A stretch of DNA of 64,000 nt from Candidatus Onthovivens sp. Lineage in GTDB: Bacteria > Bacillota_I > Bacilli_A > RFN20 > CAG-826. Made by a program: the position numbers and the translations under genes. Below are positions 1 through 64,000 of the stretch, piece by piece; position 1 is the first letter of the stretch, and each line of letters begins with the position of its first letter. The stretch covers positions 1,033 to 65,032 of the forward strand of contig DAIODM010000003.1 of the NCBI GenBank assembly GCA_036746835.1. Direction: 5' to 3'. The notes under the pieces are model-generated. The model saw only the letters and a list, made by a program, of their open reading frames with translations, was not told the origin of the DNA and ran no database searches.

Positions 1-1190
1 GAATCTAAACCAGTAGTGGTTGGATAAGTGACCATATTAAGGTACATTTCAATTAAAAACCAAACAAAACTTGCAAAAGAAGTGATGCCACCAACGATTA
101 AAGAAATTCTAAATTCCTTCCAAAGAATTTTTCCATATTCTTTTGGTTTATATTCGTTTAAGGCAAGACTACGAACCATTAATGTAGAAGTTTGACTTCC
201 AGCGTTTCCACCTGTATCCATAATAGTAGGAATAAAGGCACTTAAAACAGCAACTTGTGCTAATGCGCTTTGAAAATTACTTAAAACAACACTTGAAAAG
301 ACATCAAGAATAAGTAAGAAAATAAGCCAAGGAATACATTTAAAAGCTAATTTAAAAACTCCAGTATCACGATAACTATCTTCAAGAGGAGCAACACCTG
401 CGGTAATCGCAATATCTTCATTTGCTTCTTCTTGAATAACATCGACGATATCATCGACAGTAATAATACCAATTAAACGCTTATCATCGTTTAAAACAGC
501 GATAGCGTTTAAGTCATAACGACGGACTAATTCAGCGACTTGCTCTTGATCGGTATTAACATCAACTGTTACAAAATCTCTATTCATAATATCTTCAAGA
601 GTTTCATCATATTTTGCAAAGATTAAATCATCAAGATCTACAGTACCTAAAAAATTACGTTTTGCATCCTTTACAAAAATAGTGTAAATAGTTTCAGCAT
701 CTTTACCAAGTTCACGAATTTTATCGATTGCATCCTTAACAGTAGTGGTGTTTAAAAATTCAAGATATTCAGTAGTCATAATTGAACCAGCTGAATCATC
801 TTTATAATTTAAAAGTTTATTAATGATTGCTCGATCTTCTTTATTAGTATTATTTAAAATCTTTTTAACAAGATTAGCAGGCATATCTTCAATAAAATCT
901 GCGATATCATCATTACTTGATGAATCAAGAAGACTAACAATTTCTTTATCAGTCATTGCTTTTATAACAGCTTCCTTATGTTCATCATCTAAGTAATTAA
1001 AAAATACACTAGTAAATTCACTTTTTACGACTCTAAAAATAGGAATAATTTCCCTAGTGTTTTCAACAGGAATTTCGTTGCAAGCTTCTGCAATATCAAT
1101 TTCCGGATAAAGATCAAAGAGTTCTTTAATTCCACGATAATCTTTAGTTGCTAATAATTTTTCAACTTTTTCAGTTTGAATTTCTCTCAT
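1..1190 (-). CDS. mgtE: Mg2+ transporter MgtE (N-terminal about 400 aa; C-terminus runs off the window start)
   Basis: Absent from the ORF track because it is open at the window edge. My reverse-complement translation from the ATG (rc at 1188-1190, AGGAA SD upstream) reads MREIQTEKVEKLLATKDYRGIKELF..., then a CBS-pair region (..ITVDDIVDVIQEEANEDI..) and a membrane part (IPTIMDTGGNAGSQ) typical of MgtE. Confidence 0.85.
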   Translation of the reverse strand, partial: MREIQTEKVEKLLATKDYRGIKELFDLYPEIDIAEACNEIPVENTREIIPIFRVVKSEFTSVFFNYLDDEHKEAVIKAMTDKEIVSLLDSSSNDDIADFIEDMPANLVKKILNNTNKEDRAIINKLLNYKDDSAGSIMTTEYLEFLNTTTVKDAIDKIRELGKDAETIYTIFVKDAKRNFLGTVDLDDLIFAKYDETLEDIMNRDFVTVDVNTDQEQVAELVRRYDLNAIAVLNDDKRLIGIITVDDIVDVIQEEANEDIAITAGVAPLEDSYRDTGVFKLAFKCIPWLIFLLILDVFSSVVLSNFQSALAQVAVLSAFIPTIMDTGGNAGSQTSTLMVRSLALNEYKPKEYGKILWKEFRISLIVGGITSFASFVWFLIEMYLNMVTYPTTTGLD

Positions 1191-1275
1191 ATTATCCGTT
1201 CCTTTTTTAATTAAAAATATTATATATTTCTCAGTATTAAAAAGATACAAAAATAATTAATAATTTTAATTAAAA

Positions 1276-1715
1276 TTACAATTGATTTTTTAGGTAGCGT
1301 TTAGCCAACTTGGATGGTTTTAAATAAAAAGGAATTTCACCAGTATTATGAAAATAAACTTCTAAATTTAGGGTATCTAAATTTATAAATTTAATATTAG
1401 AATCATCGATTAAAGGACTGTCTTTTTCATAATCCGATGGGAGATATAGGGTGTTTTCGAGATAAATGTCTTGAGTTTCCCCTAATTCAATTAACGAAGT
1501 ATTTTTAAAATTTAAGATTAAAGTTTCGCTCCAAATAAAAGAGCAAAATAATCTAATGATAAAGAAGAAATAGATTTAAATTCATGATTCTCAATGTTTC
1601 CAGAAACAGTTTTAAGCGAAGTAGTGAAAATTAAAGTATTACTAGTTAAATTAGCAAAGTTATTGCCATTTAATTCTTTAATTCCTTCACTAAGAACAAT
1701 GTAGTGCAGACCCTA
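1276..1715 (-). pseudogene. Decayed gene remnant of unknown family: two stop-free stretches in different frames with no start codon
   Basis: rc translation gives about 62 codons (..LHYIVLSEGIKELNGNNFANLTSNTLIFTTSLKTVSGNIENHEFKSISSLSLDYFALLFGAKL*). After a frame change it gives about 85 codons (ILNFKNTSLIELGETQDIYLENTLYLPSDYEKDSPLIDDSNIKFINLDTLNLEVYFHNTGEIPFYLKPSKLAKRYLKNQL*). Stop-free runs this long are unexpected in 30% GC non-coding DNA. Confidence 0.3.
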
Positions 1716-1972
1716 ATCAGCTTACGATATTCCTAAAATTCCTCGTCTCTTTTTATATAACGACCACAAGTATATAAATTATTTTTTATCTTCACAAAGA
1801 CATTAAAGATGAAAAAAAGTACGAAAAAACGCATGAAATGTACCAAAAATGTACCACATTTCTATTTAAGTGACAATTTTTCGCATTTTTGTTGAGAGAG
1901 AGTTTATAATATTTTTAAAATGATGTTGTTAAATGCGTTATTCTAAAAGCAGACCAAGGGGAGGTTTTAACT

Positions 1973-2185
1973 GTGAATAAAAGCTTTGTGATACTTGATA
2001 TTTACAATTTATTAATCAAGCGCGAACCATTTAGTGTTGATTCCATTTCTAGGAAATACAACATTAGTAGGAGAACAACTTTACGTTATGTGAAAGTTGT
2101 TAAAGACTTCATTCTCGAATACTATACTGGTTATAGTGTAAATTTCGATAAGATTGAAGGCACATACCGATTAATTCAAGGTTAG
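1973..2185 (+). CDS. Small standalone winged-HTH protein (HTH_11/DeoR-N-like, 70 aa)
   Basis: GTG start with GGAGG 8 nt upstream. HTH-like segment ISRKYNISRRTTLRYVKVVKDFI. Its own terminator follows. Paralog-like to 45682-45900. Confidence 0.6.
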   Translation: MNKSFVILDIYNLLIKREPFSVDSISRKYNISRRTTLRYVKVVKDFILEYYTGYSVNFDKIEGTYRLIQG

Positions 2186-2192
2186 TTAAAAA

Positions 2193-2226
2193 AAGAGAAA
2201 TTTAGTAGGAATTTCTCTTTTTTTAT
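2193..2226 (+). terminator. Intrinsic terminator
   Basis: AAGAGAAAT-loop-ATTTCTCTT followed by a T-run. Confidence 0.75.
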
Positions 2227-2260
2227 TTATAAAACTCTTATCAATGCTTATAATTTAATT

Positions 2261-3832
2261 ATGGCAAATAATAAAGAATATGTAGTCTCTATAGACTATG
2301 GAACTCAATCAGTTCGTGTTTCGATTATTGATAAATTAGGAAATTTTTTAGCTTTTGAGCAAGAGCGTTATGCTCCAGCTTATAAATCACCAAAACCTGG
2401 GTATGCTGAACAAGATCCAGATTACTATTTTGAGTGCATGGCAAAAGCAGCTAATCGTATTGCTGAAAAACATCAAGATTTACTTAAAAAATGTATAAGT
2501 ATTTCTTCAACTTGTTTTAGAGATTCGGCAGTTTTCTTAGATGAAAATTATAAGTCAGTTCGTCCAGCTATTATTTGGCTTGATCAACGACAAGCAAAAC
2601 TTGAAAGAAAGATTCCTAAAGTCTATAGTTTAGCTTTCTTTTTAATAGGAATGCGTGAAACTATTATTTTAAATAGAAAAAGAACTCCAGCTTTATGGGT
2701 TCAAGAAAATCAACCAGATGTCTGGAATAAAGTTCGTTATTATGTTCCAATGAACTTATATCTTAATTATCGTTTAATTGGTGTTTTAAAAGATTCAGCC
2801 AGTAACATGGTTGGACATTTTCCAGTCAATTTTAAAACTGGGAAAAATTATAGTGAAAAAGCTCCTAAAGGCTGCATATATGGCGTAGATCCAATTATGG
2901 TTCCTACTTCTTGTGAAGTTGGCGAAAAGATTGGTGAAGTTACGGAAGAAGCTAGTAAATTAACAGGACTTCCTGTTGGTTTACAATATATTACTTCTGG
3001 TTATGATAAGAGTTGTGAAGCGCTTGGTTGCGGAGCTATTATAAAAGATTATGCTCATATAAGTTATGGAACTAGTAGTTCAATTGCTGTTGTTAGTAAA
3101 CATTACTTTGAACCAGAACCATTTTTACCAGCATATAAAACTTGTTATCCAGGATACTATAGTGGAGAGGTTCAAATTTATCGTGGATATTGGATGCTTC
3201 ATTGGTTTACAACTGAGTTTGCTGAAAAACAAACTTTAGAAGCGCAAATTGAAAACATGGCGGTAGAAGAAGTTTTAAATAAGAAACTTCTTGATATTAA
3301 ACCAGGTTGTGATGGATTAATTCTTCAACCATATTGGGGACCAGGTTTAAGTCGTCCTTTAGCTAAAGGTGCAATTATTGGTTTCTACGATGTTCATACT
3401 AAGTATCACGTATATCGTGCAATTATTGAAGGTATTGCCTTTGCTTTAAAAGAAGGCCTTGATGGAATTGTTAAAAAGACTCATACGCCAATTAACTATA
3501 TTACGGTTAGTGGTGGAGGAAGTCGTAGTGACGCAATTTGTCAAATAACATCTGATATTTTTGGTCTTAAAGTTGTTAAAGGTGAGACTTATGAGTCGTG
3601 TTCACTAGGATGTGCTATGTCACAATTTATCTCACTTGGTATTTATAAAGATGCTGCTGAAGCAAAAGATAAAATGGTTCGTTATGTTAAAACATTCTAT
3701 CCAGATGAGAAAAATTCAGCAGAATATAAGCGATTATATAAGAAAGTTTATAAACATATTTATCCAAATTTAAAGAAGATATATAAAGAATTACACGAAC
3801 TTCAACTTGAAGCGATGGAAGAAGAAAATTAA
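2261..3832 (+). CDS. FGGY-family carbohydrate kinase
   Basis: 523 aa. N-terminal YVVSIDYGTQSVR (actin-fold phosphate-1 motif), C-terminal TVSGGGSRSD. Length and layout match xylulokinase/glycerol-kinase-like FGGY proteins. Confidence 0.8.
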   Translation: MANNKEYVVSIDYGTQSVRVSIIDKLGNFLAFEQERYAPAYKSPKPGYAEQDPDYYFECMAKAANRIAEKHQDLLKKCISISSTCFRDSAVFLDENYKSVRPAIIWLDQRQAKLERKIPKVYSLAFFLIGMRETIILNRKRTPALWVQENQPDVWNKVRYYVPMNLYLNYRLIGVLKDSASNMVGHFPVNFKTGKNYSEKAPKGCIYGVDPIMVPTSCEVGEKIGEVTEEASKLTGLPVGLQYITSGYDKSCEALGCGAIIKDYAHISYGTSSSIAVVSKHYFEPEPFLPAYKTCYPGYYSGEVQIYRGYWMLHWFTTEFAEKQTLEAQIENMAVEEVLNKKLLDIKPGCDGLILQPYWGPGLSRPLAKGAIIGFYDVHTKYHVYRAIIEGIAFALKEGLDGIVKKTHTPINYITVSGGGSRSDAICQITSDIFGLKVVKGETYESCSLGCAMSQFISLGIYKDAAEAKDKMVRYVKTFYPDEKNSAEYKRLYKKVYKHIYPNLKKIYKELHELQLEAMEEEN

Positions 3833-3866
3833 AAAACCTTAGGAGAAGTCCTAAGGTTTTTATTTT
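3831..3866. terminator. Bidirectional intrinsic terminator between convergent genes
   Basis: AAAAAACCTTAGG-agaagt-CCTAAGGTTTTTATTTT. Confidence 0.8.
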
Positions 3867-5961
3867 AGCTTTCTTCAGCTTCACCCTTTTTCGCCATTGG
3901 GTTATTGCCAGTAAATTGTGAGTTATAAAGTTCAGCATAGAAACCATTTTGAGCAAGTAATTCTTTATGATTTCCAGTTTCAACAATATGACCTTTTTTC
4001 ATAACAATGATGAGTTTAGCATTTTTAATTGTAGATAAACGGTGAGCGATAACAAATGATGTTCTATTCTTCATAATCTTATCAAGAGCATCTTGAATTT
4101 GTTGTTCAGTACGTGTATCAACGCTTGAGGTTGCTTCATCAAGAATCATAATTTTTGGTTTACTTAAAATTGCTCGAGCTATAGTAAGTAATTGTCTTTG
4201 ACCTTGAGAAACATTGTTACCATCTTCGTTTAACATATAGTTATACCCGCCAGGTAACGTCTCAATAAAGTGAGAGATATGCGCTTCTTCACAAGCTTTC
4301 TTAATTTCTTCATCGGTTGCTTTTGGATCACCATAAAGTAAATTTTCTTTAATGGTTCCTTTAAATAACCAAGTATCTTGAAGAACCATACCAACTGATC
4401 CTCTTAAAGCGGCACGAGTGTAATCTTTAGTGGAAACTCCATCAAGTTTAATTGAACCATTGTTTAATCTATTAACAATTGTGTTCGAAATTAAATTTAA
4501 TTTTTCTTGAATTTCTTTATTATTAACTAAATCTTTATCAGCCTTACTAGTAATTAAAGTGTAGTAATTTTGTAAATCAGTTAAGGCTTTTAAAGTTGCT
4601 TCGTGAATACTTAATTTATCATTATAATCAATAGTATCTCGCGTGGATTTAGCTAAATGAAGGATTTCTTCGAGTTCATTTTTAATCCCAAGTTCAGCAT
4701 TTATAATCTCATCTTTAGCGGTGACACTATCGATTTCATAGAATCTCATAATCAAATTAACAATAGTAGTTTTTCCAGCTCCGGTTGGACCAACAATTGC
4801 TACTGTATCGCCTGCTTTTACTTTTAAAGTGAAGTTTTCAATAAGTGGTTTATCGGTGCTATATTCAAAGAAAACATTATCAAATTCAAAATCACCTTTA
4901 ACATTATTTTCGTTATTTATTGCATCAACTTTATCTTTAACTTCTTCTTTTTGATCTAATAAATTAAAGATTCTTTCAGCACTTGCAACAACACTTTGAA
5001 TAACGTTAGCAATTTGACCTAATTGCAGGAATGGTCGATTAAATAATCTTAAAAATAAGAAGAAAGTAATCATAGTTGCAGCATCGCTAATAATACCAGC
5101 AACAACTGCAATTCCTACATAAGCTAAGTTATCAATAAAGATAGTTGCTGGCCAAATAATACCACTTAAGAATTGAGATTTTTGATCAGCAATTGCCATC
5201 TTTTCATTACTAGAATCGAAGTCTTTTTCGACATCTTCTTGTTTATTAAATAACTTAATAATCATGTAACCAGCGTAGTCTTCTTCAACCTTACCATTTA
5301 AAACACCAAGTTCTTTACGGTAATTAGCGAATTGTTTACCACTGAATTTTGAAACAAAGAAAACGACAGCTAAAGTAAGTGGTAAAGAAGCAAGGGCAAC
5401 AAGAGCAAGTCGATAATCAATAACCATCATTGCAACTAAAGTTCCAAGGAATAAAGTAATTCCTGAGAAAGTTTGGGTGATGATTGTATTTAAATTACGT
5501 GAAATATTATCAACATCATTTGTACCGATTGATAAGGTATCTCCATAAGCTACTTTATCAAAATAGGATAAAGGAAGTTTATCGAGTTTACTTTGAACTT
5601 TATCTCTCATTTGGTAAGCATATCTTGCGCCAATTGACACACTAATATATTCACTAAGCCAACTAAGTAAAGCACTAACAACATAAACTGCGATTAAAAT
5701 TCCAAACTTTGTTAAGAAGACATCCCAAACAATATGGATATTCATCTCATTATCGAGATTAAACATCGAATTCATGCTATCGGTAGATAAAATATCTTTA
5801 AATAAAACTGGAGAGTAAATAGATAAAACAGCACTTGCAATAGATAAGAGAATAACAACAATAATTAAAGGAATTTCTTTTTTAAATTCTTTAATCATTC
5901 TTTTAGAAGTACCTTTAAAATTTCTTGGTTTTTCTAAGGTTCTTTGTCTTGGTCCTGGCAT
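3865..5961 (-). CDS. ABC exporter, fused permease/ATPase subunit (heterodimer partner), with an 89-aa insertion in the NBD
   Basis: Six-TM N-terminal half. Walker A GPTGAGKTT, signature VSQGQRQ, Walker B IMILDEATS, H-loop AHRL. 698 aa, against about 600 aa for the family. Confidence 0.9.
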   Translation of the reverse strand: MPGPRQRTLEKPRNFKGTSKRMIKEFKKEIPLIIVVILLSIASAVLSIYSPVLFKDILSTDSMNSMFNLDNEMNIHIVWDVFLTKFGILIAVYVVSALLSWLSEYISVSIGARYAYQMRDKVQSKLDKLPLSYFDKVAYGDTLSIGTNDVDNISRNLNTIITQTFSGITLFLGTLVAMMVIDYRLALVALASLPLTLAVVFFVSKFSGKQFANYRKELGVLNGKVEEDYAGYMIIKLFNKQEDVEKDFDSSNEKMAIADQKSQFLSGIIWPATIFIDNLAYVGIAVVAGIISDAATMITFFLFLRLFNRPFLQLGQIANVIQSVVASAERIFNLLDQKEEVKDKVDAINNENNVKGDFEFDNVFFEYSTDKPLIENFTLKVKAGDTVAIVGPTGAGKTTIVNLIMRFYEIDSVTAKDEIINAELGIKNELEEILHLAKSTRDTIDYNDKLSIHEATLKALTDLQNYYTLITSKADKDLVNNKEIQEKLNLISNTIVNRLNNGSIKLDGVSTKDYTRAALRGSVGMVLQDTWLFKGTIKENLLYGDPKATDEEIKKACEEAHISHFIETLPGGYNYMLNEDGNNVSQGQRQLLTIARAILSKPKIMILDEATSSVDTRTEQQIQDALDKIMKNRTSFVIAHRLSTIKNAKLIIVMKKGHIVETGNHKELLAQNGFYAELYNSQFTGNNPMAKKGEAEES

Positions 5962-5963
5962 AG

Positions 5964-7805
5964 TTATTTACCTCCTTCTAATACGGCAGTTTTTGCCATA
6001 TTAATGGTCTTTTCAACTTCATCTGGATCAAGTTGAGATTTAACAATATCTTGATAAATCTTGCATGTTTTTAAAAGTTCTTCATGTCTTCCTTGACCAA
6101 CACATTTGCCATCATTTAAAACAACAATATTATCAGCATCTAAAATTGAAGAAACACGTTGAGCAACAACAATAATTGATGAATTCTTCGTATATGGTTT
6201 TAAAGCAGCTCTTAATTTAGCATCTGTTTTGAAATCGAGAGCACTAAAACTATCATCAAAAACATAAATTTCTGGTTTTCTTACTAAGGCTCGAGCAATA
6301 CAAAGTCTTTGCTTTTGCCCACCTGAGAAGTTTTTACCGCCTTGAGCAACATAACTATTTAATCCGTCAGGAAGTTTTGAAATAAAGTGTTCAGTTTGAG
6401 CAACTGATAAAGCTTCGTTTATATCGTCATCGTTAGCTTTTTCGTTTCCAAAAAGGATATTATCTTTAATAGTTCCCTTAAATAAAACAGCAGTTTGAGG
6501 AACAAAACCAACTTTATCTCTTAAAATTCTAAGAGGCATTTCTTTAATATCAATTCCATCAACTAAAACGCTTCCGCTTGTTGCATCATAGAAACGAGGA
6601 ATTAGATTAATTATTGAAGATTTACCACTTCCAGTGCTACCAATAATAGCGGTAGTAGTACCTGGTTTTGTTTTAAAAGAAATGTGTTCAACACAAGGAA
6701 CTTTTGCATCTGGATAAGTGAAACTAACATCTTTAAATTCAATAACTCCTCTTTCTTTAGAATCGTTGATCTTTTTAAGAAGTTCAGGAGTCTCATCAAC
6801 ATCTTGAATCTTGTTTTCGGTATTTAAAACCTCATCAATACGTTTCGAGCTTGCAGTACCTTGAGGAATCATAATGAATAACATAGCAAACATCATAAAA
6901 CTCATCATAATTTGCATCGAATATTGGGCAGCAACCGCAGTATTTGTAATTGTTGCAGTAATTGCGTTTTGACTTGTAAGAACATTTACGCCTTCAAGTA
7001 AATAGAAACCAAGGGCATAAATTCCTACATAACAAAGGTTAAAAATAATTAAAATTACTGGGTTTGCAACAGACATAGTTCGACCAACTTTTACAATGAT
7101 CTTGGTCATGTCGGTGTTGGCTTTATCAAATTTCTTATATTCAGTTTCTTGTTGATTATAGGCACGAATAACTCTAATACCAGTTAAGTTTTCTCTTAAA
7201 ACAACTGTTACATTATCGGTCTTTTCTTGAATTTGCTTAAAGATAGGAGTTGCAATAATCATTAATATAGCCATGATTCCTATAATTAAAGGAATACAAA
7301 TTGCTAAAACAATCGCAAGTCGTGATTCTCCTTGAAGAATCTTAATTAAAGCAATTACCATATAAGTAGGTGACATAATTAAAGTTCTAACAGTCATAAA
7401 GACAAGGTTTTTAACTTGTTCGATATCGTTAGTGGTTCTTGTTATTAAAGTAGCTGTTCCAAATTTATTGTAGTTAGTTAATGATAATCGATTAATTTTA
7501 TGAAACATCTCATATCTCATTCTTTTTCCAACGTAAGCACCAAGGAAACTATTAAAGTATCCTTGAATAACAGCAAGAACAACAACAGCAAAGGAAATAA
7601 GTACCATATAACCGCCTTGAATAAGGATGTTTGTTATGGCGTCTTGTTTTTGAGCATCAGTAAAACCAGCTTGAGGCATCGCATTTTGAATATTGCCCAT
7701 GTACTCTGGAAGCATTAATTGAAGATAACATTGCGCAAAAATACAAATAGCAACTAAAAGGACTAAATACCATCTTTCACTTAATATTTTAATTACTCTT
7801 TTCAT
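5964..7805 (-). CDS. ABC exporter, fused permease/ATPase subunit
   Basis: Walker A GSTGSGKSS, signature FSGGQKQR, Walker B IYVFDDSFS. Only a 2-nt gap to the downstream partner. Confidence 0.9.
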   Translation of the reverse strand: MKRVIKILSERWYLVLLVAICIFAQCYLQLMLPEYMGNIQNAMPQAGFTDAQKQDAITNILIQGGYMVLISFAVVVLAVIQGYFNSFLGAYVGKRMRYEMFHKINRLSLTNYNKFGTATLITRTTNDIEQVKNLVFMTVRTLIMSPTYMVIALIKILQGESRLAIVLAICIPLIIGIMAILMIIATPIFKQIQEKTDNVTVVLRENLTGIRVIRAYNQQETEYKKFDKANTDMTKIIVKVGRTMSVANPVILIIFNLCYVGIYALGFYLLEGVNVLTSQNAITATITNTAVAAQYSMQIMMSFMMFAMLFIMIPQGTASSKRIDEVLNTENKIQDVDETPELLKKINDSKERGVIEFKDVSFTYPDAKVPCVEHISFKTKPGTTTAIIGSTGSGKSSIINLIPRFYDATSGSVLVDGIDIKEMPLRILRDKVGFVPQTAVLFKGTIKDNILFGNEKANDDDINEALSVAQTEHFISKLPDGLNSYVAQGGKNFSGGQKQRLCIARALVRKPEIYVFDDSFSALDFKTDAKLRAALKPYTKNSSIIVVAQRVSSILDADNIVVLNDGKCVGQGRHEELLKTCKIYQDIVKSQLDPDEVEKTINMAKTAVLEGGK

Positions 7806-8407
7806 TTTATATCCTTCTTTCTGTAGAATAAGTTCATAACGATTTCATCATTAGGAACTAAAGGTTTTCCATTTTCTTGATGCTTCATATTTAATGAAGC
7901 AATTCCAAGAAGCATTGTCGAATTAGCAAAGAAAATTTCAAATGGGTCACCAGGAATAACATCATGGTCATCCTGTCCTTTTTTAATTTCTTTTATCATT
8001 CTTTTAAATGCTTTTGGTGGTTTATTTTTGAGTTTTTCTTTATCTAATGAAGCATCCATTATCATGTAATAAGCATAATAACAAGCCATATCATCCTTTC
8101 TTAGCACATCAAGAACTAGAGATGTTACCTTTCTTATATAGTCAATTCCAATAAGATTTGTGTTCTCTACAAAATACTTAACTCCCGCATTTCTTTCTTC
8201 AGCATTGGCAATTATTGTGGCTTGAATATCATTTTTTCCTTTGAAATAGTGATAGAAAAGGCCATGAGAGATTTTAAGTTTTTTACATATGTCATCAACA
8301 CTAACTGTGGCAAATCCATGTTCACAAAATAGTTTGAGGGCAGTGTTTAAAATTTCTTTTTCTCTTTCTTCTTTTATTTCTAAACATTGAGTAGTAGTTT
8401 TTGGCAT
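7802..8407 (-). CDS. TetR/AcrR-family transcriptional regulator
   Basis: N-terminal HTH (ILNTALKLFCEHGFATVSVDDICKKLKISHGLFYHYFKGK). ATGA overlap with the ABC gene indicates one operon. Confidence 0.85.
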   Translation of the reverse strand: MPKTTTQCLEIKEEREKEILNTALKLFCEHGFATVSVDDICKKLKISHGLFYHYFKGKNDIQATIIANAEERNAGVKYFVENTNLIGIDYIRKVTSLVLDVLRKDDMACYYAYYMIMDASLDKEKLKNKPPKAFKRMIKEIKKGQDDHDVIPGDPFEIFFANSTMLLGIASLNMKHQENGKPLVPNDEIVMNLFYRKKDIK

Positions 8408-8427
8408 AATTTTTAACTCCTGGAGTG

Positions 8428-8456
8428 ATTATATTTTTAATTGGCAACATTGTCAA
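8428..8456 (-). promoter_or_regulatory. Consensus sigma-A-type promoter of the tetR-ABC operon with an overlapping imperfect palindrome (candidate TetR operator)
   Basis: rc reads TTGACA-N17-TATAAT, then AGGAG and the ATG. TTGACAATGTTGCCAA (12 of 16 palindromic positions) overlaps the -35 and spacer. Confidence 0.6.
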
Positions 8457-8664
8457 TGAAAAAAATATTGAATATAAATACCACTTTTTAACAAAAATGG
8501 TAAAATTATATAGTATGGTAAAAAATAAATATCTACTTTCTTGGAAAATATAGGTATTTTGTCTAGTTTGCCTCATAGTTAACTTTGGCTTTTCACAGTT
8601 AGCAATCCTTTTAAAGTTACCACTATATATAGATAATATTGGAAATACAATCGCTGGTGCATTA

Positions 8665-10635
8665 GTGGGTGGATTACCTGCTATCGCAGTTGGTTTCTTT
8701 ACTAATTTATTAAATTCAATCACAAGTCCAATGAGCGTTTTCTATGCTTCTATCAGTATTATGATTGCTTTCTTTACTGGGGTTATTTCTAGCAAAGGAT
8801 TATTTAGAAAATTAAGTGGTTATCTTATTGAATACTTAATGCTCGTCTTCTGTGGAGGCTTTTTAGGGTCACTTTTAACTTGGGGTCTTTATGGAGAAAG
8901 TGTTGGATCTGGATTAAGTGGAAGTATGGCATTATTCTTCTATAAATATGGAATGAATGGTTTCTTTAGCCAACTTATGGCGGACGTTTTCTTAGATATG
9001 GTCGATAAACTTATTGTTATTTTTGGTTTATTTTTAGGAATTGCTTTTATTCCTGATAAAATTAAAAAATTCTTACCTTATGGCCATTTTTATTGCAAAG
9101 ATTATGTAGAAGTTAAAAAAGAAAAAGACGAAACCAAAAAACATATTCTTTCGTTAAAAGTTAAGACTGCAATTATATTTACAGTTGTTAATAGTGTTGC
9201 TGGAATTGCTTTAATGGTTTTAACTATTCCAATTTACGAACAAAATATTATTAATTATTATAGTGAACTTGTTAAAACTGAATCTCGTTATGTTGCTAAT
9301 GTTGTTAATGCAGATGATGTTCCAGAATATTTAGCATATGGAGACACTTATCCAGGATACAAAGAAACAAAAGCAAAGATTAAAGAGATTTACGATGATT
9401 CATCTTATATAAGATTTGCTTATGTATATAAGATAAATAATGATGATATTACGGTTATTTTTGATATTGATACCGATGATACTGAAGCTGGTAAACTTGG
9501 TGATAAGATTCCTTTTGATAAATCATTTAGTGCGTATTTACCTGATTTAAGAGCAGGAAAAGATATCGAAAAAACATTTATTACTGATGATACTTATGGT
9601 TATTTAATTACTTTCTATACTCCATGTGTTGATTCTAGTGGAATTACTCAATGCTATGGTTGTGTCGATATTGATGTTTCCTTAATTCATACTCAAATAA
9701 ATCAATATGGTGCTAAAGCTATTTCTATTATTCTTTCAGTTGCTTTCTTTGCGTTAGCGATTTCTTATTACTTTATTGAAACTCGTGTTCTTATTCCATC
9801 TGCAACAATTATTAATCAAGCGAAAGCTTATGATAAAGTTGGTGAAAAAGATTGGCTTGAAAGCGAAGAATATAAAGAAAGAACTATCGTAAATACTCAT
9901 GATGAAATGGCTGATCTTTATGATTATATTGATAAATCAGAGGAAGAAATTTCTCGAGATTTCAATCAAATAGAAGAAAAGACAGCGGCTTTAATTGTAA
10001 TGGAAAAGAATGTTGTTTTAGCTCTTGCTAACGTAGTTGAAGCTCGTGATGCAAATACTGGTGACCATATTGCTCGTACTTCTTTATATGTTAAAGTTAT
10101 TGCTGAAGAACTTCTTCGTGAAGGAAAATATAAAGATATATTAACAAAAGACTATGTTGAAAAACTTGTTAGTGCAGCTCCATTACATGATATTGGTAAG
10201 ATTGTAATTTCAGATTTAGTCTTAAATAAACCAGGAAAATTAGATAAAGATGAATTTGAAAAGATGAAGAAACATACGGTTGAAGGCGCTGCTATTATTG
10301 ATATGGCTCTTAAAGGAGTTAACGAACATAGTTATCTTGATATTGCTCGTGATTTAGCCGCTTTCCACCATGAATGGTATAACGGAAATGGTTATATGAG
10401 GGGATTAAAGGGTGAAGAAATTCCATTATGTGCTCGTATAATGGCTATAGCGGATGTATTTGACGCTTTAATTTCTAAACGTAGTTATAAAGAGCCTTTT
10501 AGTTATGAAAAATCTATTTCAATTATTAAAGAAGAAAGTGGAACTCATTTTGATCCAAAGATTGTAGAAGTTTTCTTAAGCCCAGAATGCCAAAATATTA
10601 TTAAAGAAAGATTAGGGATTAAAGACAATAAATAG
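8665..10635 (+). CDS. Membrane-anchored HD-GYP-type phosphohydrolase (putative c-di-GMP phosphodiesterase); 5' end uncertain
   Basis: Multi-TM N-terminal domain. HD domain with PLHDIGK and HHEWYNGNGYM (a variant of the HHExxDGxGYP motif). The ORF is open upstream to 8554 without a canonical start (see finding). Confidence 0.8.
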   Translation: MGGLPAIAVGFFTNLLNSITSPMSVFYASISIMIAFFTGVISSKGLFRKLSGYLIEYLMLVFCGGFLGSLLTWGLYGESVGSGLSGSMALFFYKYGMNGFFSQLMADVFLDMVDKLIVIFGLFLGIAFIPDKIKKFLPYGHFYCKDYVEVKKEKDETKKHILSLKVKTAIIFTVVNSVAGIALMVLTIPIYEQNIINYYSELVKTESRYVANVVNADDVPEYLAYGDTYPGYKETKAKIKEIYDDSSYIRFAYVYKINNDDITVIFDIDTDDTEAGKLGDKIPFDKSFSAYLPDLRAGKDIEKTFITDDTYGYLITFYTPCVDSSGITQCYGCVDIDVSLIHTQINQYGAKAISIILSVAFFALAISYYFIETRVLIPSATIINQAKAYDKVGEKDWLESEEYKERTIVNTHDEMADLYDYIDKSEEEISRDFNQIEEKTAALIVMEKNVVLALANVVEARDANTGDHIARTSLYVKVIAEELLREGKYKDILTKDYVEKLVSAAPLHDIGKIVISDLVLNKPGKLDKDEFEKMKKHTVEGAAIIDMALKGVNEHSYLDIARDLAAFHHEWYNGNGYMRGLKGEEIPLCARIMAIADVFDALISKRSYKEPFSYEKSISIIKEESGTHFDPKIVEVFLSPECQNIIKERLGIKDNK

Positions 10636-10679
10636 TTAAGATTCTTTATTTATCTTTGGTTTAATTGTAAAATATCTCC

Positions 10680-11234
10680 ATGAAATTAATTGTTGGTTTA
10701 GGTAATCCTGGAAAAGAATATGAAAAAACCCGTCACAATATGGGTTTTGAGACTGTTGATAAATTCGCAGATTCTTTAGGCATTAGTATTGATAAAGAAG
10801 ATTTTAAAGGATTATATATAAGAACTAAATATTTAGATAATGATTTAATTTTACTTAAACCTTTAACTTTTATGAATTTAAGTGGAGAAAGTGTTATTGC
10901 TGTTGCTAAATACTTTAAAATTGAACCAAAAGATATTTATGTAATTTATGATGAAATGGATTTTGATCCAGGCGTTATGAAAATTAAACTTGATGGAAGT
11001 AGTGCTGGTCATAATGGAATTAAATCTATTATTCAAAATTTAGGAACTGATAAATTTATTCATGTTCGAATCGGTACTGGAAAACCTACCTTTAATGCCG
11101 TAGATTATGTGCTTGGTAAACCATCAAAAGAAGATCGAGCATTAATTAATGAAGCTCAAGATCGTGCAGTTGAAGCGATTAAGTGCTCATTAAAAGAAAC
11201 GATTGGTAAAGCGATGTCGCTTTATAATAAATGA
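10680..11234 (+). CDS. pth: Peptidyl-tRNA hydrolase
   Basis: MKLIVGLGNPGKEYEKTRHNMGF and the GHNG motif. Conserved pth-mfd synteny. Confidence 0.95.
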   Translation: MKLIVGLGNPGKEYEKTRHNMGFETVDKFADSLGISIDKEDFKGLYIRTKYLDNDLILLKPLTFMNLSGESVIAVAKYFKIEPKDIYVIYDEMDFDPGVMKIKLDGSSAGHNGIKSIIQNLGTDKFIHVRIGTGKPTFNAVDYVLGKPSKEDRALINEAQDRAVEAIKCSLKETIGKAMSLYNK

Positions 11235-11248
11235 GGAAGTGATTATAT

Positions 11249-14200
11249 TTGATTGATTTAAAGAGTCTTGCTGTCAATGAATTTGTTACACCCCCTACTA
11301 AAAATAAAGTAGGGTATTTTGTCGTTGATCCATTTATTGGCACAACCTTTTTAACTCTTAAATTATATGAAGAATCTGGTGAAAACATTTTAATTTATTG
11401 TTCATCAAACTTTGAAGTTAATGAGACATATAATAGTTTATCTACTTTTATTCCAAAAGATAACCTTATTACTTTGCCTAGCGAAGAGCTTCTTCGAGTC
11501 GAATATTTAAGTGAATCAAAAGATTTATTAGCACAGCAAATTTATGGTTTATATAGTATTTTAAATGCTAAACATAAAGTAATTATTTTGTCTCCTGCCT
11601 CTTTATATAAATATTATCCTAGCAAAGAAACTTTTTTAGGTAGTTCATTAACTTTAGAAGTTGGAAAAGAATATAAATTTGATGATATAAAAAGAAAGTT
11701 AGCAGAAGCTTGTTATACGAAGGTTTCTAAAATTGATCAATCCTTAGAATACGCCATTAGAGGCGATATTATTGATGTTTTTAGTCTTAATTATGAAAAT
11801 CCAATTCGTATTGAATTTTTTGATGATGAAGTGGAATCGATTCGTGAATTCAATATCGCAACTCAAACATCTTTTAAAGAATTAAATAAAATAGATATCC
11901 TTCCAGCAAGTTTAAATTTATTAACTGAAGAAGAGAAATCAAAAGCAAAAGAAAAAATGCTTAAACGTTTAGAAGAAGATAAGGCGTTTTTAACTTCAGT
12001 TGCTTATAACGAATTAGTAAATCAAACGAACCAAGATATTGATGATCTTTTAAATAATAATTTATCTAGTAAATTTTATAAATATGTTGGATTTTTACAA
12101 AAAGAACACACAAGTATCCTTGAATTTATAAAAGATTATAAAATTATTGTTAATAATGAAGATGAATTCTTTAAGGCTCGTGATTTCCTTTTTGAAGAAG
12201 CTAATAGTTTTCTTTTTGACTTAAATAAGAATGGAAAAAGTATTAGTGGACTTTCTTATTTTAATAATAATATTAATGTTTTTAATGACAGTACTTTTGA
12301 ATATTTCTTAAATAATTTTTATCTTCACGATGGAAGTATAAATGTTAGTTTAACGACAAACTCCCTATATAGTACGAGGGATATTGACTTAACTCGACTA
12401 ATTGAAGTCTATAAAAATAGTGGATATAAAATATTAGCGTTAGTTGAAAATAAAGAACAAATTGAAAAAATCGAAAATACCATTAAGTTACTAAATTTAA
12501 CGTATTCTCTTAGTGATGGATTTATGCTTGATGAAAAGCGAGATATAAGTTTATCAATTAATTCATTTCCACATGGATTTGAATATAAAAATGAAAAATA
12601 TGTTGTTTTAACAAGCAAAGAACTATTTGGTTTTAGACGAAATGCCTCAACATATAGTTCAAAATTCCGTGAAGGAATTATTCTTGAAAGTTACCAAGAT
12701 CTTGAACCTGGTGATTATGTTGTTCATGAAAAAAGTGGTATTGGTAAATTTGTTAAAATTTCAACTTTAGAAATTGATGGAAAGCATGAAGATTATCTTC
12801 AAATTCAATATGATGGTGGAGATGTTTTATATGTTCCACTTTATCAATTTAACATGGTTAGAAAGTATGTTGGCAAAGATGGTTATGCCCCTAAACTTAA
12901 TCGACTTTATACTACTAAATGGGAAAATACTAAGAAAAAGATTAAAGAAAGAATCAATGATTTAGCAGAAAGATTGATGACTCTTTATAGTGAAAGAGCG
13001 CAAATAAAAGGATACGAATTCAAGCCTGAAAAAGAGCTTGAAGATGCTTTTGCTCGTGAATTTGATTATGAATTAACGAAAGATCAACAATCTAGTTTAA
13101 ATGATATATATAAGGATATGGAATCGACTCATCCAATGGATCGATTACTTTGTGGTGATGTTGGATTTGGTAAAACGGAAGTTGCTTTTAGGGCAGCATT
13201 TAGAGCGATTTTAAACGAAAAGATGGTAATTTTATTATGTCCAACAACCTTACTTGCTCGTCAACATTACGAAGTTGCTTTAAAGCGTTTTAATAAATTC
13301 GATGTGCGAATTGCTCTTTATTCAAGGATGCAATCCCCTCAAGAAGCAAAAGCAATTGAGGAACAGGTAAAAGCGGGAAAAATTCATCTTTTAATTGGCA
13401 CGCACAAAGCTCTTAGTAAGAAATTAGATACTAGCAATCTAGGTTTATTAATAGTTGATGAAGAGCAACGTTTTGGCGTTGAACAAAAAGAAAGAATTAA
13501 AGAAAGAAGCAAGGGAATTGATGTTTTAACCCTTAGTGCAACGCCTATTCCAAGAACACTTCAATCGTCTCTTGTTGGTTTAAAACAAGTTTCCACAATC
13601 GAAACTGCACCAAAGGAAAGAGTTGCGATTCAAACTTACGTTATTCCATATGATCAAAATGTTGTTCGTGAACTTATTAAACGTGAACTTTCGCGACATG
13701 GACAAATTTTCTATGTTCATAATGAGATTGCAACGATTTATTCAGTTTACGATAAATTACAGGCTTTAGTTCCAGAATGTAAAATTGGTATTGTTCATGG
13801 AAGAATGGATAAAGAAGAAACAAATGCAGTTATGCAGGACTTTTATGATGGGAAAATTGATTTATTGTTAGCTACTTCTATTATTGAAAATGGAATCGAT
13901 GTTGAAAACGCTAATTTAATGTTAATTGAAAATGCGAATGCTTTTGGTCTTGCACAACTTTATCAAATTAAAGGAAGAGTTGGTAGAGGAGATAGAATGG
14001 CTTTTGCATATTTAATGATTAATAAAAATAAAGAAATTGATGAAGCAGGTCAAAAGCGATTAGAGGCAATTCAAGATTTAACTGCTCTTGGTAGTGGATA
14101 TAAAATTGCTCAACGTGACCTTTTAATTAGGGGTGCTGGGGACATATTAGGTCCTGAACAAGCGGGATTTATCGATGCAGTTGGTATTGATATGTATATT

Positions 14201-14740
14201 AAATTGCTTAATGAAACTATTGAAGAAAAGAAAACTGGAATTCAAAAAGCTCAATCAATTAAGATACATAAAGAACTTGGAATCGATGCATATATTCCAA
14301 GTTTATATATTCCTAACGAAGAAAAAGTTGAGGTTTATCAAAAGATTTTAGCGACTAAATCTTTTGAAGAAGTTGATAGTGCAATGGCTTCAATTCGTGA
14401 TATTTATGGTCCAATTCCACCTAATATGGATTTACTCTTTAAAAAAAGAAGAATGGATTTATACTTAGAAAAAGAGGATTTTAAAGATTTAGTTGAATAT
14501 GAAGATCATGTTGTTTTAATTTTATCTACCAAGTTTAGTGATTTAGAAGGAATAGGTACTTCTTTATTTACTGCTTTAATTCCTTATTTAAAGAAGATAA
14601 AGATGTCATTTATGAATAAAGAAGTGAATGTTAATATTAGAAAAGAAGAAAATTGGGTTGATTTATTACTTAAAGTCGGTGAAATAGTAGATAATCTATA
14701 TATAGAAACTTTAAAGGCGCAAAAAATAAATGAGAATTGA
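11249..14740 (+). CDS. mfd: Transcription-repair coupling factor
   Basis: 1163 aa. CarD/TRCF RNAP-interacting region (GDYVVHEKSGIGKF), SF2 helicase motifs (GDVGFGKTEVA, DEEQRFG), TRG motif region. Confidence 0.95.
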   Translation: MIDLKSLAVNEFVTPPTKNKVGYFVVDPFIGTTFLTLKLYEESGENILIYCSSNFEVNETYNSLSTFIPKDNLITLPSEELLRVEYLSESKDLLAQQIYGLYSILNAKHKVIILSPASLYKYYPSKETFLGSSLTLEVGKEYKFDDIKRKLAEACYTKVSKIDQSLEYAIRGDIIDVFSLNYENPIRIEFFDDEVESIREFNIATQTSFKELNKIDILPASLNLLTEEEKSKAKEKMLKRLEEDKAFLTSVAYNELVNQTNQDIDDLLNNNLSSKFYKYVGFLQKEHTSILEFIKDYKIIVNNEDEFFKARDFLFEEANSFLFDLNKNGKSISGLSYFNNNINVFNDSTFEYFLNNFYLHDGSINVSLTTNSLYSTRDIDLTRLIEVYKNSGYKILALVENKEQIEKIENTIKLLNLTYSLSDGFMLDEKRDISLSINSFPHGFEYKNEKYVVLTSKELFGFRRNASTYSSKFREGIILESYQDLEPGDYVVHEKSGIGKFVKISTLEIDGKHEDYLQIQYDGGDVLYVPLYQFNMVRKYVGKDGYAPKLNRLYTTKWENTKKKIKERINDLAERLMTLYSERAQIKGYEFKPEKELEDAFAREFDYELTKDQQSSLNDIYKDMESTHPMDRLLCGDVGFGKTEVAFRAAFRAILNEKMVILLCPTTLLARQHYEVALKRFNKFDVRIALYSRMQSPQEAKAIEEQVKAGKIHLLIGTHKALSKKLDTSNLGLLIVDEEQRFGVEQKERIKERSKGIDVLTLSATPIPRTLQSSLVGLKQVSTIETAPKERVAIQTYVIPYDQNVVRELIKRELSRHGQIFYVHNEIATIYSVYDKLQALVPECKIGIVHGRMDKEETNAVMQDFYDGKIDLLLATSIIENGIDVENANLMLIENANAFGLAQLYQIKGRVGRGDRMAFAYLMINKNKEIDEAGQKRLEAIQDLTALGSGYKIAQRDLLIRGAGDILGPEQAGFIDAVGIDMYIKLLNETIEEKKTGIQKAQSIKIHKELGIDAYIPSLYIPNEEKVEVYQKILATKSFEEVDSAMASIRDIYGPIPPNMDLLFKKRRMDLYLEKEDFKDLVEYEDHVVLILSTKFSDLEGIGTSLFTALIPYLKKIKMSFMNKEVNVNIRKEENWVDLLLKVGEIVDNLYIETLKAQKINEN

Positions 14741-15014
14741 TAAATATTTAAAATTAACAAGATTAATTAAAAGAAGAACAATAGCAAAAGAACTCTTAGA
14801 AAGAGGAATCTTTTTAGTGAATGGAAAAGTTGCTAAACCAAGTACCGAGATTAAGTCAGGTGACATAATTATATTGCCACTTGGAAAACACAAATTAACA
14901 GTTGAGGTTTTAAATTGTGTTGATTACGTGAAGAAAAGTGACGCAACAGAACTTTATAAAATTTTGAAAGATGAAATTATTCCTAATGATGAAATTAAAT
15001 CTATCGAAGAATAA
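14730..15014 (+). CDS. S4-domain RNA-binding protein (YabO/RqcP/Hsp15-like)
   Basis: MRIDKYLKLTRLIKRRTIAKELLERGIFLVNGKVAKPS is an S4 alpha-L motif. 94 aa. Sits between mfd and tilS as in Bacillus. Confidence 0.8.
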   Translation: MRIDKYLKLTRLIKRRTIAKELLERGIFLVNGKVAKPSTEIKSGDIIILPLGKHKLTVEVLNCVDYVKKSDATELYKILKDEIIPNDEIKSIEE

Positions 15015-16191
15015 TAAATATATTTTAACTTGTTCATTTGGACCTGATTCCATGTGTCTTTTTGATCTATTAATTAAGGGTCACTATGATTTTATGGTGG
15101 CTCATGTTAATTATCATTTGCGCAAAGAAGAACCAGGCGAAGTAAAAATTTTAAAAAAACTTTGCAAAGAAAACAAAATTCCTATCGATATACTTAATGT
15201 CAGGATGCCAAAAGGCGTGAATGAAGAAGGGTGGGCTAGGGATGTTAGGTATAAGTATTTTAGTGATGTCGCCAAAAAATATAAAATTCAAAATGTTTTA
15301 GTTGCTCATAATGAAGACGATCTTCTAGAAACCTATCTTTTACAAAAAAGAAGGGGAAATATAGTATCTTTTTATGGATTAAAGGAATCTTATTTCTATC
15401 AAAATGCAAAAATTATTCGTCCTTTTTTGAAGATTCCAAAAGCTGAATTAAGAAACTATTGTGACCAAAACAAAGTTCCTTATGGACTTGATTTATCTAA
15501 TTTTGATACGCATTACGCACGTAATAAAATTCGCAAAGAAATCGTTAAAGATATGCCTCGAAATGAGCGAGATGCTATGTTAAAAGAAATTAACGAAAAA
15601 AACGAAGCTCAAAAAGAAAGAACAATTAAATTAACACCTTTTATTATTAATGGTGAGATTTTAATAGATGATGCTAAAAGTTTAAATGAAGATGATTTTT
15701 ATTTCTTACTTATTTTATATTTTGATTCACTAAGATATTTTTATCCTTTATCAAGAAAATTCAGTAATGAAATCTGTAAAATTATTAAAACGAAAACTAC
15801 TTGGCACAAAAAATTTGATGAGGAGACTATTTTGTCCTTCGACTATGGTGTTTTAAAGTTATACCGCTTAAAATATATGAGTTATTCTTTTAAATCTTCG
15901 TCTAAATTAATTAAGATTAATAAGAAATCAAAGCTCTATAATTTAGTTAAAGATAAAGAAATTATTATTAAAAATGGTTTAAAAAGTAATGAAATTTATC
16001 ATTTTAATAACATTTCCAAGAAGGTTGGAAGATGCTTTATTGATTGGAAGGTTCCTTATGTTTATCGACTACTTTGGCCTGCAATATACGATAACGATGG
16101 CAATATTTTATATATACCACATTATCAAAAAGTAATAAATTTGACAAAAGACTCACTTCTAATATTTAATTTAAAAGACTTTTTAAAATAA
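14971..16191 (+). CDS. tilS: tRNA(Ile)-lysidine synthetase
   Basis: PP-loop variant SFGPDS, VAHVNYHLR, and the HNEDDLLET motif. The true start may be an internal ATG about 15-20 nt downstream (MMKLNL). Confidence 0.85.
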   Translation: MKLFLMMKLNLSKNNKYILTCSFGPDSMCLFDLLIKGHYDFMVAHVNYHLRKEEPGEVKILKKLCKENKIPIDILNVRMPKGVNEEGWARDVRYKYFSDVAKKYKIQNVLVAHNEDDLLETYLLQKRRGNIVSFYGLKESYFYQNAKIIRPFLKIPKAELRNYCDQNKVPYGLDLSNFDTHYARNKIRKEIVKDMPRNERDAMLKEINEKNEAQKERTIKLTPFIINGEILIDDAKSLNEDDFYFLLILYFDSLRYFYPLSRKFSNEICKIIKTKTTWHKKFDEETILSFDYGVLKLYRLKYMSYSFKSSSKLIKINKKSKLYNLVKDKEIIIKNGLKSNEIYHFNNISKKVGRCFIDWKVPYVYRLLWPAIYDNDGNILYIPHYQKVINLTKDSLLIFNLKDFLK

Positions 16192-16258
16192 TATGTATTT
16201 TTCTTTATAAAAAGAATTAACTATTATAAAATGTATTTACTTGTAAAGGAGATTAAAG

Positions 16259-18307
16259 ATGGATAAGAAAAGATCTGGTTGGATTACATTCTTAATGTAT
16301 CTTGCAATCGGCATATTTAGTGCGATTATCATATATAGTATTGTTACAAACTTCACTAATAAATATTCAAGTATCAATAGTGGTAGTCTTGTTCAACTCG
16401 CTTATGATGATACAGATAAATTAACCGTTACTGATGCAGAAATCATTAAAAATGGTGATAGTACAACTGTAAACTTAGGAGTTAAAAATAGTGAATCCGG
16501 TAGTACAAATTACTACACAGTCACTTGTGATGCTTCTCTTGTTTATGATGTTCATAGTTTTGATGGATTAAATACTAAAGGTGTTTCAGTTTATGATGCC
16601 TTATTTAATCAAGTTAAAACTAACAATGCTTCATATAGTGGACATTGGAACAGTTATATTTATACTGAAAATGTTTTCTTAACTTGGCTTCCAACAATTA
16701 TTTCTACTTTAATTACTGTTGGTATTGCAATCTTCTTCTTTAGATTCCTTATGGAGTCAGCTGGTGGAAATAAACAAGCCCTCGATTTCAATAAATCCAG
16801 AGCACGCCGTGTTGATAATAGTAAGGTTAGATTTAAAGATGTAGCTGGTTGTGATGAAGAAAAAGCTGAAATGATTGAAATTGTTGATTACTTAAAAGAT
16901 CCAAAGAAATACACCAAATGTGGTGCTAAATTACCAAAAGGTGTTTTACTTGTTGGCCCACCAGGAACTGGTAAGACTTTACTTGCTAAAGCTGTTGCTG
17001 GAGAAGCTGGTGTTCCATTCTATTCAATTAGTGGTAGTGATTTCGTCGAAATGTTCGTTGGTGTTGGTGCAGGACGTGTTCGTGATTTATTTAAAACCGC
17101 AAAACAAAATGCTCCATGCTTAATTTTCATTGATGAAATTGATGCTGTTGGTCGTCAAAGAGGTGCTGGTTTAGGTGGTGGTAACGATGAACGTGAACAA
17201 ACCCTTAACCAATTACTTGTTGAACTTGATGGTTTCGAAGAGAATAGCGGCATTATTGTTATTGCTGCTACTAACCGTGACGATGTTCTTGATCCAGCTT
17301 TACTTCGTGCTGGTAGATTTGATCGTAAATTTACTGTTAATTTACCAAACCGTGAAGGACGTGAAGCTATTTTCAAAGTCCATGCTGCAAATAAGAAGAT
17401 TGATCCAAGCATCGACTTTAATGCTTTAGCTAAACGAACTGTCGGATTTAGTGGTGCTGATATTGCAAACATTTTAAATGAAGCTGCAATCTTAGCTGTT
17501 AGAGGAAAACGTGAAGAAGTCACTATGGCTGATATTGATGAAGCAATTGATCGACGTATTGCTGGTCCTGCTAAATCAACTAAAGGTCTTAATGAATTTG
17601 AACGTAAAGAAGTTGCTTATCACGAAGCAGGACACGCAATTATTGGTCTTACTTTACCTCATAGTGATAAGGTTCGTAAAATTACAATTATTCCACGTGG
17701 TAACACTGGTGGACATGTCTTAATGGGTCCAGAAGATGATAGATTCTTACTTAGCCGTAATGAACTTATCGCTGAAATTACTGGCTTACTTGGTGGAAGA
17801 ACTAGCGAAGAAGTTTTCTTTAAAGATGTTACTACTGGTGCTAGTAACGATATTGAAAGAGCAACTGAAATTGCTCGATCAATGGTTGTTGAATATGGTA
17901 TGTCTGATTTAGGTCCTATCCAATATGAAAAGAATAGTGGTAGTGTTTTCTTAGGTCGTGATTATACTAATTCTCAACGTAACTTTAGTAACGCTGTTGC
18001 TGAAGAGGTTGATAAAGCTATTCGTGAAATTATTGAAGAAGCTCATAAAAAAGCCACTGAAATTATTACTGAACGTAAGGATGATGTGGTTTTAATTGCT
18101 GAAACTCTTCTCGAAAATGAAACCATTAACGAAGAAGAAATCGACTATTTACTCAAGAATCGTAAGATGCCTGATGAAACAGTTAAGCAAAAAGAAGCTG
18201 CTCACAATAGTATTATCGACGAACAAGCTAAAAAAGAAGCTGCTGAAGCTGAAACTAATAAAAAGACTAGCGATACAAAAGTAGACGAAACTAAAAAGGA
18301 AGACTAA
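16259..18307 (+). CDS. ftsH: ATP-dependent zinc metalloprotease FtsH
   Basis: AAA+ Walker A GPPGTGKT, Walker B IIFIDEID, zinc site HEAGHA. Extended extracytoplasmic loop. Confidence 0.97.
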
Positions 18308-18316
18308 TTAAGCTTT

Positions 18317-19306
18317 ATGTCTTTTAAGATTGGTGATGTTGAAATTAAAGGAAAAGTTATTCTCGCCCCAATGGCGGGAATAACTTCTTTTAGTTATAGA
18401 AAATTTATGATGCCTTTTGGTGTAGCCCTTAGTTACACCGAAATGATAAGTGATTGTGCATTAATTTATGGAAATCACGAAACTTATAAATTACTCGATA
18501 GCGATGGTTGCGATCGACCATTAGCGGTCCAACTTTTTGGTGGATCTAAAGAAACTTTATTAAAAGGATTAGATCTATTAAATAAGTCAGGTTGTAAATA
18601 TGACATACTTGACCTTAATTTAGGTTGCCCTGTTCCTAAAGTAACAAGAAGTAATGGGGGAAGTAGTTGGTTAATTGACCAAACAAAACTTTTTGATATG
18701 GTTAGTGCTGTTGTAAAAGCATCCACTAAGCCAGTAAGTTGCAAAATTCGTTTAGGTTTTAACACTGTTAATGTTAACGAAACAGTTGTCACTTTAGAAA
18801 AAGCAGGTGTTAAATTTATTGCGATTCATGCCCGTACCAAAAAAGAACTTTATATGGGTGAACCTCACTACGATATGCTTAAAGATATTCATAATTTAAT
18901 TCATATTCCATTTGCAATTAGTGGCAATATTTATACAGTTGAAGATGCTTTGAAAGCTCTTGAAATCACCAAGGCTGATGCAGTTATGGTTGCAAGAGGG
19001 GCGGAAGGAAATCCAGAATTAATATCTAATTTAAATAAAGCTTTTAATGGCGAAAAGTATGATGAAAATAAAGATTTTTTACGCCAAGCAAACTACGCTT
19101 TAACTTATGTTAATTATATGATGGATGAATTTGAAGAAATTGTTGCAGTTAGGATGTTAAGAGGCATATTACCACACTTTTTTGATGGAATTAGTGGAAC
19201 TAAACCAATGAAAAACGAACTCTGTACTCTTACAAATTCAAAAGATGATATAGTTAAAATTATTAATAAATATATTGATGAATATAATAAAACTAAAGTC
19301 GTTTAA
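18317..19306 (+). CDS. dus: tRNA-dihydrouridine synthase
   Basis: ILAPMAGITSFSYR, DLNLGCP and the IHARTK motif of the Dus family. Confidence 0.9.
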   Translation: MSFKIGDVEIKGKVILAPMAGITSFSYRKFMMPFGVALSYTEMISDCALIYGNHETYKLLDSDGCDRPLAVQLFGGSKETLLKGLDLLNKSGCKYDILDLNLGCPVPKVTRSNGGSSWLIDQTKLFDMVSAVVKASTKPVSCKIRLGFNTVNVNETVVTLEKAGVKFIAIHARTKKELYMGEPHYDMLKDIHNLIHIPFAISGNIYTVEDALKALEITKADAVMVARGAEGNPELISNLNKAFNGEKYDENKDFLRQANYALTYVNYMMDEFEEIVAVRMLRGILPHFFDGISGTKPMKNELCTLTNSKDDIVKIINKYIDEYNKTKVV

Positions 19307-20177
19307 CTTTATTAGCAAAATCAATAATAATCGATTTTAGTTCGGCTTCTTTACGATAAATAATGTAGGTAGAACGTTTAACATTAAAGCTCTTGACATC
19401 AAGAACTTTTATTTTGCCTTCTTTTATTTCGTTTTCACAAACAGAAAGAGGTAAAACACTAATTCCATAATCAATTGAAACAAGATCTTTAATAATAGGA
19501 ATACTTTCAATTTCAAGAACAACATTATAATTGCTAATGTTATCTTCATTTAAAGTTAAGTAACTGGTAAAAAGGTTTCTTGTCGAAGATTTAGCGTGTC
19601 TTAAAATAAGTGGAATTGATCTTAATTCTTCAATATCAATATTAGTTTCATTGCATAAAGGGTTATTTGGACTTGCAATAAAAACAAGATTATCATTTAA
19701 GATTTTAATATATTGATGGTCCTTATCATCTTCAAGAATTTCATCACCGATTAAAAAATCAAATTCAAAAGTATCAAGACGTTCATATAATTCTTTTATA
19801 GGGTGAATATGAATACTAATTGAAGTTTTTTGATCTTCGTTTATTGTTTTTAAGATTTCTGGAACAAGATATTCACTTGTTGAAGGAGTCAATCCAATAT
19901 CAAGGTGAACTAAATTCTTTTTATAATCTTCGACTGCAATATGTAACGCATCATTAAGCGATTCAAGACGAGTGCAGTATTTCAAAATGAGCTTTCCTTC
20001 TTCAGTAAGGGTAAGGATTCTTCCATTCTTATTAAATAATTTTACATTAAACTCACTTTCAATTGCTTGAATATGTTGACTTACAGCGGGCTGTGTCATA
20101 TTTAAAATTTCAGCTGTTCTAGTAAAATTTAATTCTTTTGCAAGCGTTATAAACGTTAAAACTTTCGATTCAATCAT
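19293..20177 (-). CDS. LysR-family transcriptional regulator
   Basis: N-terminal HTH (LTFITLAKELNFTRTAEILNMTQPAVSQHIQAIE) plus a substrate-binding domain. Divergent from the antiporter gene. Confidence 0.9.
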   Translation of the reverse strand: MIESKVLTFITLAKELNFTRTAEILNMTQPAVSQHIQAIESEFNVKLFNKNGRILTLTEEGKLILKYCTRLESLNDALHIAVEDYKKNLVHLDIGLTPSTSEYLVPEILKTINEDQKTSISIHIHPIKELYERLDTFEFDFLIGDEILEDDKDHQYIKILNDNLVFIASPNNPLCNETNIDIEELRSIPLILRHAKSSTRNLFTSYLTLNEDNISNYNVVLEIESIPIIKDLVSIDYGISVLPLSVCENEIKEGKIKVLDVKSFNVKRSTYIIYRKEAELKSIIIDFANKVKRL

Positions 20178-20178
20178 A

Positions 20179-20201
20179 ACTATAAATTTTCCTTATAGTT
20201 A
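20179..20201. promoter_or_regulatory. Perfect 8-bp inverted repeat AACTATAA-N7-TTATAGTT enclosing the lysR-family gene SD
   Basis: Read directly. Lies 2 nt upstream of the LysR start codon, and the loop is the rc of AAGGAAAAT (the SD). It fits a T-N11-A type LTTR box or an RBS-sequestering hairpin. Confidence 0.5.
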
Positions 20202-20271
20202 TATTATAAATAATAATTTTACTTTATCAAACACTTAATCCATAATTTACGAAACTGAAGGAGAATTACAT

Positions 20272-21633
20272 ATGTTTGCAAATCTTTTTACGATGGAAAA
20301 ATTTTCGACTGTAGGCTTAATTTTACTTATATTAGGTTCTATGTTATTACTTGGATTCCTAGGAACAAGAATCACAAGAATTTTTAGATTACCTAATGTT
20401 ACGGCTTATATTGTCGTTGGAGTTTTAATTGGACCAAGTGTTTTTAATTTATTCCCAAGTGAATTACTTTCCGGAATGGATTTTATCACAGATGTTGCAT
20501 TATCTTTTATTGCTTTTAGCGTTGGAAGATATTTTAAACTATCTAGTTTAAAGCAAAATGGTAAAAAGGTTATTGTTACAACAATTTTTGAAGCTTTAAT
20601 TGCTGCAATTTTAGTAACGGTTGTTATGTATTTCTGCTTTAATTTCTCCTTATCATTCAGTTTAATTTTAGGTGCAATTGCTTCTTCAACAGCACCTGCA
20701 AGTACAATTATGACTATTAAACAAACTAAATCTAAAGGTATTTTCGTTGATACTCTTCTTCAAGTTGTTGCTCTTGATGATGTTGTAGCCTTACTTGCTT
20801 ATAGTGTGGCTATTGCCGTAAGCAACGCATCAAGCAGTGGAGCAGTTGATGTTATGAGTATTTTATGGCCTTTAATTTATAACTTCTCATGTATAGTTTT
20901 GGGTTTCGTTTTAGGTTATGTTTTACACTTTATTTTCAAATTCTTAAAAAATAAATCTGAAAGATTAATTGTTTTATTATCTTTCATTTTAATTAATGGA
21001 TTCATTTGCTCAATCGTAAGCGTTTCTCCATTATTATCTTGTATGCTTTTAGGAATGGCTTATATTAATTTCTCAGATGATGAAACAATCTTTGATGAAA
21101 TTAGTGACTTTAGTGATCCAATAATGGTTATTTTCTTCGTTTATAGTGGAACTAAATTATCTCTTGCAAGCTTAGCGACTTTAGGAATCCCAGGTATTGT
21201 TTATTTCTTTATTCGTGTAATTGGAAAATATGCTGGAGCTTCTTTAGGTGCAGCGATAACTAAATCTGATAAATCAATTACTAAATATTTAGGTTTAGCC
21301 TTAATTCCTCAAGCAGGTGTTTCAATTGGACTTGCAGCAATGGGCGCGAGACTTCTTCCTACTGAACTTGGAAATATGTTAACTACAATTATTTTAAGTA
21401 GCAGTTTACTTTATGAACTTGTTGGTCCAGCTTGTGCTAAACTCGCGTTAACATTATCAAAATCTTATGATGTAGAAGAATTTAAGAAAACTAAAAATAA
21501 AAAAGATGTTGAAGCGGAAGATATTGTTTATAACTATCATTACACTGATGAGACACAAATTCCTAAACACGATAGTCCATATAGTGCTAACTCTCCACAA
21601 TTTAAACTTTTCCATAGAAATAAGGATAATTAG
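20272..21633 (+). CDS. Cation:proton antiporter (Na+/H+ exchanger family)
   Basis: About 12 TM. N-terminal LPNVTAYIVVGVLIGPSVFNL is typical of the CPA family. Confidence 0.8.
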   Translation: MFANLFTMEKFSTVGLILLILGSMLLLGFLGTRITRIFRLPNVTAYIVVGVLIGPSVFNLFPSELLSGMDFITDVALSFIAFSVGRYFKLSSLKQNGKKVIVTTIFEALIAAILVTVVMYFCFNFSLSFSLILGAIASSTAPASTIMTIKQTKSKGIFVDTLLQVVALDDVVALLAYSVAIAVSNASSSGAVDVMSILWPLIYNFSCIVLGFVLGYVLHFIFKFLKNKSERLIVLLSFILINGFICSIVSVSPLLSCMLLGMAYINFSDDETIFDEISDFSDPIMVIFFVYSGTKLSLASLATLGIPGIVYFFIRVIGKYAGASLGAAITKSDKSITKYLGLALIPQAGVSIGLAAMGARLLPTELGNMLTTIILSSSLLYELVGPACAKLALTLSKSYDVEEFKKTKNKKDVEAEDIVYNYHYTDETQIPKHDSPYSANSPQFKLFHRNKDN

Positions 21634-21702
21634 TCATTTTTACTTTAAAAAGACAAGAAATTTAGTAAGATATTATCTATAATAATTAGGCGAGGATTTA
21701 TT

Positions 21703-23187
21703 ATGGAAGAAAAATTAAACGATCAAGAAGTCATCCGTAGACAAAAACTTGATAAATTAAAAGAACTTGGTGTTGATCCTTGGGGACAAAGATTTATTCG
21801 AACCGATTCAACCCAAACTTGTAAGGATAAAATTGCGGGAAAAACTAATGAAGAACTTGAAACTAATCAAGTTTACGTTACAGTTGCAGGAAGAATTATG
21901 CAACTTCGTAAAATGGGTAAAGCAAGTTTCTTAAACATCTTAGATAAATTTGGCAGAATTCAATGCTATATTTCAGTCGATACAGTTGGTGCAGAATCTT
22001 ATGAGATTTTTAAAACCAACGATATTGGCGATATTATCGGTGTTAGTGGACGTTTAATGTTAACTAAAACAGGTGAACCAACCATTCGTGTTGATAAATA
22101 TACATTCTTAACTAAATCACTTAAAGTTCTACCTGAAAAATATCATGGACTTGTTGATATTGAAGAGAGAAGTAGACATCGATATCTTGATTTAATTATG
22201 AACGAAGAAAGTCGTGATGTTGCAATTAAGAGAACCAAAATTATCCGTTCAATCCAACATTATCTTGATAATGAAGGATATATTGAAGTTGAAACAAGTG
22301 TTTTAAGTCCTATTCTTGGCGGAGCAAATGCTAAACCATTTATTACTCACCATAATGCGCTTGATAAGGATTTCTATTTACGTATTGCAACCGAACTTAA
22401 CTTAAAGAAATTAATCGTTGGTGGACTTGAAAAAGTCTATGAAATCGGTCGTATTTTCCGTAATGAAGGAATGGATGCTAAACATAATCCAGAATTTACT
22501 ACAATTGAACTTTATGAAGCTTATGGTAACCTTCAATCAATGCGTGAACTTTGGGAAGGATTAATTCGTAATACAGCTAAAGAAATTTGTGGCACAACTT
22601 GTGTTACATATGGCGATAAACAAATTGATTTTGGACCCGAATTTAGATGGGTTAGTATGGTTGATCTTGTTAAAGAAAAAACTGGTCTTGATTTTAACCA
22701 AGATTTAAAAGTTGAAGATCTTGTTAAATATTTTAAAGAAAAGAATATTCCAATGGAGAAACACTGGAATTCAACTGGTTACTTCTTAAATGCTTTATTT
22801 GATGAGTATTGCGAAGCTGAACTTATTCAACCAACCTTCGTTTATGGTCATCCTATCGAAATTAGTCCATTAACAAAGAAGAGTAAGGATCCAAGATTTA
22901 CTGAAAGATTCGAACTTTATGCAAATGGTTTCGAACTTGCTAATGCTTATACCGAACTTAATGATCCAATTGATCAAAAAGAAAGATTCGAAGCTCAACT
23001 TGCTGCTAAAGCAAGAGGTGATGAAGAGGCTAATGAAATGGATTTAGATTTCTTAGATGCTCTTGATTATGGTATGCCACCAACTGGTGGAATTGGTATG
23101 GGAATTGATAGATTGGTTATGCTTTTAACTAATCAAGAAAATATTCGTGAAGTTATTCTTTTCCCAACAATGAAAGACGAGCAATAA
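21703..23187 (+). CDS. lysS: Lysine--tRNA ligase (class II)
   Basis: OB anticodon-binding domain, motif 2 FRNEG and motif 3 GGIGMGIDRL. Confidence 0.97.
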   Translation: MEEKLNDQEVIRRQKLDKLKELGVDPWGQRFIRTDSTQTCKDKIAGKTNEELETNQVYVTVAGRIMQLRKMGKASFLNILDKFGRIQCYISVDTVGAESYEIFKTNDIGDIIGVSGRLMLTKTGEPTIRVDKYTFLTKSLKVLPEKYHGLVDIEERSRHRYLDLIMNEESRDVAIKRTKIIRSIQHYLDNEGYIEVETSVLSPILGGANAKPFITHHNALDKDFYLRIATELNLKKLIVGGLEKVYEIGRIFRNEGMDAKHNPEFTTIELYEAYGNLQSMRELWEGLIRNTAKEICGTTCVTYGDKQIDFGPEFRWVSMVDLVKEKTGLDFNQDLKVEDLVKYFKEKNIPMEKHWNSTGYFLNALFDEYCEAELIQPTFVYGHPIEISPLTKKSKDPRFTERFELYANGFELANAYTELNDPIDQKERFEAQLAAKARGDEEANEMDLDFLDALDYGMPPTGGIGMGIDRLVMLLTNQENIREVILFPTMKDEQ

Positions 23188-23197
23188 TTAATTAAAA

Positions 23198-23237
23198 TAT
23201 ACCCGATTCTCTTATTAAGAGAGTTGGGTATTTTTTT
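23198..23237 (+). terminator. Intrinsic terminator after lysS
   Basis: ATACCCGATTCTCTT-att-AAGAGAGTTGGGTAT followed by T7. Confidence 0.8.
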
Positions 23238-23347
23238 AATTTTATGACAAAACACAAAATACTTAAAAATATTGATTATTGGCCCTTTTCTTATTGAATT
23301 AAGAAATATTCATGCTATGGTATATATGCAACTTGAAGGAGAGAGTT

Positions 23348-24739
23348 ATGAAGAAGATAGATTTTTCAAATAAGAACACTTTAAATACTATTTTAAAACT
23401 CATCATTCCAGCAATGATTGCTCAACTTGTAAATGTTTTATATAACATTGTAGATCGTATATATGTTGGTAACATGAAAGATGTTGGTCAAATTGCATTA
23501 GTGGGGGTTGGTGTTTGTTCACCAATTACCACTTTTATAACTAGTTTTGCTTTCTTAGTTGGACTTGGAGCTGCTCCTCTTTTTTCTATATCTTTAGGAG
23601 AAAAGAATGAAGAAAAAGCAAAGAAAATAATGAGTAACGCCTTTCTTATGCTCATTGTTTTAAGTCTATTATTGATGCTTTTTATTTATCCATTTATCGA
23701 TAATATTTTATATACTTTTGGAGCTAGCAAAGATTCGTTTATTTATGCAAAAGAATATATTGTGATTTATCTTATTGGAACACTTTTTTCAATTGTTACC
23801 TTAGGATTAAATCAATTTTTAAGTGCACAAGGATTATCACTTGAAGCAATGTTAACAACTTTAATTGGTTGTGTATTAAATATGCTTTTAGATCCTTTAT
23901 TTATGTATGTTTTTAATTTAGGAGTGAAAGGCGCGGCAATTGCTACGGTTATTTGTCAATTTGCCTCTTGTTTATATCTATTATTCCTTTTATTTTTTAA
24001 GACAAAAGTGCGTTTATCTTTTGGTAATTATAGCTTGAAAACTATGTGGAGAATTATTGTATTAGGTTTCTCTCCATTTATTATTTTATGTACGGATTCA
24101 ATAATTATTATTGCTTTAAATACTGTATTAAAGGATTTTGGTGGGGATAATAGTGACTTTCTAATTGAAGTAGCAACTATCGTTCAAGCGTTTGAAGCCT
24201 TAGTTACTGGACCATTACTAGGAATTTCTTCCGGTACCCAACCTTTACTTGGATTTCTTTTTGGAGCAAAAGACACTGAATTAATTAAGAAAGCTGAAAA
24301 GCAAATAACTATTTGCGCTGTTATTTTTACATCACTTTGTTTTGCTTTCTCTTTCTTATTAAGTAGACCTTTTGCAACTATTTTTATTGGACTTGCCAAC
24401 ATGGATGGAACTGAAGATGTTATTAATGCATCTGTTAAATATATTCGTTATTACATGTATGGGATTATTCCTCTTTCTTTTCAATACGTTTTTGTTGATG
24501 GTTTAACTGGAATGGGACAAGCAAAATATTCTATATGGTTATCATTAAATCGAAAAGTTATTTTACTCTTACCAATCGTTATATTTTTGCCAATGATAAC
24601 TCACGATGCTACCTCAGCTTTTTATGCGGAACCAATCGCTGATATTGCTTCTGGAATTGTAAGTTCAATTGTCTTTTTAATCATCACTCCACGAATCTTA
24701 AAAAAACAAGAAAATGCTAAAGTAGAAGTTTCTTTATAA
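23348..24739 (+). CDS. MATE-family efflux transporter
   Basis: 12-TM protein with the N-terminal LKLIIPAMIAQLVNVLYNIVDRIYVG motif. Start moved to the ATG at 23348 (GAAGGAG SD) rather than the track start at 23312. Confidence 0.85.
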   Translation: MKKIDFSNKNTLNTILKLIIPAMIAQLVNVLYNIVDRIYVGNMKDVGQIALVGVGVCSPITTFITSFAFLVGLGAAPLFSISLGEKNEEKAKKIMSNAFLMLIVLSLLLMLFIYPFIDNILYTFGASKDSFIYAKEYIVIYLIGTLFSIVTLGLNQFLSAQGLSLEAMLTTLIGCVLNMLLDPLFMYVFNLGVKGAAIATVICQFASCLYLLFLLFFKTKVRLSFGNYSLKTMWRIIVLGFSPFIILCTDSIIIIALNTVLKDFGGDNSDFLIEVATIVQAFEALVTGPLLGISSGTQPLLGFLFGAKDTELIKKAEKQITICAVIFTSLCFAFSFLLSRPFATIFIGLANMDGTEDVINASVKYIRYYMYGIIPLSFQYVFVDGLTGMGQAKYSIWLSLNRKVILLLPIVIFLPMITHDATSAFYAEPIADIASGIVSSIVFLIITPRILKKQENAKVEVSL

Positions 24740-24840
24740 ATTGTTTAAATTTTTAGTGTTTCTATACGATATATTTATTGAAGGGCGATTAAAGTCATTA
24801 ATTCTTTACATTCAAGCTGATTTTATGTAAAATATTTCTA

Positions 24841-24914
24841 CGTTACGTTAGTAACGTTTCTTCTCTGCTGACACATTCGATGCCAGCCAGATAGTCCAAA
24901 GGGAGGGTTAAAAA
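24841..24914 (+). promoter_or_regulatory. Structured 5' leader of rpsF-ssb-rpsR (candidate S6:S18 autoregulatory leader)
   Basis: A promoter-like TTTACA-N17-TAAAAT lies just upstream. Hairpin ACGTTAC-gtta-GTAACGT, then an imperfect stem CTGCTGACA...TGCCAGCCAG immediately before the GGAGGG SD. Confidence 0.35.
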
Positions 24915-25211
24915 ATGAAAAAGTACGAATTATTGTACATTATCAAGGGTAGTTTAGACGAAACAGCTAAGAAAGCTGAAGTCGAAAAAACTAACAAACT
25001 TCTTACTGATTTAGGTGCTAAAATCACTAAATCTGATGAAGCAATTCTTGGTTTAAGAGACCTCGCATATCCAATTAAAGGTGAGAAAAAAGGATATTAC
25101 GTCGACTTAAAACTTGAACTCAATGATATGAAGGCAATTACTGAATTTGATCGTCTTACCAAAATCAATAGTAATATTATCCGTTATTTATTTACTGTTG
25201 ATAAACAATAG
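24915..25211 (+). CDS. rpsF: 30S ribosomal protein S6
   Basis: MKKYELLYIIK start. rpsF-ssb-rpsR synteny. Confidence 0.95.
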   Translation: MKKYELLYIIKGSLDETAKKAEVEKTNKLLTDLGAKITKSDEAILGLRDLAYPIKGEKKGYYVDLKLELNDMKAITEFDRLTKINSNIIRYLFTVDKQ

Positions 25212-25222
25212 GAGGACGCAAT

Positions 25223-25678
25223 ATGATTAATAGCGTAGTTTTAGTAGGTCGTTTAACTAAAGATATTGAAATTAGAAAAACTCAAAACAATTTAAGTGTT
25301 ACTAGTTTTAGTCTTGCCGTTGATGATCGAACAAAAGACGCCGAAGGTAATAAAACCACAAGTTTTATTAACTGTAGTGCTTGGCGCCAAAGTGCTGATT
25401 ATTTAGGTCAATACACTCATAAGGGAAGCTTAATTGGTATTGAAGGTTATCTTCAACAACGTAGTTTCACTCGTAGAGATGGCACTAAAGCAAACACCTT
25501 AGAGGTTGTTGTTAATCGTGTTACTTTACTTGAATCAAAAGGTTCTAGAACTCAAAGTGCTGGTGGTACAACTCAAACAGTTGAACCAACAAGTGCTCCA
25601 GTCGATGAACCAGACACATCGGAAGAGAAGACCGATGTTACTTCAGGTGATTTAACTGATGATGACTTACCATTCTAG
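25223..25678 (+). CDS. ssb: Single-stranded DNA-binding protein
   Basis: MINSVVLVGRLTKD OB fold and an acidic C-terminal tip DDDLPF. Confidence 0.95.
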   Translation: MINSVVLVGRLTKDIEIRKTQNNLSVTSFSLAVDDRTKDAEGNKTTSFINCSAWRQSADYLGQYTHKGSLIGIEGYLQQRSFTRRDGTKANTLEVVVNRVTLLESKGSRTQSAGGTTQTVEPTSAPVDEPDTSEEKTDVTSGDLTDDDLPF

Positions 25679-25697
25679 GTAGAAAGAGGAAAAAATT

Positions 25698-25925
25698 ATG
25701 GCATTCATGAAGAAAAGAATGAAGAAGAAAGTTTGCTATTTTACCAAAAATAAAATTACATACATCGATTACAAGGATGTTGAATTATTAAAGAAGTTCG
25801 TTAGTCCTAGTGGTAGAATTTCTCCACGTAGATTAACTGGCACTAGTGCTAAACCACAACGTGAATTAGCTCGTGCTGTTAAGAACGCTCGATATATGGC
25901 CTTACTTCCATATCTCGGAGAATAA
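25698..25925 (+). CDS. rpsR: 30S ribosomal protein S18
   Basis: [42 protein letters not shown]. Confidence 0.95.
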
Positions 25926-25937
25926 TTAAGCAAATTT

Positions 25938-25963
25938 AAAGCCCTCTTAGTGAGGGCTTTTTT
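25938..25963 (+). terminator. Intrinsic terminator after rpsR
   Basis: AAAGCCCTC-ttagt-GAGGGCTTTTTT. Confidence 0.85.
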
Positions 25964-25980
25964 AATGCACCGATTTAGGG

Positions 25981-26038
25981 ATATTTCTTAATAAAGAAAT
26001 ATTAGTTTAATTGGCTTTTCTATTGTATAATAGAAAAG
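25981..26038 (+). promoter_or_regulatory. Two perfect inverted repeats upstream of gdpP, the second centred on a TATAAT box
   Basis: ATATTTCTT-aata-AAGAAATAT (25981-26002) and CTTTTCTATT-gtat-AATAGAAAAG (26015-26038). TATAAT lies at 26026-26031. Confidence 0.4.
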
Positions 26039-26048
26039 GTATTTTATT

Positions 26049-28076
26049 ATGCAAAAGAAAAAATTTAGAACTAATCTTGTTATATTAATTATTGCAGCGC
26101 TTATTGAATTAACAGTTGCTGTATTTGTTTTGCTTTATGTTTTTAATACTTTTGACTTACAAACAATTCTCTTACCTGAGACTTTGGGTTATATAACTTT
26201 AGGCGTTACTTTCCTTGATACTGTTTTATGTTTAATCTTAGCTCTTGTTGTTAATAAGATTCGAGATAAAACCGATATTAAAATGAGTGATGTTGTTGGA
26301 GCTGATATTAAAGAAGCCTATATGTTTGGTAAGATTGGTCTTGTAGTTGTTAACGAAGATGGAATTGTTTTATGGACTAATGATCTTCTTCAAGAAAGAC
26401 AATTTAATATTATTTCACGTAATATTTTTGAGTGGTGCCCTAAATTAAAAGATTTTTTGGAGCAAGATGTTGGAGATACTATTAACATTCAACAAAACAA
26501 CTTAGATTATCAAGTTAAATACCTTAAAGCTGCAGGATTATTTATTTTCCGTGATATTAGCGATTATGAATATTTATATCGTTACACAAGAGAACAAGCA
26601 ACCTGTGTTGGTATTATTATGATTGATAACTATGCTGATATTGTTGGCAACACCGATGTTGTTAATGATGTTATTAGTAATGTCCGAGATATCATTAATA
26701 GTTATGCTAAAAAGAATAATTGTCTTCTTAGACCATATCGTAATGATGCTTACTTTGTAATTTGTAATTATCAATCATTAAGCAATATGAAAAAAGATGG
26801 ATTCTCTTTAATCGATGATGTTCGTCATCTTAAAGTTAAAGAGACTATTCAACCAACTTTATCAATTGGTTTTGCTCATGATTTCCCAGATGTTAATAAA
26901 TTAAATGAAATGGCTAGTAATGCCATTGATATTGCTATGAGTAGAGGTGGCGACCAAGTTGTTGTCTCAAAATATGGCAGTGAACTAGAATTCTTCGGTG
27001 GCAAGAGTGAAGCTGTTGAAGTTGGTAACAAAGTTAAGATTCGTGTCTTTAGTGATTCACTTTTTAGTTTAATAGGTAGAGCAAGTAATGTTGTTATTAT
27101 GGGACACAAAGATATGGATATGGATGCTTTAGGTGCTTGTTTAGGCGTTAAAGCAATTTGTGATTCGCTTGGAAAAGAAGCTTTTATTGTTTTTGATCCA
27201 AAACTTACTGAACTTAAAACCCGTACGGCTTTTACAAGTTTATTTACTCGTGATCAAGTAGTAAAAATTGCTGTTTCTCCAAAAGAAGCAATTGAACTTG
27301 TTAAACAAGAATCTCTTGTTATTGTTTGTGATATTTCTCGTCCAACTTTAACAATGTGCCCAAAGATTCTTGAGCAAACCGATAAGATTGTTATTATTGA
27401 TCACCATCGTCGAGCTACTGAATTTATTGAAAACCCTGTTTTATTTAATATTGAACCAGGTAGTAGTTCTTCTTGTGAACTTGTGGCTGAAGTTATTAAG
27501 TACAATAGTAGAGTTGAAAAGATTTCTCTTGATCCTACTTTTGCAACAATTATGTTAAGTGGTATCTTCCTTGATACTGGATTCTTTAAATCGAAAACTA
27601 CCGGTTTAAGAACATTTGAAGCCTCAATGATTTTAAAAGAATATGGTGCAGATAATGCTCTTGCTGATGATTTACTTAAAGATGAATATGAAGAATATGC
27701 TCTTATTAATAAAATTGTTGGTACAATTAAAACCCCATATTATGGCGTTTGTTATTGTACTTGCGAAGAAGATGAAATTATTGAACAAGCAACTCTTGCT
27801 AAAGTCGCTAACCAATGTATCCAATTTAAAGGTATTAATGCTTGCTTTGTAATTGGTAAGACCGCTGAAGATACAGTGCGTATTAGTGCTCGTAGTGATG
27901 GAACAGTTAATGTTCAAATTTTAATGGAAAAAATGGGTGGTGGTGGTCACTATAGTATGGCGGCTGTCGCTATTAAAGATTCTACGGTTAAGAAAACTGA
28001 AGATTCTCTTCTTGAAGTTTTACAAAACTATCTTGGAGAAGCCCGTAGTAAAAAAGATGATACGAAAGGAAATTAA
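26049..28076 (+). CDS. gdpP: GdpP-type DHH/DHHA1 cyclic-di-AMP phosphodiesterase
   Basis: 2 TM, a PAS-like region, a degenerate GGDEF-like region, DHH (IIDHHRR) and DHHA1 (GGGGH). Conserved position before rplI-dnaB. Confidence 0.85.
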   Translation: MQKKKFRTNLVILIIAALIELTVAVFVLLYVFNTFDLQTILLPETLGYITLGVTFLDTVLCLILALVVNKIRDKTDIKMSDVVGADIKEAYMFGKIGLVVVNEDGIVLWTNDLLQERQFNIISRNIFEWCPKLKDFLEQDVGDTINIQQNNLDYQVKYLKAAGLFIFRDISDYEYLYRYTREQATCVGIIMIDNYADIVGNTDVVNDVISNVRDIINSYAKKNNCLLRPYRNDAYFVICNYQSLSNMKKDGFSLIDDVRHLKVKETIQPTLSIGFAHDFPDVNKLNEMASNAIDIAMSRGGDQVVVSKYGSELEFFGGKSEAVEVGNKVKIRVFSDSLFSLIGRASNVVIMGHKDMDMDALGACLGVKAICDSLGKEAFIVFDPKLTELKTRTAFTSLFTRDQVVKIAVSPKEAIELVKQESLVIVCDISRPTLTMCPKILEQTDKIVIIDHHRRATEFIENPVLFNIEPGSSSSCELVAEVIKYNSRVEKISLDPTFATIMLSGIFLDTGFFKSKTTGLRTFEASMILKEYGADNALADDLLKDEYEEYALINKIVGTIKTPYYGVCYCTCEEDEIIEQATLAKVANQCIQFKGINACFVIGKTAEDTVRISARSDGTVNVQILMEKMGGGGHYSMAAVAIKDSTVKKTEDSLLEVLQNYLGEARSKKDDTKGN

Positions 28077-28078
28077 TT

Positions 28079-28528
28079 ATGGAAGTTATTTTATTAGAGG
28101 ATGTTAAAGGCGTTGGTAAAAAAGGCGAAACAAAAACTGTAGCTGATGGTTATGCAATTAATTTTTTAATTGCTAAAAATTATGCAGTTAGAAAAACAAA
28201 TGAAGCTTTAAATACTTTAAAAAGAGAGCAAGCAAAAGAAGATGCTCATCAAGCAGAATTAAAAGCTTTAGCTTTAGAAAACAAAGAAAAACTTGAAAAG
28301 ATTACTCTTGAATTCAAAGCTAAAGGCGCTAAAAACCATATTATGATTGGTGAAATTTCTACTAAAGAAGTAGTTAAGGTTTTAAGTGAACAATATAAGA
28401 TTAATATCGATAAACGAAAGTTTGTTGATAAGATTAAAATCAATGCTTTTGGTGTAACTGTTTTAGAAAACGAACTTTATAAAGGTGTTGTTGCTAAAAT
28501 TAAGATTCACGTTGTTGAGGAAAATTAA
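28079..28528 (+). CDS. rplI: 50S ribosomal protein L9
   Basis: MEVILLEDVKGVGKKGETKTVADGYAINFL. Confidence 0.95.
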   Translation: MEVILLEDVKGVGKKGETKTVADGYAINFLIAKNYAVRKTNEALNTLKREQAKEDAHQAELKALALENKEKLEKITLEFKAKGAKNHIMIGEISTKEVVKVLSEQYKINIDKRKFVDKIKINAFGVTVLENELYKGVVAKIKIHVVEEN

Positions 28529-30009
28529 TGGATAATAAAAATCTTCCACATAATGACGATTGCGAAGAAACAGTTTTAGGTATCATGCTTATGGATACTA
28601 AAGGCTGTATCGATGCCGTTACTGAATTAACGGATGATGATTTTTATATTGAAAATGTAAATCATCGTGCAGTCTTTAGAGCAATGAAAGATTTAATGTT
28701 ACAAAATATCCCTGTTGATATTCATACCGTTGGCGATTATTTAAATAAAGCCAAGATTTTAGAGTCTATTGGTGGCGTTGATTATCTTGTTAGTTTAACT
28801 GATCGAGTCACTGGTTTTAAGAATTTAAGTTACTATACCGCTTTACTTAAAGATTATAATTTAATGCGTAGATTAATTACGACTGTGGATACTATTCGTG
28901 ATGATGCTAATAAACAAAAAGTTGAAGATTTTAGCGCATTCGTTGGTCAAGCTGAATCTTTAATTACACGTATTACGGCGGAACGTCGTATTTCTGGTTT
29001 TGAAAGCAGTAATGAAATTGCTAAAGAATTAGGAAAAGAAATTGATTCAATGAATAGTGGAAATGCTACTTTTGGTGGTATTCCTACTGGATATAAAGAT
29101 CTTGATAATATTTTAAACGGACTTCAAAAAGGAAATCTTATTGTTTTAGCGGCTCGTCCAAGTGTTGGTAAAACTGCTTTAGGTTTAAATATTGCCTATA
29201 ATGCTGCGCAAAAAACAAATAGACCAGTAGCTATTTTCTCTCTTGAAATGTCTAATAACGAAATTATGAAACGTCTTTTTGCTAACCGTGGAACCGTTCA
29301 ATTAGACCGTATAAATAAAGGTTTTTTATCAAAAGATGATCGTTTAAAACTTAAAGAAGCGGAAAGTGAAATCGCTAAGGTTCCTTTATATATAGATGAT
29401 ACAGGTGGAATTAATCTTGATGATTTAGTTAGTAAAGCTAAAAAACTTAAGAATGATTTAGGCGACCTTGCAATGATTGTCGTCGATTATATTGGTATTG
29501 TTAATGTTAAATTAAAAACCGATAGTATGGTTCTTCAAATTAGCCGTGTAACTTCGACTTTAAAACAACTTGCGCGTTCACTTGATATTCCTATTTTAGC
29601 GTTAGCTCAAGTCAACCGTCATGTAGAAGATCGAGATAGTGCAATTCCTGAACTCAGTAACTTAAAAGATAGCGGTTCTATTGAACAAGACGCAGATCAA
29701 GTTATGTTTATTTATAATCCAAATCAAGCTATATCTAATTATAAGAAACAAAATAAGAGTAAGTATCCTGATAAATCTTCGCAAGATATGGATGATGATA
29801 TTCCATCTAATGAAGCGGTTTCTAAACCTCCTTTAAATGATAATAATCCAGATGCTGGAGAACTTATTCAAGTTATGGTTAAGAAAAACCGTAATGGACG
29901 ATTAGGTAATGCTTTATTACTTTTCTTTAAAGCTTACCAAAGATTTGATACACCAAGTGAAGAGGCAAAAGCTCAATTCAAAAAATATGTATCGAATGAT
30001 GAAGGATAA
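28528..30009 (+). CDS. dnaB: Replicative DNA helicase
   Basis: Walker A ARPSVGKTA, Walker B VVDYIG, SGSIEQDAD and KNRNG. Contains a low-complexity insertion of about 45 aa before KNRNG. Confidence 0.95.
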   Translation: MDNKNLPHNDDCEETVLGIMLMDTKGCIDAVTELTDDDFYIENVNHRAVFRAMKDLMLQNIPVDIHTVGDYLNKAKILESIGGVDYLVSLTDRVTGFKNLSYYTALLKDYNLMRRLITTVDTIRDDANKQKVEDFSAFVGQAESLITRITAERRISGFESSNEIAKELGKEIDSMNSGNATFGGIPTGYKDLDNILNGLQKGNLIVLAARPSVGKTALGLNIAYNAAQKTNRPVAIFSLEMSNNEIMKRLFANRGTVQLDRINKGFLSKDDRLKLKEAESEIAKVPLYIDDTGGINLDDLVSKAKKLKNDLGDLAMIVVDYIGIVNVKLKTDSMVLQISRVTSTLKQLARSLDIPILALAQVNRHVEDRDSAIPELSNLKDSGSIEQDADQVMFIYNPNQAISNYKKQNKSKYPDKSSQDMDDDIPSNEAVSKPPLNDNNPDAGELIQVMVKKNRNGRLGNALLLFFKAYQRFDTPSEEAKAQFKKYVSNDEG

Positions 30010-30011
30010 TT

Positions 30012-30764
30012 ATGAAAATGCATTGTATCGCTAGTGGTTCTAAAGGAAACGCTAGCGTTATTTATAATGATGATACAGTAATTCTTGTTGATATGGGAAT
30101 TTCAAAACTTCGTTTAAATGAAGGACTTAAAGAAATAAATAAAAAGATAAAAGATATTAAATATATCTTTTTTACGCACGAACATATTGATCATGTTAAG
30201 GGTATTTTATTTCTGAATCGTGAAGAATTTTATTGTCGAGCTGGAACACTTAAAGTTCCAAAAGGACACGAACTTGAATTATTTAAAGAATACGACTTTG
30301 GTTCAATTAAAGTTACGCCACTTTTAACAAGTCATGATGCAACTTCACCTTGCGGATATCTTTTTAAAGATAAAGATAATTCGATTGGATATATCACTGA
30401 TACCGGTTATCTTCCTGATGTGACTTTACCTTATTTAAGAGACTTAAATTACTATTATTTTGAGTCAAATCATGATGTTAAAATGCTCCTTGATTCTTCG
30501 CGTCCTGAGACTCTTAAAAAACGTATCTTAAGTGACTTAGGTCATTTATCAAATGTACAAAGCGCGCATTATATGGAGCTTTTAATAGGCGAAAATACGA
30601 AAGGTATCATGCTTGCTCACCTGAGTGAAGAGTGCAATACGCCTGAAAAAGCGATTGAAACATATAAAGAAATTTTTGCTAGTGATGGACTCTCTTTAAA
30701 AAAGATTAAAATATGTTGTGCTAAGCAATATGAAAGTACAGATTTAGTTTATGATAAAAATTAA
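30012..30764 (+). CDS. MBL-fold metallo-hydrolase (YycJ/WalJ-like)
   Basis: HEHIDH zinc motif. 250 aa. Confidence 0.85.
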   Translation: MKMHCIASGSKGNASVIYNDDTVILVDMGISKLRLNEGLKEINKKIKDIKYIFFTHEHIDHVKGILFLNREEFYCRAGTLKVPKGHELELFKEYDFGSIKVTPLLTSHDATSPCGYLFKDKDNSIGYITDTGYLPDVTLPYLRDLNYYYFESNHDVKMLLDSSRPETLKKRILSDLGHLSNVQSAHYMELLIGENTKGIMLAHLSEECNTPEKAIETYKEIFASDGLSLKKIKICCAKQYESTDLVYDKN

Positions 30765-31233
30765 TATATATTGCGTTGGAACACTTAAAGAAACTTATTT
30801 AAGAGATGCGGAAAACGAATATTTAAAGCGTCTTTCTAGATATGCAAAAGTAAATGTTATTGAAGTTAATGAAGCAAAAATAAATAGTTTTGATAATGAA
30901 AATCTCATAAAGAAAACCTTAGATGAAGAGGGTAATAATTTATTAGCTCACATTAAAAGCGATGAGTATATTGTTCTTCTAGATTTACATGGAAAAGAAT
31001 ATACAAGTGAAGATTTAGCATTTTCGCTTGATAAACTTGCTTCTCAAGGTGTTTCTAGTTTTGCTCTTGTAATTGGCGGGACGCTTGGACTTAGTGATGA
31101 ACTTCGTAAAAGAGCGAAAGCAAAAATCTCATTATCAAAAATGACATTTCCTCATCAATTAACTAGAATTATTGTGCTTGAACAAATTTATCGAGTATTT
31201 AAAATTAACAATCACGAATCATATCATCATTAA
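30751..31233 (+). CDS. rlmH: 23S rRNA (pseudouridine1915-N3)-methyltransferase
   Basis: SPOUT fold. C-terminal LSKMTFPHQLTRIIVLEQIYR is typical of RlmH. Confidence 0.9.
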   Translation: MIKINIYCVGTLKETYLRDAENEYLKRLSRYAKVNVIEVNEAKINSFDNENLIKKTLDEEGNNLLAHIKSDEYIVLLDLHGKEYTSEDLAFSLDKLASQGVSSFALVIGGTLGLSDELRKRAKAKISLSKMTFPHQLTRIIVLEQIYRVFKINNHESYHH

Positions 31234-31248
31234 TATAAGGGGATATAT

Positions 31249-31587
31249 ATGGAATTTAAGGAATTTTCTAGATTTAAAAAGAGTTTAGATCCACGTTTTA
31301 TTGGATCGGAAAAGTTTGTAATTGATAAAGACCATATTTTTTATATGGAACCTAATTTCGAATCACAATTATTTTATCTTGAAGAAAGATATAAAGATAA
31401 GTTTCCTGAGATTATTAAATCAATGCTTAAATTAGTAAAGAAAAATAAATATGTTATTTTTACAGCGGATTTTGAAAATCCAGTCGTCTCACTTGATGGA
31501 TACATTTATCAAGAAGTTGACGATATATTAAATCCTTTAAATATAGATTGTGGTTATATTAGTCGCGGTAGCGATTATGGTGATTAG
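31249..31587 (+). CDS. Hypothetical protein (112 aa)
   Basis: ORF with an AAGGGGA SD. No recognisable motif. Confidence 0.5.
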   Translation: MEFKEFSRFKKSLDPRFIGSEKFVIDKDHIFYMEPNFESQLFYLEERYKDKFPEIIKSMLKLVKKNKYVIFTADFENPVVSLDGYIYQEVDDILNPLNIDCGYISRGSDYGD

Positions 31588-31595
31588 TATCTATT

Positions 31596-31630
31596 AAAAA
31601 ACCTTCCGTTTGACGGAAGGTTATTTTTTT
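31596..31630. terminator. Bidirectional terminator
   Basis: AAAAAACCTTCCGT-ttg-ACGGAAGGTTATTTTTTTT between convergent genes. Confidence 0.85.
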
Positions 31631-32664
31631 TATTTACTTGGACCAGCAGCAGGACTTAAAGCTTTCATTGAAAGCCACATAATTCTGAAGCCATAAATTA
31701 TGACATAAAGCATAATTTCATATCCGCTAAAGATAAAGCCAAGAATAAGACCTAATAAAGCTGGAGCCATTGCGGCAAGATAACCCATATTGAAGCATTG
31801 TTGGAACTTAATATAGTTATTAGGATTGTTTTTACCACGAGTCATTAAGAATAAGACAAGACCCATTAATAAGGTAATACTAGAATTGACAGCAAGAATT
31901 ACACCAACTTGCATCCAAGTATAAAGTACACGATTATTAAGGTAAACTTCATTCATGAATGTTTTTAAAAGAGCTAAAGAAGCAGTGGCATTATCATTTC
32001 TTGTTGTTTTATTTGTAACTAAGAAACTATTTAAACTTGTGAATTCACTAGTTAAATTAGCATAATCACCATTAACTCCACCAACGGAAGTATATGATCC
32101 TGGTTTGTATAAGGCACTAGCGAAATATTTAGTACCAAAGATAATATAACTTACATCACGACCACTAGTTGAATTAGCACCTAAAGCGTTAATTGTTGCT
32201 TGAGTAGTAGAGAAATCAACACCTTCTGGGAAATAATAAACTTGGAAATCAACCTTACTTGTAGTGTGCTTATCAAGAGCAGTATCACTATGTTCGTAAA
32301 GAAGATAATTATTAGTAGAACTTGTAGTGGTTCCAGTTAATTTTGAAGAAGCATTAGCTTTATCAAAATTAATTGTATAACCTTTACTATTTGCATCTTC
32401 AAGGAAACTATAAAATCCTTCATCATAATTGTAAATATAGGTAGTATCGACGAATTTGCTTCCGGAACTTGTTGCACTATGAACAGTTAGAGGAATAACA
32501 CTGAAGATTATACTAAGTAATCCAATGATAACAGCGATATACCATTTTGTTTTTAAACCTGTATTTAAGACAGCTTCATTGCTCCAAAGGCAACGGATGT
32601 ATTGGTAGATTTTACTCCAATCAAATTTGTTCTTTTGTTTTTCGACTTTGAAATTTTGACTCAT
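31630..32664 (-). CDS. Membrane protein of unknown function
   Basis: Start moved to the internal ATG (MSQNFKVEKQ..; GAAGGAA SD). One N-terminal TM, a Ser/Thr/Asn-rich extracytoplasmic domain of about 200 aa, and 3-4 C-terminal TMs. Confidence 0.65.
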   Translation of the reverse strand: MSQNFKVEKQKNKFDWSKIYQYIRCLWSNEAVLNTGLKTKWYIAVIIGLLSIIFSVIPLTVHSATSSGSKFVDTTYIYNYDEGFYSFLEDANSKGYTINFDKANASSKLTGTTTSSTNNYLLYEHSDTALDKHTTSKVDFQVYYFPEGVDFSTTQATINALGANSTSGRDVSYIIFGTKYFASALYKPGSYTSVGGVNGDYANLTSEFTSLNSFLVTNKTTRNDNATASLALLKTFMNEVYLNNRVLYTWMQVGVILAVNSSITLLMGLVLFLMTRGKNNPNNYIKFQQCFNMGYLAAMAPALLGLILGFIFSGYEIMLYVIIYGFRIMWLSMKALSPAAGPSK

Positions 32665-32787
32665 ATTAATTCCTTCACGTTTATTTGCTTTAATAGTATA
32701 AACTATTAAAGATACTAACGCAAAATAAATTGTAATCGCGACTAAATTTGTTGTAATCACTATTTTTTAGCGTATTATTATTGTACT

Positions 32788-33152
32788 GGGGATGTCTTGG
32801 TTTCGACATATGTTCGCAGGGCATAGAGTGCAAGTCGCTTGGAAACGTTATATTCCAAAAAAATATAATTGCCAATAATCGACAATTCGCATTTGCTGCC
32901 TAGTTGCAGCCGACTTAGTTTCGCTCTTAAATAAATAGAGAGTGCGCGGATCTTACTTACTTCGCTTCTTACGAGTAAAAATCCGTCATAACAAGAAGAT
33001 AAGTAATGACTATGATTATGTGTCATTAACGAAAAAATTATAATCTAGCGTGTGAAAATTTGTGTCGTTTGCTAGCACGCAAAAATAAAAACGTACACTA
33101 AACTTGTAGAGTTTATGTGTGGCGACATATGGACCGGGGTTCAACTCCCCGC
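32788..33152 (+). ncRNA. ssrA: tmRNA (transfer-messenger RNA)
   Basis: 5' GGGGATGTCTTGGTTTCGACA. 3' GGACCGGGGTTCAACTCCCCGCATCTCCACCA (T-arm plus acceptor plus CCA). Internal tag reading frame ..GCC AAT AAT CGA CAA TTC GCA TTT GCT GCC TAG = ..ANNRQFAFAA*. Confidence 0.93.
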
Positions 33153-33217
33153 ATCTCCACCAGAATAAGTTATTTTTGATAAATATGGTCTTGAAAACTT
33201 ATTAACTTTAAAAAACA

Positions 33218-33254
33218 GCCATTTTTGTTTATCAACAAAAATGGCCTTTTTATT
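33218..33254 (+). terminator. Intrinsic terminator downstream of ssrA
   Basis: GCCATTTTTGTT-tatc-AACAAAAATGGC followed by CTTTTTATTT. Confidence 0.8.
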
Positions 33255-33309
33255 TATTATTCTTTTAAATTTATAGCCTTCAACCTATAATGTCCGCAAG
33301 AGGTATATT

Positions 33310-33996
33310 ATGAAAAAGATTGGATATTTATTAATTGCAGGCCTTTTTATTTTTAATTTAGCAAGTTGTGATAATGGAAGTAGTGATTGGAGTGGTGAAC
33401 AAGGATACTTAGAAGCCCAAGGTAAATGGGCAAATGTTGGTAAAGGTTCATTGGAGTTTGCCTTAAATAGTAATGGTGGAACTCTTGTTAGTGAATTAAA
33501 AGCTGAATATATACAAACATATGTTGGAGCAAAGGCGTTAACGGTAAAATCTATCAATAGACTTAGTGATACTAATTTTAAGATTGAATTTAGTGGAACA
33601 ATTACTGATACAACAGTTGATGGAATTATTTTAAGTTCAAAAGCCATTGTAAATGGTGCTAAAAATTATTTATCAGTATTTTTAGTTACCGATAATGTAA
33701 TTTATAAGACTTCATCTCGTGAAACCACCAATAATGATCTCTATACGTTAGATACAACTTTAGGTTTATACAATGGAGCTAATTGGGTTGAAAGTGCAAT
33801 TACTTCAACTAACATTGTTGCTACATCTAAAGATAGTGCGTTTCCTATTACTTTAGTTACTCTTGATTTAAGTTATTTAAGCAGTAGTGAAATAAAAATT
33901 AAAGCAACAACTTTAAAAATAAATACTGGACACTTTACAATTGATCTTGCTTCCGCAACTAATAGTTTTAGTGCAAATTATAGTTTCAATTTTTAA
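33310..33996 (+). CDS. Lipoprotein of unknown function
   Basis: Signal peptide with lipobox LAS|C (MKKIGYLLIAGLFIFNLASC). TATAAT at about 33286 and an AAGAGG SD. Confidence 0.75.
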   Translation: MKKIGYLLIAGLFIFNLASCDNGSSDWSGEQGYLEAQGKWANVGKGSLEFALNSNGGTLVSELKAEYIQTYVGAKALTVKSINRLSDTNFKIEFSGTITDTTVDGIILSSKAIVNGAKNYLSVFLVTDNVIYKTSSRETTNNDLYTLDTTLGLYNGANWVESAITSTNIVATSKDSAFPITLVTLDLSYLSSSEIKIKATTLKINTGHFTIDLASATNSFSANYSFNF

Positions 33997-34007
33997 GACA
34001 AAAATAA

Positions 34008-34040
34008 AAGCGACATAATTAAGTTTATGTCGCTTTTTCT
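34008..34040. terminator. Bidirectional terminator
   Basis: AAGCGACATAA-loop-TTATGTCGCTTTTTC, overlapping the stop of the convergent HD-GYP gene. Confidence 0.75.
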
Positions 34041-34918
34041 TTTAGAAGTTCTTCAAGTGTATTAACAACATTTTGATCTAATTTATCTTTAAATTGTTCG
34101 CGCATCATTTTAAACGCTTCTTCTTTTGAGAAGCCTTTTCGATATGCTCTATCACTTGTTAAAGCATCGAAGACATCACTTACAGCAAGAATTCTTTCTT
34201 GCATTGTAACTTCGTCTCCTTTAAGTTTGCTAGGATAACCAGATCCATCAAGTAATTCATGGTGATGAAGAGCAATTGAAGCAACTTCTTCTCCATAAAA
34301 TCCTTTAAGATAATCATAACTATAGACTGGATGTTTTTTAATTATATCAAATTCTTCAGGTGTTAATTTTCCAGGTTTATTTAAAATTTTAGATGGAATC
34401 TTGCATTTACCAATATCATGAAAAGTTGCCGCATGAGCAATTTTTGAAACATCATAATTAGGAATAAGTTTTCCAGCGAGTAAAACACTTAAATCAGAAA
34501 CACAATCATCATGTTCAAGAAGATAGTGATCTTTTTGACGAACTAAAGTTGATAATTCTTTAAGCTTGTCGTAATCAATATCGTTTTCAAGTGAAGTATT
34601 AGTTACTAAATAAATTATGGAAGATTTTACTCCAACAATGTGGTAGTTTTCAGGATCAAAAATTGAAAAAGATTCGTTTTCTTTTAAATCGTATTTTTTA
34701 GTATTAAATTGAATTTCAACTTCGCCTTTTGAAACTATAATTGTATGCTCTGCATCCTCATCATCATCGACATTATTATCTCTAACTGAAACCATAAGTT
34801 TGGTGCCTTTTAAAAGATGATAGGAATCAATACTGTACTTAAATCCACTATATATATTAGCGATTGAAGGTTTTCTCAATTTGAAAGCCTTTGGTTGGTG
34901 CTTCAAATATGTTTTCAT
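34025..34918 (-). CDS. Cytoplasmic HD-GYP domain protein (putative c-di-GMP phosphodiesterase) with a beta-rich (cupin-like?) N-terminal domain
   Basis: FHDIGK and a canonical HHHELLDGSGYP. Confidence 0.85.
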   Translation of the reverse strand: MKTYLKHQPKAFKLRKPSIANIYSGFKYSIDSYHLLKGTKLMVSVRDNNVDDDEDAEHTIIVSKGEVEIQFNTKKYDLKENESFSIFDPENYHIVGVKSSIIYLVTNTSLENDIDYDKLKELSTLVRQKDHYLLEHDDCVSDLSVLLAGKLIPNYDVSKIAHAATFHDIGKCKIPSKILNKPGKLTPEEFDIIKKHPVYSYDYLKGFYGEEVASIALHHHELLDGSGYPSKLKGDEVTMQERILAVSDVFDALTSDRAYRKGFSKEEAFKMMREQFKDKLDQNVVNTLEELLKEKAT

Positions 34919-35030
34919 ACCTGTAAATATTATTACATATTTTTATTTTTAATCATATAGCGTTTTGCTATGTGAAATTGAATAAAAGCATAAGGTTTAA
35001 TCATTATTTATAGATATCAGTAAAAAAATA

Positions 35031-35058
35031 TTGAATAAGATATCTTGAATGTTATAAT
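35031..35058 (+). promoter_or_regulatory. Promoter of the rex-adhE operon with an embedded 10-bp perfect palindrome
   Basis: TTGAAT-N16-TATAAT. AAGATATCTT (35037-35046) lies in the spacer. Confidence 0.5.
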
Positions 35059-35091
35059 AAAAGAGTAAAAAAATACTGATTGGAGGATTTT

Positions 35092-35739
35092 ATGGACAAA
35101 ATTAAGACAGTTACGGTCAAACAATTAAGTCGATTCCCGGTCTATCTCAGATACTTAAAATCAATTCGAGATTTAGGAGAAACTCAAACAAGTGCTCCTT
35201 TAATTGCAAAGAATTTAGGTTTAAATGAAGAACAGGTACGAAAAGACTTACAAGTCGTTTCAAGTAGTGATGGAAAACCAAAATCTGGACGAGTTATTGA
35301 AGACTTAATAAACGATATAGAAACTTTCTTAGGTTATAACGATGTAAATGACGCGGTTATTATTGGAACTGGTCACTTAGGAAATGCTTTATTAAATTAT
35401 CGTGGATTTAATGATTTAGGTCTCAATATCTTAGTTGGATTTGATAACAATCCTAATCTCATTGGAAAACAAATAAATGGGAAGATGATTTATTCAATTG
35501 ATAAAATGGAAAATTTAATCCCAAGACTCAATGTTCAAATTGCAATTCTTACTGTTCCAGTTACGGAAGCTCAAGCAATCGTCAATGTTCTTATAAAAAT
35601 AGGAATTAAAGCAATTTGGAATTTTGTGCCAACTCACCTTGAAGTTCCAGATAGTATCGTGGTTGAAAACGTAAATCTCGCCTCAAGTCTTGCTGTCTTG
35701 TCTCATAAATTGAAGGATTCCGAACAAGGAAATAAATAA
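35092..35739 (+). CDS. rex: Redox-sensing transcriptional repressor Rex
   Basis: RFPVYLRYLK wHTH. Rossmann GTGHLGNAL. NFVP motif. Start moved to the ATG at 35092 (GGAGGA SD). Confidence 0.9.
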   Translation: MDKIKTVTVKQLSRFPVYLRYLKSIRDLGETQTSAPLIAKNLGLNEEQVRKDLQVVSSSDGKPKSGRVIEDLINDIETFLGYNDVNDAVIIGTGHLGNALLNYRGFNDLGLNILVGFDNNPNLIGKQINGKMIYSIDKMENLIPRLNVQIAILTVPVTEAQAIVNVLIKIGIKAIWNFVPTHLEVPDSIVVENVNLASSLAVLSHKLKDSEQGNK

Positions 35740-35750
35740 GGAGAAATTTT

Positions 35751-38369
35751 ATGGAAGAAAAGAACGCATCAATTAGTGCTGCTGATGAAGTTAATGATCT
35801 TGTTAGTAAAGCAACAGTCGCTTTAAATGAATTTTTAAATCTTAATCAAGAACAAATTGATTATATTGTTGCTAAATGTAGTGTTGCTGGTCTTGATAAT
35901 CATGGTAAGTTAGCTGAACTTGCAATCAAAGAAACTAAACGTGGTATTTTTGAAGATAAAGCAACCAAAAACTTATTTGCTTGCGAATATGTTGTAAATA
36001 ATATGCGTCACTTAAAAACAGTTGGTGTTATTAGTAGTGATCCAGTAACTGGCATTACAGAAATTGCTGATCCAGTTGGTGTTATTTGTGGAATTACACC
36101 TGTTACAAATCCAACAGCTACTGTAATTTTTAAATCTTTAATTTGTTTAAAGACTCGTAATCCTATCATTTTTGCTTTCCACCCAAATGCGCAAGAATGT
36201 AGCAAAGCTGCTGCGATTGTTATGCGTGATGCGGCAGTTGCTGCTGGTGCTCCAAAGAATTGTATTCAATGGATTGAACACCCAAGTCTTGATGCAACTA
36301 ACTTATTAATGAATCATCCTGGAGTTGCTACTATTTTAGCAACTGGCGGAAATGCAATGGTTAAAGCCGCTTATAGTTGTGGGAAACCTGCAATGGGTGT
36401 TGGTGCTGGTAACGTTCCTTGCTACATTAATAAGAGTGCTAATGTTGAACAAGCTGTTAATGATGTTGTGATCTCTAAATCATTTGATAATGGTATGATT
36501 TGTGCTTCTGAATCTGCCGTCTTTATTGATAAAGAAGTCTATGATGAAGCCACAAAGTTATTTAAGAGATTTAAAGTTTATTTTGCTAATGATGAAGAAA
36601 AAGCCAAACTTGAAAAGTTTATGTTTGGTTATACTAGTAGCGATAAAGATCACGCTAAAGCAAAGTTAAATCCAATTGTTGCTGGAATGTCAGCTGTAAA
36701 CATTGCTAAAAATAGTGGATTTGAAGTCCCTAGCGATACAGTTATTATTGCAGTTAAATGTAAAACAGTTGGTGAAGATGAAATTATGTCGAGAGAAAAA
36801 CTTTCTCCAGTTTTAGGTTACTTTAAAGTTGAAGATGATAAAGAAGGATTCAAGAAGTGTGAAGAGATGCTTGAATTCTATGGTTTAGGTCATACTGCAG
36901 CTATTCATTGTAAAGAACAAGCAATGGCAGATGCTTTTGGTGAAAACTGCAAAGCTTTACGTATTGTTTGGAATAGTCCTTCTACTTTCGGTGGTATTGG
37001 AAACGTTTATAATTCATTCTTACCATCGCTTACTTTAGGTTGTGGTTCTTATGGAAAGAACTCAATTGGTGGTAACGTTAGTGCAATTAACTTATTAAAT
37101 ATTAAGAAAGTTGGTAAAAGGAGAAATAATATGCAATGGTTTAAAGTCCCTCAAAAGATTTATTTTGAACGTAATTCAATCGAGTATTTACAAAGTTGTA
37201 AGAGTGTTGGAAAAGTCTTTATTGTTACCGATAGAAGTATGGTTGAGTTCGGTTTCTTAAATAAGATTACTGAACAATTAAATTTAAGAAGAGAACCTGT
37301 TAAAATTCAACTTTTTGCTGAAGTCGAACCAGATCCAGATATTACAACCGTTAGAAAAGGTATTGAATTAATGAATACCTTCCAGCCAGATACAATTATT
37401 GCTCTTGGTGGTGGAAGTTGTATGGATGCTGCTAAAGGTATGTGGTTATTCTATGAACATCCAGAAGTTAATTTTGATGATATTAAACAAAAATTTATGG
37501 ATATTCGTAAACGTGCATTCAAGTATCCTGAACTTGGTCGTAAATCTAAATTAATTTGTATTCCAACAACCAGTGGAACTGGTAGTGAAGTTAGTCCATT
37601 TGCAGTTATTAGTGATAAGGCTAACAATAAAAAGTATCCATTAGCTGATTATAGTCTCACTCCATCAATTGCAATTATTGATCCAGAATTTACAACAAAT
37701 ATTCCTGCAAAATCAACTGCAATGACTGGTATGGATGTTTTAACTCACGCCATTGAAGCTTATGTTTCTTGTTTAGCTAGTGATTTTACTGATGGTTTAG
37801 CTTTACAAGCAATTAAGATGGTTTTTGCTTATCTTCCACGTGCTGTTAAAGATGGACCTCATGATTTAGAAGCTCGTGAAAAGATGCATAATGCGGCAAC
37901 TATTGCTGGTATGGCTTTCGCAAATGCTTTCCTTGGAATGACTCACTCACTTGCTCATAAAGTAGGTGCTGAATTCCATACAGTTCACGGTTATACTTGT
38001 AGTGTTTTATTACCATACGTTATTCGTTATAATGGCGAAGTTCCAACTAAATTAAGTGTTTGGCCAAAATATAATGAATATTGTGCTGATAGAAAATATC
38101 AAGAAATTGCTAAACTCTTAGGCTTAAAGGCTAATACACCTGAAGAAGGTGTTGCTTCTCTTGCAGATGCGTGTACAAATTTAGCTAAAGAAATTGGTTT
38201 AGGTACTAGTTTTAAAGAAATGGGAATCAAAAAAGAGGATTGGGAAAGTAAGATTCATGAAGTTGCAATTTTAGCTTATGAAGATCAATGTTCACCAGCT
38301 AACCCACGTGTTCCTATTGTTACCGATATGGAAGAAATCTTAAAGAAAGCTTACGAAGGAACTAAATAA
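35751..38369 (+). CDS. adhE: Bifunctional acetaldehyde-CoA/alcohol dehydrogenase
   Basis: 872 aa. N-terminal ALDH domain (catalytic Cys context GMICASE) plus a C-terminal Fe-ADH domain (GGGSCMDAAK, HSLAHKVG). Confidence 0.95.
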   Translation: MEEKNASISAADEVNDLVSKATVALNEFLNLNQEQIDYIVAKCSVAGLDNHGKLAELAIKETKRGIFEDKATKNLFACEYVVNNMRHLKTVGVISSDPVTGITEIADPVGVICGITPVTNPTATVIFKSLICLKTRNPIIFAFHPNAQECSKAAAIVMRDAAVAAGAPKNCIQWIEHPSLDATNLLMNHPGVATILATGGNAMVKAAYSCGKPAMGVGAGNVPCYINKSANVEQAVNDVVISKSFDNGMICASESAVFIDKEVYDEATKLFKRFKVYFANDEEKAKLEKFMFGYTSSDKDHAKAKLNPIVAGMSAVNIAKNSGFEVPSDTVIIAVKCKTVGEDEIMSREKLSPVLGYFKVEDDKEGFKKCEEMLEFYGLGHTAAIHCKEQAMADAFGENCKALRIVWNSPSTFGGIGNVYNSFLPSLTLGCGSYGKNSIGGNVSAINLLNIKKVGKRRNNMQWFKVPQKIYFERNSIEYLQSCKSVGKVFIVTDRSMVEFGFLNKITEQLNLRREPVKIQLFAEVEPDPDITTVRKGIELMNTFQPDTIIALGGGSCMDAAKGMWLFYEHPEVNFDDIKQKFMDIRKRAFKYPELGRKSKLICIPTTSGTGSEVSPFAVISDKANNKKYPLADYSLTPSIAIIDPEFTTNIPAKSTAMTGMDVLTHAIEAYVSCLASDFTDGLALQAIKMVFAYLPRAVKDGPHDLEAREKMHNAATIAGMAFANAFLGMTHSLAHKVGAEFHTVHGYTCSVLLPYVIRYNGEVPTKLSVWPKYNEYCADRKYQEIAKLLGLKANTPEEGVASLADACTNLAKEIGLGTSFKEMGIKKEDWESKIHEVAILAYEDQCSPANPRVPIVTDMEEILKKAYEGTK

Positions 38370-38370
38370 T

Positions 38371-38619
38371 ATGACTATTCTTATTTGCGTAGGAAGTTCC
38401 TGCCACTTAAGTGGTAGTCATGATGTAATTGAATTATTCAGAAAGGCCATTAGCGATAATGGTCTCTCTGATAAAGTTGTTTTAAAAGCCACTTTCTGCT
38501 TAGGAAAATGTGGTAGAAATGGTGTTAATGCTAAGATTGATGACGAAATTGTAACTGGAATAACTCAAAGTAATTTTAACGAAGTTTTTAATAAATACGT
38601 ATTAAGTCGCGTTAAATAG
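38371..38619 (+). CDS. Thioredoxin-like [2Fe-2S] ferredoxin (HfsA-like)
   Basis: 82 aa. Cys pattern CVGSSCH...CLGKC. First gene of an hfsABCD-like arrangement. Confidence 0.7.
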   Translation: MTILICVGSSCHLSGSHDVIELFRKAISDNGLSDKVVLKATFCLGKCGRNGVNAKIDDEIVTGITQSNFNEVFNKYVLSRVK

Positions 38620-38631
38620 AAAGAAGAACCT

Positions 38632-40317
38632 ATGGATTATTGTTTGATTAGTGAAAAAAATAACTGTAAAAGTTGTTATAAATGTATAAGAAATTGTCCA
38701 ACAAAATCCATTTCATTTAATAACAATCAAGCCTCAATTATTCATGATGAATGTATTCTTTGTGGAAGATGTTATTTGGCATGTCCTCAAGGAATTAAAG
38801 TAATTCGTGATGATTTAGAGAGAGTTAAGGCTTTAATTGCTAGCAAGAAGAAAGTAATTGTTTCTCTTGCTCCTTCTTTTATTTTAAATTATAAAAATGC
38901 TTCGATCGATACGATGAGAACTGCATTAAAAAAATTAGGTTTTTATGATGTAGAAGAAACCGCAATTGGAGCGACTATTGTTAAAAAAGCTTATGATGAA
39001 ATGTTAAATGATTCATCAAGAGATATTATTATTTCTTCTTGTTGTCATTCAATTAATTTATTGATCGAAAAACACTATCCAGATTTATTACCTTATTTAG
39101 CTGATGTAATGTCGCCAATGGTTGCACATGGAAAAGACATTAAAGAAAGATACAAAGATGCAGCAGTAGTTTTTGTTGGTCCATGTATTGCTAAAAAAGA
39201 CGAAGCTGATAAAAATAGCCAATATATTGATGTTGCTTTAACCTTCAATGAACTCACTCGTTGGCTTAAAGAAATGAAGATAGATCTTAAAAGGAGTGAA
39301 GAACCTATTAAAATAGCAAAATCTAAGGCAAGATTATTTCCTACGACAGGTGGAATTTTATCCACGATGGAGAGGAGTAACTTAGATTATGAATATCTTG
39401 CTATCGATGGAATGGAAAACGTTTTACCTGCCTTAAAAAATATTGAAGAGGGTAAAATTCATAAATGTTTTATTGAGATGTCAGCCTGTAGTGGAAGCTG
39501 TATTAATGGACCTGTTTTAGATAAAGATAGTCGTGCAATTGTTAGTGGTTATTTAAACATCCATAAAGCTGCGGGAAAAGAAGATTTTGATGTTACTAAT
39601 TATAAATATAAAGATATCCAAAAGGATTATGAATCTTTAGATATTTCTAAAGCGAAACCTAGCGAAGAAGATATTTTAGAATGTCTTAAAGAGATGGGTA
39701 AAACTGATAAAAATAAAGAACTTAATTGTGGTTGTTGTGGTTACGAAACTTGTCGAGCTAAAGCGATTGCAATTATTGAAGGAAAAGCTGTTAAAGAGAT
39801 GTGTTTACCATATTTAATGGAAAAGGCCTTATCTTTTAGTGACAACATTATTACTAATACTCCTAATGGAATTATGGTTTTAAATGAGAATTTAGATATT
39901 CAATTAATGAACGAAGCATTTTGTAAAATAATAGGTGTTAAAGATAGTTCTTATGTAATTAATAAGAACGTTACGACTATTTTAGAACCTGATTTATATA
40001 GTAAAACACTTTGTAATTTAGCTACGATTCGTGGATATAAAGAATATTTAACTGAATACAATAAGTATGTTGAAGAAACGATTGTTTACGATAGTAAATT
40101 CCATATCCTTATTTCAATTATGCGTGATATTACCGATAAAGAAATCGAAGAACAAAAGAAAGATGAACTTGTTCGTAAATCAATTGAGATAACTGATAAA
40201 GTTATTGAAAAGAACATGAGAAGTGTACAAGAAATTGCTTCTTTACTTGGAGAAACAGCGGCAGAAACAAAAGTTGCTTTAACTGGTTTAAAGGATACTT
40301 TTAAAAATGATAAGTAA
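38632..40317 (+). CDS. Sensory-type [FeFe]-hydrogenase homolog with C-terminal PAS domain (HydS/HfsB-like)
   Basis: N-terminal 2x[4Fe-4S] motifs (CKSCYKCIRNCP, CILCGRCYLACP). H-cluster motifs SSCCHS, GPCIAKKDE, EMSACSGSCINGP. Extra Cys cluster CGCCGYETC. PAS segment (ITNTPNGIMVLNENLDIQLMNEAFCKIIG). Confidence 0.85.
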   Translation: MDYCLISEKNNCKSCYKCIRNCPTKSISFNNNQASIIHDECILCGRCYLACPQGIKVIRDDLERVKALIASKKKVIVSLAPSFILNYKNASIDTMRTALKKLGFYDVEETAIGATIVKKAYDEMLNDSSRDIIISSCCHSINLLIEKHYPDLLPYLADVMSPMVAHGKDIKERYKDAAVVFVGPCIAKKDEADKNSQYIDVALTFNELTRWLKEMKIDLKRSEEPIKIAKSKARLFPTTGGILSTMERSNLDYEYLAIDGMENVLPALKNIEEGKIHKCFIEMSACSGSCINGPVLDKDSRAIVSGYLNIHKAAGKEDFDVTNYKYKDIQKDYESLDISKAKPSEEDILECLKEMGKTDKNKELNCGCCGYETCRAKAIAIIEGKAVKEMCLPYLMEKALSFSDNIITNTPNGIMVLNENLDIQLMNEAFCKIIGVKDSSYVINKNVTTILEPDLYSKTLCNLATIRGYKEYLTEYNKYVEETIVYDSKFHILISIMRDITDKEIEEQKKDELVRKSIEITDKVIEKNMRSVQEIASLLGETAAETKVALTGLKDTFKNDK

Positions 40318-41485
40318 TCTTGTTACGGAATTTGGTGGATTAAGTATTAACCATGTAGGCGAAGAACTTTGTGGTGATCATTTTGATGTTGTTTCAACGC
40401 CTGACGAGAAAACTTATATTGCTGTCCTAGCAGATGGTTTAGGAAGTGGCGTAAAAGCTAATATTTTATCAACCTTAACAAGCAAATTAATTTCTACTAT
40501 GATGGCTAATAATATAGCGATAGAAGAATGCGTGGAAACTATCGTGGAAACTTTGCCAATTTGCAAAGAAAGACAAATTGCTTATTCTACTTTTACAATT
40601 TTAAAAATAACTGATAATAACCTCGCTGAAATTTATAATTATGATAATCCTGAACCAATTGTCTTGCGTGATGGAAAAGAGTTTGAGACGAACCAAACTA
40701 TCATGGAGATTGCTGGTAAAAAAATAACTCATTCTAAATTTTATTGTAATCCTTATGATACTTTTATTTTATTAAGTGATGGAACAATTCATGCAGGTAT
40801 TGGTCAATCAATGAATTTTGGCTGGGAAAGACCTCAGATAGTAGAATATTTAGAGGCTTTATATAATAAAGAATATAGTAGTAAAGCCTTAGCAACTGAA
40901 TTAATAGAGCATTGTGATCTTTTATATGGAAGAAAACCAGGAGATGATACGACTTGTCTAGTGGCTCGAATTAGAAAAAAGAGTATGGTCAATTTATTAA
41001 TAGGACCTGCTAGTAATCCAAAAGACGATAAAGAGATGCTTAGTTTATTTTTCTCTAAAGGTGGAAAACATATTGTTTGTGGAGGAACCACAAGTAATAT
41101 TGTTGCAAAATTTCTAAATAAACCTTTAACTATATCTAGTGATTATGAAGATAAAGAAGTTCCTCCAACAAGTTCGATCGAAGGAGTTGACTTAGTTACT
41201 GAAGGAATAATTACAATTAATAAAGTGTTAGATTATGCAAAAGATGAAATGGGCCGAAATGAAGACTACTTTCTTTGGTGCTTTAAACAAGATGGTGCTA
41301 GTCAAATTGCTCGATTATTATTTGAAGAAGCAACTGATATTAATTTCTATGTAGGTTGTGCAATCAATCCTGCTCATCAAGCGGAAGGATTAAGCATAAA
41401 TTACAAAATTAAGATGCAACTTATTGATGAATTGAGTAAAGTATTAAGGTCTATGGGGAAAAAGATTAAAGTAAGTTATTTTTAA
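40307..41485 (+). CDS. SpoIIE/PP2C-family serine phosphatase (HfsC-like)
   Basis: GDHFDV..LADGLGSGVKANILS..LLSDG metal-binding motifs. Overlaps the upstream gene by 11 nt. Confidence 0.8.
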   Translation: MISNLVTEFGGLSINHVGEELCGDHFDVVSTPDEKTYIAVLADGLGSGVKANILSTLTSKLISTMMANNIAIEECVETIVETLPICKERQIAYSTFTILKITDNNLAEIYNYDNPEPIVLRDGKEFETNQTIMEIAGKKITHSKFYCNPYDTFILLSDGTIHAGIGQSMNFGWERPQIVEYLEALYNKEYSSKALATELIEHCDLLYGRKPGDDTTCLVARIRKKSMVNLLIGPASNPKDDKEMLSLFFSKGGKHIVCGGTTSNIVAKFLNKPLTISSDYEDKEVPPTSSIEGVDLVTEGIITINKVLDYAKDEMGRNEDYFLWCFKQDGASQIARLLFEEATDINFYVGCAINPAHQAEGLSINYKIKMQLIDELSKVLRSMGKKIKVSYF

Positions 41486-41497
41486 AGGAGAGAATAT

Positions 41498-42922
41498 ATG
41501 CCAAAATTTGATACAAATGTCCAAGAGCTTAAATATAAAGTTTTAAAAGAGATTGCTCGCTCTGCTTTTAATGATACCTTGTTAGATGATTTTTATGATA
41601 TTCCTAAAACTGTTGTTCCAGGACCAAAACCTACAATGCGATGTTGTATTTATAAAGAAAGAGCAATCGTTTTAGAAAGAATGAAGTTAGCTTCTGGAAG
41701 AAGTAAAGATAAACAAAACATCGTTCAAGTCCTTCAAATTGCTTGTGATGAGTGTCCAATTGGTGGATATAAAGTTACCGAAAACTGTCGTGGTTGTATT
41801 GCTCATAGATGTGAAAAAGCCTGTTTAAAAAAGGCGATTACTTTTGATACAAAGACTCACCAAGCCATTATTGATAAAGAAAAATGTATCAATTGTGGTA
41901 TGTGTGCCAGAGCTTGTCAATATGGAGCGATTTTAAACTATAAACGACCATGTGAAACAGCTTGTAAAGTTAAGGCTATTTCAATGGGTGAAGATTTTGC
42001 TGCTAAAATTAACCATGAAAAATGTGTTCAATGTGGTGCTTGTGTTTATCAATGTCCATGGGGAGCAATTATGGATTCTTCCTCAATTGTTGATGTTATT
42101 AAAACCTTAAAAGATAGTGATTTTAGTAAAAAATATAATGTTTATGCTGTTGTTGCTCCATCTATTAGTAGTCAATTTAAATCCGTAAGTTTAGGTCAAG
42201 TCATTACTGGAATTAAAAACTTAGGATTCCATACCGTTGTTGAAGCTGCTTTAGGAGCTGATTTAACTGCTTATAATGAAGCCAAAGAATTAAGTGAAAA
42301 GAAATTCTTATTATCTTCTTGCTGCCCAAGTTTTGTAAGTTACGTTAGAAGCAATTATCCAAATTTAGTGCAATATATATCTAGTAATTTGTCGCCAATG
42401 GCTCAAATTTCTAAAAAGATTAAATATGCTGATCCAAATTCAAAAGTTGTTTTTATTGGACCATGCATTTCTAAAAAAGAAGAAATTAAACAAGAAGCGG
42501 TTAAGCCATATGTTGATCTTGTTTTAACTTTTGAAGAGCTCCAAGCTTTGATTGATAGTCGTGATATTGATTTAGCTTCTTTAAGTGAGTCTAAATTAAA
42601 TAATGCCTCTTATTTTGGTCGAATTTTTGCAAGATGTGGAGGTTTAAGTGATGCTGTTGTTGAGGCACTAAAGGAACAAAATATTAGTTTTGAAGTTAAA
42701 GGTGCGCATGCTGATGGACTTGAAGCTTGTAAACAAATGCTTGATAAAGCAAATAGTGGAAATTGTGATTTTAATTTCTTAGAAGGTATGGCTTGTGTTA
42801 ATGGTTGTATTGGTGGTCCATGCTGCTTAACTCACGAAATGCGTGATAAGAGTGAAGTTGATAAATATGGTAAAGAAGCCCTTGAAAAAACCATAACCAG
42901 TGCAATTGATGTTTTTAAATAG
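41498..42922 (+). CDS. [FeFe]-hydrogenase catalytic-subunit homolog with multiple N-terminal Fe-S clusters (HfsD-like)
   Basis: Several CxxCxxCxxxC motifs. H-cluster motifs SSCCPS, GPCISKKEE, EGMACVNGCIGGPC. Confidence 0.85.
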   Translation: MPKFDTNVQELKYKVLKEIARSAFNDTLLDDFYDIPKTVVPGPKPTMRCCIYKERAIVLERMKLASGRSKDKQNIVQVLQIACDECPIGGYKVTENCRGCIAHRCEKACLKKAITFDTKTHQAIIDKEKCINCGMCARACQYGAILNYKRPCETACKVKAISMGEDFAAKINHEKCVQCGACVYQCPWGAIMDSSSIVDVIKTLKDSDFSKKYNVYAVVAPSISSQFKSVSLGQVITGIKNLGFHTVVEAALGADLTAYNEAKELSEKKFLLSSCCPSFVSYVRSNYPNLVQYISSNLSPMAQISKKIKYADPNSKVVFIGPCISKKEEIKQEAVKPYVDLVLTFEELQALIDSRDIDLASLSESKLNNASYFGRIFARCGGLSDAVVEALKEQNISFEVKGAHADGLEACKQMLDKANSGNCDFNFLEGMACVNGCIGGPCCLTHEMRDKSEVDKYGKEALEKTITSAIDVFK

Positions 42923-42947
42923 ACTAATTTTATTGTAAAATAAAGGT

Positions 42948-43718
42948 ATGCATGAAGCATACCTTTTAAAATACCTTCAAGAATATAATGGTTATGCACT
43001 AGAAAATATGACCACTTTTAATCATGATATAAACACAAAAATAAGGGCATATATGAATATTACTATGCCTAGAGATTTGTCTAATGGGTTTTATGATAAA
43101 GAAGCAGAATATTTAAAAGATTTATTAGCTAAAAAGAAAGTTATTAGTGACGTAGAAATATTAAATAATCATAAGATTGCCATTTATAAGGGTGATATTA
43201 CTCTTATTAAGTGTGATGCAATTGTAAATGCTTGTAACTCTAAGTTACTCGGTTGTTTTATTCCATTACATTATTGTATCGATAACGCAATTCACACTTT
43301 TGCTGGACTAGAAATGCGTAGAGATCTAATGGAAATAATGGAAAAGCAAGGACACGATGAACCAGTTGGTTTATGTAAAGTGACTAGCGGTTATAATTTA
43401 CCAGCAAGATATGTTTTCCATACAGTTGGTCCTTCAATTGATGGCCATCCATCTTTTGACGATGAAGAAGATTTAAAGAATTGTTATCTTAATTGTTTAA
43501 AAGAAGCAAAAACGATGCACCTAAAGTCTTTGGTGTTTTGTAGCATTTCAACTGGGGTCTTTAGTTTTCCTATTGAAGAAGCTTCTATTATTGCAATTAA
43601 AACTGTAAAAGAGTTTTTAGAAAGCAATCCAGAGGACTTATGCGTGATATTTGATGTTTTTAGTGAAAATGATTATGAAGTTTATAAGAAAAATTTAGGT
43701 TCTAATTACCTTGATTAG
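42948..43718 (+). CDS. Macro-domain protein (ADP-ribose / protein-ADP-ribose hydrolase family)
   Basis: IYKGDITLIKCDAIVNACNSKLLG and ..CSISTGVFSFP.. macrodomain motifs, with an N-terminal extension of about 70 aa. Confidence 0.8.
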   Translation: MHEAYLLKYLQEYNGYALENMTTFNHDINTKIRAYMNITMPRDLSNGFYDKEAEYLKDLLAKKKVISDVEILNNHKIAIYKGDITLIKCDAIVNACNSKLLGCFIPLHYCIDNAIHTFAGLEMRRDLMEIMEKQGHDEPVGLCKVTSGYNLPARYVFHTVGPSIDGHPSFDDEEDLKNCYLNCLKEAKTMHLKSLVFCSISTGVFSFPIEEASIIAIKTVKEFLESNPEDLCVIFDVFSENDYEVYKKNLGSNYLD

Positions 43719-43727
43719 GAGTAATTT

Positions 43728-44381
43728 ATGAATAATGAAAACCTTTTTACAAGTAAACAAGCTCGTCGATTTCCACTTTATATTCGATATTTAAAAGCTT
43801 TACAAAATGCAGGAGAAGCAAGAACAACAATTGTAAATATTGCAGCTACTTTTGATTTAGCTCAAAGTGATGTTAATGCGGATTTTGAATTAATTTATAG
43901 TGAAGAACAAGCAACGCTTTTAACAATCGATATTAGTGAAACAATTAAAAGAATAAGTAACATTTTAAATTATGATGTTAAAAAGAATGTAATTTTAATT
44001 GGTGTAGGTAAGATGGGACAATCTTTAATAAATTACGAACCTTTTAAAGAATTGGGATTTAATATTGTCGCTTGTTTTGATTCAAATAAAAATGTAATTG
44101 GTCAAACTTTTAACAATTTAAAAGTTTGTGCTTATGATGATTTAAAAACAATGTTTAAAGACTTAAATGCTGAGATTGCGATTTTAACTGTTCCTACTAT
44201 TGTTGGACAAAAAAGTGCGGATGACCTCGTTGCTCTTGGCATAAGAGCCATCTGGAATTTTGTTCCAATTCCTTTAAGTGTTCCTCGTAACGTTATAGTA
44301 GAAAACGTTTACTTAGGATCTAGTCTTGCCTTACTTAATCATCGTTTAGTTTTACAAAAAGAAAAAGAATCTAAAAAGTAA
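43728..44381 (+). CDS. Second Rex-family redox-sensing repressor paralog
   Basis: RFPLYIRYLKAL wHTH. Rossmann GVGKMGQSL. IWNFVP. Clearly homologous to 35092-35739 over its full length, though many positions differ by eye. Confidence 0.85.
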   Translation: MNNENLFTSKQARRFPLYIRYLKALQNAGEARTTIVNIAATFDLAQSDVNADFELIYSEEQATLLTIDISETIKRISNILNYDVKKNVILIGVGKMGQSLINYEPFKELGFNIVACFDSNKNVIGQTFNNLKVCAYDDLKTMFKDLNAEIAILTVPTIVGQKSADDLVALGIRAIWNFVPIPLSVPRNVIVENVYLGSSLALLNHRLVLQKEKESKK

Positions 44382-44529
44382 ATGTAAAGAATGTTTAATA
44401 AGTTACAAACCTTCTTTAGATACAATATAGTTAGTCTAGTAGGTGCAATTACTTCGTTTTATAAAGTTTCCATGATAAGGCAAGTAAGCGCACTGCAATG
44501 TGGAATGCCTAAGCAAAATATTATAACGT

Positions 44530-45633
44530 CTAGTCTTCATTATCATTATTAAAAAGTGTTTTAAATAAACGGAGAGCAAGTTCGCCAAATTGCTCTCTTT
44601 TTGTTTTATCCATTGAGCGGTATTCATTTATCATCTTATTAATTTTAAAGTGATTAGCTTTATTATTAATCACATCAATTGCCTTGTTTACTTTACCATT
44701 TTTAATAATAGTAAATATCATATTAATGATTAAAGAGCGCTCATCTTCATTACAATTTTTTACCCATTCATTAAAGGCAACATCAAAACTCTTTATTGAA
44801 TCGCTAAGTTTTTTAGCATCAACAAATTCATTTCCATTTACACGCCAAGTGTATAAGTTATGTTGCAACAATAAACTTCGATCACTTTTTATAATTCTTA
44901 AAGGTTCATCATTATCGAAAATCATTCCAATAATGGATTCATTAGGAACTACTTTTAAATAGATATTTTGTAATCTTTTTTTATCAAATGTCGCGAAAAA
45001 ATTAGGTTCTAATCCTGGTCCATCAAATGAATAACATTTTTTAATTCTACTTAAAAAACTCTCATCACAAGTCAATAAACTATATAAAGCTAAGTTTCCG
45101 CCTTTTGAGTGACCAATAAGATAAATATTTCTCTCAGCTTCTTTTGCAACTTTATTAATATAAACCAAAGCATCATTTTGAGCAGGAACTGGTGTTTTAA
45201 TTGCCATATTAAAATCTTCATTCCATCCGGTTATGGTGGCATCTGTTCCTCTATAAGCAATAATCATATCCTTATTATCTAATATAAAAGTAATAGCACT
45301 AAATTGTTCAAGGTTATTCTTATCTACTTTATATTCATAGTGTTTTATTATTATGTTTTTAAATCGTGGATTTCCACAAAGAGCGCTAATTAATTGAGGA
45401 TCTTCTTTCTTTAAACTTGGTCGTTTTAAGAATTCATCAAATTTAGAAAAATCATATAAATCACTGAGTTTCATTTCTTTATTAAAATCATAACCAAGAA
45501 AAACTTCAAAATTAAAATAGACTAATTTTGAAAGGATAGCAAAATCAACCTCATTATATTCTTCAATATTTACTGTATTTAAATGTGTTTTGGCATATTC
45601 AACGATATTAGTCGTTCTTGTCTTTTTATTCAT
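44530..45633 (-). CDS. Alpha/beta-hydrolase, DUF2974/Mbeg1-like (lipase class 3-like)
   Basis: Nucleophile elbow LIGHSKGGNLA. The IAYRGTD motif is typical of lipase_3-like proteins. Confidence 0.7.
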   Translation of the reverse strand: MNKKTRTTNIVEYAKTHLNTVNIEEYNEVDFAILSKLVYFNFEVFLGYDFNKEMKLSDLYDFSKFDEFLKRPSLKKEDPQLISALCGNPRFKNIIIKHYEYKVDKNNLEQFSAITFILDNKDMIIAYRGTDATITGWNEDFNMAIKTPVPAQNDALVYINKVAKEAERNIYLIGHSKGGNLALYSLLTCDESFLSRIKKCYSFDGPGLEPNFFATFDKKRLQNIYLKVVPNESIIGMIFDNDEPLRIIKSDRSLLLQHNLYTWRVNGNEFVDAKKLSDSIKSFDVAFNEWVKNCNEDERSLIINMIFTIIKNGKVNKAIDVINNKANHFKINKMINEYRSMDKTKREQFGELALRLFKTLFNNDNED

Positions 45634-45681
45634 GAACTAATTATAGATATTAATATAAAAAAAGATAAGGCATAACCTTAT

Positions 45682-45900
45682 CTATCGTTCCATTAATCGG
45701 TATTTCTTTTCGTTTCGCGAATAAACTAACTCTTTATTGCTACCGAAATTACTTAAATATGCTTTGAGTTCTTGTACATAACGATGAAAAGTTAGTGGTG
45801 GAATTTCTAATTTAGAGATAACTTCATCACGAGAAAATTCTTCGTTTTCAACGAGGAGTTCATACATATAAAGTAAACATTGTGTTTTAGATACTTTCAT
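45682..45900 (-). CDS. Small standalone winged-HTH protein (72 aa)
   Basis: Same size and layout as 1973-2185 (..ISKLEIPPLTFHRYVQELKAYL....KKYRLMER). Probably co-transcribed with the hydrolase gene. Confidence 0.55.
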   Translation of the reverse strand: MKVSKTQCLLYMYELLVENEEFSRDEVISKLEIPPLTFHRYVQELKAYLSNFGSNKELVYSRNEKKYRLMER

Positions 45901-46134
45901 ACTATTTATATCGTATTGAATTTAATAAATCTTAAACTCTAGTTTGTATGATAAATAAGTATGTAATCAAATATTGATACTTTTATTTCAAAATAAATTA
46001 AAAAATTACCTTTTTAGGTAAAAAAGCCTAAAATGTCACTCTTAAGATTAAAAATAGTGTAATTTCATTTCTATATTGTTTTATGTTAATATTTGCTATA
46101 ATAGCGTCCTAAAAAGAAATTTTTAGATTTTATT

Positions 46135-46770
46135 ATGGTAAAAGCAATTATTTTTGATCTTGATGGCGTATTAGCAAAGACGGATAGTCTTCACTATTTT
46201 TCATGGAAGAAAATCTGTGAAAATCATCATTTTCAATTTGATAAAGACTTAAATAATAGCTTACGTGGTGTTTCTAGAGAAGAATGTTTAAACATTATTT
46301 TGCGTTACAACAAGATTAAGTTAAATGATGTAGATTTTAAGAAAATTTGTGAAGAAGAATCAAACAATTACAATTTATTAATTGCTAATATTTCTACAAA
46401 CGACTTAATGCCAGGAGCTTTAAATGTTTTAAAAACCATTAAAGCAAAAGGAATTAAAATGGCGATTGGAAGTGGATCAAAACATGCTTCTTTCGTTATT
46501 GATAAACTTGAAATTAGAAAGTATTTTGATGTTATTGTTGATGGAAATATGATTAAAAATGCTAAACCAGATACAGAGTGTTTTATTATTTGTAGTAAAC
46601 TTTTAAAGGTTGAACCAGTTGATACACTTGTTATTGAAGATGCAGATAGTGGCATTATTGCTGCTAATAATGGTGGTTTTAATAGTGTTTCCGTAAGAAG
46701 AACGGCAGAAGATGTTATTGCTGATCACTATATTGATCGATTAGAAGAAATTTTGCTTTTAATTAAGTAG
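46135..46770 (+). CDS. pgmB: HAD-IA hydrolase, beta-phosphoglucomutase-like
   Basis: Motif I IIFDLDGVLAKTD. Cap region SWKKI..RGVSREE. Motif IV EDADSGI. Confidence 0.65.
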   Translation: MVKAIIFDLDGVLAKTDSLHYFSWKKICENHHFQFDKDLNNSLRGVSREECLNIILRYNKIKLNDVDFKKICEEESNNYNLLIANISTNDLMPGALNVLKTIKAKGIKMAIGSGSKHASFVIDKLEIRKYFDVIVDGNMIKNAKPDTECFIICSKLLKVEPVDTLVIEDADSGIIAANNGGFNSVSVRRTAEDVIADHYIDRLEEILLLIK

Positions 46771-46798
46771 ATAAATAGAATGCGAGAATTTACTATTC

Positions 46799-46827
46799 TT
46801 GACATTTCTTATAAAAAAAGTAATATT
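46799..46827 (+). promoter_or_regulatory. Promoter of the first fibre-subunit gene
   Basis: TTGACA-N16-TAATAT, preceded by TTAC as in the two promoter-like copies at 47443 and 47622. Confidence 0.5.
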
Positions 46828-46885
46828 CAAGGCAAGAAGATAATTTTTTTAAATTACCTTAAAAAACGGAAAGGAGACTAAAATT

Positions 46886-47398
46886 ATGAAGAAAATCGCT
46901 ATAGTTTGTGGTATTGCTGCTGTTTTAGTCGCTTTATCTGTTACCTCGGTTTTTGCTAAATATTCAACTGACGTTGATACAAATGCAAACGCGAGTGGAA
47001 ATAATTTCGTTTTCACGGCTGATGAAACTTACTCAGTTAATGGTGCAGTTAAGATTGCTCCAGGTGAAACTCAAGAGGTTGCTGGATTTAAATTAAGCAA
47101 TTTAAGCGAAAGCGTTGCTAATAATGTAGATGTTGATGTTACTACTAATGTGAATTTCTCTTTAGTTAAAGAATTACCAACTGGTGATTCATTGACATAT
47201 GCTTTTTATGATCATTCAGGCAATTTGCTTAATAAATCATTTACTTTAGGCCATACTTCAAGTGATCGAACCTTAGAAGTATCCTTATATATAACTTGGA
47301 AAGATAGTTCAATAGATGGATCAAGTGAACAAGCGGCGTTAGCTGGACAAAATCTTGGTCAATATTACTTAACATTCATTGGAACACAATCGAAATAA
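46886..47398 (+). CDS. Secreted protein with SipW-cognate-type signal peptide (TasA/BsaA-like matrix subunit candidate), paralog 1
   Basis: AGGAGA SD. Signal peptide ending ..SVTSVFAKYSTDVD. Paralogous to 47776-48303 (shared F.FTA..TY, K[IL]AP.E, GDSL, [FL][IV]GTQ). Confidence 0.75.
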   Translation: MKKIAIVCGIAAVLVALSVTSVFAKYSTDVDTNANASGNNFVFTADETYSVNGAVKIAPGETQEVAGFKLSNLSESVANNVDVDVTTNVNFSLVKELPTGDSLTYAFYDHSGNLLNKSFTLGHTSSDRTLEVSLYITWKDSSIDGSSEQAALAGQNLGQYYLTFIGTQSK

Positions 47399-47424
47399 TC
47401 AGAGTTAAATCTCTGATTTTTTTG
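47397..47424 (+). terminator. Intrinsic terminator after paralog 1
   Basis: AATCAGAG-ttaaat-CTCTGATTTTTTT. Confidence 0.8.
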
Positions 47425-47442
47425 TGTTTTTTTTCGAATTAC

Positions 47443-47470
47443 TTGACAACTTTTATAGATTTAGTATGAT
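47443..47470 (+). promoter_or_regulatory. Promoter-like element, copy 1 (TTACTTGACAAC module)
   Basis: TTGACA-N16-TATGAT. The 13-mer TTACTTGACAAC is repeated at 47618-47630. Confidence 0.45.
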
Positions 47471-47621
47471 TATTGAACAATTCAAGTGTTAACTTGAGTT
47501 GCGAAGTTAGTAAGATGGCATTATCGTTTGACAAAAATTAAATTTTTATCAAAAAAAGTAATGCAAAAAGTGCAGACTGTAGGCTTATAATTTGATGAGA
47601 TTACTGGTTTTGCGATTTTAC

Positions 47622-47650
47622 TTGACAACATTTACAGAGAGTAATATATT
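47622..47650 (+). promoter_or_regulatory. Promoter-like element, copy 2, immediately upstream of the riboswitch
   Basis: TTGACA-N17-TATATT. Confidence 0.5.
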
Positions 47651-47656
47651 GTAAGT

Positions 47657-47722
47657 GAGCAAAGTATCCGCGAGGATATGACGCAAAACTAAAGGGTCTT
47701 AAAATTACTAAGATAGCCAGCT
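47657..47722 (+). promoter_or_regulatory. Class I c-di-GMP riboswitch aptamer (GEMM-I-like)
   Basis: GAGCAAA-GUAUCC-GCGA(GNRA)-GGAUAU-GACGCAAAAC-UAAAGGGUCUUA-aaauuac-UAAGA-UA-GCCAGC. It matches the GEMM-I hallmarks GCAAA, a GNRA-capped P1b stem, GACGCAAA, GGGUCU, a second stem with a UA bulge, and AGCC. Confidence 0.75.
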
Positions 47723-47752
47723 GCATTAAAAAATAATGGGCTGGCTTTTTTG
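47715..47752 (+). terminator. Riboswitch expression platform: intrinsic terminator overlapping the aptamer 3' strand
   Basis: AGCCAGC-UG-CAUUA-aaaaa-UAAUG-G-GCUGGCU followed by U6. The downstream CCAGCC (47755-47760) can pair alternatively with GGCUGG. Confidence 0.7.
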
Positions 47753-47775
47753 TTCCAGCCAAAGGGGAAATATTT

Positions 47776-48303
47776 ATGAAAAAAGGATTATTAATTGCCG
47801 GTGCTAGTGTCTTATTATTATCAGGTTTAGCTGCTGGTGTTTTTGCACGTTACCAAACAAGTGTTGATGCTGCTGCTGGTCAAATCAGCTCAAAGCAATT
47901 CGCATTTACTGCTGCTGCTACATATGATACAACAGCTGATTTCAAATTAGCTCCAACCGAGAGTAAAACTGTTGGTACTATTAAAGTTAGTAACTATGAT
48001 GCAAATGTTACTTCTGAAGTTGCTATTAAAGTTAATTTAACTTATACAATCAGTGGAACATTATTTGATGAAATTAAAAAGATTAGTGGTGATTCATTAG
48101 TCTTCCAAGTTAAGGATGGTGCTAATGTTCTTGCTACTGGTTCAGATGTCGTTACATTCACTGCTGGTACTAAACAAGATAAGACTTTAACTCTTGTTGC
48201 TACCTGGAATGGTGATGCTAATGGAAATAGTGCTGAAACTGCTTTAGCTAACAAAGGTTATACTGCTAATTACAAAGTTACCTTAGTTGGTACACAAGCC
48301 TAG
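47776..48303 (+). CDS. Secreted protein with SipW-cognate-type signal peptide (TasA/BsaA-like matrix subunit candidate), paralog 2
   Basis: AAAGGGGA SD. Signal peptide ..LAAGVFARYQTSVD. 175 aa. Ends VTLVGTQA. Confidence 0.78.
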   Translation: MKKGLLIAGASVLLLSGLAAGVFARYQTSVDAAAGQISSKQFAFTAAATYDTTADFKLAPTESKTVGTIKVSNYDANVTSEVAIKVNLTYTISGTLFDEIKKISGDSLVFQVKDGANVLATGSDVVTFTAGTKQDKTLTLVATWNGDANGNSAETALANKGYTANYKVTLVGTQA

Positions 48304-48341
48304 TTGTTATTTCTTTTTAGAAAAAACAAAAATGTTATATA

Positions 48342-48375
48342 ATGGGAATGGGGTTTTACCCATTCCCATTTTTTA
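48342..48375 (+). terminator. Strong intrinsic terminator after paralog 2
   Basis: ATGGGAATGGG-gtttta-CCCATTCCCATTTTTT. A TATAAT box (48338-48343) abuts its 5' arm. Confidence 0.8.
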
Positions 48376-48381
48376 AACGAT

Positions 48382-48993
48382 ATGAGTAAAGATAATAAAA
48401 ACAAAATGAGTGATAATGATGCAGCAAAAGAAGTTGCTGTAACCACAGAAGGTGATGCTACTCCAGAGAGTAGTACTGCTTATCCTAGTGGCGATATTGG
48501 CCTTCTTTATAAAGAATGCGATGAATATAATTCTCCAGCTGCAATTAAGAAAAGAAATTCCAATCATTTTTGGAAGGTTTTTGGTGATATTGTTTTTACT
48601 ATCATTATGGGTGTTTTATGTTACGCAATTGTTATGGTAAATTTAACAAAACAAAATGGTCAAATTCCATTTATTGCAGGATATAGTTTAGAATATGTCG
48701 AAACAGGTTCTATGGAACCTACTTTACCTACTGGATGCGTAATTTTAGCAAAACAAAAAGATAATAATACAGTTGTAAATGTTGGTGATATTATTACTTT
48801 TTATGAAGGATATGATCGAAGTACTGAAGCTCCAAGCAATCGTGTAAGAGTTACTCATAGATTATATGCTGAAACAATAGCGGATGATGGAACAATTTGG
48901 TATACCACTAAAGGTGATAACAATAATGCTCCTGATCAATATCAAATATTATATGAAGATATTATAGCGACTTTTGTTAGGAGACTTTTTTAA
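48382..48993 (+). CDS. sipW: Signal peptidase I, ER/archaeal (SipW) type
   Basis: TGSMEPTLPTG (Ser), VTHRL (His) and TKGDNNNAPD (Asp). An acidic cytoplasmic extension of about 60 aa precedes the single TM. Confidence 0.85.
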   Translation: MSKDNKNKMSDNDAAKEVAVTTEGDATPESSTAYPSGDIGLLYKECDEYNSPAAIKKRNSNHFWKVFGDIVFTIIMGVLCYAIVMVNLTKQNGQIPFIAGYSLEYVETGSMEPTLPTGCVILAKQKDNNTVVNVGDIITFYEGYDRSTEAPSNRVRVTHRLYAETIADDGTIWYTTKGDNNNAPDQYQILYEDIIATFVRRLF

Positions 48994-48995
48994 AT

Positions 48996-50078
48996 ATGCC
49001 ATACAAAACAAAAGCTCCTATTAAGGAAGAAACAAAAGAAGTAGAAGAAGTTGCTACTCGTGGTAGCAAATTTTTTGATGACACTAAGAAAATTAATTTA
49101 GATAATGCTTCTATTGTTGTTCATAATTTAATAAGTTGTGAACATTCTAAGAAAATGGTTGATGGGAAAGAAATTTTAACTCCATTTTTAAGTAATATCT
49201 CGCTTGTTATTGAAAAAGGTGAAGTTTGTGGAATTAGTGCTGAAAATAAAGATGAATTAAGTGTTTTAATCGAAATCTTAGGTAATATGCGTCCATATTA
49301 TAAAGGATTTGTGAAACTAACAAATCTTGGTACAAGTAGTTTTAAACGAGCAATTCTTGATTATATTTTCTATATTGATAGTCATAAGATGGTTTATGAT
49401 GATATGACTTTAATTGAACAATTAATGCTTATTACTATTATGAGTAATAAAGATAAAAAAGCTAATTATGCTAACCTTGAAAAAGGTGTTTTAGATGACA
49501 TTATGGCTTGCCACTTAGAAGACCTTGTTAATGTAAAAATTAAGGCTTTAAGTGTCTCAACAAAGATGGTTATTGCAATTATGGTTGCATGTATGTCTAA
49601 TAGTGAAAAAGTCATCATAAATGCCTCCAATTACACTTTTACTCAAACAGATTGCGATAGAATTAACCATATTTTTGATTATTTTAAAGGGAAGAAAACT
49701 ATCGTACTTGGAACCTTACAATCTAAATTAATTGGTATGTGCTCAAGTCACGTAATTTATCTTGTTCATGGTACTGTTAAAGTTGATTGTTCAATTACTG
49801 AACTCTATGAAAAATGGGATAAAGTTATTTGTAGTATAAGTTGTGATGATCCAAATAGATTATGCGATTTAATTAAAGCTAAATTTAAAGGCACATCTAC
49901 TGGAATTCTTGATGGAGTAATTTATCTAAAAAATTATGGAGACTCAATTGTTTCTTATAATGATTTATATGATTTAAGCACCGAAAATAAAATAAATTTA
50001 AAATTTATTCGCTTTAATAGTGGTCGAGCAGAAAATGCTTTTAACGAAATAAAGGAGACATTCAATGATATATACTAA
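48996..50078 (+). CDS. ABC-ATPase-like protein with degenerate catalytic motifs (pseudo-ATPase)
   Basis: NBD-like order is conserved, but Walker A is GISAENKDELS, the signature position reads LSVSTKM, and the Walker B position reads VIINAS. Confidence 0.65.
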   Translation: MPYKTKAPIKEETKEVEEVATRGSKFFDDTKKINLDNASIVVHNLISCEHSKKMVDGKEILTPFLSNISLVIEKGEVCGISAENKDELSVLIEILGNMRPYYKGFVKLTNLGTSSFKRAILDYIFYIDSHKMVYDDMTLIEQLMLITIMSNKDKKANYANLEKGVLDDIMACHLEDLVNVKIKALSVSTKMVIAIMVACMSNSEKVIINASNYTFTQTDCDRINHIFDYFKGKKTIVLGTLQSKLIGMCSSHVIYLVHGTVKVDCSITELYEKWDKVICSISCDDPNRLCDLIKAKFKGTSTGILDGVIYLKNYGDSIVSYNDLYDLSTENKINLKFIRFNSGRAENAFNEIKETFNDIY

Positions 50079-51537
50079 AGATTATACTGATCAAGAAATG
50101 TCTAAATCCACTTTAAGTGGCGATGGAAATAAATGGAGAATATATGTTTATTGTATTCTTTGTGTTTTGGTCTCGGTTGTTTTAACTCTTCTTTTAAATT
50201 CACTTGATTCTACTATCGTTTCTGAGGCTTTACCTACTTTTACTGGTGCAAACGCTAAGAGTAGTTTTGCTCTTTTAACTTTTTTAGCTCCAATCATTAT
50301 GTTATTTACGATTGGTTACTATTTCGGTAATTATCAAAACTTTACCTTTGCTGAATTGCACACTAATAGAATGTATATGCTAATTAAGATGGGCGCCAAG
50401 ATGAAACAAGTCATTTTGCTACGTATTTATAGTGCCCTTTCTTTACCATTATTCTTATATGCAATTTCCTTTATTATTTCTGTATTTACTTGTCTTCTTT
50501 TTAATTATTCAATTAATATTTTAGCAATGCCTGGACAATTCTTGGCAGGAGTCATAATTATTGTTTTAATTACGATGATTATTCTTACTTTATCTTTATT
50601 CTTTTATAACGAGAAGTATGCAATATTAGCCTTTATTGGTGTTGCTCTTTTAATCATTGCTCTTGGAGTTTTAACGAATTTTACAAACGTCATTCAAGCA
50701 TCAATTAATGTCTCTAATTTAGGAGTTATGTTCGGTGGAGCGACTGGATATTTCTTATTTATATGTTTAGGTTTAATTGTTGTTTGCTTTGTGATTTCTT
50801 TAGTTCGTTCATTTAATTTAATTAAATATTATTCAACTATTAAGGAAACAATCCCTGGAATTGTTGTAATTGATTATAGTAAAAATGTCGTTAAAGCAGT
50901 TAAAAAAGATAATAGTGCTAAAAAGGAAAAAATCTTTAATGGCACGATTATGACTATATTTATTGCGTTTGTTGCAATCTCTTTTGCAACAAATCTTTTC
51001 TTAATTTATATGGCGACAAATAACCTTGAATCGCAATCTTTATATAATAATTACGTTCCAATTATTTTTGGTAGTGAAACAATGAGGCAAGGTGATAGCG
51101 AAGTTGATTCAACGCTTTCTTATCCTCAATTTATTGAAAAGAACGATTTAGCTGTTTTTGAAAATACTTCTAATCAAGATATTAATATTAATGTTGGTAA
51201 CGTTATTTACTACATTAATAGCGATACAAGTAGTGCTGTTATTGTTAAAGTTAAATTAATCGATAGTGATGGATATCATGTTGATGTTACTTATTATCCA
51301 AATCAAGAAGATGCTGGTACCCTTGCAACTACCTTAACTCGTACACAAATTAAAGGAAGACTTGTTTATGTTAACCGTGTAGTTGGAGCATGGGTTACCT
51401 TAAATGATGCAGTTATTGGTAAAATTGTTTTCTTAGTTATTCCATTATTCATAATTATTTTCTATGATAAGATTAGAAAATTTAATAAAGCTTATAAAAC
51501 AATTGAGGATAAAGATTTAGAAGAAAAGAAGAAATAA
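50065..51537 (+). CDS. Polytopic membrane protein (ABC-2-permease-like N-terminal half) with a C-terminal TM/SipW-like domain/TM module
   Basis: About 6 TM, then a TM, a domain alignable by eye to the adjacent SipW (IIFGSETM vs ETGSMEPT; VGNVIYY vs VGDIITF; QIKGRLV), and a final TM. Overlaps the upstream gene by 14 nt. Confidence 0.6.
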   Translation: MIYTKDYTDQEMSKSTLSGDGNKWRIYVYCILCVLVSVVLTLLLNSLDSTIVSEALPTFTGANAKSSFALLTFLAPIIMLFTIGYYFGNYQNFTFAELHTNRMYMLIKMGAKMKQVILLRIYSALSLPLFLYAISFIISVFTCLLFNYSINILAMPGQFLAGVIIIVLITMIILTLSLFFYNEKYAILAFIGVALLIIALGVLTNFTNVIQASINVSNLGVMFGGATGYFLFICLGLIVVCFVISLVRSFNLIKYYSTIKETIPGIVVIDYSKNVVKAVKKDNSAKKEKIFNGTIMTIFIAFVAISFATNLFLIYMATNNLESQSLYNNYVPIIFGSETMRQGDSEVDSTLSYPQFIEKNDLAVFENTSNQDININVGNVIYYINSDTSSAVIVKVKLIDSDGYHVDVTYYPNQEDAGTLATTLTRTQIKGRLVYVNRVVGAWVTLNDAVIGKIVFLVIPLFIIIFYDKIRKFNKAYKTIEDKDLEEKKK

Positions 51538-53499
51538 ATGAAATACCGAACAAAAGTAATTTTACGAAGAATAGCTTTGGCATTTTCAATAATACCATTG
51601 CTTTTTATTGCTGGTTTTTCATTATATCTTTATCTTTTTAAAGTAGAGTTTGATACTAATTTACTTTATATAATTGTCATTTGCTCTAGTTTATTTGCAA
51701 TGGTTATGGGTATCTTCTCAGTTATTTTAAGTTTAAATAAATTAAATGAAAAATATCTTGCTTTATATCGACCAATTTCTGAACTTGTTAGTACCTTTCT
51801 TTTTTCTTACGATCTTAACGAAAAGAAAGTTCATCTTAATAAACATTTAGCAAAATTTATTAATGCTCCTAGTGAAGTATTAACGGTTGATGAGATGCGT
51901 AAATTATTTACGGATGCTGATAATGTAGTTATTCGTTATGATGATTTAGTTCTTAATGGGTCAAGTTATATTAAAGTTCACGCAAAAAATGGTAAATATG
52001 TAGCGTTTAGTTTCTTTGCTAATAAGTATAAAGGTAAAAAATATGTCGTTGGTTATGTAAATGATTTTACGCTTGAATATATTGAGGAACAAAGTTTGCT
52101 TAAAGCTGCTCACCTTGATACATTAACTGAAACTTATCGAAGAAGTTACTTTGTTAAAAATGTCAAAGATAAACTCGAAAACACTAGTGAAAAAGGTGCT
52201 CTTATTTTTATGGATGTCGATAATTTTAAAGGAATTAATGATAAATATGGTCATTCAAGTGGTGATATTGTCTTAATGAAATTAGGCAACTGTTTAAAGA
52301 ATTTTTGCAAAGATAAGAAAGCCTATATTGCACGAAGTGGTGGCGATGAATTCCTTCTTTATTTTTATGATGTAGTTGATTATAGCGACGTTTATGAGTA
52401 TTTAAAGGGACTCGTATATGCAATTAAAACAATTTCTATACCTGATATTGGTTTAAAGCAAATTTATGTTTCAATGGGTGTTTCTTTCTTCCCAATGCAT
52501 AGTAATAATTATGAAGCATTGCTTAAATATGCGGATGATTCCTTATATAGAAGTAAAAGCATTCCTGGAACTGCTTTTACAATTTATGACGAAGATAAAA
52601 TCAATAATGAACTCAATATGGGCAACAAAAATGAGTTAACCAAAAAAGGTATTAAGGTTGAAAAAGATATCTTTAGCGGGCTTTCTCTTGGCGAAGTCGA
52701 ATCCTTATTACGTAAAGCTTTAATAAATCATGAATTCCAAGTTTATATTCAACCAGAAGTTTCTCCATCTGGAAAATCCTTAAAAGGAGAATGTCTTGTT
52801 CGTTGGATTTCTAAAGAAAATGGAATTATTTATCCAAATGGATTCGTACCTTATTTTGAACGAACTGGTTTAGTAAGTGAATTTGATTTTTATATGTTTA
52901 ATGAAGTTTTAGGAATTAGCCAAAAGTATATTAAAAAAGATAGCGATATTAAAATTGCGGTTAATCAATCAATTAAAACAATGGTCGATCCAAATTATGG
53001 TGATCGCATAAAAGAAATTTATAATAAATATCATATTGTTAGAGGAAGTGTTGCAATTGAATTAACTGAAAAAGCAATGTTCACTGGCTTAAGACACATT
53101 AGTAAAGCAATTGATTTATTTCACTCTTTAGGAATGAATATTTTAATTGATGATTTTGGTACTGGATTTACTTCGCTTCAAGTAATAAAAGATATGGATA
53201 TTGATGTTATCAAAATTGACCGTTCTTTCTTATCAAATCAACAAAATGATTTTGCTCGTTGTGAAAAAATAATTAAAGGAATAGTTGATTTAGCACACTC
53301 TTTAAAGATATCGACTATTATTGAAGGTATTGAAAGTGAAGAACAGTTTAAGATAGCAATTCGAACGAATGCTGATTATATTCAAGGTTTTATTTTCTCA
53401 TCTGCAATTCCAGTTGAAGCTTTCTTTAAAGATAAATCTAGTGAGTCTTTCCAAAGACAATTAAAAGAACTTATTAATTCGAGTGAAAAAACAAAGTAA
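51538..53499 (+). CDS. Membrane-anchored GGDEF-EAL protein (diguanylate cyclase/phosphodiesterase)
   Basis: 2 TM plus a sensor-like region. GGDEF intact (ARSGGDEFLL). EAL-domain motifs ECLVRW, NQS, ELTE, DDFGTG, KIDRSF, EGIE, QG. The start codon directly abuts the upstream stop (TAAATG). Confidence 0.9.
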   Translation: MKYRTKVILRRIALAFSIIPLLFIAGFSLYLYLFKVEFDTNLLYIIVICSSLFAMVMGIFSVILSLNKLNEKYLALYRPISELVSTFLFSYDLNEKKVHLNKHLAKFINAPSEVLTVDEMRKLFTDADNVVIRYDDLVLNGSSYIKVHAKNGKYVAFSFFANKYKGKKYVVGYVNDFTLEYIEEQSLLKAAHLDTLTETYRRSYFVKNVKDKLENTSEKGALIFMDVDNFKGINDKYGHSSGDIVLMKLGNCLKNFCKDKKAYIARSGGDEFLLYFYDVVDYSDVYEYLKGLVYAIKTISIPDIGLKQIYVSMGVSFFPMHSNNYEALLKYADDSLYRSKSIPGTAFTIYDEDKINNELNMGNKNELTKKGIKVEKDIFSGLSLGEVESLLRKALINHEFQVYIQPEVSPSGKSLKGECLVRWISKENGIIYPNGFVPYFERTGLVSEFDFYMFNEVLGISQKYIKKDSDIKIAVNQSIKTMVDPNYGDRIKEIYNKYHIVRGSVAIELTEKAMFTGLRHISKAIDLFHSLGMNILIDDFGTGFTSLQVIKDMDIDVIKIDRSFLSNQQNDFARCEKIIKGIVDLAHSLKISTIIEGIESEEQFKIAIRTNADYIQGFIFSSAIPVEAFFKDKSSESFQRQLKELINSSEKTK

Positions 53500-53512
53500 T
53501 TTTGTTTTTTGT
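53485..53512 (+). terminator. Weak A/U-rich terminator after the GGDEF-EAL gene
   Basis: AAAAACAAA-gtaa-TTTTGTTTTTTG. Confidence 0.4.
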
Positions 53513-53552
53513 TGATATACGATAGTTTATAATAATCGTCAGGAGGTATCTT

Positions 53553-54527
53553 ATGATTACTCTTTATAAAACTGAAAAAAACAAATTAGTGACGATTAAA
53601 AAAGGTGATGTTTTACCGTTATTTAAGAGTGGTATTTGGATAGATATCTCTTCACCAACTCCTGAATTACTTTTAACGATATCTAAAAGAACGAAGATTC
53701 CATATGACTTTTTAGCTACTTCGTTAGATCCTGAAGAAAGTGGTCGTGTTGACACTGAAGGAAATAACACCCTTATTGTTTTAGATGTCCCAGTTGAAAT
53801 TAATATGGAAGATAAGAATCATTTAGTATATGAAACTTCACCTTTCATTATTGTTTATAACTCAAATGTTTTTATTACTCTTCATAGAGAAGATATTCAT
53901 TTAGCAGAGTTAATGGCCAGTAAAACTAAAATTGTCGAAACTAATAAGCACGTAAGAATGTCTCTTCATTTTTTCATGACTCTTGCTCAACAATTTATTA
54001 CTGATTTAAAAAATATTGATAAAGAATCACGAGAGATTGAAACGAAACTTCATTCTTCACAAAAGAATAAAGAGTTATTTGAATTAATGGCATTAAATAA
54101 AATGCTCGTTTATTTTTCAACTGCTTTAAATGCAAACAAAAACGTAATTGAAAAACTTAAACGAAGCAAAGAATATAATAAATATGAAGATGATTTTGAT
54201 TTAATTGAAGATGTTCAAGTTGAAATGAACCAAGCAAATGAAATGTGTTCTATTTATCGAGATATTTTAGCTGGTATGATGGATGCTTTTGCTTCTATTA
54301 TTTCTAATAACTTAAATATTGTTATGAAGACTTTAGCAATTATGACAATTGCCATTAGTTTCCCAACTTTAGTTGCTTCATTTTATGGAATGAACGTAAA
54401 TATAAATAGTATGCCTCTTGCACAAGATTCAAATGCTTTTTGGATCATTATTTGTATTTCTTCTATAATTGCTATTCTTATTGCAATTGCCTTATTTATC
54501 TTCGATAGTTTAAAGAAGAGACATTAG
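53553..54527 (+). CDS. corA: CorA-family Mg2+/Co2+ transporter
   Basis: YGMNV motif between two C-terminal TMs. AGGAGG SD. Confidence 0.9.
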   Translation: MITLYKTEKNKLVTIKKGDVLPLFKSGIWIDISSPTPELLLTISKRTKIPYDFLATSLDPEESGRVDTEGNNTLIVLDVPVEINMEDKNHLVYETSPFIIVYNSNVFITLHREDIHLAELMASKTKIVETNKHVRMSLHFFMTLAQQFITDLKNIDKESREIETKLHSSQKNKELFELMALNKMLVYFSTALNANKNVIEKLKRSKEYNKYEDDFDLIEDVQVEMNQANEMCSIYRDILAGMMDAFASIISNNLNIVMKTLAIMTIAISFPTLVASFYGMNVNINSMPLAQDSNAFWIIICISSIIAILIAIALFIFDSLKKRH

Positions 54528-54554
54528 TCTTTTTAAGAAAATAAGTGGTTATAT

Positions 54555-54597
54555 ATGGACTTTTTCAAAATAAAAGTCCATTTTTTTAATGGACTTT
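54555..54597. terminator. Three-arm bidirectional terminator
   Basis: ATGGACTTTT..AAAAGTCCAT-T7-ATGGACTTT. The middle arm can pair with either flank, so it serves both convergent genes. Confidence 0.8.
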
Positions 54598-55807
54598 AGA
54601 ATTTAATAGTTATTTTGAAAAAGGTATTTTCTTTACTATCAACGGTGATTGAATAATTGTATTTATTACAAATTTCTTTAAGAATAGCAAGACCTAAACC
54701 AGACCCTTGTTTTGCTTCTCCATCACGAGATATTTCATCACGATAGAATCTATTAAATATCTTGTCTCTTTCTCCATCTTTAAGGGTACATCCTGAATTA
54801 TATACAGATAAATAGGTTCCTGTTTTATCTTTAAGTAAAGTTACATTTATTATTCCTTTAGCAGTAACATATTTAACAGCATTATCGATTAAAATTTTAG
54901 TGATTTTTTCTACATCTTTTTTGTTGCCTTTAATAGTAATTTCATCTTGAATATTGGTCACATATTCGATATTGTCTTCAAAACAAACCGCATCAAAAGC
55001 GAGAGCAACATTATTAATTGCATCAGTGAGATCGAAGTTATCAATAATAGATTCTTTTTCTTCAACACTAGCAAGACTTATCATATCAAGAATAAGACCA
55101 TTCATATTTTTTGTTTCATTTAAAATATTATTAACCCATTTATTGTCTTCACTTCCGTTTTTTAAAATAGAAGCATTAGCATCAATAATAGTTAAAGGGG
55201 TTTTTAATTCGTGGCTTGCATTACTAATAAATTCTTTTTGTGATTTTTGCGCTTCTTGAATTGGTTTAAGAATCATTCTACTGAGCCAAAAAGAGATTAA
55301 AAAGACAAGAAGTGTACCTCCAAGCAAAGCGAAACTTGAGGTTAAAATCGTGTTACGAATTGAAGTTTGCTCGATTGAACGATCGCATCCAGCAATTAAT
55401 TTATATGATGAGTAATCGGCACTTTTAAAATAAATATAACCTACGTTTCCACTTGTATTTGAGTAAAGATAGTCTAAATTAGTGGTGACAAAATCACTAT
55501 ATACTTCGGTTCCTAATTTATAGGTAACAGTTTTGCTTGAGTCTACTTTAATGACGAAACCTCTTTGGTGATCAAAATCGCCTTTACCAAATCCAGTGTT
55601 TTCTCCAACACTAGAATCATCTTCATTACTCTTTAAAATCATCTGGTTTAGTTGATTATTTATTTGATTATTTTCATTAATAATTAAATAAGAAGAATAT
55701 CCTATTTCAAGACCAATAAAAAGAACAGCAACAATGCCAGTTGTCATCGAAATAATTTTTCTACGAGTTTTTCTAATTAATTTTTGATCTTTACTTATCG
55801 TTTTCAT
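54596..55807 (-). CDS. Sensor histidine kinase
   Basis: 2 TM with an extracytoplasmic loop. H-box SHELKTPL. G-box GSGLGLAI. Confidence 0.9.
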   Translation of the reverse strand: MKTISKDQKLIRKTRRKIISMTTGIVAVLFIGLEIGYSSYLIINENNQINNQLNQMILKSNEDDSSVGENTGFGKGDFDHQRGFVIKVDSSKTVTYKLGTEVYSDFVTTNLDYLYSNTSGNVGYIYFKSADYSSYKLIAGCDRSIEQTSIRNTILTSSFALLGGTLLVFLISFWLSRMILKPIQEAQKSQKEFISNASHELKTPLTIIDANASILKNGSEDNKWVNNILNETKNMNGLILDMISLASVEEKESIIDNFDLTDAINNVALAFDAVCFEDNIEYVTNIQDEITIKGNKKDVEKITKILIDNAVKYVTAKGIINVTLLKDKTGTYLSVYNSGCTLKDGERDKIFNRFYRDEISRDGEAKQGSGLGLAILKEICNKYNYSITVDSKENTFFKITIKF

Positions 55808-56471
55808 ATTCTAACTTATATCCTAAACTTCTAATTGAAGTGATAATTACTTTACTATGCATAGCTTTTAATTTTCGTCTTAAAAATGAAATATAAACTT
55901 CAACACTATTATATAAAGTATCGCTATCATAACCCCAAATTTTAACAGTTAAAAACTCTTTATTTACTTGGTTTGGAAATTTATCCATTAGCATATCAAG
56001 TATTTCAAATTCTTTTTGTCCAAGAATAATTCGATTATCTTTGCAAGTTAATTCATGATTATCACGATTCAAAGTAATATCAAAAACTGTCTTTACATTA
56101 AGTTTAATTTCTTCTTTTCTACGTGATAAAGCTTTAACACGAGCATCTAATTCTCTTATAGCAAATGGTTTTGCAAGATAATCATCAGCTCCTAAATTTA
56201 AACCTTTAACTTTATCATCAATTTCTCCTAGCGCACTTAAAACAAGGACTGGAGTATCAATATGTTCTTTTCTTAAATCGTTTAAAATACTCCATCCATC
56301 TTTTTTAGGAAGCATTATATCTAAAATAATAACATCATAAGTGCCACTTAAAGCTTCAAGATAACCTTTTTCGCCATCGTTAGCGATAGTGATAGGAACT
56401 TGTTCTCTTTTAAAGTATTCAGCAACCGCATCAGTTAAGGATACCTTGTCTTCAATCATTAATAATTTCAT
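55791..56471 (-). CDS. OmpR-family response regulator
   Basis: Start placed at the internal Met (MKLLMIEDK..., about 56471). Receiver Asp in IILDIMLP. Winged-helix C-terminal domain. Overlaps the kinase gene by 17 nt. Confidence 0.9.
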   Translation of the reverse strand: MKLLMIEDKVSLTDAVAEYFKREQVPITIANDGEKGYLEALSGTYDVIILDIMLPKKDGWSILNDLRKEHIDTPVLVLSALGEIDDKVKGLNLGADDYLAKPFAIRELDARVKALSRRKEEIKLNVKTVFDITLNRDNHELTCKDNRIILGQKEFEILDMLMDKFPNQVNKEFLTVKIWGYDSDTLYNSVEVYISFLRRKLKAMHSKVIITSIRSLGYKLEYENDK

Positions 56472-56576
56472 GACTATATTATAGATTAAGAAAAATAGAA
56501 TTTGAGAAATTTCGATATTTTTCAAGGGTTCTTTAAGGTTTCGAGAATATAGTTTAGGCATAAGGAGAAATCTTTT

Positions 56577-58505
56577 ATGAAGAAATTTACTAAAAATAAA
56601 AAGAAGGGATTAATGTTTTTAGGGCTTTCTCTCGTTGCTTTATTAACAGCTTGTGGAGCTAATTCTTCTACTAGTGGAAGCAGCGCAACAAATGTAAATA
56701 CTGATGATAGCGATAGCCAAGATATTCCTGATGAAAAAGATACGACTGGTGAAGGAACTGCTATCACTGATGAAACAAGCACAACTGAATCAGATGAAGA
56801 AAAAATTAGTACAATTCCTACAACAGCAACTGAAATTAAACTTGTAGATGATGGAACAATTGCAGGAACTGGCTATGAAGTTGATGGAAATGTAATTACT
56901 ATTATTAGCGATGGAAGTTATGCATTAACAGGCACATTATCCAATGGATTTATTGTCGTTAAGAAAAACGTCTTTGCTCATTTATATTTAAATGGCGTTT
57001 CAATTACTTCTTTAACAGGTTCTCCTCTTATTTTTAAAAAGGATACAACTCATGATTATCCAAGCGTTATAACTCTAGTTGAAGGATCAACAAATACTTT
57101 AGTTGATGCTAATTTAGCAACTTACACAAGTGGCGATTTAGATGATGATGGAACATATGCAAATAACGCAACTTTCTATGCTAAACGTAGCGTTTCTATT
57201 AATGGAACAGGAACTTTAAATATTAAATCTTATTATCATGAAGGTGTTCATATTAAAGGAGATGCAACTGTATTAGATGGAAATATTGTTGTTGATTCTT
57301 ATGATCATGGTTTTAAAGGAGACGATAATATTTATTTCTTAGGTGGTACGGTTGATATTACAAGTAGTGCAGGTGATGGAGTTAAAACTGAGGAACCAGA
57401 TGAAGGCGATGCTTATGATGCATCTTTATATAACGCCAAATTTGGTGCAGTAAATTTAACAATTGATGCGAAATATGATGGAATTCAAGTTGAAAACAGC
57501 ATCTTATTTGATGGTGGAGTTTATAACATTACAACTTATGGCGGTTTAAAGAATAGATCAACCTATGAAAAAGATTATGAATATGATGATAATGGAAATG
57601 TTGTCTATGAAGATGGTGAAGCTCAACTTGTAAGTGCAAAAAGTATTAAAACAAGTTACGATTGGACAAGCTCGATGGTTGATGGATATTCTAGTATTTA
57701 TGTAAAGAGCGGAACATTCGTAATTGATGCTGTAGACGATGCTTTCAATGCTAATAATGCCTTAATTATTGATGGTGGAACCTTTAATATTCAAGCTGGA
57801 GATGATGGAATGCATGCTGATAATGTCTTTACCTTTAATGATGGCACTATTAATATATCTTTATCTTATGAAGGACTTGAAGCAAGTAATATGAATTTTG
57901 TTGGTGGTACTGCTACGGTTTATGCAACAGATGATGGAATAAACGCAAGCGATAAACATACATCAGTTGCCGATGGACAATATGATAGTACCTGCCAAAT
58001 GTACTTTAATGGATCAACAATTTATGTTAGTGCTGAAGGTGATGGAATTGATAGCAATGGTACCGCACAATTTAATGCTGGCGTTGTAACTGTTGAAGGG
58101 CCAACAAATGGAGGTAATAGTGCTATTGATACAAATGGTGGCTACGTTATTAATGGTGGAACTATTATTGCAGCAAGTGCTGTAGGTATGGTTGAAAATC
58201 CAAAGAGTAATGGAACACAATATAGCGCAACCTTAAGTGCAAGTATTACTAAAGGAACAGTGGTTAAATTCACTGATAATGATGGAAATGAAATCACTTC
58301 ATATACTGCAACTAAAAATGGTGGTTGTGTAATGCTTTCTAGTAATCTATTAAAGTTAAATGGAACTTATAAATTATATTTAAATGGAACTTTAACTACG
58401 ACTTGGACTCAAGATTCTTTGGTCTTCTCTAACGTTTCAACACAAAATGGAATGGGTGAAGGTCAACCTGGTGGTCAAGGTCAACCTGGTGGCGGAAGAT
58501 TCTAG
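56577..58505 (+). CDS. Secreted lipoprotein with periodic beta-helix-like repeats (carbohydrate-binding DUF4353-like)
   Basis: Lipobox LLTAC. Recurring [DG]DG[IMV]x[AS] units (GDGVKTE, YDGIQVE, DDAFNAN, DDGMHAD, DDGINAS, GDGIDSN). GQPGGQGQPGG tail. Divergent from the TCS. Confidence 0.65.
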   Translation: MKKFTKNKKKGLMFLGLSLVALLTACGANSSTSGSSATNVNTDDSDSQDIPDEKDTTGEGTAITDETSTTESDEEKISTIPTTATEIKLVDDGTIAGTGYEVDGNVITIISDGSYALTGTLSNGFIVVKKNVFAHLYLNGVSITSLTGSPLIFKKDTTHDYPSVITLVEGSTNTLVDANLATYTSGDLDDDGTYANNATFYAKRSVSINGTGTLNIKSYYHEGVHIKGDATVLDGNIVVDSYDHGFKGDDNIYFLGGTVDITSSAGDGVKTEEPDEGDAYDASLYNAKFGAVNLTIDAKYDGIQVENSILFDGGVYNITTYGGLKNRSTYEKDYEYDDNGNVVYEDGEAQLVSAKSIKTSYDWTSSMVDGYSSIYVKSGTFVIDAVDDAFNANNALIIDGGTFNIQAGDDGMHADNVFTFNDGTINISLSYEGLEASNMNFVGGTATVYATDDGINASDKHTSVADGQYDSTCQMYFNGSTIYVSAEGDGIDSNGTAQFNAGVVTVEGPTNGGNSAIDTNGGYVINGGTIIAASAVGMVENPKSNGTQYSATLSASITKGTVVKFTDNDGNEITSYTATKNGGCVMLSSNLLKLNGTYKLYLNGTLTTTWTQDSLVFSNVSTQNGMGEGQPGGQGQPGGGRF

Positions 58506-58547
58506 TTTATTTTAAAAAGCTTCTATTAAATTAAATATATAGAGGAA

Positions 58548-58577
58548 AAGAGAATGTCCTACTCATTCTCTTTTTTG
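58548..58577 (+). terminator. Intrinsic terminator
   Basis: AAGAGAATG-tcctact-CATTCTCTTTTTT. Confidence 0.8.
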
Positions 58578-58625
58578 TTTGTTACCTCTAAAAATATGTA
58601 TAGAATATAGTCGTGAGGTAGAAAT

Positions 58626-61004
58626 ATGGATAAGAAAAAGTTCGAAAAAATTAAGTTAGAAGATCGTTGTTTATTCCTTAGTGGAGCTGATAATTGGCAC
58701 ACTAGAGAGATTAAAGAATTAAATCTTAAACCTATCATGATGACTGATGGACCAAATGGGGTTCGTAAGTGTAATTTAGATAGTATGGTTATCGAAATGA
58801 GTACTGATCCAGCCACTGTTTTTCCATGTAATGTTCTCCTCGCATCAACTTGGAATAAAGATATTGCATATAAGTATGGGAAAGCATTAGGCGAAGAAAC
58901 TAAAGATAAAGGTGTTTCTATTTTATTAGGTCCAGGAATCAATATTAAAAGAAATCCTTTATGTGGTAGAAATTTTGAATATTTAAGTGAAGATCCATAT
59001 TTAGCAGGTTATATAAGTGCAAATTATATTAAAGGTTTACAAAGCAATGGTATTGCTTGTTCGTTAAAACATTTTGCAGCAAATAACCAAGAAAATTATC
59101 GTAATTTAATTAATGAAATAATTGATGAAAGAGCTTTAAGAGAAGTCTATTTAAAGCCTTTTGAGATTGCAGTTAAAGAAGCAAAACCAAAAACTATTAT
59201 GACTAGTTATAATAAAATTAATGGTTATTTTAGTAGCGATAATAAATGGCTTTTAGATGATGTTTGTAGAAAAGAGTGGGGATATGATGGGGTTTTCATT
59301 AGTGATTGGCGTGGATTAGGTCATATTGTTGATGCTACCAAAGCTGGTTTAAATCTTGAAATGCCAACTAGTGGAAAGCGAAATGCAGAAGATTTATTAG
59401 AAGCAGTTAAGTCGCATAATATTGATGAAAAATATGTAAATGAACGAGGCTATGAACTCGCAAAATTTATTGAAGAATGTTTGAAGAATAAGGATGAGAA
59501 GTTTAAAGCGGATTATAAGCGCAATCATGAAATTGCTCGAGAAATCGCTGCTGATGGAATTATTTTACTTAAAAATGCTGATGATGTTTTACCTTTAAAA
59601 GCAGAAGAAAAAATACTTTATGTCGGAGACTTATTAACGAAAGATAAATTTGAAGGTGGTGGTTCAAGTCATGCTACCCCTAAAGATTTAAGAAACCTTA
59701 AGAAAACATTAGAAGATAAAAATGCTTCATTTGTTAAAGGATATGATTTAGATGATAGTTTAAAATTAAATAATGAGCTATTAAGTGAAGCAATTAATAA
59801 AGCAAAAACAAGTGACAAAGTGGTCGTTTTTGTTGGACCAGATGATAAAGTGGAAAGCGAAGGATATGATAGAAGCAATCTATCACTTCCAAAATCACAA
59901 ATAAAATTAGTTATTGAATTAAGTAAGGTTAATAAGAATATTGTCGTTGTTTTGCTTAATGGTGCACCTTATGAGCTTCCATTTAAAAATGAAGTAAAAG
60001 GTATTTTAGAAGCCTATTTAGGTGGCGAAGCTTATAGTGAAGCGATAAAAGACATTTTGTACGCAAAAGTTGTTCCAAGTGGACGTTTAGCAGAAACTTT
60101 CCCAATTAAATATGAAGATGTTCCAAGTAGTAAATATTTCCCTGGAGGAAATATGACAAGCGAATATCGTGATTCTATTTTTGTAGGGTATCGATATTAT
60201 GAAACATTTGGCAAACAAGTGAATTATCCATTTGGTTATGGTTTAAGTTATTCTAAATTTACCTATTCAGATTTAAAATTATGTTTAAATGAAAAAGGTT
60301 TAATCATTTCTTTTAAAGTAAAGAATTTAGGTCCTTATGTTGCTAAAGAAGTCAGTGAAATATACATAGGTTCTCCAGCGAATGGTGTTTTTAAGGCCAA
60401 AAAAGAATTAAAAGATTTTGCTAAAACTGAACTTAAAGTTCGTGAAACAAAAGAACTTCATATTGAGATTCCTCTTGATAAATTAAAGTACTTTAATGTA
60501 GCTGAGAAAAAATGGGTACTAAACTCTGGCAACTATTATGTCTACGTTGGAGGGGATAGTCATAATGAAGAATTGAAGGGATTAATTAATATAGAATCAA
60601 AAGAAGAAGAGGTTAATCCATATAATTCAAAAGACTTAAAGAGTTATTATGATGGTTCAATTAAAAATATTTCAAAAAGAGAATTTGCAAAATTAATTGG
60701 TAAAAAAATTCCTAGAGCAAATTCAAAATGGTTCCCACCATTTAATGAAGATAATTGTTTAAATACAATTCGCCATACAATTATTGGTCATGCTTTAAGA
60801 AAAGCTATGCTTAAAAATGAAACAATTAAAAATAATCCTGAATATTTATCTCAATTAATGCAATTACCATTTAGACAATTAATGATGATGGGTGCCGATA
60901 ATATTTCTAGAGAAGAAATTAAAGGTTTCTACGATTTTATAAATGGAAAAGCAACTAAAAAGAATGCTGATTTAGTAAAGAGTTTATTTAGCAAAATTAA
61001 ATAA
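58626..61004 (+). CDS. Glycoside hydrolase family 3 beta-glucosidase
   Basis: GPGINIKRNPLCGRNFEY, KHFAANNQE, nucleophile context GVFISDW, and a C-terminal Fn3-like domain. Confidence 0.9.
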   Translation: MDKKKFEKIKLEDRCLFLSGADNWHTREIKELNLKPIMMTDGPNGVRKCNLDSMVIEMSTDPATVFPCNVLLASTWNKDIAYKYGKALGEETKDKGVSILLGPGINIKRNPLCGRNFEYLSEDPYLAGYISANYIKGLQSNGIACSLKHFAANNQENYRNLINEIIDERALREVYLKPFEIAVKEAKPKTIMTSYNKINGYFSSDNKWLLDDVCRKEWGYDGVFISDWRGLGHIVDATKAGLNLEMPTSGKRNAEDLLEAVKSHNIDEKYVNERGYELAKFIEECLKNKDEKFKADYKRNHEIAREIAADGIILLKNADDVLPLKAEEKILYVGDLLTKDKFEGGGSSHATPKDLRNLKKTLEDKNASFVKGYDLDDSLKLNNELLSEAINKAKTSDKVVVFVGPDDKVESEGYDRSNLSLPKSQIKLVIELSKVNKNIVVVLLNGAPYELPFKNEVKGILEAYLGGEAYSEAIKDILYAKVVPSGRLAETFPIKYEDVPSSKYFPGGNMTSEYRDSIFVGYRYYETFGKQVNYPFGYGLSYSKFTYSDLKLCLNEKGLIISFKVKNLGPYVAKEVSEIYIGSPANGVFKAKKELKDFAKTELKVRETKELHIEIPLDKLKYFNVAEKKWVLNSGNYYVYVGGDSHNEELKGLINIESKEEEVNPYNSKDLKSYYDGSIKNISKREFAKLIGKKIPRANSKWFPPFNEDNCLNTIRHTIIGHALRKAMLKNETIKNNPEYLSQLMQLPFRQLMMMGADNISREEIKGFYDFINGKATKKNADLVKSLFSKIK

Positions 61005-61034
61005 AAATACCGCGCTTACTGCGCGGTATTTCTT
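61005..61034. terminator. Bidirectional terminator
   Basis: AATACCGCGC-ttact-GCGCGGTATT, GC-rich and flanked by A/T runs. Confidence 0.85.
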
Positions 61035-62053
61035 TACCATTTATTAGTAACTCTTTCAGCAAAACCTAAGGCGTGATCAAATTTTAAAGTCTTTCGTTTA
61101 TATTTTATTTCTCCATCAAAATAACCGAATACTTGGTTTTGTAATGAAGCTAATATAAGAAGATTTGTATTATCTTTTCGATCTAAAATAGGGGTAAAAG
61201 TAAGGTTAATATCGTTTGATTCACTGACCATTTTCCATGGTTCGAGATACTTATAATTTCCTTTTTCATCTTTAGGAATTAAAAACTGAACATCATTAAG
61301 TTTATAAGCCTCTTTATTTAAAAAAGCCATATTTTCACTTGCAGCATTTGTATCACCAAATCCATAACCTAAATTGAATCCTTTATATCCATCTTTATCT
61401 TTGATTGATAAGCTTGACCAATACCAAGTGTTTTTATAAGTCCAAACGCCTCTTCCCCAATCAAGTCCACCAACTGCATTGTTAAATAGATATTTTTCTT
61501 CACCAATTGAGAAATAGCCTCTTGCCACTAAACAATTTATTTTTTGATTATAGTAGAAGTGACGATTTTTCTTAAATGGTGTAGCAATTACCATAGTATT
61601 TGGGTTAGTTTGTGTAACAACTAAATCACAATTAAAGTCACTATATTTAGTAAATCCTTTAAAGCTACAAATTAAATGTCGTTCTGTTCCATCATTTAAA
61701 AATTTAAAAGAGAAATCTTTTCCAGTATAAATGATGTCGCCTTTAACACTGCTTGCTGGAAGTTTAACCTTCCCTAAAGAGAGTGGTTTAATCTTTGATT
61801 TAGTAATATATCTTTTAAGTTTAAAATCTAAAAAAGAAACACTTACTAAAGACATATAAGAATTATCATCAACTGTAAGAGCAATTCCATAATCTCCTTC
61901 AATAAAGTAGTAGTAATCCCATTCTTTTATTCGTAATTTGTTTCCTTTAATATCTTTTCGATCATAATCACGAACAAGTGAGTAACTAAAACCGCATTCT
62001 TTTAGATTACCAAAGTTATCTAAAAGTTTTCCTTGTGTTAATTCTTTATCCAT
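61034..62053 (-). CDS. DUF2804-family protein
   Basis: 339 aa. N-terminal KEWDYYYF and beta-rich composition match my memory of the DUF2804 family. No search was run. Confidence 0.6.
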   Translation of the reverse strand: MDKELTQGKLLDNFGNLKECGFSYSLVRDYDRKDIKGNKLRIKEWDYYYFIEGDYGIALTVDDNSYMSLVSVSFLDFKLKRYITKSKIKPLSLGKVKLPASSVKGDIIYTGKDFSFKFLNDGTERHLICSFKGFTKYSDFNCDLVVTQTNPNTMVIATPFKKNRHFYYNQKINCLVARGYFSIGEEKYLFNNAVGGLDWGRGVWTYKNTWYWSSLSIKDKDGYKGFNLGYGFGDTNAASENMAFLNKEAYKLNDVQFLIPKDEKGNYKYLEPWKMVSESNDINLTFTPILDRKDNTNLLILASLQNQVFGYFDGEIKYKRKTLKFDHALGFAERVTNKW

Positions 62054-62055
62054 AT

Positions 62056-63258
62056 TTATTCCCCCATTAACGAACTATAAATATTAATAAAATCTGATTC
62101 ATTAAACAAAACTGGGCAAGGATATAAAGGAACTGCTTCCTTGTATGAGGCTTTACTTAATGTTTCGATATCTTCTTTTTTGATTTCTTTAATTTTTTCA
62201 GGTAGAGCAAAAGTTTTATTTAAATCTTTAATATAATTAATTAAAAGAGTGGCATTTGTTATTGAATCATTTTCGAGTTTTCCTACACCAATATAGATTG
62301 CAATTTTACTTAATTTCTTTTTTGATTTATTTTTATAAATTTCAAGAATATGAGGAAGGATAATTGCGTTTAAATATCCATGAGGCAAATTGTATTTTCC
62401 ACCAATTGCGTGAGCAATAGCGTGAACATTTCCAACCATACTTCTAGTAAAAGCTTTACCTGCTAAAAATGAAGCATAAAGCATATAACTTTTGGCTTCT
62501 AAATCATCTTTTTTGTTATAACCTTTTAAAATGTTATCATGAATTAATTTAATAGCTTCTAGAGAATATTTTCTTGTCTTTCTTGTTGAATCAAGATTTA
62601 AATAAGCTTCGATTGCGTGGGTTAAAGCATCCATACCAGTGGTTGCGTAAACTTGAGGAGGAAGATTTAAAAGCAAGCGTGGTTCTAAGAAAGCATATTT
62701 AGGGACACAACGCATTGATTCGATTGGAAATTTTTCTCCAGTCTTTTCATTACGAACAACAGCGGCAACCGTCGTTTCGCTTCCAGTTCCACATGTAGTA
62801 GGGAAAGCAACCATCGTTGGCATATTGTGTTTTGGTTTAAATAAACCCTTATATTTCTCAATGGTTTTACCATTAGTGGCTAAAATACCAATAGTTTTGG
62901 AGCAATCCATAACGCTTCCGCCACCAAGAGCAATAATAGCGTTACAATTATTCTTTTTATAAACATCTAATCCATCATATATATTTTTAAAAGTTGGATT
63001 AGGAGTAACATCTAAATATAAAACATAATTTATATTAGCTTTTTTTAGTTCTTCTTCGACAATTTTGGTTAAACCAAACTTATAAACGTTCTGATCACTA
63101 ACGATTAAAACATTAGTTACTTTTTTGGTTTTGAAATCACTAATCATCTCATCATATGATTTTAAAACAGTAGGTTCTTTCCATATTAAAAAGTACTCAG
63201 CAAAGGCCATTGTGTAATTAAATATTCTTACATTAATTTTTTGAATTAGTTTCATCAA
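62056..63258 (-). CDS. Iron-containing alcohol dehydrogenase
   Basis: GGGSVMDCSK. Metal-binding His cluster HAIAHAIGG..HG. 400 aa. Confidence 0.9.
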   Translation of the reverse strand: MMKLIQKINVRIFNYTMAFAEYFLIWKEPTVLKSYDEMISDFKTKKVTNVLIVSDQNVYKFGLTKIVEEELKKANINYVLYLDVTPNPTFKNIYDGLDVYKKNNCNAIIALGGGSVMDCSKTIGILATNGKTIEKYKGLFKPKHNMPTMVAFPTTCGTGSETTVAAVVRNEKTGEKFPIESMRCVPKYAFLEPRLLLNLPPQVYATTGMDALTHAIEAYLNLDSTRKTRKYSLEAIKLIHDNILKGYNKKDDLEAKSYMLYASFLAGKAFTRSMVGNVHAIAHAIGGKYNLPHGYLNAIILPHILEIYKNKSKKKLSKIAIYIGVGKLENDSITNATLLINYIKDLNKTFALPEKIKEIKKEDIETLSKASYKEAVPLYPCPVLFNESDFINIYSSLMGE

Positions 63259-63727
63259 TTATTCCTCCAAGTGCTTTTATATATTTAATACTGTTTAGTT
63301 GTCCATTTATCTTTGTGAAATCTGGAATATAACCTACTCTTATTTTTGTTTTATTCTTTAAGACTATTGTTAAATTTCCTGTATTATTCATGAATACGCT
63401 TAAGATGCCTGCAGCAATTTCGCTATGATCTAAATCATCAAATTTAATAACTATAACCTTATTAAATTTTCGATTAATCTTTAATGATTCATCATTAATT
63501 TCAAGAATCTTTTTTGGAGTTAATAAGTAATTTATAAACCAATAAAGCGAATCTAAAAATAAAATAATAAAAATAATAGTGGTTAATAAATATAAAGGAC
63601 TAACTCCAATTGTAAAGTTAGGAATAGCTACTAAAATAGCGACAGCTAGAAGTAAAACCATCGTGAAAATATACATTCCTATATATGATTTAGATTTATA
63701 GGCTAAAACTTGATATTCGTTTTGCAT
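63233..63727 (-). CDS. Membrane protein with 2 TM and a bacterial PH-like domain
   Basis: Start moved to the internal ATG (MQNEYQVLAYK) directly after the stop of a small upstream ORF. The track's upstream extension is Cys/Trp-rich and implausible. Confidence 0.6.
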   Translation of the reverse strand: MQNEYQVLAYKSKSYIGMYIFTMVLLLAVAILVAIPNFTIGVSPLYLLTTIIFIILFLDSLYWFINYLLTPKKILEINDESLKINRKFNKVIVIKFDDLDHSEIAAGILSVFMNNTGNLTIVLKNKTKIRVGYIPDFTKINGQLNSIKYIKALGGIIDETNSKN

Positions 63728-63732
63728 AATAC

Positions 63733-63897
63733 TTATTTTTTGTTGTTTTCTTTCTTTTTCTTTGAGTTTTTTACTAGCAAAAAGATCGCAATAATAATTC
63801 CAGCAACAAGAAGTCCAGATGCGATACAAATAGCATAAATCATCAGCATATTTGGTAAATCTTGAACTGGTGGAGCTATTACATCAAAAATATTCAT
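63733..63897 (-). CDS. Small single-TM protein (54 aa), below the ORF-track size cutoff
   Basis: GAGGAA SD 8 nt upstream of the ATG. MNIFDVIAPPVQDLPNMLMIYAICIASGLLVAGIIIAIFLLVKNSKKKKENNKK*. Hydrophobic helix plus a Lys-rich tail. Confidence 0.5.
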   Translation of the reverse strand: MNIFDVIAPPVQDLPNMLMIYAICIASGLLVAGIIIAIFLLVKNSKKKKENNKK

Positions 63898-64000
63898 AAT
63901 TAATTCCTCATTGATATTATAAATGTTTTTAATAAAATTAATAAATATAACCTCTATATATTAATAAATATAAAAGATAACCAATTAAAAAACTTAAGCA

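Follow-up and report, generated by a model that had tools for sequence, protein, structure and literature searches.

We describe a conserved and previously undescribed gene cassette, carried by an uncultured low-GC Bacillota bacterium, that is comprised of a c-di-GMP riboswitch, a secreted protein together with a signal peptidase of its own, and two helper proteins that are catalytically dead. The cassette is most likely a new route to the building of biofilm matrix or fibres. Our main reading, to which we give a probability of roughly 0.55, is that it serves to process and deploy, on induction by c-di-GMP, a small beta-sandwich protein that is secreted and most likely self-assembles as a subunit of a matrix or fibre. 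The arrangement of a SipW-type peptidase with a matrix protein is known, while the accessory pair of pseudo-enzymes is new: a pseudo-ATPase and a permease/pseudo-SipW protein, as an earlier note on this DNA had claimed, are not encoded in the tapA-sipW-tasA and sipW-bsaABCRSD operons as described (PMC7395162). The window, which is the whole 64,000-nucleotide stretch that was analyzed, contains the six ORFs and control elements listed in Table 1. The SipW and ATPase genes are separated by a gap of 2 nt, the ATPase gene overlaps the 490-aa gene by 14 nt, and the TAA of the latter directly abuts the ATG of the GGDEF-EAL gene. All six genes, their junctions and motifs and the c-di-GMP-I riboswitch were recovered where the earlier note had placed them.

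Table 1. Features of the cassette and of its control regions in the window
Feature	Position	Strand	Evidence
Promoter-like site TTGACA-16-TAATAT before paralog 1	46799..46826	+	consensus match only
Subunit paralog 1, 170 aa, signal peptide ..SVFA/KYSTDVD	46886..47398	+	subunit-family HMM E 6e-54
Intrinsic terminator after paralog 1, 8-bp stem + U7	47397..47425	+	z -4.0
Promoter-like site TTGACA-17-TATATT	47622..47650	+	11/12
c-di-GMP-I (GEMM-I) riboswitch aptamer	47648..47728	+	Rfam 48.2 bits, gathering score 35
Expression platform, 13-bp terminator hairpin + U-run	47715..47752	+	folding, ortholog comparison
Riboswitch-gated subunit, 175 aa, signal peptide 1-24 (..GVFA/RYQTSVD)	47776..48303	+	ORF, AF2
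Strong hairpin, 12 bp + U-run, between 175-aa subunit and SipW genes	48341..48377	+	z -5.4
SipW/ER-archaeal-type S26 signal peptidase, 203 aa	48382..48993	+	TIGR02228
Pseudo-ABC ATPase, 360 aa, NBD fold + ~110-aa C-terminal domain	48996..50078	+	profile matches, motif alignment
Permease/pseudo-SipW membrane protein, 490 aa	50065..51537	+	family profile, alignments
Membrane-anchored GGDEF-EAL protein, 653 aa	51538..53499	+	GGDEF 1.4e-28, EAL 1.2e-53

The genes for the SipW-type peptidase, the pseudo-ATPase and the permease/pseudo-SipW protein occur together in five genomic contexts unrelated to that of the window (L014, L015, L016, L019 and L020). Members of the subunit family are found in four of the five and the riboswitch lies directly 5' of the subunit gene in three; neither was seen on the 11.5-kb contig of L015, and L019 has no riboswitch. 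The earlier note had named a neighborhood conserved in no relative as grounds for rejecting its reading; the neighborhood is instead conserved across unrelated contexts.

The riboswitch before the second subunit gene is real. Aptamers that exceed the gathering score also stand directly 5' of the orthologous gene in seven other loci (L001, L005, L008, L009, L014, L016 and L020), so the association of riboswitch and subunit is not one of chance. The transcription start predicted from the promoter-like site in front of the aptamer coincides with its 5' edge. The 170-aa paralog has no riboswitch in front of it. The 5' arm of the terminator, GCCAGCUG, doubles as the 3' strand of aptamer helix P2, and because of this shared strand an ON switch is predicted in the window clade and in L014. 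With c-di-GMP bound, helix P2 would retain the strand GCCAGCU, and without the ligand the same strand would become the 5' arm of the intrinsic terminator; transcription would reach the 175-aa gene because the ligand-bound aptamer withholds that arm. The mutual exclusion of aptamer and terminator is kept in six orthologs and in a second riboswitch of L014, and the upper terminator stem of the six orthologs varies in sequence while its pairing is maintained. An ON architecture is not recognizable in the riboswitches of L016 and L020, and among the class I c-di-GMP riboswitches of C. difficile OFF switches predominate (PMC6200980), which counts against our prediction. The hairpin behind the 175-aa gene, with equivalents in L001, L005, L009, L014, L016 and L020, is a probable leaky terminator that would restrict read-through to the machinery genes; the sipW-bsaA operon also has a terminator after its major subunit gene (PMC7395162).

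The gene that follows the cassette in the window encodes, as claimed, a GGDEF-EAL protein. Its SGGDEF motif is intact and the RxxD I-site is absent; the EAL domain has ECL in place of its name-giving motif and keeps the remaining EAL catalytic motifs. The proposal that the subunit is gated by c-di-GMP from the operon's own enzyme held up poorly, since the gene is found 3' of the cassette in the window clade only (the window, L001, L005, L006, L008 and L009) and is absent beside it in L014, L015, L016 and L019; the L020 contig stops just past the cassette. The wiring could instead be one-way, with the riboswitch sensing the cell-wide pool and the GGDEF-EAL gene standing outside the system as a syntenic neighbor in one clade, and we consider the odds of this to be slightly below even. 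It is favored by the sharing of all flanking genes among the window-clade loci (a HAD hydrolase upstream and HK/RR downstream) and by the intergenic gaps of 11-75 nt in the relatives; against it, all clade members have the gene in the same direction as the cassette, with no nucleotide between the two in the window, and the GGDEF and EAL domains both appear catalytically competent and conserved. Under our main reading the co-directional enzyme may set a local c-di-GMP level, in the window clade only.

The two secreted proteins have the same type of signal peptide and are located beside a dedicated SipW-type peptidase, which supports what was claimed for them. Their V-F-A cleavage site would also fit a housekeeping signal peptidase, an observation that counts against dedicated SipW processing. 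The mature 175-aa subunit (~150 aa, C-terminal ..VGTQA) is modeled by AF2 as an 8-9-strand beta sandwich with a core pLDDT of 85-90 and a disordered conserved N-terminus. The description of the subunits as TasA(BsaA)-like was not borne out: those of the window do not match TIGR04088, PF12389 or TIGR04090, no subunit passes the TasA, camelysin, BsaA or SipW-cognate-signal models, and the 170-aa paralog matched no Pfam or NCBIfam family. A Foldseek search against the PDB gave nothing at E<1e-3 and placed TasA outside the top 50, all matches being generic jelly-rolls or sandwiches (best E 3.9e-3, TM about 0.3). [quoted passage not shown] Because the family models and Foldseek fail and the TasA profile match is weak, polymerization of the subunit into fibres is inferred.

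A less favored possibility, which we judge to have about one chance in four, is that the same processing cassette delivers products that do not polymerize, namely surface, coat or adhesin proteins that stay monomeric, resemble BslA or lectins and are deployed at high c-di-GMP; the larger proteins of L014, L016, L019 and L020 that share the signal peptide would be further cargo. The failure to match known fibre subunits significantly in sequence or structure speaks for it, adhesins are often placed under c-di-GMP riboswitches (PMC6200980, PMC6366702), and larger non-homologous proteins (295-809 aa, one with LRR_5) do lie beside the cassette in L020, L016 and L019, those of L020 and L016 with a signal peptide similar to that of the subunits. 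However, the conserved N-terminal segment and the donor strand of TasA align in register, multiple small subunit paralogs occur in the window, L001 and L019, and the gene layout, with a separate terminator and a ribosome-binding site of the high-expression kind, is typical of a major subunit. The cited substrates of SipW or of dedicated S26 peptidases that are of similar size are, in addition, all polymers (PMC7395162, PMC9674648, PMC11821415).

The claimed ER/archaeal-type signal peptidase adjoining the subunits was confirmed: it scores 76.7 bits against TIGR02228 (cutoff 51.85), aligning with model positions 3-117 of 158 only, and its Ser (GSMEP), His (THRL) and Asp (KGDNN) are all intact. 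Its cytoplasmic N-terminus carries the conserved motif LYKECDEYNSP, and it lacks the C-terminal anchor region found in the family models. The ATPase homolog gives weak ABC matches (1.8e-6 to family models and 2.7e-10 to Wzt/TagH-type NBDs in the PDB), and its fold relatives are the Wzt/TagH ABC-2 NBDs. Its Walker A (GISAENKDEL), signature (LSVSTK) and Walker B (VIINAS) are degenerate and the H-loop His is lost; all four motifs are degenerate in 8 of 8 orthologs, as expected from the degeneracy first claimed for it, and the degenerate motifs are themselves conserved among orthologs at 30-62% identity.

The 490-aa protein is ABC-2-permease-like in its N-terminal part, which has about six TM helices and the conserved loop TFAE..NR.Y.L.K.G. 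A basic linker then leads to a further TM helix, beyond which lie the pseudo-SipW (S26) domain, on the extracellular side, and a last TM helix at the C-terminus. The second, inactive SipW-like domain is firm at the family level, with the catalytic His missing, but is undetectable when the window protein is searched alone. The SipW model is matched by the C-terminal domain of 32 of 50 family members, hhalign of the family with the local SipW orthologs gives a probability of 87% (E 3.9e-6), and in the PDB the family profile matches only SEC11C, SEC11A, SipA and LepA. In the catalytic columns His is found in 1/50 members and the Ser column holds Thr in 40/50. The family forms 91 clusters at 50% identity, without annotation, and the AF2 model of the window protein has a low confidence (pLDDT 39.5).

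ABC-like modules act as sensors in Bacillota (BceAB-type), and the pair could be a regulator, either a decoy or gate that binds the pre-subunit or SipW or a sensor in the membrane that informs the neighboring GGDEF-EAL enzyme of the state of the envelope or matrix, as the strong conservation of two non-catalytic proteins and the TAAATG junction of the window would suggest, but this is improbable given that the pair is kept without an adjacent GGDEF-EAL gene (L014, L015, L016 and L019), is always found with SipW, and shows a complementary loss, an enzyme minus its anchor and an anchored copy minus catalysis, that argues for a physical association with the peptidase. In the mechanism that we propose, the pre-subunit would be exported via Sec and cut after VFA by the adjoining Ser/His peptidase, and the cleavage would free the conserved N-terminal segment [KR]YQTSVD.., unstructured in the monomer model and aligned in register with the donor strand of TasA. 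The active peptidase would be anchorless while the 490-aa partner would retain the anchor on a SipW-like ectodomain that is catalytically dead and joined to an ABC-2-like membrane domain, which would pair with the dead ATPase. The three proteins would form one membrane complex, in which the pseudo-enzymes may dock the peptidase, hold the substrate or both, as a non-catalytic platform for processing and assembly. The unregulated 170-aa paralog may serve as a minor or priming subunit. Precedents are SipA, an inactive signal-peptidase homolog needed for fibre polymerization (PMC4049620), and the archaeal pairing of dedicated S26 peptidases with filament subunits of 150-200 aa (PMC11821415).

Among known systems, tapA-sipW-tasA of B. 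subtilis (PDB 8AUR; PMC9674648) likewise places a dedicated ER/archaeal-type peptidase beside a secreted beta-sandwich substrate. Both signal peptides end in small-aromatic-Ala (GTWA/AF in TasA, GVFA/RY in the subunit), the two proteins align in register at the N-terminal segment and at the PGD/PGE and F.F.N strands, and the last strands (..ATQ and ..GTQ) agree by eye; in contrast, the mature subunit has about 150 aa compared to 234 aa for TasA and differs from it in the searches described above. The B. subtilis operon is regulated by SinR/SlrR, whereas our cassette is under a c-di-GMP riboswitch, has no TapA, has a SipW without C-terminal anchor and adds the pseudo-enzyme pair. The sipW-bsaABCRSD operon of C. 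perfringens (PMC7395162) also combines SipW with a small secreted matrix protein (BsaA, which polymerizes) and reaches its downstream genes by a read-through transcript past the terminator, but the cassette has the subunit 5' of sipW, membrane pseudo-enzymes instead of secreted BsaB/C/D and a two-component system as accessories, and a riboswitch instead of control by temperature and the two-component system. In C. difficile, pilA1, CD2831 and CD3246 (PMC6200980, PMC6366702) have a c-di-GMP riboswitch leader that turns on a surface fibre or adhesin gene at high c-di-GMP; those ON switches are class II, unlike our class I aptamer, and what they control is type IV pilin or adhesins anchored by sortase rather than SipW-type substrates. 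SipA/LepA of S. pyogenes (PMC4049620; PDB 4N31, 4K8W), two of the four PDB matches of the 490-aa family, are an S26 fold without catalytic residues in a fibre locus, required for assembly; SipA is free-standing, of the bacterial type (Ser/Lys lineage) and in a sortase pilus locus, while the dead domain of the cassette is of the ER/SipW type, fused to an ABC-2-like domain and accompanied by a dead ATPase and a live SipW. Archaeal donor-strand filaments (tafi TafA/TafD, threads and bundling pili; PMC11821415, PMC9715654) share the dedicated S26 peptidase, beta-sandwich subunits of the same 150-200 aa, often as several paralogs, and membrane proteins without annotated function, but are Tat-dependent in haloarchaea, have a DUF5305 partner (TafG) rather than an ABC-like pair and have no riboswitch. 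The eukaryotic signal peptidase complex (SEC11A/C; PDB 7P2P, 7P2Q) has a catalytic subunit of the Ser/His type, as does the cassette SipW, and SEC11C and SEC11A are the best PDB matches of the pseudo-domain; the likeness would extend to the idea of a catalytic subunit held among non-catalytic membrane partners.

Six co-directional open reading frames make up the region, exactly as the earlier note on this DNA had them, and the junctions are also as claimed there, with a 2-nt gap, a 14-nt overlap and an abutting TAA/ATG. Together they form a cassette of a c-di-GMP-I riboswitch, small secreted subunits, a SipW-type signal peptidase, a pseudo-ABC ATPase and a 490-aa protein with a second SipW-like domain, with a GGDEF-EAL gene next in the clade of the window. 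We regard the identities of these parts as very likely right. Our reading of their joint function, to which we give a probability of about 55%, is that the pseudo-ATPase, the 490-aa protein and SipW would act as a non-catalytic processing and assembly platform for a fibre built of the secreted subunits.

Positions of the features discussed, in the window or in the named locus of another genome
Feature	Sequence	Positions	Strand	Remarks
tmRNA gene, complete	window	32788-33162	+	Rfam RF00023, 156.5 bits
First subunit gene	window	46886-47398	+	170 aa; own promoter-like site and terminator, no riboswitch
Element after the first subunit gene	window	47443-47560	+	near-consensus promoter-like site TTGACA-16-TATGAT right after the terminator
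Promoter-like site before the riboswitch	window	47622-47650		near-consensus
c-di-GMP-I aptamer (RF01051)	window	47648-47728		48.2 bits, gathering score 35
3' strand of aptamer P2	window	47712-47722		GAUAGCCAGCU
13-bp hairpin	window	47715-47746		U-run on its 3' side
Second subunit gene	window	47776-48303	+	175 aa
SipW start region	window	48316-48393	+	no Shine-Dalgarno
12-bp hairpin and U-run	window	48341-48377		z -5.4
SipW-type peptidase gene	window	48382-48993	+	203 aa
SipW residues 1-60	window	48382-48560	+	N-terminal extension
Pseudo-ABC ATPase gene	window	48996-50078	+	360 aa
Gene of the 490-aa protein	window	50065-51537	+	dead SipW-like domain
GGDEF-EAL gene	window	51538-53499	+	653 aa
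Genes 3' of the locus	window	53553-58505		CorA-like ORF, divergent histidine kinase/response regulator pair, Cthe_2159-family lipoprotein
Second c-di-GMP-I riboswitch and next gene	L014	11745-13134		65.4 bits; 416-aa secreted protein
Larger secreted protein	L016	4085-5596		503 aa
Two larger proteins	L020	4203-6007		295 aa and 301 aa, one with LRR_5
Subunit paralogs and repeat protein	L019	8788-14147		three paralogs, then 809 aa with Pro/Thr linkers

The two secreted proteins of the window are paralogs, 32-36% identical depending on the alignment, and both begin with MKK and a hydrophobic stretch followed by ..VFA[KR]Y[SQ]T.VD. The signal motif of the family, G[TV][FL]A[KRV]Y, resembles the SipW-cognate class by eye only, and TIGR04088 (SipW-cognate signal peptide) found no match at E<=10 in any of 12 subunits. 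A lipoprotein signal and a type IV prepilin signal were rejected by eye, the lipobox Cys and the G/F...E motif being missing. No curated family model is passed by either window subunit or by any of the 12 family members: PF12389 (Peptidase_M73; TasA/camelysin) matches neither window subunit at E<=1 and one of the twelve at E 0.17, TIGR04090 (BsaA family) matches only the subunit of the distant locus L016 (residues 7-84, 16.6 bits against a cutoff of 60, E 0.005), and a Pfam SAVED match of the second subunit (E 0.0012, 19 bits), below cutoff and seen in one member of 12, was discarded as spurious. The subunit-family profile found nothing below E 0.1 among PDB sequences. An AF2 model made from 8 sequences has a confident core (residues 37-175, pLDDT ~85-90) of 8-9 strands and two short helices, with residues 1-36 at low confidence. 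Foldseek returned no PDB match for this model at E<1e-3; TasA (5OF1, 8AUR) fell outside the top 50, and the best matches were generic sandwiches or jelly-rolls (FlhE, 3.9e-3; phiX174 G protein; Ena2A, 0.011). The label "TasA(BsaA)-like", which the earlier note had given to the locus, failed in the subunit HMM checks and the structural comparison suggested in that note. An hhalign comparison of the family profile with TasA, whose sequence was verified against PDB 8AUR, gave a weak match (probability 31%, E 5.2e-4, 82 columns) from the signal peptide to the third strand, in which GVFA/KY, KiAPGE, ftv.N and SEVdI of the family fall in register with GTWA/AF, NLKPGD, FQFEN and KEVLM of TasA, and by eye the C-terminal ..FSFEATQ of TasA is like ..F.F.GTQA of the subunits. 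Membership of the TasA superfamily is possible but unproven. Less probably, the cargo is a monomeric coat protein or adhesin; the lack of any significant match to a known fibre subunit favours this, and the in-register match to TasA speaks against it. Under the fibre reading the pre-protein would be cut after VFA by SipW, and the conserved [KR]YQTSVD.. segment, unstructured in the monomer model, would be the donor strand, a role that the N-terminus of TasA is known to have (PMC9674648).

The 203-aa peptidase passes TIGR02228 (ER/archaeal-type signal peptidase I, SipW-like), the check proposed for it, with 76.7 bits against a cutoff of 51.85, and scores 91.3 bits, below the cutoff of 190, with the Bacillus SipW equivalog NF046067. 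Its Ser/His/Asp boxes GSMEP, THRL and KGDNN are invariant in six orthologs, all of which end in ..ATFVRRL. Because the match covers N-terminal positions of the models (3-117 of 158 in TIGR02228 and 2-125 of 189 in NF046067) and the protein stops at this end, the catalytic boxes are kept and the C-terminal membrane anchor region of the family is lost, and the SipW partner is truncated likewise in five loci from unrelated genomic contexts (L014, L015, L016, L019 and L020). At its other end SipW has a cytoplasmic extension of ~60 residues with a conserved motif, LY[KRN]EC.[ED]YN[ST], which recurs in L014 and L015 (LYEEVDRYNSP and LYREVNEYS) and may serve the cytoplasmic pseudo-ATPase as a docking site.

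The 490-aa protein had been described as a permease-like protein with a second, apparently inactive SipW-like domain. Detecting the SipW likeness needed a deep family alignment: pairwise BLASTP of SipW against this protein gave E 0.09, and hhalign with a shallow 6-sequence profile gave a probability of 16%. Word-indexed protein searches had returned 6 relatives of it (and only 3-8 of the subunits), and the resulting picture of a tiny family was overturned by an exhaustive HMM search, which found 91 representative clusters at 50% identity, 74 of them at E<=1e-10. The window protein, which taken alone has no Pfam or NCBIfam match and none to NF046067 or the ABC-2 permease models, joins this family by full-length alignment at 24-65% identity. 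NF046067 is matched by the C-terminal domain in 32 of 50 aligned full-length members; hhalign of the deep profile with the local SipW orthologs reaches a probability of 87%, with S.TM.P falling on GSMEP; and the PDB matches of the profile are SEC11C, SEC11A, SipA and LepA only. The catalytic Ser column holds T in 40 members and S in 5 (T339 in the window), the His column holds H in a single member (E 16, A 7, R 6, others; V/K in the window), and the Asp column is not conserved. Since these matches occur at the family level and the catalytic columns are lost, the description of the domain as SipW-like and inactive is right. The conserved Thr sits inside the conserved S.TM.P box, which looks like selection for binding and not random decay. 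The permease half of the description fared less well, as ABC-2 models match 2-3 of the 50 members (ABC2_membrane_2 two, best 6.4e-5; ABC2_membrane_4 one); about six helices are predicted in this N-terminal half, the second and third being joined by a conserved loop TFAE..NR.Y.L.K.G, and the AF2 model of the protein (6 sequences) has a pLDDT of 39.5.

For the 360-aa protein, a catalytically degenerate ABC-ATPase homolog is borne out. The family profile finds nucleotide-binding domains in the PDB with a best E of 2.7e-10; Wzt and TagH/TarH, which are of ABC-2 type, come first, and MacB and LolD are among the further matches. NCBIfam matches of the protein itself are at 1.8e-6 and weaker. None of its four catalytic motifs is intact, with GISAENKDEL at Walker A (GxxGxGK[ST]), LSVSTK at the LSGGQ signature, VIINAS at Walker B (hhhhDE) and the H-loop His absent. 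The degenerate motifs are kept in all 8 orthologs (30-62% identity), the Walker Lys itself not being conserved, and the more distant homologs in L016, L019 and L020 are degenerate too. With low probability, the two dead enzymes form a regulatory pair and not a structural one; the complementary losses, a live peptidase without an anchor beside an anchored copy without catalysis, point to a physical complex with the peptidase. The platform reading has precedents in SipA, a dead signal-peptidase homolog needed for pilus polymerisation (PMC4049620), and in the dedicated S26 peptidases of archaeal donor-strand filaments (PMC11821415).

The RNA elements concern how the subunit would be supplied. The c-di-GMP-I aptamer that had been claimed lies between a promoter-like site and the second subunit gene, and RF01051 scores above its gathering score (52-67 bits) upstream of a subunit gene in seven further loci. 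The 3' strand of P2 overlaps the 5' arm of the 13-bp hairpin, so aptamer and terminator are mutually exclusive, the standard ON-switch design. The window aptamer is therefore predicted to be an ON switch, through which c-di-GMP would turn on the subunit gene. The same arrangement is found in the clade relatives L001, L005, L008 and L009 and in both riboswitches of L014, the upper stem varying in sequence yet pairing, while L016 and L020 have no clear terminator overlapping the aptamer and ON logic is not evident there. In C. difficile, class I c-di-GMP switches are mostly OFF (PMC6200980). The 12-bp hairpin between subunit gene and SipW, with equivalents in six other loci, has a parallel in C. 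perfringens, where a terminator follows bsaA (PMC7395162). SipW starts a few nucleotides past the U-run of the 12-bp hairpin, a promoter-like site (TTTAGA-16-TATAAT) ends just 5' of this hairpin, and its arms GGGAAUGGG/CCCAUUCCC are conserved in L001, L005 and L009; the L008 gene call starts SipW inside the hairpin. Farther upstream, the promoter-like site that follows the first subunit gene precedes a non-coding stretch of ~150 nt, in which an AT-rich palindrome tttgacaaaaatt/aaatttttatcaaa lies 5' of the riboswitch promoter; candidate roles of this element are tandem promoter, operator and small RNA.

The 653-aa protein is a two-TM GGDEF-EAL protein (PF00990 1.4e-28, PF00563 1.2e-53) in which [SC]GGDEF, E[CS]L, DDFG.G, EG[IV]E and QG[FY] are kept in 6 orthologs, and from these catalytic motifs we predict a c-di-GMP enzyme with both domains equipped. 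Its gene accompanies the cassette in the window clade only and may be a mere syntenic neighbour; its abutment on the gene of the 490-aa protein in the window speaks against this.

Five relatives of the window ("Bacilli bacterium" MAGs; L001, L005, L006, L008 and L009) keep the cassette in synteny, and the gene-neighbourhood check that had been suggested showed it to recur in five genomic contexts, flanked by quite different genes. L014 (Bacillota MAG, 34% identity) has riboswitch, subunit, SipW, pseudo-ATPase, TM/pseudo-SipW protein, a second riboswitch and a secreted protein, and L016 (24% identity) repeats this cassette order with another secreted protein in front. L020 has riboswitch, subunit and SipW, then two larger proteins of the same signal type, and after these the pseudo-ATPase and the TM/pseudo-SipW protein, L019 has the three machinery genes followed by three subunit paralogs and no riboswitch, and L015 (11.5-kb contig) has the machinery genes only. 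In the DNA scanned, members of the subunit family were found by HMM in L014, L016, L019 and L020 and at no other place, L015 included. A profile scan of genome contigs with a 13-sequence alignment returned only 3 loci. The larger proteins of L020 and L016 have a similar ..A[VI][YF].. signal end, which the repeat protein of L019 lacks. Upstream of the cassette, L019 has a sortase gene on the opposite strand. The 416-aa protein of L014, which has no family match, is possibly a second c-di-GMP-controlled cargo. Of the genes 3' of the window locus, the CorA-like ORF is in the window only; several clade relatives, L001 and L009 among them, also have the kinase/regulator pair and the Cthe_2159 gene downstream. 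In one related species (L006, L007, L010, L011, L012 and L013) every assembly breaks at its 5' end, either within the SipW or pseudo-ATPase genes or a little upstream of them. The break falls at the expected place of the subunit genes, a hint that these are strain-variable or repeated there. A horizontal-transfer island was rejected on the uniform GC (26-33%) of the locus and its flanks.

SipW-dependent matrix proteins such as TasA and BsaA serve as the model case of a protein scaffold in Gram-positive biofilms, and to our knowledge the coupling of cleavage to assembly at the membrane is poorly understood. The cassette offers a natural dissection of this step: a live peptidase that has no anchor stands beside a dead copy that keeps one and is fused to a transporter-like module, the ATPase of which is dead as well. 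Its three machinery proteins are conserved together across many uncultured Bacillota. A bolder proposal, which we consider improbable, is that these three form an obligate hetero-oligomeric signal-peptidase/assembly complex, born of SipW duplication and complementary degeneration and equivalent in bacteria to the multi-subunit signal peptidase complex of eukaryotes. In this complex, cleavage of a new, minimal subunit of the TasA superfamily would be directly coupled to its donor-strand polymerisation, with a c-di-GMP riboswitch in control. Should the subunits polymerise, no smaller TasA-like building block would yet have been seen in bacteria (~150 aa), and they would be attractive for structural work and engineered living materials.

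Both the subunit family and the 490-aa family fail to pass any curated model of Pfam or NCBIfam, and the named source records examined list them as hypothetical proteins. Full-text literature searches found no paper that connects a c-di-GMP riboswitch with SipW or a signal peptidase, and as far as the literature searched shows this is the first link of such a riboswitch to a SipW-type system and, by prediction, one more class I aptamer with ON-switch wiring. A dedicated SipW-type peptidase with a secreted matrix protein is already known, as is c-di-GMP riboswitch control of surface structures; new here are the accessory pseudo-enzyme pair, the truncated peptidase, the minimal subunit and the predicted class I ON-switch wiring.
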